Of a stretch of DNA of 64,000 nucleotides, positions 1-64,000 are shown one piece after another (the first letter of the stretch is position 1; every line of letters begins with the position of its first letter). This stretch comes from Eledone cirrhosa (taxonomy: Eukaryota): the NCBI GenBank assembly GCA_964016885.1, contig OZ024740.1, positions 358,732,001-358,796,000 of the forward strand. Reading direction: 5' to 3'. The position numbers and the translations under genes were made by a program. Under the pieces are notes generated by a model. The model saw only the letters and a list, made by a program, of their open reading frames with translations, was not told where the DNA came from and did not search any database.

Positions 1-14128: not shown

Positions 14129-14475
14129 AGATATTTGCTTTGAGTCATGCACCTTGTAGTCAGTATTGTTGAATTTCCTTGTCTATTTCACCCCTATTCC
14201 CGTTTTCGGGTATTGACCATATAAGGGTTTTTCTCGCTATAGTTTTAGCATGGCATTCTGAATATCTGTTTTCAGATTCTATTTAGTCTTTCCACAACTT
14301 CTGCTGTTGTTTCTCCTTATTTTTTTCTGTTCATTATCTTCATAACGTGTTATCAATTCAGCTTAATTTCTAATTGTTTGCTTCCTTAAACACAGAAAAC
14401 AATGTTTTGCTTTGTTTACGCTTCACAGTTATTTGTATTAACTCTCCGATATTCTTCAGCGAATAGTTTATAATA

Positions 14476-14686
14476 CAGGGTGTTTAAAAAAATTGATGTC
14501 ATTTGAGATGTAAATATCCCAGAAACTACCAATATATATCATGAATTAATGTTATAATCTTGACAATTTTTGAGGAATAAATCTTATGTTGCTCAACATT
14601 AAGCCTGCTCAATTTGGTTGTCCTAGTCTTTGTAGTTTCTGCGATATTTACATCACAAATGATATCTAATTTTTTGAAACACCCTG
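14476..14686. mobile_element. Tc1/mariner-type MITE
   Basis: About 50-bp imperfect TIRs (CAGGGTGTTT...ATTTGAGATGTAAATATC..AGAAACTAC / GTAGTTTCT..GATATTTACATCACAAAT...AAACACCCTG) flanked by a TA duplication. Confidence 0.85.
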
Positions 14687-15047
14687 TAGCTTTCTACCTA
14701 CATAATCCCTCTACATGCCATATCTATTCGTGGTAAATATAAACTTTCTACATCTTACTTTGTGGGGTGTATTCTAAATGTAGCCATAATTTTTTCTGTC
14801 TAGGTCTGTTAGTTCGTTTAGTGTCCAAATACGAATATAAAAACCTATTGCTTATTTCTGGGACAGCTTGTGTATTGATGTATATAGCCTTAATCTTTGC
14901 ATTTTGTTCTGTCTTATGTCGTACTCTAATGCTTCCATAGTATTTCTTTCTAATTTTTCTTAAATTTGTATCTGTTGTACACTGTCTATTTTCTTGATTT
15001 CTAAGAATGTTCTGTGCTGCTGAATTGTAATATAATTCAGCTTAAAT

Positions 15048-15930
15048 TTATTTATTCAACACAAAATCTCTCAATGTCACGAAAATCCATTGGCATAATA
15101 TAAAAACAATTGAATAGTATCTGATAAAAAAAAACACCATTAAAGGGGAGAGAAAAGGAAGAAAAAAGGAAAACGAAAATGAGGAAAAGAAAAAAAGGAT
15201 TAAGTAACAAAAGTAAAAGAGCGGGGTAGGGGCAGACAATACACGCCAATTTGAGCGGTACCTCAGTCGCACCCCATGAACAAGCAACCGCTTTCCTCAG
15301 TAAGAAGAGCGCCGGTTGCGCGACAATGAGGCGCACTCTTTGCGTTATCCTCATCAACTCAGCATACTTGGTCTCTTTCGGGAGGATTGGAGAGCCAAGA
15401 ATGTAGACGGTGATCTTCAGTGTCACCCGAGCCCCAGTCAGGACAAGATCGATTCTGAGTACGGTGTCTTGGAATTCGACTTCTCTCTAGCTCACATTTT
15501 GACCCCGTACTCGGACAGTTTGATCTCCAGTACTGGCTGGGTGATGTCATCAACAACCATCGCCAAAAACATTTGATCGAGTGGGTCCCCTTTCTGGACA
15601 CCTGTCGCGGTGTGTGGCGAGAATAAGTCTCTGAGGTGGCCGGGTCGCAGGTAATCCACACCCCCGCTGCCGCTCCCGGGGAGGGATCCCAGGACTGCTG
15701 TCACATCCTCATCAGCTGCGAACACGGCGGCAACACTCTCAGGTATCAGGAAATCCATGGTGTTGGCCGGTGAATCCGGGTGCTTGAGACGGAGAACGGC
15801 CAGGACCTTTGGTGTAGGCTGGAGTACCGTGTCGCTGGAGGCCAGCACATGCACGGCAACAGAAACATCGTCCTCGATTACATAAGGGGACTGTGCTATT
15901 GGTGTAGATGTGCTGTGTGGAAGAGACAAA
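15048..15930 (-). mobile_element. Internally deleted CRE-type retrotransposon RT remnant
   Basis: SLPGSGSGGVDYLRPGHLRDL, GVQKGDPLDQMFLAM, ILGSPI and PALFLLRKA resemble CRE RT motifs. Confidence 0.65.
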
Positions 15931-15991
15931 AAGCTGATTGATGCCGATGATGATCAGCGTAATGATCTTGAAATGTTTGTATGGCTTAACA

Positions 15992-16183
15992 TAATTGTTT
16001 CTACTTTTGGCACAAGGCCAGCAATTATCCCAGTGTATTACTGGTACTTTATTTTATCGACCCCGTAAGGATGAAAGGCAAAGTTAACCTCGGCGGGATT
16101 TGAACTCAGACCATAAAGGGACGTAACTGTGCTGCAAAGCATGGCGTCCGACCCTCTACCAATACTGCCAATCCACCGCCCTT
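15992..16183 (-). mobile_element. SINE family A with 16-bp TSD
   Basis: TATGGCTTAACATAAT on both sides. Confidence 0.9.
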
Positions 16184-16535
16184 ATGGCTTAACATAATAC
16201 TATCCAAGAAGGTGGACGTATTAAATATTAGTGGCAATGCTATATATTACATCGAAGGAATTATCTGAAATTGAAAACATTTTGTATATATATTAATCCT
16301 CTGTTGTCACCACATTGAAGATAATTAAGACCCGATATATTCATATTTTGCACACGATAATGAACAACAGTAAATGAGAAGACGCAACAAAGTCCATTTT
16401 TAAATTCGTGCATAAGAAGAAAAATTCGAAACCAAATGAGTTCGATTTCGATCCAATTGCAAAAACATATACACATGCATACACAAGGTCATACATAGAA
16501 ACATACATATAATACACACATCCACGCGCGCGCGC

Positions 16536-16576
<41 letters not shown>

Positions 16577-16705
16577 CGTGTGTGTGCTTGTATGTATTTA
16601 TGAATATAAAGCTCTTAAATCGATGCTTCATAGCGAGACAAAATATATGTACATATGCATATTGTATATGTGTAAGGGACCTATATAAGCATGTATATAT
16701 ATATA

Positions 16706-17378
16706 TACCAATGATGGTTGGAAGATCACTGATGAAGGACTAACTTTATTCACATGTAACCCATTAGCAACCCCGCAGCACGTTTATTCTCATATTTACA
16801 CATATTTTTTCCCCCGCTGTGACCCGTCTATTTCGTTCTTACTGCTTCCTCTTTCTCTGTATCTTTACCCTCTCTAGCAGTCACTCTCTCTGTTAGCCTC
16901 TTCCTGACCCTTCACTCACTCATTCTCTGTTACTACCTCTCCTCCTCCTCCTTCTTCCCGTTTGACCCCTCCGTAATTCTTTTCTTTCGCACCCTTGGTC
17001 TGGCAGGTCGCTTTTTTTCTCTCTCTCGTCTACGATTTCACAGAACTTATGTTTACCGAATTCACAGACTAGATCCCTTCTTCCTCCCGTTAGACCTGTA
17101 CGGAATTCCTTCCTTGCTCACATTTCAACCAGGTTTGATGGTCTTTATTCTCTCTCGTTAACGATTTCACCGAATTTAAATTCATAGAAATTTGGGACTT
17201 GACTCCTTCTTCCTCATTTTTCGTTGCTTCACCATCTTTGTTTGTTTACACTCGTGTCCCCTTCATTTACGTGTCCCAACGACTTTTTTTAGCCGTTGCT
17301 CGCACCAACCGGAGGTATATGGTCTTTAAAGCGATGAAATACCAATGATGGTTGGAAGATCACTGATGAAGGACTAAC

Positions 17379-17384
<6 letters not shown>
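16706..17384 (+). mobile_element. Non-coding unit with 45-bp terminal direct repeats (PLE pLTR/retrozyme-like)
   Basis: TACCAATGATGGTTGGAAGATCACTGATGAAGGACTAACTTTATT at 16706-16750 and 17340-17384; (TA)n on both flanks. Confidence 0.6.
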
Positions 17385-17416
<32 letters not shown>

Positions 17417-17477
17417 CCTACACATACACACATAGAAACAATTGCTCTACCCCGCATATATATATATATATATAAAC

Positions 17478-17553
<76 letters not shown>

Positions 17554-17854
17554 CGACATCCGGATGGTCGAACAAATGCACTATGACGAACAAAGCTGCC
17601 CTGTAATACTGTGTGCTTCTGGATTTTCTTCTAATATGCCGAGGCCAACTTTACCTTTTATTACTTACACAATCGCTGAAATAACTAACACATTACTGGA
17701 ACCAGCCAGAGAAAAAATAATTCTAAAACCAAGGAGTATTTCAAATTGGTGATTAAATAAAACGATTAAAAACATTAACACTAACAAGAGAATTGGCCTA
17801 CAAAGTGTGGTCAAAATACGTTCAAAACAAAACAAAAATATTATTTGTTAACTG

Positions 17855-18050
17855 ATTGGCAGTATCAATAGAGCGCTGGACACCATGCTTCGTAGCATAG
17901 AGTCCTTTACGTTCTGATTTCAAATCCCACCAAGGTTAACTTTGCCTTACAGGGTCGATAAAATAAAGCACCAGTAACGTACTGGCGTCGATTTTATCGA
18001 CTTTCCCCTCCCTCCAAATTAATGGTCATGTGCCTATACTAGAAATCATT
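17855..18050 (+). mobile_element. SINE family A variant
   Basis: GATTGGCAGTATC...TTCAAATCCC...GGGTCGATAAAATAAAGCACCAG. Confidence 0.8.
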
Positions 18051-18648
18051 ATTTGTTAACAGTTTCGAATGTAAAGTAATATCGATTGAATGCGGGTATA
18101 CTTCTCAGGAAGTAGGTTGTCTGGAGCAATTGGTTTACTCAGAATAATCTGGTTAAATTTACGTGGTCGAAGTGAAGATATAAGAAAGCCTGTATATGAA
18201 TTTATGAATATATATGACCCTATTTGAGTTAGAAGGTATTGTAAATATCTTTCATGTACTGCTGTGCTAATAATGATTTTTGTTCGATTGGTTGTAAACC
18301 AGTTTTGTGCAAAGTTTATAGTCGATTCAATCAAACGCCAATATTTTACTGTTACATATTTTATGATGCCAGTAAAAATAACTGGCAAAGTTAGTCACAT
18401 TATTCAGTTTGAGAAACTATGTAACCTTAATCACGACTTATTTATTACTCGTCTGTACTTATTCTGAAATCACAAAGACCTTAAAATGCTTTCGAATAGG
18501 GGAGGAAATGGGTGTAAATATCTAAATCAATCACCAGTGCAGTTATAAACACATGATTCTCGGTTAGTGAGTGTACTTTCATGCACCGTGGGCAACTATC
18601 TTTTCTCATAGCCTAGGTCAATCAATGCAAAAGATAAAATGTTTGTGT

Positions 18649-18712
<64 letters not shown>

Positions 18713-19379
18713 ACACAAACATTTTCTCTTTAAATAAGCTCAATGGACCTTAGTTAAGAGCATCAATAATTCAAATTTAAATTATATATTTTGATAGAGA
18801 GAAGGAATCATATATCATTTGAGAAATACATACCATTTTGTAGCCATATATAATAAAAATAATATTCAGGAAAAAAATACATACTTAAGGTGGAAAATGT
18901 TAGATATCCTGAAAGTAATGTTTCGTAGACAAAGACGTCAGCTATATGAAAATTGATCTAAGCAATCGATTATCGATTACCAACTATCAATTTCGATAAA
19001 GCCAAGGACCTACTTATCAGAGGAATTATCTTTAGATATGTTGCACACTGTACCATGTTGAGTTGAAGCTCATTCAGACTCTCTCCTTTCTGCCCCATCG
19101 AGTGTCTACTGGCTGAGGAAGGAAGCCGATATATTTGAAAAGGGCCTTTCCAGTGTGATTTTTTTTATTGTTTAAGCTGAGGCATTGAAATCGTCAACAT
19201 CTTCATAGAATGCTTTGAATCTCAGGGTGCAGTTATGAAGGGGATGCGCAACTCATGTCACATGAAAACAATTGGGATAAAGCATCTTTCTTATTTCACC
19301 TACTATATATTTGTGTCTCTCCTTTGCTTAATCCTAACGATCTGTTCTACACCAGAAGATGGTATATAATAAAACAGAC

Positions 19380-19627
19380 CAGATAAAAACAAACCAAATT
19401 AGTCACTGAGGAAGTCACAGAACTTGTGACGAAAGAACGTCGACAATAAACAAATAAATAATTATTCCGTTAATAAACTAACCAACTGGAAGTTTATAAT
19501 AAATTGAATTGAAAACAAAAAGGTGCATGTGTATTTATTGGCAACATGACCCTCCCAAAGTATGACAATATCAGTTTCAACTCACTTTTTCAGATGAGAA
19601 ATCTTGCAAAACAAATACAAAAACGAA

Positions 19628-19628
<1 letters not shown>
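19380..19628 (+). mobile_element. Solo PLE pLTR fragment, same family as 55612-55900
   Basis: TATTGGCAACATGACCCTCCCAAAGTAT and neighbouring blocks match 55612-55870 in reverse complement; ends in (TA)n. Confidence 0.8.
19402..19444 (+). ncRNA. Minimal type I hammerhead ribozyme, degenerate
   Basis: CTGAGGA-a-GTCACA/TGTGAC-GAAA-gaacgTC; weak stem I (GTC/GAC); followed by AATAAA. Confidence 0.6.
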
Positions 19629-19720
<92 letters not shown>

Positions 19721-19721
19721 A

Positions 19722-20815
19722 AGAATGAATAATAACAGGTAGACATCATAAAAAGGTAATTTATTCCGTGTGCTTACAAATGTTTCCACGGTGGTACTAC
19801 AGCCTAGTTATGCTATGTGCAAATTTACAAGTATTTGCAGAACTCAAATATCCAATGCTGTGACCACTGTATCCTCAGAGCAGAATGGTAAAATGTACAA
19901 TGAAATACCCTTAAGTGGGGTTGTTGGGGAAGATAGAGTAGAAAAGGAAGAGAGAAAAGTAGGGGAGAGGGAGAGAGAGAGAAAGATATGCAGGGGTTGG
20001 AGAAGTAGGAGAGAGTGGTTTGTAGATATCTTAATCAAAATGTTATGGTAGGGCTTTTATTATACTGGTTACTTTTGGAGAGATGCGTTGATAGTTAAGG
20101 TCGGAATTATTTATTGCCCCGGAGGGCAGGTTCATAGATGTGGAGAGGGAGGTAGGCCAAAGGCGAGGGAGAGAGAGTGTAATGGATGTAGAGAGAGAGG
20201 TAGAGAGGGGACAGACGAAGTTTATGTGGTGAGTGAACTTTGGCTTTGTAGTAGTAATCTACGAATTGCACTGAGTTACCATTTATAGTGATAAGCAGTG
20301 TATTGTCTTGTAGTGTGGGGGAAGAGAAGGTGGTTGGCTAGAAAGCGATGTTATAGTTACGGGTTCGAATGTTAAGTTATTTTATAGTGAGAGAATTTAG
20401 CTTTTAGTTTGTGGTTGCAGTATAATGATCGTTCAATTCTATCGTTAAGTAATTTGTTTTTGGATTTTAATATGTAAAAGAATTCAAGGTTACATAACCT
20501 GCAGTAATTCAATCCACTCCGATATGCACTTGCGCTGGAAAGTATATCCCATTTTAAGGTGAACTGTTGGTTGCGTTCACGGAGTTGCCAGGTCTTGTTG
20601 GCGAGCGTGGTCACAAAACGGTGATTAGGATGTTTGATTGAGAATCGATGACGGTACCAGCGAGATTTAAACGAGGTGGTGGTAGATCCGATATAATACC
20701 ATTTCTGGTTGTTCGATTCAACCGTGCATTGGTAAACAATGTTTGACTTTAGGCATTCATTCTTCAATGGACATCTTTCAGGTAGATGGCAGTTACAAGT
20801 GGGTGCGTGTGATAA
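19722..20815 (-). mobile_element. 5'-truncated PLE: GIY-YIG endonuclease, 3' UTR and pLTR
   Basis: ORF 20372-20767 has NIVYQC..YYIGST..FKSRWYRH..CRLCNLE; CNC..CPL upstream; HHR downstream. Confidence 0.9.
19771..19882 (-). ncRNA. Type I hammerhead ribozyme with extended stem II
   Basis: Stem I TGCT/AGCA; CTGAGGA; stem II TACAGTGGT...ACCACCGTG; GAAA; A-catttg-T; GUA site. Confidence 0.75.
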
Positions 20816-22214
20816 GGAGGGGGGAGGAGGAGAAGAGGGGAGGGAAGGGATGTTAGTATGTTAGTTGGGGAAGGGTGGTCAGATGAGGGGTGTAGTGGAG
20901 GTGTTAGTATTGTTAGTGTGGGGTGGGCGGTGAAAAGGAGGGGTGTGTTAGTGGTGTTAGTGGGGGATAAGTGTGGGGGGAGGGGGGCGGTCGAACGCTA
21001 AAGGAATAAGGGTGGGGAGTTCAGGCCGGGGGGAGTGTGGGTCTGTAAGATGAAGATAGTGCGTTGTTCGACCGTAAGGCGATGGGCGGGTGTTCCGTGG
21101 CACTGGAGTAGGCCACAGACTGTGAGATGGCGTGCGGAGTGTCCAGGGCCACCAAAGTGGCGGGCGATGGGGGAACTGCCCCCGAGACGAATATCCCGGA
21201 GGTGCTCCGTGACTCGGTCCGCCAGGCGACGTCCCGTCTGTCCGACATAAGTCGCGCTGCACTCCGTGCAACGAAGTCCGTAGACTAGGTTGGAGGAGGT
21301 GCAGCGGAAGGCATGCCGGACCGAGAGAGAGAGTGGCCGTTGGGACCCTGGAAGGTGGTGGTGTTGGTGATGTGGGGACAGGTGTTGCAGCGGGGCCTAG
21401 AACAGGGGAAGGAACCGGGGGGGGGACCGGAGCGTGGGTTGGGGGGTATGGAGCTGTGGACGAGGAGGGTGCGGAGATTGCGTGCGCGTTTGAAGGAGGG
21501 GGGTGGTGGGGTTGGGAAGATGTGGGAGGTGGAGGGGTCGGACTGGAGGCGTCGGAAGAGGCGGCGGATGGTGCGGTGGAGGGGTAAGGTGGAGGGGTGG
21601 TAGGTGATGGGGAAGGGGAGCGTTGGGTGGGTGTGCGGTGGCGTGGGGTGAGGGTGGTGGAGCGGGGGATAGCAGGGGCGCGGGTGAGAGCGGTGTAGAC
21701 GAGAGCGGGGGGGGGGGGGTAACCTCTGCGGATGAAATGGCTGACTAGGGAAAGGGCTTGGGACTCGAAGTCAGCATCACGGCTACAGAGTCGGCGGATC
21801 CTGAGAAGTTGGGAGTAGGGAATGGAGAGTTTAGTGTGGGTGGGGTGGGAAGAGGTGAAGTCGAGGTAAGAGTGGGAGTCGGTGGGTTTGAAGAAGGCGG
21901 AGGTGACGAGGGAGTGGTGGGAGGGGTCGAAGGCGACGGAGATGTCTAAGAAGTGGACGTGGGTGGTGGAGATAGAGGTGGTGAAGTGGAGGGAGGGGTG
22001 GAAGGAGCAGAAGAAGGAGAGAAAGGAGTCGAGCTGTACTCGGGTGAGGGTCGTGGCTCCGATACAGTCGTCAATGTAACGACCGTACAGTTCGGGCGTG
22101 GGGCCGGTGTACTGGGCAAAGATTTGGGCCTCAACATGGCCAACAAAAAGGTTGGCATAGTTCGGGCCCATTCTTGTGCCCATGGCTACCCCCGTGACCT
22201 GTTGGTAAAACTCA
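20816..22214 (-). mobile_element. Neptune-like PLE, 5'-truncated and frameshifted (RT, thumb, GIY-YIG)
   Basis: GVAMGTRMGPNYANLF, YGRYIDD, FKPTDSHSYL..SSHP..KLSIPYSQLLRIRRLCS; an alternate frame gives YVGQTGRRLADRVTEH. Clade name is inference. Confidence 0.9.
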
Positions 22215-22262
22215 TATATATATATGTATGTATGTATGTATATATATACACACATATATATA

Positions 22263-22321
22263 TAGTCCAGAAATAGCCGTCGAAACGGCTTGAGCTCTGC
22301 CGTGGGGGTTTAACATTTCCC
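22263..22321 (+). repeat. Short truncated copy of the 57487-family HHR 3' half
   Basis: TAGTCCAGAAATAGCCGTCGAAACGGCTTGAGCTC matches 57534-57568. Confidence 0.75.
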
Positions 22322-22335
22322 TATATATATATATC

Positions 22336-24552
22336 TTGGTTTTCCATCGTAAACGATGATGACATCTTCTTTATCTTAGTTCCCGTCTACCATGGGCACG
22401 AAGGTGGCTGTGGAGGCCGATCCTTGACTTGCAGGTCTGGGGACAGTGGGGAAGGGGAAGTGACCGGAGTCGCTTGGGGCAGCTGTTGATGCCTTTCTCC
22501 TACTTTCACGGGCCTCAGTGATCTCTGCCCGTCTCTTCTCTTCAAAAGAGTCTTTGGCGCGTCAGGTAAGGGCTCGCCACTCAGTCCTGTCCTGAGCATG
22601 AGACTCGAGTTGTTTTGGTGCGATTCCAGTGTTGTTGATACTGGACTTCACGCAGTCTTTGAACCTCTTGAGAGGCCTGCCCCGCTTTCGTTTCCCGAAC
22701 AGAGTCCCCCATACATCAGTTGCTTCGGAAGCCTGTGATCGTCCATCCGGATGACATGTCCCACCCATCAAAGTCGGCTCTTCAGTATCATAGCTTCGAC
22801 ACTGGTTGTCTCAGCCATATCAAGAACTTCGATGTTGTAGACCTTGTTCTGCCATTTGATGTTCATGATTGACTGCAGGCTGCGAATGTGGAACCGTTCC
22901 AGCTGCTTCAGGTGCCTTCTGTACAGGGTCCATGTCGCACATCCGTAGAGGAGGCTGGTGAGAACAACAGTCCTGTACACCTTGAGCTTGGTGGACTGAC
23001 TGATGTTGTGTTGGTTCAGGACGCGTGTCCTCAGGCGGCCGAGGGCTTGACTGGCCTTGCAGATTCTGGCGTTTATCTCCTTGTCGAGGCTTCCATCGCT
23101 GCTGATGACACTGCCGAGATACTTGAAGTCGTCCACCGTCTTTAGCTGGGTGCCTCCGATGGAGATAGAAGGAGGGTGGGCGACGGAGGCAGGTGCAAGC
23201 TGCAACAGGACCTCAGTCTTGCCAAGGTTTTTTTTGTGAGACCGAAGAGGCAGGAGGCCTCCGCGAACTTGTTGACGATGAGTTGGATGTCAGACTCCTT
23301 GTGAGCCATGAGGGCACAGTCGTCAGCAAAAGTGCCTCCAGGACGATCTCTGCACGGTCCTTGTCTTGGCCGTCAGGCGCCGCAGGTTAAACAGGGAGCC
23401 GTCCAGTCTGTATCGCAGATACACTCCGTGCTCGAGGTCTCTGATGGCATGATTGAGCACGCAGGTGAAGAACAAGTTGAAGAGGACGGGAGTCAGCACG
23501 CATCCTTGCGTGACGCCGTTGGTGATTCCGAACGGCTCCGATGCCTCTCCGCCCGTGCGCACATGCCCGGTCATGTTGTCCTGGAATTGCCGTATCAGGT
23601 TCACAAACTTTGTCGGGCATCCAAACTTCGACAGGATCGACCAGAGAGCTTCTCTGTTGACAGTGGCGAATGCCTTCGTCAAGTCTATGAAGACGGCAAA
23701 GAGGTTCATTGTTCTGCTCGACACACTTCTCCTGCACCTGGCGTACAGAGAAGATCATATTCGATCGTGTTGTGGTTTGGGCGGAACCTACACTGGGCCT
23801 CAGGCAGGTTGTCCTCCGAGATGTTGGCAATGAGGCGGTTGAGCATGACCCGAGCCAGGACCTTCCCAGCGATGGCCAGGAGAGAAATGCCCCGATAGTT
23901 GCCACAGTCAGTTTTGCTGCCTTTGTTCTTAAAAAACGAGACAACAGTGGTATCCCTGAAGTCTTTAGGCACCTCTTCTTCCTCCCATATACTGACGAGG
24001 AGGGTATGGAAGGCCCCCAGGGCAGCTGGACCGGCCGACTTGAAGATCTCGACAGGAATCCCGTCCTTCCCAGGGGCTTTCCTGAGCTGGTCTGGTTGAT
24101 TGCCTTCGTGACTTCATCCAACGTGGTGGTGGGGGCGGGGGTCGAGGCTGCCGACTACGGGCTTTTGTGGGACCTGGTCGAGCGCGGTAGGGTCGACAGT
24201 GGAGGGCCTGTTGAGCAGGTTGCTGAAGTGCTCTCTCCACCTCGAGTTGATGCTGCTCTTCTCCTTCAGCAGGATCGAGCCGTCAGCAGACAGCAGCGAT
24301 GTGGTGACAGGTTTGGAGGGTCCGTAGACGTCCCCGATGGTGCTGAAGGAGATCTTGGAGTTCTTTGTGTCAGCGTATCTCTCGACTTCTTCGGCCTTCT
24401 TTTTCCATCACTTGTCCTGTATTCTGCGTAGCGCTGCTTGGGTCTGCCTCTGGAGGTGCTTGAAGCGGTCGCGCTTCTAGGTGGAGGAGCAGTCATTCTG
24501 CCACTCAATGAAAGCCCTCCTCTTCTTGTCCAGTAGTTGTCTGTGTTATTCA
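22336..24552 (-). mobile_element. RTE-clade LINE, 5'-truncated and frameshifted
   Basis: KNKGSKTDCGNYRGISLLAIAGKVLAR, FIDLTKAFATVNR, GVTQGCVLTPVLF, FKYLGSVIS, LLYGCATWT, RGRPLKRFKD. Confidence 0.95.
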
Positions 24553-24554
24553 AA

Positions 24555-24682
24555 GTGGCCTAGTGGTTAATGTGTTTGGTTTACGATATTTCAGTCGTGA
24601 GCACGATTCCCGCTGGCGCGTTGTTGTTTTTAGCAAGTTACTTTATTTTACGTTGCTCCAGTCCACTCAGCTGATAAAAATG
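24555..24682 (+). mobile_element. tRNA-derived SINE, family B
   Basis: A box GTGGCCTAGTGGTTA, degenerate B box, then AGCAAGTTACTTTATTTTACGTTGCTCCAGTCCACTCAGCTG. Confidence 0.7.
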
Positions 24683-25594
24683 ATATGATTTAGTTAATGT
24701 TTCACGCTTTTCACTAAACTGAACATGCTGTGAAAAGAAGATAGTATTTGAAACCTACTGACTATTTATCGTTGGGACACACTTCACTCAGACTGACAAA
24801 CAATCCCGCTTGTCAGAAACGCGGAAATGTGAATAAATGTAAAAATTCATATACCATTAAAGACTGCTTAAATACATAGATTAAGTAAATGTTTTCAGTG
24901 AGTTTTATGTGATATGCGTACCATAATATAAGAGTATCGGGATTAGGTACATATTTATAGTAAGCATCGAGGGAGCTAACTTGAGAGGGGTTGAGATGAA
25001 TACTCTAATAGTTAATGTTTACACACACAAAGATAAAATAAAACACGCGCACTCACGAAATACACCACCTGCGTATAACATTACAAATGATAAATTCGGA
25101 CGATTCATAAGCGCCTCTGCATAAAATCTGGAACACAGGACTACTTGCCAGTCTATTTCCCCATAAACTCTTATAAGACGTCGTGTAATACTTTTCATCA
25201 TGAACTATATATATATGTATATATATATATATAACTTCTGTCCATCAGCTGAATATAATAATGAAGTCCACCTATTTTGCCATTACAATTTCCTATGACA
25301 ACAGGCTGGATACGGTGTTGGATCGTCGCATCTATTCGTCTGCGGTCGATTTCGGAAAGCTTAATGGCCGTCAGTGAAAATAATCTGGCATAAAACTCTG
25401 AACAAAATCCACAACAAATATTCCCGAGGGAGACCACATGTCCAACTGAATCGTGCAAATATGCCTGTTGTTGAATCAATCTTGCTGGAGTCGCAGCTAC
25501 AGAGGGTTGGAATGTAATTCGTATGGAGGATGCTAGGACCCATAAGGCGAGGACTCTCAAAAGTACATTATAACGATGTCGTCAAACGTCAATT

Positions 25595-25633
<39 letters not shown>

Positions 25634-25634
<1 letters not shown>

Positions 25635-26961
25635 TTAGGGTAAACATTGATGCAATTCAATTCAAGCACTCAGCGTACTTATTCCACATAGGAGTGACGG
25701 AGTAAATATTGAATAAGGAAAAGCGAAGTAGTTTCAGATGTTCAAGTCTTTTAATAATAATGCTGTGATATATATTTCAATGGCGACAGTGGCCACACTG
25801 TTTTGTGTGCCAGTGTCGCGACATCGTCAGACAGCTTGTTACATAATAAGGTTATGTTTCCGAGGCAATCCAAATTGAATCGATATGGGAACGGACGAAG
25901 TGTGTGCTTTTGGGTTCTTCATCTGTTCCCCTGTGAGTACCAATTCACCCCCATCGGTCTGCGCAGGCGCAGGTCCGAAGGAAGTTGACCATTAGCTACC
26001 GCAGATTTCAACGAAATTCGCTTAGTCTGTTCCCCCTCTCAGCAAAACAATGACCCATTCAGGCCTGTACCATAGTTTACTGCTACCCATCCCGTCTGTG
26101 GCAGTCAGCCGAAAGCCAGAGGGGATGCGAGAGTGTTAGTATTTACAGGTCACAATACTACCTCTCACCAAGCGTGGACACTACAACTGACCATCAACCC
26201 CTAAGAGAAAATATACTTAATTCTAAGTATCATGGTTTCACATTGGAAGTTATGAGTGAGAGTTGGAAATAAAAATTAAAATTTAAAATCGAAAATCCTA
26301 AATCAAATATCAGAAATTACAAATTAAAAAATTTTTCAAGTGAGCATCCGGATTGAGGTGAGTAAAAAAAATATATAGATTGAAGTGAGTAAATAATATG
26401 CAGAGATGTTTAAGTAAGAAGTCCTGAAAGGGGTACTAATGTCACAGTTACACTATCCACATACTGAACGATAGTAACGTACAGTAGAACGGAGGGTAAA
26501 TTACAGTATGACAGGCAGTAGTCAATCGGGTACATAGTCATAATTTCCATCACATGGAACAAAACAAAAAAAAACGATATAAAGTACACAAAAGAAAAGA
26601 ACCAATAATGAATAAATGCAAAAACACAGAGTACATATATGCAAAATGATCCATATGATTGTCAATTTGTCCATGTATAGATTGAATTGAGGAGGCTTCT
26701 GTTCAAATGCGATTTGGTGCAGGAAAATAGGGGTTTATCTTTGTTTTTGTTTCCGCGTATTTATCCTGCCGAAAGTTATTATTATGTTCGTCCAGTGTCA
26801 GGGGTTTCCATCCCCATGGTAGAGGGAATTTCCGGGTGTAGCTCGTGGTTGGTTCCTCTCTTCTCCACCATATCGGTTACATCATAGAGCGCTCAACTAA
26901 TTGGAGCTAAATTCTTAGAGTAAACATTGATGCAATTCAATTCAAGCACTCAACGTACTTA
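25634..26961 (-). mobile_element. Non-coding HHR-bearing unit with 48-bp terminal direct repeats
   Basis: CTTAG(G/A)GTAAACATTGATGCAATTCAATTCAAGCACTCA(G/A)CGTACTTA at 25634-25681 and 26914-26961. Confidence 0.7.
25762..25835 (-). ncRNA. Type I hammerhead ribozyme
   Basis: Stem I GCTGT/ACAGC; CTGACGA; long stem II (GCGACA/TGTCGC, TGGC/GCCA, ACAC/GTGT) with an irregular base; GAAA; A-tatata-T; AUC site. Confidence 0.75.
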
Positions 26962-40960: not shown

Positions 40961-43611
40961 ATTTATTAATGTATGGACAGTTATATGACCTCCTTTTCAG
41001 CCGAGAGACAATAGATCAATATTAAACTCTATCTCTAAGGGGGTGTCCAATAGAATCTCTAGTCTGTCCTATGACGCAAACATATTTAGCAAAAACTCAC
41101 AATATTACAATCAAGCATTAGCTAGCTCCGGCCATAATATAGAAATTGAGTTCCTACCTAAGAAAACACATAGCTACAACATCATCTCGCACAACATGTC
41201 CATGAGGAAATCTAATAATAGGAATAGCAACCACAAGTACACCAAAGCGGAGGGTGCCACCGGAAGTAACCATTACCATGGAAACTACTGTGAGGCCTTA
41301 GGAGGAAGCAACACACCAAACACTAAAAGCAAAAATAGAAGAAGAAATAATACATTTTTCAACCCTCCTTTCAACCTAAATGTCTCCACCAACATACCTA
41401 GGGCTTTCTTCTCACTACTAGATAAAAACTTCCCTCTAGGACACAAGTACCACAACCTCTTAAACAAAAACACCATTAAAATCTCATACTCTACGACGCC
41501 TAACTTAGCATACCACATAGCTAGCAGCAATAATAGTAAAATTAGTTCTTACTTCCAACAAACAAAATCACAACGGGATGCAAACCCTCTAAATACCACT
41601 GTAGCAAGCAACAATAGCAACGGCAGTAACAATAGAAATAACACTAGTATAAGTAATAACACCAGGGTTGTCAACCCGAACACCCAAAATCCTATATCCA
41701 CCACACAGACTTCCGCATTGCATTATAACCAGCGGACTAACGCACAGAATAATTGTAACTGTAGAGCTAATAGAACCTGCCCTTTAGATAAAAAATGCCT
41801 AACCAAGGATGTCATATACTCATGCACAGTCACGAGAAACCTATGTAGGCTCCACTTCTAACTGCTTCAAAATCAGATATAACTCGCACATCCACTCGTT
41901 CAAAAAGCACAGCCTAGCCAACTCCACCTCACTTTCTAGCTACATACACTATCTAAAATCTAAAAATAAACCATACACACTCAAATGGGAAGTGATAGGC
42001 AGCGCGACCTCGTACAAACCACCTAATAAATTCTGTAACCTCTGTATACTAGAGACACACAATATTATCTTCTCCAACCGTAACCTACTTAACAAAAAAT
42101 CTGAGGTGTTTGCAACTTGCCAGCACCGCCTCAGACATTCCTTCCAAAACTTTAAGCCCTATATATAGCAATGTCGGACTGGAACCTAACACCACATCTA
42201 GCATCAAACACCAGAGACACACCCTATACTACATACCCAACACTAGCTGATCCATTATAACACAAACAACGACATCCCTCTGGAACCCTTCGCAGGGAAA
42301 ATACCCATTTATACCTCTACGGCAGGTGTGACAACATCCACCCACTTGGACGGCACTACACCGCTCTAAGGGTAATTTGAGCATGAATTGATCGGTTGGA
42401 TGGTGTTGGGCAGAGGAAACACCTTCCTTAGACAGATGTAAAATGATTTAATCGAGTAGCGCTGTTGACCAGTAGGACCGGGCTGCTGAGCGCAGTGAGT
42501 GAATGCAATGCAACTGCCGTGCGGGTTGTACGTATATGGATGATCTGACGGTCAGAGAGGGGTCGCGAGGACTGCGGATTGACCTTTGGCCTGCCTGGGG
42601 ACGATTATCTTTCGACATCCAATGTAGCAAGCGATGACCCAGATCTTACCAGAGATCATTGGGTCCTGAAGCAATCCTGCAATCACCGCGCCTGGTCATA
42701 TGAGCAGACTACAACCACAGAGATCATTAATTTAGAATCCTCGCTCATCATCTATAATTTCCATTTGTAGCACCTTAAGATGGGTTAATCCACCTTAATA
42801 ATAATATGATCACCTTCAGCATAATTTAGTTAAACTACTCTATAGTTAGTACACTTTATGCTTTAAAAGTCTCTCTTGGAAGGTGCACCTCACCATAGAA
42901 TTTAGGGTCTATATTGGGACACATTTTAATGGCTAGATATAGAAACCCCAGAGTTACCTCCCCGCATGCATTAACTCCCCTTAGCCACACACACACTTCC
43001 GGTATTCAATGGCGTTTCTCGAAACGTAACAACCTCCTGTATCGAACTAAAGAACACCAGACTACGATCTCTAACTGGATTGTCGTGGATTATGTGAAAG
43101 GCATATAATCGAAATATACACTCCCTTGACCATGAAAATGCCGAAGTACATGAATTACTTGACATCCCTGCGCTGTGCATCTCCAATACTTATAACACTT
43201 TTAATGCTTGCACTATCTTTAATGCTTATAATATTTCTCCACACACAGACTATATCAATCATATAAAGTCTTTGCCACCAGATCTACCAACCTAACACTC
43301 TTATTTACCTACCTAAGTGCCTCTACCACACATATCTCTCTGCCACACTATATAAACAAGACGCACATGCGTGCCACACATATAACATTTGCACTATATA
43401 ACCACTTATCTTCATGTTGTATTTTAACCTATATCTTTGATTTTTGATTGTACCTATTAATATAAATGTAATCTCGAAGTGTGTACTGCCACTCTAAATT
43501 CTGTAATGAATGTTGACCCACAATGTTTGAATATGTATCAATGTTTGAATATGTATTGGTATGTCTCTCGGCTGAAAAGGAGGTCATATAACTGTCCATA
43601 CATTAATAAAT

Positions 43612-43658
43612 TGCTCCGAAGAATCCAAACCTCGGTTTGGAGGAAACAGCTGTAAGCA
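43612..43658 (+). ncRNA. Type I HHR with U4-to-C core variant
   Basis: TGCT/AGCA; CCGAAGA; TCCAAAC/GTTTGGA; GAAA; palindrome ACAGCTGT; GUA. Confidence 0.8.
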
Positions 43659-43861
43659 CAATAATGTTTTGAACAGTTCTTTGATTCTTATATTTCATAT
43701 AACTGCTCTGTAAATCATCCGATGTTTTTACATTGAGCTACTTAACTTACTGGTAATAAGGTAGTAATACATTACTGCCTACCACTATTTAGGGTGTGTG
43801 TAAAATACTTACAACTGCTTAAGGTTTTGTGTTTACATAACCATAAATAGTATAACTAATA

Positions 43862-45134
<1,273 letters not shown>

Positions 45135-45548
45135 ACATGCGTCCCTTAGCGCCTTGTGCATGAAGGAACACATATCCTATTATTACTACTCTCCCCTATT
45201 GTTGAGAGACAAATTGGGTCGATCCGACTGCTGCTAGTGATAGTTGCGGCCGGTTTGACCTACCTCCCTCTGCCTCTATCTTTACTTCGGCCCTTGAAAA
45301 AATTGATTCCACATCATTCACTCTCATCCCAGGAACAGTTTTGGATAGCGCTAGTTCGTAATTTAAATTCAAGAATTTTATATTCTTCGAATGAAAAGAA
45401 CCTTCTGACGAGAATCTTTCTTTGCAACGAAGGCCGTATGGTCTCCGTTTATTTTGGGGATTCGAAACCGATCGGTAAAGGTAACTATAGCAGGAAAGTC
45501 AATTTTTAAAAATTTATTTTGAAATTTTTTCATTATTTGCTAAACCTT

Positions 45549-45551
<3 letters not shown>
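45135..45551 (+). mobile_element. Non-coding HHR-bearing insertion between (TA)n tracts
   Basis: Unique GC-richer island containing an intact HHR. Confidence 0.7.
45400..45482 (+). ncRNA. Intact canonical type I hammerhead ribozyme
   Basis: ACCTT/AAGGT; CTGACGA; GAATCTT/GGGATTC; GAAA; palindrome ACCGATCGGT; GUA site at 45477. Confidence 0.92.
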
Positions 45552-45622
<71 letters not shown>

Positions 45623-45624
45623 TA

Positions 45625-47856
45625 CTAGGGAGAGGATCAGGGGTGTATAACACTCCACTTATCCAGCAGGCAGTATAAGGTTAGCTCAATGTCTGAGGAC
45701 AGAGCCGTGATATAATAAATAACAAAGAACAAATAACTTTCGTATTCTACAACCCCAAATCTGGCCTCTCATCTGGCCATTACTAATAATAAGAAAATAA
45801 AGGAAGGCCTGGACAACCTAAGCCTAGGGGAAAACACGGTAGTGGACAGAGTGGGCAGAAACACAAGCGGTGATCATTCTGAGAATAGCATCACCAGAGG
45901 TTGTAACTGTAGAAGGGCTTCAGGCTGCCCCTGAATGGTTTCTGCCTTGTTAGAAACATAGTTTATGCGTGTGATGTAGTAACTACGGCGTCCACTAAGA
46001 CCTATATAGGATCAACCTCCACCCCCTTTAAGACCAGGTTTAACTCTCACCAATGCACTTTTAGACATAATAAACTGAGGAACTCCACCTCCTTGGCAGC
46101 GTACGTCCATAATTTAAAAAATGCACGAACACATTACACACTTACTTGGCGGCATGTTGCTAAATCCCATCCATATACTCCTCATAATAGAGTATGTAAC
46201 CTATGCCTTGCCGAATCCCACTCTATTATATTTGCTAAATGCCCTCTACTAAATAGAAAGTCTGAAATATTTTCCTCTTGCCCCCACCGAATATTAAGCT
46301 CTTTCTTCTACTTTAAACCTGTTAGCTAGCACTTCCTTATTCCTCCAGTTGGGCTGTCTTGTGTAACTGTCTCTGATTGTGTGTAACTGTCTCCTATTGT
46401 TGGTCGTCTATGTATATGAGTCGGTGAATGTATACGTATGCCTGTGGGAGGATATTGATCTGGATATTGGGGTGTACAGGTGAGTGGGTGTGTATGTTAA
46501 TAAGCACCCCTGTTTGGCACAGCGGATGTAACCCATCCACGCTCGCCTACCCACCATTGGTGCATTGGTGGGTCTATCCTGACGTATATCTTGTGGATCT
46601 GTACCTCTGTATGCGCATGAGTTGTGATGTAATGTATTTATGTAAAGAGTGTACTGTGATTTAGGCTGCACTAATAGAAATTTAGCCTGTAACTGTGGGC
46701 GGACCTGTGCCATCCCGCCGTAAGCAGTGGATACGTGGCGCATGTACGTGTTGCCCTCATATTCTGTGGTTTAAGATCTACAGGCTGACTTCTGGGAGCT
46801 CTTGCTCGGGGTTGTAGTCTTTCTAGCACGATCGGCCTTCCATATATTGACGGTCGTTGTTATGATCCCGAAAGTAACGTTTTGGCCCCGATAGCCCTCC
46901 GTAGTTACTAACGGTCTGTGTACACTTGAATCGGGCAATGGCACGTGCGGACACGATTATCTCCGTAGGATTTTAACTTTATTTTACTACATCTCATCGT
47001 ATGTATTTGTTTTGAATGTATTATCTGTGGTGGTGGGTCTGGCCTAATGTGGTATTTCGGTGTTTAATATCAGCTTTGACCCGGGTGTCCTACGCTGTGT
47101 GTGTGTGCGTGTGTGTCCGTGTATACATTTATATGTGTATGGGTGTAGGTGGCTGTATATGTCTGTATATATAAAAAAAAATATATATATATATGTATAC
47201 CGTCTCTGCATATGCATGTGGTGTGTATATGTGCATATACGTGCTGAACATATTGATGTGTACAATCTTGTGATGTCCCAATGCGGTGACTTCATGGCTC
47301 TTGAAGCTATTTTTTATATATCTTCTGTCTTTTTATATATCTTTTGTATGCGCTCCAACTGTGTCTGCTTGCTTTGGCTAACCCGCCTGCACTTCGCTTG
47401 CTAATGTACGTGAATTCTCCTACCTTCCTTCGATGCACCTCTCTCTGACCATTGGACTCCTGCCCGGGTGTGAACCGGTTTGTGATTACCCCACCGCTCA
47501 ACTGTGTGAATGCACACCCGCGACTTTCGAGTGAACTTTTGAGACTGCCCAACCTGGGACGCCTCCATTGCCTTGCAATGGTCAAGTGATACTGGTGACT
47601 GTGACACTTAGTGCCTTCGTGGGCCCCTGATATTTTCAAGAAATATATTTTTAAAAAATGGCCAAGTGATACACATAACTGTGACACTTAGTGCCTTCGT
47701 GGGCCCCTGATATATTCAAGAGATATATTCTAAAAAAATATATATCTTATCTCAATTTACTTTATTTCATTTTATTTTATTTTATTTCATTTCATGTTAT
47801 CTAATTTTATTTATTTACTTATTTAATTCCATTTATTTATTTATTTATTTATTTAC

Positions 47857-47896
<40 letters not shown>

Positions 47897-48408
47897 ATTT
47901 AATTTTAATTTTAATTTTAATTTTAATTTTAATTTTATTTATTTATTTAATTTTATTTATTTATTTATTCATTTATTTAATTTAATTACATTTAATTGTA
48001 TCTTATAATTATATCTTATATTATATTATTTTAATTTAGTCTATTTTATTTTATTTTAGTTTACCTTATTTTATCTTATTTTATCTTATTTTATGATTAT
48101 ATTATATTATGTTCTATTTTATATAATTTTAATTTTAATTTTATATTATTTTATCTCATTCCTTACCCTGTATCACTATTGACTGTATATTTTATATTTT
48201 ATATGTAAGTTTGTTATGTATTTCTTTATATTTTCTTATATATATTATAAGTCTGTTTTTCACCTATTTTTTACCTACTCTTACCTAATCCTATCTATCT
48301 TATCTACTCTTGTCTACTCTTGTCTGTTCTCTTATCCATGTGTATGCTTGTATGTTGACAGCACCCCGCCCAACTGTGACTGATAGCACCCCTTATTTTT
48401 CATTGTTT
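45625..48408 (+). mobile_element. 5'-truncated PLE: GIY-YIG fragment and >2-kb 3' region running into the gap
   Basis: CNCRRASGCP.., NIVYAC..TYIGSTSTPFKTRFNSH, CNLCLAE..LLNRKSEIFSSCPH; stop at 46329. Confidence 0.85.
47577..47738. repeat. Two-copy tandem repeat, 80-bp period
   Basis: ACTGTGACACTTAGTGCCTTCGTGGGCCCCTGATAT repeated at 80-bp spacing. Confidence 0.9.
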
Positions 48409-48608
48409 NNNNNNNNNNNNNNNNNNNNNNNNNNNNNNNNNNNNNNNNNNNNNNNNNNNNNNNNNNNNNNNNNNNNNNNNNNNNNNNNNNNNNNNNNNNN
48501 NNNNNNNNNNNNNNNNNNNNNNNNNNNNNNNNNNNNNNNNNNNNNNNNNNNNNNNNNNNNNNNNNNNNNNNNNNNNNNNNNNNNNNNNNNNNNNNNNNNN
48601 NNNNNNNN
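48409..48608. other. Assembly gap (200 N)
   Basis: Run of N. Confidence 1.
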
Positions 48609-49361
48609 AGTCGGATGATCCCATAGTAATGTCAAAATTGCTATCTCTATCTGCTCTGGTCCATAGTTGGTCATTAAATTCTATCAAAGTTTTCCTAGCC
48701 GATAATATAATATGCATTTCATTGCTAGTTAGGTCAGTATGTTTGAATGCGTAATTTAGTGCCTTATTTAGTAGATTAGGGGTAATAGAAGAATAATAGT
48801 TAGCTATATCAAGTTGAATAAACTTATTATTATTGTTATATTTAATTTGCTTAAACCACTCAACAACCTCTCCAGTTCCCTTCCACAAGCTCAGGTTAGA
48901 TAAACAATCCAAGTTCTTAATTTGCTGTATCACCCTGTCAAGAATGTTTTTGCTTAATTTGCCCAGGTCCGATTTTGATGGTGCGATCAATCTAACTGGC
49001 AAGTCATTTTCAAAATTCCTCTTGTGATCTTTCATATTGATCTTCGGTTTCCTGGGCACGAAAGGTTGTGTTCTGTTCTCAATTTCCAACTCGTGCATTA
49101 TACAAGATGCTTCGACATTCATTTTCTCAAGCTCGGCCTTATCTGCTACCTTGTACTTTTTCCTCAGCTCCTTCAGTATGAGGCCATTATACATGTCTTT
49201 CTGCACTCCATAGAGGTTGTTGGTCTTGTCAGATTTCACCAAGATCTTCTCAGTTTTCTCTAAGCTCTCAATGTTATCCTTAATGCCTTTCAGATATTCC
49301 TGGCCTTTGAAGTTTCTCTTGAATTTGACCCCTTGTATGATAGAAATTATATCGTTTTCAT
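48609..49361 (-). mobile_element. PLE RT N-terminal fragment, inverted relative to its downstream part
   Basis: KSDKTNNLY, KDHKRNFEN..VRLIAPSKSDLGK, FIQLDIANYYSSI, FDITMGSSD; near-identical to 54180-54584. Confidence 0.92.
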
Positions 49362-51172
49362 TTAAAAATATAGTATACAATTGTAATGTTAATACTGACT
49401 CTAATTCTTTTAACTACGTCGGTTCCACATCGACGGAATTTAAACTTCGCTATAATAACCACAAGAATTCTTTCACAGATCCAAGCAAAAAGTCTTCAAC
49501 GGCACTATCAGGCGTACTCTGGCAACTTAAGCTAGATAACGTTAGATATTCGACGGCTTGGAATATAGTCTCAAGAGGGATTCCTTTTAATTCATCCTCT
49601 GAGACATGTGACCTCTGCGCAGAGGAGATATTCTTTATACTAAAATCTAAAAATTCCCTTAATCTACGGACAAATTTATTCAGTTGCTGCAAACATAGAT
49701 TAAACTCAACGTTTAAATATAAATTTAAATTTAAAATGTAGTATATTTAGTTTGATTTATAATTATATGGGAAACTAGCCGATAAATCTTTGATTTCTTC
49801 TTTTTCTTCTTTTTATTTTTATTTTTATTTAAACATTCTTCATGAAAAATTAAGCTACCCTAAAAGTTGATGCTCCAAATATTTCGAATAAACGTTACAC
49901 TAGATAAACTTCTATATTAAATATAAGAACACATGTAGACCAAATGGGCATCCTAAACCTTTTGAAATGATCTTTGCTAGATGCGATTTGATAGATAATT
50001 TTTGGCTTTATCTGCTTTTCGACTCTGATGCTTATAATGAACTTGGCAATATATTGTCAATTAATTTTGAAGGGTTGATCTTTGTGGTTTATTTTTATTT
50101 TTCTTATTGTAGTATTTTCTAATATTTTTATTTTTAATTTTTTTAATATGTAATATTTTTAATATGTAATATTCTTTCGTAATATTTTTTAGTTTTCTAT
50201 TTTATTATTACTTATTATTATTATTGTTATTTTTTAGTTTTGTTTCTGATATATATTTTTATTAGTATATTGAAATCTGCTCTTTATTTCTGCTTGATAG
50301 ATAATCTTGTAGAGTAAAGACAGGAATAGTAGTAATATTGACTCTATATATATTTGTGTGTATATATATACACATATATGTATACTTAAATTTTTATACC
50401 ACAATGAGAATGTTTTCCGTGAACTTAGGGTTTGCAGAGTTGATCATGTAAATTCACATAGATGTTTGTAGTTATCACATATGAATTTTTAAAAAACTAA
50501 ACATAAGATCTTTACTTTTCACACATTATGGGTACATGTCTCATTCAGGAATACTGATATTTACAGTATAGTGGCTGGTTTTTATACATACATTAAAACA
50601 TAGGGTTTTTACGCCTCGCCTATGTCTGGTTATTTTTAAATTTTTCTCTCTATATAACAGCTGGTTTCTCTCCATATATCTCCCTTACATTAATACTAGA
50701 GCTAAATAAATAAATAAATGTATCATTGATACGTTTACTCAACGGACGTCCCACTACCTAGTTTTCTATATATATATATCTATCTCTTTTTCCTCTCTCT
50801 CTCTATATATATATATATATCTCTGTTTCTTTACATGAAGTTCTTCTCTTTATCTATCTTTCCATCTCTCTATTTTGTTCCATGCATTTCTTCTTTTTCT
50901 TCTTTTTTCTTCTTTTTCTTCGTTTTCTATCTTTCTTTCCTTTTTTTCTCTCTTTCTTTCTCTCTGTGTACAATTTTTTCACTGCCAATTCAACTTTTTC
51001 AAATACAAGTCGATGTTGTTACGGTATGTCAAATCTATTTATCTATAAAACTGTTTATATTGTATTTTGTCTGAGGAAGGCATAGCATATTGTTAATATG
51101 ATATCCCTGAAATATGTATAATGAAATAAATATGGTTTTATAAATATAGTTTCCATTTATTTAATATTGTAT
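49362..51172 (+). mobile_element. PLE GIY-YIG fragment, 3' UTR and pLTR
   Basis: NIVYNC..NYVGSTSTEFKLRYNNH..CDLCAEE; reverse-complement homology to 51222-53317. Confidence 0.92.
51071..51118 (+). ncRNA. HHR-like core in pLTR; family copies at 51282-51323 (-) and 55155-55200 (+)
   Basis: CTGA(G/T)GA-AGG-catagcatattgttaatatgatatc-CC(T/C)-GAAA-tat(a/g)ta; stem I poorly defined. Confidence 0.55.
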
Positions 51173-51221
51173 ATATATATATATATTAATATATATATAT
51201 ATTAATATATATATATATATA

Positions 51222-51687
51222 TACAATATTAAATAAATGGAAAACTATATTTATAAAACCATATTTATTTCATTATATATATTTCGGGGATATCATATTA
51301 ACAATATGCTATGCCTTCATCAGACAAAATACAATATAAACAGTTTTATAGATAAATATATTCGACATACCGTAATAAACATCAACTTCATTTGAAGAGG
51401 TTTACGCTAGCAGTGAAAATACAGAGAGAAAGAAAGAGAGAAAGAAAAGAGGGAAAAAAAGAAAGAAAGACAAGACGAAGAAAAGGAAGAAAAAGAAGAA
51501 AAAGAAAAAGAAGAAATGCATGGGACAAAATAGAGAGATGGAAAATAGATAAAGCGAAGAGCTTCATGTAAAGAGACAGAAAGATATATATATATATAGA
51601 GAGAGAGGAAATAGAGATAGATACATATATATATATAGAAAATTAGGTAGTGGGAGGTCATTTTGAGTAATTGTATCAATGATACAT

Positions 51688-51722
<35 letters not shown>

Positions 51723-54585
51723 TATATTTATTTAGCTCAAGTATTAATGTAAGGGAGATATATAGAGAGATATAGAGAGATATATATAGAGAAAAAAAAA
51801 TTTAAAAATAGCCAGGCATATTCGAGGCGTAGAAAACCCCATGTTTTAATGTATTAGTATTTATAAAACTTACACTATATTGTAAATATCAGTATTCCTG
51901 AATGAAACAAGTATTCACAATGTGTGAAAATTCATTATCTTATGTTTAGTTTTAAAAAATTCATATGTTTATGTGACAGCTACAAACATAAATGTGAATC
52001 CAACTGATTCACTCCGCAAACTCTAAGTTACCGGAAAACATTCTCAATGTGGTATAAAAATTTGAGCGTATTATTATTCTTGCGATTACTCTACAAGATT
52101 ATCTATCAAGCAGAAATAGAGAGCAGATTTCAATATACTAATCGAAAATATATATTATATTATAAACAAAGATAACAATAATAATAATAATAAGTAAAAA
52201 TATATAAAAAATTTAGAATAGAAAACTAAAAAAATATTACGAAAGAATATTACATAGTAAAAATATTGCATATTAAAAATACTACGTATTAAAAAATATT
52301 ACGTATTAAAAATTTACATATAAAAATATTAAAAATAATTAAAAAATAAAATAAAAAATAAAAATATTATAGAATACTACAATACTAAAAGAACAAAAAT
52401 AAAAATAAAAATAAAAATAAAAATAAAAATAAAAATAAAAATAAAAATAAAAATAAAAATAAAAATAAAAATAAAAATAAAAATAAAAATAAAAATAAAA
52501 ATAAAAATAAAAATAAAAATAAAAATAAAAATAAAAATAAAAATAAAAATAAAAATGAAAATAAAAAATAAACCACAAAGAACAACCCTTCAAAGTTAAT
52601 TGACAATATATTGCCAAGTTCATTACAAGACAAAGCCAAAAATTATCTATCAAATCACATCTAGCAAAGAATATCGCAAAAAGATTATGATGTCCAATAA
52701 TGTCTACATATGTTCCTATATTTAATATAGAAGTTTATCTAGTGTAAGGTTAATTCAAAAAAATTTGGAGCATCGGCTTTTAGGGTAGCTTAATTTTTCA
52801 TGAGGAATGTTTAGATAAAAATAAAAATAAATTAAATAAAATAAACAATAAAAAGAGTAAAAAGAGGGAATCAAGGATTTAGGAATCAAAAGATTTATCG
52901 GCTAGTTCTCATATAAATATAAATCAAACTAAATATACTACATTTTAAATTTAAATTTATATTTAAACGTTGAGTTTAATCAATGTTTGCAACAACTGAA
53001 TAAATTTGTCCGTAGGTTAAGGGAATTTTTAGATTTTAGTATAAAGAATATCTCCCCTGCGCAGAGGTCACATGTCTCAGAGGATGAATTAAAAGGAATC
53101 CCTCTTGAGACTATATTCCAAGCCGTCGAATATCTAACGTTATCTAGCTTAAGTTGCCAGAGTACCCCTGATAGTGCCGTTGAAGATTTTTTATTTGGAT
53201 CTGTGAAAGAATTCTTGTGGTTATTATAGCGAAGTTTAAATTCCGTCGATGTGGAACCGACGTAGTTAAAAGAATTAGAGTCAGTATTAACATTACAATT
53301 GTATACTATATTTTTAACTAAGCAGTTGTTATTTAACGGACATTTAGATCTATCTCTACAGTTACATTTGTTAACTTGTATATTATTTATGCTATTATCA
53401 GTAGGTTTTAAGTTCCTATTATTTATTCTATTAATATTTTGTGCTAAATTTTTGGTGGATGAGTAGGTTAATTTAATTGTATGCCTATTGAAGATTGAGT
53501 GATACCTATGTGTTCTAGGGAAGCGATTATCAAGAGCTTTGAAAAATAATTTAGCGATGTGGGTTTTAATGTTTAGTGAGAAAGGGGGGCAAACCAAATT
53601 ATGTTCCTAGTTCTATTTCTTTTTTGTCCTTTGGAATTATTGTAATGCTTTCTATTATAGTTGTTAATGTTGTTGCCGTAATTAAAAAAGTTGTTACTTT
53701 GTTTAGTTTGTCTATCATTATCTATGTACACAATCTTATCAGCATACCCTGCCCTAGCTAGTGCATCATTATAGTATTGGGCCTTTTCGTCAAAAATCTT
53801 TCTATTCGACGAGATCCTAGAGATACGTTTTTGGACTGAGTTTACTATAGTGTTTTTGACAGATCTGGGGTGGTTAGAGTTAAAGTTGACATAGTTTAAG
53901 TTTTCATTCAACTTGTGAAAAGGATAGTGGAGACATGTGTTGAGATTTAATGTTATATCTAGGAAATTGACTATTCTATGGTTGTTCTCAATTTCTATTT
54001 TAAGATTAAAGTAATTAAAAAATTTTGTAATTTGTTTACATTTTCTATTTAGTTCAGGGTTATTATTATTAATAAGTAAAAGCATTTCATCCCTATATAA
54101 ACCTCCGGTAGTACCAGGTATTTTCCTATGTAGCGAATTGATTAAAAATAAGCCCACAAGGTCAGTTACCTGAGCTGAGTCGGAAGATCCCATAGTTATG
54201 TCAAAATTGCTATCTCTATCTGCTCTGGTCCATAATTTGTCATTAAATTCTATCAAAGTTTTCCTAGCCGATAATATAATATGCATTTCTTTGCTAGTTA
54301 GGTCCGTATGTTTGAATGCGTAATTTAGTGCCTTATTTAGTAGACTAGGGGTAATAGAAGAATAATAGTTAGCTATATCAAGTTGAATAAACCTATTATT
54401 ATTGTCATATTTAATTTGCCTAAACCACTCAACAACCTCTCCAGTTCCCTTCCACAAGCTCAGGTTAGATACACAATCCAAGTTCTTAATTTGCAGTATC
54501 ACCCTGTCAAGAATGTTTTTGCTTAATTTGCCCAGGTCCGATTTTGAAGGTGCGATCAATCTAACTGGCAGGTCATTTTCAAAAT
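51222..54585 (-). mobile_element. PLE, 5'-truncated: RT, thumb, CNC motif, GIY-YIG and 3' UTR; inactivated
   Basis: ORFs 53573-54559 (QLDIANYYSSI, MGSSDSA, GLYRDE, VNFLDITL, SNHP) and 52980-53597 (GIY-YIG). Frameshift near 53585 and premature TGA at 52980. Confidence 0.95.
52395..52570. repeat. (AAAAAT)n expansion inside the PLE 3' UTR
   Basis: Directly visible; only a few units at the homologous site near 50090. Confidence 0.9.
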
Positions 54586-55343
54586 GAATACTGATATTTA
54601 CAATATAGTGTAAGTTTTATAAATACTAATACATTAAAACATGGGGTTTTCTACGCCTCGAATATGTCTGGCTATTTTTAAATTTTTTTTTTCTCTCTCT
54701 ATATCTCTCTATATCTCTCTATATATCTCCCTTACATTAATACTTGATCTAAATAAATATATAAATAAATAAATAAATAAATAAATAAATGTATCATTGA
54801 TACAATTACTCAAAATGACCTCCCACTACCCAATTTTCTATATATATATATGTATCTATCTCTATTTCCTCTCTCTCTATATATATATATATCTTTCTGT
54901 CTCTTTACATGAAGCTCTTCGCTTTATCTATTTTTCCATCTCTCTATTTTGTCCCATGCATTTCTTCTTTTTCTTTTTCTTCTTTTTCTTCCTTTTCTTC
55001 GTCTTGTCTTTCTTTCTTTTTTTTCCCTCTTTTCTTTCTCTCTTTCTTTCTCTCTGTATTTTCACTGCTAGCGTAAACCTCTTCAAATGAAGTTGATGTT
55101 TATTACGGTATGTCGAATATATTTATCTATAAAACTGTTTATATTGTATTTTGTCTGGTGAAGGCATAGCATATTGTTAATATGATATCCCCGAAATATA
55201 TATAATGAAATAAATATGGTTTTATAAATATAGTTTTCCATTTATTTAATATTGTAAATATACTCCAAATATTTGTCGAGTGCTTTTATATCAGTTATAA
55301 ATATTTACTAGTTGTAACCGAATAATTTTAAATATAACTTTAC
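54586..55343 (+). mobile_element. Inverted pLTR of the 51222-54585 PLE
   Basis: 54586-55256 is the reverse complement of 51222-51897, with an extra extension of about 85 bp before (TA)n. Confidence 0.9.
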
Positions 55344-55496
55344 ATATATATATATATATATTAATATATATATATATTAAAATATATATATATATATTAA
55401 TATATATATATATATATTAATATATATATATATATATTAATATATATATATATATATTAATATATATATATATATATTAATATATATATATATATA

Positions 55497-55552
<56 letters not shown>

Positions 55553-55611
55553 TATATATGTATATATATATATATATATAAATATATATATATATTAATA
55601 TATATATATAT

Positions 55612-56959
55612 TTTGTTTCTGAATTTGTCTAGCAAGATTCTTTATCTGAAATCGTGTGTTGAAACCGATATTGTTATACTTTGGGAGGGTCATGTTGCCA
55701 ATAAGAAACACACGCACCAGTTGCTTTCACTTCAATTTATTATAATAAATTTATAATAAATTTATAAATTCATAAATTCCTGGTTGGTTGGTTGGTTCCA
55801 CAACCAGATAGTTGTTTATATATTGTCATAGTTCTTTCGTCACACACTCTATGACCTCTTCAGTGACTGGGGATTCCTTTCTTTGTTTCTGTGCCTCTCC
55901 TTTGTTCTGTCCTACGCCATTTTGTTTCTGTGTGTGTGTTGTGTGCTCAGTCTGCGCATGCGCCACATCCGGGTGTCTGTGTGTGTTTATGTTCATTTAT
56001 TTATTTGTTTATTTACATGTTACTGGTTGGTTGTTTGTTCTATGTGTGTGTGTGTTTTCATTTTGTCCTTAATTGTAAGTTGTGATGTAGCTGTTCCACT
56101 CATATTTTCTATTTAATTTTGGTTGTAATTCTTTTATGTTTATTGCCTCTGTGATTTGTCTAAACATTGCGTCTTTTCTGTGTGTAGATTCTATTTTTAT
56201 TTCTACGTTCTCTAATTTACCCTTGTGTTCTATTTTAGCATGTTGGTAGAGTACAGAGGATTCTTTACTATCTTGAAGGTCTCGCCAGTGTTCATTTATC
56301 CGTTTCCCTACACTACCAGCTGTCTCACCTATGTACACTATATTTTTGTCTCTACATTGTCCTTCAGTACATCTTATGCTATACACTACATTTCTAGTTT
56401 TACAGTTAATATGGGGGCTTATTTTACAGGTTATACATTTCTTATCTATACATGAGGGTCTTTGAAAAGGGTATGTCTTGCTAATAAGTGTTTTTACGGA
56501 GGTACCTGGTCTTTCTACTATCTTAATATTGAGTTTATGTTTATCTAGGGCCCTTCTAAATTTGTAAGCTAATTCACCTCTAGGGGTTGTATCGATGAAC
56601 ATTACACTCTGGTATTTATTGATATCATACCATGAGTTTATTCTATTAGCCTTGTTCCTAGTTCTTTCTATTCTATTCCAAAATTTGCTCCTATACAAGG
56701 GGCAGGTCCCATTTATGTCATTATTTACCATTTTTTCCCATTTGGTTCTGACTCCTCTATACACTCTGATTTTATCTCTCTGATTGTAACCAGAGAACTG
56801 CATACGGTGGATGAAGTGTTGTATGTGTCTCTCTAGTTCTTCGGGGTTGCACATGCGGGACACGTTTCTCATCACCCGTACCAAATCCGCAATCAGTATG
56901 TTGATTTTGGTATGGTCCGAAACGGCCGAGTTTCGATGGATCAGATGTTTGGAAGTCAA
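55612..56959 (-). mobile_element. PLE of a third type (Naiad-like), 5'-truncated: thumb, Cys-rich linker, GIY-YIG, pLTR
   Basis: Open 296-aa frame: SAVSDHTKINIL..RMQFSGY..PLYR..CIDKKCITC..NVVYSIRC..VYIGETAGSVGKRINEH..RQITEAINI..LNRKYEW. Clade name is inference. Confidence 0.9.
55825..55867 (-). ncRNA. Minimal type I HHR
   Basis: GTCA/TGAC; CTGAAGA; GTCAT/GTGAC; GAAA; A-gaac-T-A. Confidence 0.75.
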
Positions 56960-57671
56960 GTAAAGTAAATTAAATTCTACGACCTAGGTCTCAGGCTATT
57001 GTTAGGCTAGAATAAATAAATAAATAAAGGGTCCTCGCCTATTCCGTCCCACCTAGTTCTTTTACTTATTTCGTTATTTCTTTATTTCTTTCTTTACTTC
57101 TTTCTTTCTTTATTTATTTATTTATTCTAGCCTAACAATAGCCTGAGACCTAGGTCGTAGAATTTAATTTACTTTACTTTTTTCTTTACACTCATCTATT
57201 TTTCTTTACACTTATTTGCTTTTCTTCACTCTCAGTATTTTTTCTTTCCTATATTTCTACCCCCCATTGTTCTACCTACCGTTCCGACTTCCTCCCCCTC
57301 CCCCTCCCCTGTATCTTCTTTGACCTCATGCCCAGCTGTAGCTGGCACTACAAACGCTTGATTGGGGCTACTCCACCCCCTCCCCTCTTTCTCCTACTGG
57401 CAGGTTTAGCCACCATCTCCCCTACTAATTTGCAACCACAGAATTACTACTGATTTTTGACAATCACTTTGACCATATATGGAATTACCCCTTGAGAAGA
57501 TCGGCTATTTAAATACCAGGATAAATTTTCATTTAGTCCAGAATTAGCCGTCGAAACGGCTTGAGCTCAGCTGTCGGGGTCTTACTGGTTCCTATTACCC
57601 ACTCTACTACCTCAAGTATTGAGTACTTTGGTGCGTTATGGTCCACCTGGTTCCTTACCACATTTCCTTCG

Positions 57672-57673
<2 letters not shown>
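56958..57673 (+). mobile_element. Non-coding HHR element with 5' inverted duplication
   Basis: 56958-57029 is the reverse complement of 57108-57179; 3' part repeated at 61153-61293; ends in (TA)n. Confidence 0.8.
57487..57580 (+). ncRNA. Type I HHR with U3-A8 core (UUGAGAA)
   Basis: ACCCC/GGGGT; TTGAGAA; GA-t-CGGCTA/TAGCCGTC; GAAA; ACGGCT-tgagctc-AGCTGT; GUC at 57575. Confidence 0.85.
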
Positions 57674-57721
<48 letters not shown>

Positions 57722-57790
57722 TATGAAGAGAGAATAAACATTTAGATATAATTAGTAATAAAATGTATCATACCTAAACTGCTCCTAGAT

Positions 57791-57880
57791 TCCTCGACTA
57801 CGTAGTTTCGTGGCATAAACAAAAACAATACATCATAAAGATATAGTGTCCTTGCGAGGTCAGCCGACTTATCAAGAGGA
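57791..57880 (-). ncRNA. Type I HHR with U3-A8 core, inverted copy
   Basis: Reverse complement of 57914-58003. Confidence 0.8.
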
Positions 57881-57913
57881 TACCTCATTTTACTAAGCTA
57901 GTAAAATGAGGTA

Positions 57914-58003
57914 TCCTCTTGATAAGTCGGCTGACCTCGCAAGGACTCTATATCTTTATGATGTATTGTTTTTGTTTATGCCACGAAACTACGTAGTCGA
58001 GGA
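57914..58003 (+). ncRNA. Type I HHR with U3-A8 core (UUGAUAA)
   Basis: TCCTC/GAGGA; TTGATAA; GT-c-GGC/GCCAC; GAAA; palindrome ACTACGTAGT; GUC at 57998. Confidence 0.85.
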
Positions 58004-58239
58004 ATCTAGGAGCAGTTTAGGTATGATACATTTTATTACTAATTATATCTAAATGTTTCTTCTCTCTTCATAATGTATTTTTAACTCTGATACTGGTTCA
58101 GTCTAATTCAGCCGGATTGGTCTGTCTCAGTCATTCATTGAGCAACATCGGTAAGGTTGGCACCATTAACTCACGGTTGGGTGTGGATGCATTCATGTAT
58201 ATGTGTGTGTCCACATGTATCTGTGTGTTTCTAAATATA

Positions 58240-58241
58240 TT

Positions 58242-58288
<47 letters not shown>

Positions 58289-58296
58289 TATATGTA

Positions 58297-58335
<39 letters not shown>

Positions 58336-58599
58336 ATGCATATATATATATATATATATATATGTATGCATATATATATATATATATATATATGTATGCA
58401 TACATCTATCTATCTATATATATATATGTATGCATATATCTATCTCTCTCTCTCTATATATATATATATGTATGTAGGTATATATATATGTATGTATATA
58501 TATATATGTATGTATGTATATAGATGTATATATATATATGTATATATATGTATTTATATATATATATGTATATATATGTATATATATATATATATATGC

Positions 58600-58688
<89 letters not shown>

Positions 58689-58715
58689 TGTATGTATATA
58701 TATATATATATGTAT

Positions 58716-58791
<76 letters not shown>

Positions 58792-58805
58792 TTATATATA
58801 TGTAT

Positions 58806-58859
<54 letters not shown>
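58240..58859. repeat. (TA)n/(TATG) compound microsatellite
   Basis: Directly visible. Confidence 0.95.
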
Positions 58860-58864
<5 letters not shown>

Positions 58865-59042
58865 TTCTAGCCTGATAGTGGGGTTTATAACCCTCGGAGA
58901 AATGGAAAAATATGAGTGTTGCCGTACATACCCTCAGAGAAATGGAAAAAGATGAGTGTTGCCGTACATTTCCATGTACGGCAATCTCATCTTTTTCCAT
59001 TTCTCCGAGGGTTATAAACCCCACTATCAGGCTAGAAATTTC
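58860..59042. repeat. Fold-back inverted repeat with an internal 40-bp tandem duplication
   Basis: GAAATTTCTAGCCTGATAGTGGGG...GCCGTACAT versus ATGTACGGC...CCCCACTATCAGGCTAGAAATTTC. Confidence 0.9.
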
Positions 59043-59146
59043 TTTAGTTTAAAATACGGTGAAAGCTTATAATTTCTAATTTCTAATTTCAAACTCGCGC
59101 ACCGTTTCAAAAACATACTTACATGTTTACGTTTATAATTTGCTTG

Positions 59147-59590
59147 TTTATATATATATGTATATATATATATATATTTATATATGTATGTATATTTATA
59201 TATATATGTATATATATATATTTATATATGTATGTATGTTTATATATTTATATATGTATGTATATTTATATATATATGTATGTATATTTATATATATATA
59301 TGTATGTATATTTATATATATATGTATGTATATTTATATATATATATTTATATATGTATGTATATTTATATATGTATGTATATTTATATATATATATGTA
59401 TGTATATTTATATATGTATGTATATTTATATATATATATGTATGTATATATATATATATGTATGTATATATATATATTTATATATGTATGTATATTTATA
59501 TATATGTATGTATATTTATATATATGTATGTATATTTATATATATATATATATATTTATATATACATATATATATATATATATTTATATA
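59147..59590. repeat. TA-derived minisatellite (TATGTATGTATATTTATATA-like)
   Basis: Directly visible. Confidence 0.9.
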
Positions 59591-59645
59591 GAAAGGATGA
59601 ATATAAAATGAAAGTGCTTTTTTTAAAAAAGGAATTTATTAGGTA

Positions 59646-60634
59646 CTAGCAGTAAAGCCCGGCGTTGCTCGGGGTCGCTCAGTAGCTGTGTTAAAGTTAC
59701 AATGTTAAGTTTCTTTCTTGGCTTAAAAACTGTAGTGTCTACTGTGCAGACTTGCATGTGGTGTTTTTGATTAATATTCCCTCAACCAACAATATGCCTT
59801 ATGAAGTTAAGAAAACATAACGATAACCCGAATGTTATAACAAAAGAGGATGCTGGGGATAGAAACTGCACTGGTTATTTATTAACAAAGATCGAAAATG
59901 TAAACACTGCAACGCAGAGAAAAACATTAGCGTAACCAAATTATCAGTTATGTCTGTCTGCACGCCTATATCACCTCTCTGCACGACTGTCTGTCTGCAC
60001 GCCTATATCACCCCTCTGCACGACTGTCTGTCTGCACGCGTATATCACCTCTCTGCACGACTGTCTGTCTGCACGCCTATATCACCTCTCTGCACGACTG
60101 TCTGTCTGCACGCGTATATCACCTTTCTGCACGACTGTCTGTCTGCACGGCTGTCTGTCTGCACGCCTAACGACGAAATATTTGCTTGTTTTACGTAGTC
60201 TTTAAATAGACTTGTTTTCAAGTAAAAATATTGTTTTAAAATGCTTTTAAATGGAAATGAAGCAAAACGGAAGCTCAGTGTTCGAACTGATGAATTTTGC
60301 AGGTCAATATTTTGCTGGCTCGACAACTGTCTGTTCGTGTATTGTGTTAATGTCATTTTAAACGCTGAGAAAGCCAGCGTAATTTTTTACGTAAGACGCT
60401 CAATGTAAACAGAACAAAGGGAAATAACTGATAACTTACGCTCAAAAATCGATACATTATATTCGATTTCGTCACATAGGGTGGGTCAATTTGAAAATTT
60501 TTTTTTCCGATGTCTTCGTTAGGGCTCAATGTACAAGTAAAGCAATTTTGGTGCAATTCCGTGAGAGATTCTAAGAGGAGATGTGTGCCAAAAATCGATA
60601 GACAGACAGACAACCACAGTTTTATATATATAGA
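59646..60634 (-). mobile_element. Non-autonomous Helitron, second copy
   Basis: Highly similar reverse complement of 32040-32916, with more minisatellite units and an extra segment of about 38 bp. Confidence 0.88.
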
Positions 60635-60749
60635 TTGACATATGTTTCTGTAACAGACTGAATACCTATGTATCGCTGCTTGTGTAATCATATAATGTTA
60701 GCAAGTATTCGATAGCAAATGTATAATCAGTTGTCACTTCTTCAGAGAT
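60635..60749 (-). ncRNA. Type I HHR with long stem II; stem I disrupted by the Helitron
   Basis: CTGAAGA; GTGACA/TGTTAC plus ACTGA/TCAGT; GAAA; palindrome ACATATGT; GUC, then the Helitron 2 nt downstream. Confidence 0.75.
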
Positions 60750-60890
60750 TTTGGATAAATTGGATCCTTTCTACATTTTCTCCGGAATATAATTTATACT
60801 CGTTGAGCAAACCTGCACGTACGCTGTTCATCTCTAACGTAACGATATATTATCACTACATTATTGATAACCTGAATATATATATATATG

Positions 60891-60922
<32 letters not shown>

Positions 60923-61027
60923 AATATACATACATATATATAAATATACATACATATATATAAATATACATACATATATAAATATATATATATAACCTGA
61001 AATTTTATATATTTATATATATATATT

Positions 61028-61084
<57 letters not shown>

Positions 61085-61088
61085 ATAT

Positions 61089-62306
<1,218 letters not shown>

Positions 62307-63250
62307 AGTTAAAACAATGAAATAAAAATCAAGTCATTAGAAATATACTTCATTGCTTTACAATCGTTTCTATTTGATGATAATACATCGTAATTATACT
62401 TCGTTATCGATCTATGTAAGGTTAGTTACAAAATATCAGATAAGAAGAATATTTACTTACATGCATATCACCAGCTGTTGTCAAAAGCAATAACAATTTT
62501 ATTCAAAATTAGTAGTAAATTAGTATTATGTTTAGTTCTATGACCTGATTTGAAGGTAGCTGAAGAACTAACCAATCAGATTGTTTTTTTCATATGATGT
62601 TAAGAAGAAAAATAATTCACTTTAGTTGAGGTCATGACCCTTTGAAAGGAATGGTTGAATGGTGTTAATAATAGAATTGCCATAAAAAATCTATTTGGAA
62701 GAAAGAGATTGTCAAATTGGTAGTTGAAGGTATATGATATAGTGAAGTTTAAAAGGAAAGTAAAAATTAAATGTTGAATTGTGTTGTATGGAGTTTTTAG
62801 GTGAATATAAATTAAGATCATGTCTAGGAAAGATAATATATTAAAAGATAAAAATTATAATAATATAATTAAATACAGTAATACGATAATACAGTAATAC
62901 AAATATGTCTATGTATAAATAATCAAACTCAGATAAATACATGTTGACATAGTCAAAACGCATAAATTTCATAGATCACAATGTGCTTATACCCACATTA
63001 TAGATAGAGGTATATTTATATTGATACTCAATTAAAAATATACATACGCATAAATAGATGCAAACATATACATACATCTACACATGTGCACACAATCATA
63101 TACGCATATATTTATATATATATATATATATATTTACATATACACACCTATACACACATATATATATATATGTACACACATACATGTACACACACACACA
63201 TCTAAACACTCATACACATATACTCGCATATACACACATACACACACACA

Positions 63251-63287
<37 letters not shown>

Positions 63288-63292
<5 letters not shown>

Positions 63293-64000
63293 AAAAATTG
63301 AACAGGGACAGAACAGAGAGGCAGTACGACAAATGTTTATTAGATTCACGCTCAGGAGAGTGGGGGGTAGGTGGAGGACGACGTTTCGGGCATAAGCCCT
63401 TCTTCAGGTAAGAGTTCAAAAGGTGTGTAGGGGAGTGGTGGAGAGACATATAGCGAAAGGAAACGGTGCGAATGAAAAATTAACTAATAAAGACAAAAAT
63501 ATAATAAATAATAAATAAAAATAAAGCATGATCAAAATACAAGGAATGAGAACATTTAAAAATAAAGGCATGATCAAAATAAACTGAAATTAAAAGGGGG
63601 GTAAACAGGTGGTGGAAGGGTGTGGGGTGAGTAGAGGTGGGGGCGGGTGGAGTGGGGAGAGGGAGACGGGGTGTCCGAGCGGGGAGGGCTGAAGGTGGTG
63701 TGTGTGGTTAGGTGTGCGTATGTGTGTGTGTGTGTGTATGTGAAAGTGAGGGTTGGGGGAAGAACGGGGTTGCATGTTCAGGAAGGTGTTGTGGGGGGGT
63801 GTTTTTGTGTGTCGGAGGGTCTGTGCGTGTGTGGATAGGGGGTGGGGGGAGAGGAATCAGCGGGCTGAGGGTGTAAATATGTGGTGGGAAGCACGTGTGT
63901 GTGGTTTAAGCGTGATGTGGGTGTGGGTGGCGTGTGGATAAAAAAATTTGTTTTGGGATGTGTGTGTGGGTGAGTTATATAGGTGATGGTGTTAGAGGAT
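63288..64000 (-). mobile_element. 3' UTR/pLTR of a Neptune-like PLE, continuing beyond the window
   Basis: Homologous to 38030-38625, including the HHR core CTGAAGAAGGGCTTATGCCCGAAACGTC (63380-63407) and GCGTGAATCTAATAAAC. Confidence 0.85.

Follow-up and report, generated by a model that had tools for sequence, protein, structure and literature searches.

A Two-Armed Hammerhead Insertion in Eledone cirrhosa and the Non-Coding 593-bp Repeat Family to Which It Belongs

Structure of the Insertion

The window analyzed here is the whole 64,000-nucleotide stretch of the Eledone cirrhosa genome, and positions are given on it throughout. It contains a 526-bp insertion of a 593-bp repeat unit (57716..58241, the right boundary being approximate at ~58241), in which an inverted short arm and a forward long arm meet head to head. 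The short arm (57716..57895, minus strand) comprises unit positions 3-182 and stops at the first fixed 3' end of the family, position 182. The long arm (57895..58241, plus strand) comprises unit positions 592-593 and then 1-345, and stops at the second fixed 3' end, at about position 345. The 163-bp "tail" between these two fixed ends (58079..58241, plus strand) is present on one arm only. The target is a (TA)n repeat, seen on the left at 57673..57715 and on the right at 58242..58859; the left run also follows the long end of a neighboring Penelope-like element (PLE) of what we call the 57487 family.

A near-perfect 179-bp hairpin with a 3-nt loop had been described at this site in the initial annotation, and this was borne out: the arms at 57717-57895 and 57899-58077 are complementary over 179 bp, with mismatches only at 57735/58059 and 57847/57947. 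The loop (57896..57898) lies at the head-to-head junction, where the 5' ends of the arms are 4 unit positions apart with a 1-nt overlap. The limits given earlier for the element, 57717..58077, were too short, because the right arm extends 163 bp further, to ~58241. Missing from the window copy are unit positions 346-591 and with them a TATA-like box (452-459). Since this copy amounts to 0.6 unit, it can give no full monomer; it is probably inert and a dead end, and any double-stranded RNA (dsRNA) made from it is probably incidental.

Numerous further inverted pairs occur in the window (56958-57029 / 57108-57179, 58860-59042, 48609-54616, 20990-22214 / 36413-37558, 38792-39663 and 61089-61292), several of which are bounded by (TA)n and overlap PLE reading frames; the overall impression is of head-to-head PLE insertions piled up in the window. 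The window also holds a broken LINE with AP endonuclease and reverse transcriptase (RT) domains (27985-31206, plus strand).

The Hammerhead Motif and Its Competing Folds

By descriptor scan, a type I hammerhead was located on the plus strand at 57914..58003 and a second copy on the minus strand at 57791..57880, in agreement with the earlier claim that core, stem I, palindromic stem III and GTC site are found in both arms. In the plus-strand copy, stem I is TCCTC/GAGGA (57914-18/57999-58003), the core is TTGATAA (57919-25) with U3-A8 instead of C3-G8, and stem II, capped by a long hairpin, has a C bulged out at 57928. The 10 nt of stem III (57988-97) are palindromic, and the GTC site places the predicted cut after 57998; on the minus strand the cut is predicted after 57796. 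The predicted fold has the three-helix junction, core positions 3-9, GAAA, the UH site and the open helix I of type I hammerheads, and constraining the sequence to the hammerhead costs 1.1 kcal/mol relative to the minimum. In an Rfam scan of the window, the 123 matches at E<=10 included no hammerhead family, and the motif alone folded no better than its shuffles (z -1.2). Two more hammerhead-like motifs in the window, at 45400-45482 (plus strand) and 31982-31928 (minus strand), have canonical C3-G8 cores.

Across the family the motif is well kept. With a search pattern allowing either core, the Watson-Crick 3-8 pair was found as U3-A8 in 99 of the first 100 matches listed, the remaining match having U3-G8 and none C3-G8. 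Recurrent variants occurred at 0/29 ribozyme positions unfixed by the search pattern, compared with 101/551 positions elsewhere (p=0.005); at a lower variant threshold, the counts were 2/29 and 138/551 (p=0.025). In 36 aligned copies, 96.6% of alignment cells in the stems were paired versus 35-57% in slid controls; covariation did not exceed shuffles, with one double change, in stem I. The alignments are therefore consistent with the hammerhead structure and do not prove it. Stem III is predicted to be unfolded alone and to reach -12.9 kcal/mol between two copies, and co-folding of two motifs gave a predicted dimeric form.

Two hairpins are predicted just before the fixed 3' ends. The one at 57984..58082 (plus strand, z -3.8), in which the 3' half of the ribozyme pairs with sequence just before the short end, competes with the ribozyme fold. 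The other, at 58165..58233 (plus strand, z -5.8), lies just before the long end, and its pairing is kept in 9/11 recurrent variants. A read-through transcript of the insertion was predicted to form a hairpin of -305 kcal/mol from which the ribozyme pairs are removed, so the proposal that dsRNA would sequester the ribozyme holds, as a prediction, for the full hairpin. Sequestration is not peculiar to the palindrome, since one arm is predicted to do the same: when the right arm is folded together with the sequence that follows it, the pair probability of stem I falls to 0.0, versus 0.87-0.90 in the motif alone. The presence of the ribozyme on both strands is a by-product of the mode of insertion of the family.

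The 593-bp Repeat Family

The hammerhead core together with the start of stem II had 6,726 exact matches in the 3.0-Gb genome, compared with 74 for the reversed control; this motif is not due to chance. From thirty loci, a 593-bp tandem unit was defined. The longest open reading frame (ORF) in a dimer of the unit has 85 codons, so that the unit lacks protein-coding capacity, as retrozymes do. Two further marks of retrozymes, namely many dispersed copies and tandem units that each bear a type I hammerhead, are likewise found in the family, the window copy itself being shorter than one unit. More than one unit is present in 39/90 arms, the longest of which has 4.9 units, and successive units in one arm differ by a median of 0.68% (by more than 1.5% in 13/75 arms). 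The family is, then, a non-coding, hammerhead-bearing repeat with thousands of copies.

Features of PLE-type insertion are also seen. Of the standard 3' ends (short, 182; long, ~345), 82/84 run into TA repeats, which agrees with the AT-rich or microsatellite targets of PLEs, and the insertions have the PLE-type arrangement of an inverted, 5'-truncated arm placed head to head, with a tail at one end. The family likely represents a non-LTR retrozyme moved by a PLE. We found neither this family nor a strict rule for the pairing of its ends described in the open-licence literature.

An older subfamily (L069, L101, L107, L110 and L119) is 75-84% identical to the unit and has the same core and the same two 3' ends; L110 carries a compensatory change in stem I. 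At L085-L090 (G000:C1:19.62 Mb), a two-armed insertion is duplicated 2.55 kb apart with an identical junction.

The 57487 Family and the Search for an Autonomous Partner

Outside the insertion, at 57487..57672 (plus strand), lie a hammerhead and the 3' end of the neighboring PLE, whose family has 7,375 pattern matches in the genome. At locus L217, a 786-codon ORF containing YRDD and GIY-YIG-like motifs lies between hammerheads of the 57487 family, and among the Atlas neighbors of this ORF are clusters in which RT and GIY-YIG members, where they occur, make up 18-77%; on these grounds the family is an autonomous PLE. Pfam at E<=0.1 gave no name for three long PLE ORFs, the identity of which was assigned from tblastn, motifs and Atlas neighbors. 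Short and long ends of the 57487 PLE were paired in 7/7 pairs. Among the first 100 listed copies of the family, about 23 (hand count) have a mismatched C3-A8 core, 2 have U3-G8 and 0 have C3-G8; the C3-A8 lineage, whose ribozyme is probably impaired, has nonetheless become widespread.

The two families had been called unrelated in the initial annotation, yet said to have a U3-A8 core and a stem II bulge in common. BLAST agrees with the former in that it gave no hammerhead-region match between the 57487 family and the 593-bp unit among the matches listed, but short motifs are common to both families: stem I is GC-rich in each, stem II has TCGGC/GCC, the core is U3-A8 and the site is GTC. These four features are missing from seven further hammerhead-like motifs of the genome, which makes common ancestry of the two families plausible as far as such short motifs can suggest it. 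The U3-A8 core is indeed common to both, but the bulge is not. Of 24 loci of the 57487 family that were fetched, 15 were scored, and a bulge after pair 2 of stem II occurred in 4/15; the others have a 2x1 internal loop. The bulge is infrequent there because the position varies between A, C and T against a fixed partner strand.

As to a partner for the 593-bp family, no PLE ORF joined to the unit was found in the loci examined, and a pattern for divergent continuations of the unit gave 29 matches, all of them ordinary unit copies. PLE fragments adjoining unit copies at L112 and L151 proved on reading the sequence to be separate insertions. The abundant Neptune-like PLE of the window was rejected as a partner too, having a canonical core and different ends. 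A young Neptune-like PLE is present at 55612-56983 of the window (minus strand) and at L218:1688-5188, with a canonical minimal hammerhead near 55865; the genome has 38,699 candidates of this element, with open frames of up to 1,167 codons.

Pairing of Ends and Position of Junctions

The arrangement seen in the window recurs throughout the family. A first, core-selected set consisted of the window and the 53 stretches behind the first 100 core matches listed on contig C1. It contained 31 two-armed insertions (the window and one segmental duplicate counted) and 24 that were not two-armed. In 29 of the 31, one end was at 182 and the other near 345; one old copy had two short ends, and one was non-standard. 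After removal of the duplicate, 28/29 insertions with two standard ends were mixed, short plus long (p=1e-7 against 50%). In a second set, 35/37 were mixed and short-short or long-long combinations numbered 0; this set was picked by similarity or by the tail motif and is hence biased, and at least one insertion is common to both sets. Raw reads of an independent DNA run also contained the two family ends, with 214 and 219 reads exiting into (TA)n, as well as two opposite-strand joints, each from one start.

The 5' ends of the arms lay more than 15 nt apart at 57/67 head-to-head junctions and within 5 nt of each other at 7/67, the window included (p=2.5e-4), so near-perfect palindromes are a recurring minority product of the family. 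The near-perfect hairpin of the window is the case, about 10% of junctions, in which both arms stop at the same point. By extrapolation, the genome may hold a couple of hundred near-perfect palindromes of the 593-bp family, each a potential source of dsRNA. Several long arms are just 33-126 bp and lie within the tail; short arms extend to 2.9 kb. Only 13/26 junctions allowed exact microhomology to be measured (1-3 nt of overlap in 8, inserted bases in 5), numbers too small to use.

The 5' ends of arms were not enriched at the predicted ribozyme cut (4/193 versus 1.95 expected, and 0/83 in the core-selected set), and a haplotype switch at the cut site, looked for in locus L001, was not found. 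Twin priming of the L1 type was rejected, long-arm 5' ends lying within 10 nt of position 183 in only 1/27.

Similarity of the Two Arms

In the arm-divergence sample, made up of copies that match the reference unit at 88% or more, opposite arms of one insertion differed by 0.40% (79 comparisons) and tandem units by 0.30% (77), compared with 3.19% between different insertions (9,094). In 17/23 insertions, the two arms were nearer each other than to any of 48 others; in 6/23, another insertion was as close as the second arm. Measured against the median other insertion, own arms were nearer in 22/23 and further apart in 1/23. Rare alleles were held in common in 32/79 opposite-arm comparisons versus 151/9,094 between insertions. 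The window is an example: both of its arms have T at position 36, which is seen in 0/101 other units of this sample and in one further fetched insertion, L001.

These sequence comparisons suggest that both arms were copied from one RNA source; one RNA molecule and two RNAs of one source locus are indistinguishable from these data. The rule of one short and one long end, together with arm identity, points to two cDNAs primed on opposite strands of the target from one RNA source.

Proposed Mechanism and Alternative Explanations

The window copy is a truncated, head-to-head insertion into (TA)n of a non-coding hammerhead unit; we consider it probable that it was mobilized in trans by a PLE, and that its arms are cDNAs of one RNA source. 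A PLE protein acting in trans, probably as a dimer, would nick both strands of the (TA)n target, and reverse transcription would start at position 182 on one strand and at ~345 on the other, each start being just 3' of a hairpin. Both cDNAs would stop and then be joined head to head; in the window they would have stopped at most 4 nt apart, giving the near-perfect palindrome. The ribozyme, probably acting as a dimer via palindromic stem III, would cut multimeric transcripts to unit length, and the resulting RNAs would probably circularize and serve as templates for multi-unit arms. Parts of this scheme have precedents in the accessible text of published work. A PLE protein, predicted to be a dimer, was reported to cut and extend both strands in vitro, with starts at two tail-bounding sites, and ribozyme mutants did not block insertion in vitro (PMC11167929); hammerhead cutting of multimers to unit length for circular templates was proposed in PMC4209133.

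A narrower version, tentative though quite possibly right, is that one RNA, possibly a hammerhead-made circle, is used by a PLE dimer to make two cDNAs from fixed sites 163 nt apart, one per strand. If true, a single rule would cover one-end tails, head-to-head arms, junction palindromes and identical multi-unit arrays, and no natural system would show the two-cDNA priming step more clearly than this long-tailed retrozyme family. Nothing stating this model was found in the accessible open-licence literature, where PMC11167929 comes nearest.

The same observations can be read in other ways. In fold-back self-priming, as proposed for junction palindromes in rotifer Penelope elements in the accessible text of PMC3846280, a cDNA from the long end would fold back, be copied and be resolved at 182, so that the palindrome is one cDNA copied twice. 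Arm identity and the excess of coincident junctions (within 5 nt) would both follow, but this explanation is unlikely in view of the majority of junctions, in which the 5' ends are more than 15 nt apart. Where the long arm is wholly inside the tail, the short arm is not a copy of it, so the combination of long arms of 33-126 bp with short arms of up to 2.9 kb argues against fold-back, under which the stop at exactly 182 also calls for an explanation of its own. Alternatively, two independent RNAs may have been reverse transcribed, the arms becoming alike later by gene conversion or being alike through one dominant source locus. Inverted repeats can undergo conversion, and a few insertions do have arms 2-4% apart; we regard this course of events as rather improbable, because the one-short, one-long rule does not follow from it alone and because rare alleles are so much more often common to opposite arms than to different insertions.

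Two further explanations concern the hairpin itself. It could be a selected regulatory device, with the U3-A8 and bulge motif forming a subclass of its own that is switched off by dsRNA. The conserved core and stems across the family, and the predicted loss of the ribozyme fold in the full hairpin, would suit such a role. However, the second U3-A8 family does not have the bulge fixed, sequestration is predicted even for one arm by itself, coincident junctions recur as a minority product, and the diagnostic allele of the window copy is absent from runs where the position was read, all of which makes a selected device very improbable. That the hairpin is a fold-back read or an assembly artefact is scarcely credible. 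The junction was unseen in 8 runs, a weak point because it is not expected there: these were contigs or reduced-representation reads, and a raw-read run without the allele of this copy. Three runs labelled with other organisms yielded just a few contigs of low depth. The arms differ at 2 sites, one of them an allele found in 2/101 other units; the palindrome ends exactly at the short end of the family, with flanking DNA excluded; and the right arm extends as far as the long end, as in 28/29 insertions.

Comparison with Known Systems

As a ribozyme, the motif adds little. U3-A8 is an active natural covariation of hammerheads according to the accessible text of PMC3088659, and in that of PMC4209133 (Cervera and de la Pena 2014) some 1,300 PLE hammerheads of Schistosoma mansoni are reported to carry it. 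The latter source also describes PLE hammerheads as opposite-strand pairs 100-700 bp apart with palindromic helix III and predicted dimer activity, and a helix II bulge in the Penelope hammerhead of Drosophila virilis. Since PLEs are already on record with U3-A8 cores, with hammerheads paired on opposite strands and with a palindromic helix III, and since the bulge is not fixed in the 57487 family, the idea of a distinct structural hammerhead subclass had to be abandoned. The hairpin insertion adds to known kinds, and its ribozyme variant is already published. The value of the family is mechanistic: its young insertions number in the thousands, and their tail is long enough to be scored unambiguously. 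The useful outcome is the rule of end pairing and of one source for both arms. The origin of tandem and inverted PLE insertions was named an open task in the accessible text of PMC8557442.

The motif described here resembles PLE hammerheads, as presented in the accessible text of PMC4209133, in its U3-A8 core, opposite-strand pairs, palindromic helix III, predicted dimer and helix II bulge. Its own features relative to that text are the position of the bulge after the second pair, the 10-nt palindromic stem III, and a further hairpin of ~48 nt capping helix II. With metazoan non-LTR retrozymes, as far as the accessible text of PMC7229834 (Cervera and de la Pena 2020) and of the preprint 10.64898/2026.07.22.740005 (Li et al. 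2026) describes them, the family has in common non-coding tandem units with a type I hammerhead each, thousands of dispersed copies, and a proposed nature as non-autonomous PLE derivatives. Its unit is longer, 593 bp versus about 300 bp (350-390 bp in mussel), this being a typical size and no strict criterion, and the U3-A8 core and the long capped helix II are its own relative to these texts. The word "inverted" is absent from PMC7229834; the preprint has it once and lacks "tail" altogether.

In its mode of insertion, the family agrees with endonuclease-positive PLEs, as described in the accessible text of PMC8557442 (Craig et al. 2021), PMC3846280 (Arkhipova et al. 2013) and PMC11167929 (Frangieh et al. 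2024): an adjacent, inverted, 5'-truncated copy lies head to head, the tail is at one end, targets are microsatellite or AT-rich, junction palindromes occur, and two RT starts bound the tail. It differs from the elements in these same sources in having no ORF, and in the length of the tail, which is 163 bp here and 30-40 bp in endonuclease-positive PLEs. The rule of one tail, worded as "often" or "optionally" in those PLE papers, is near absolute in the 593-bp family.
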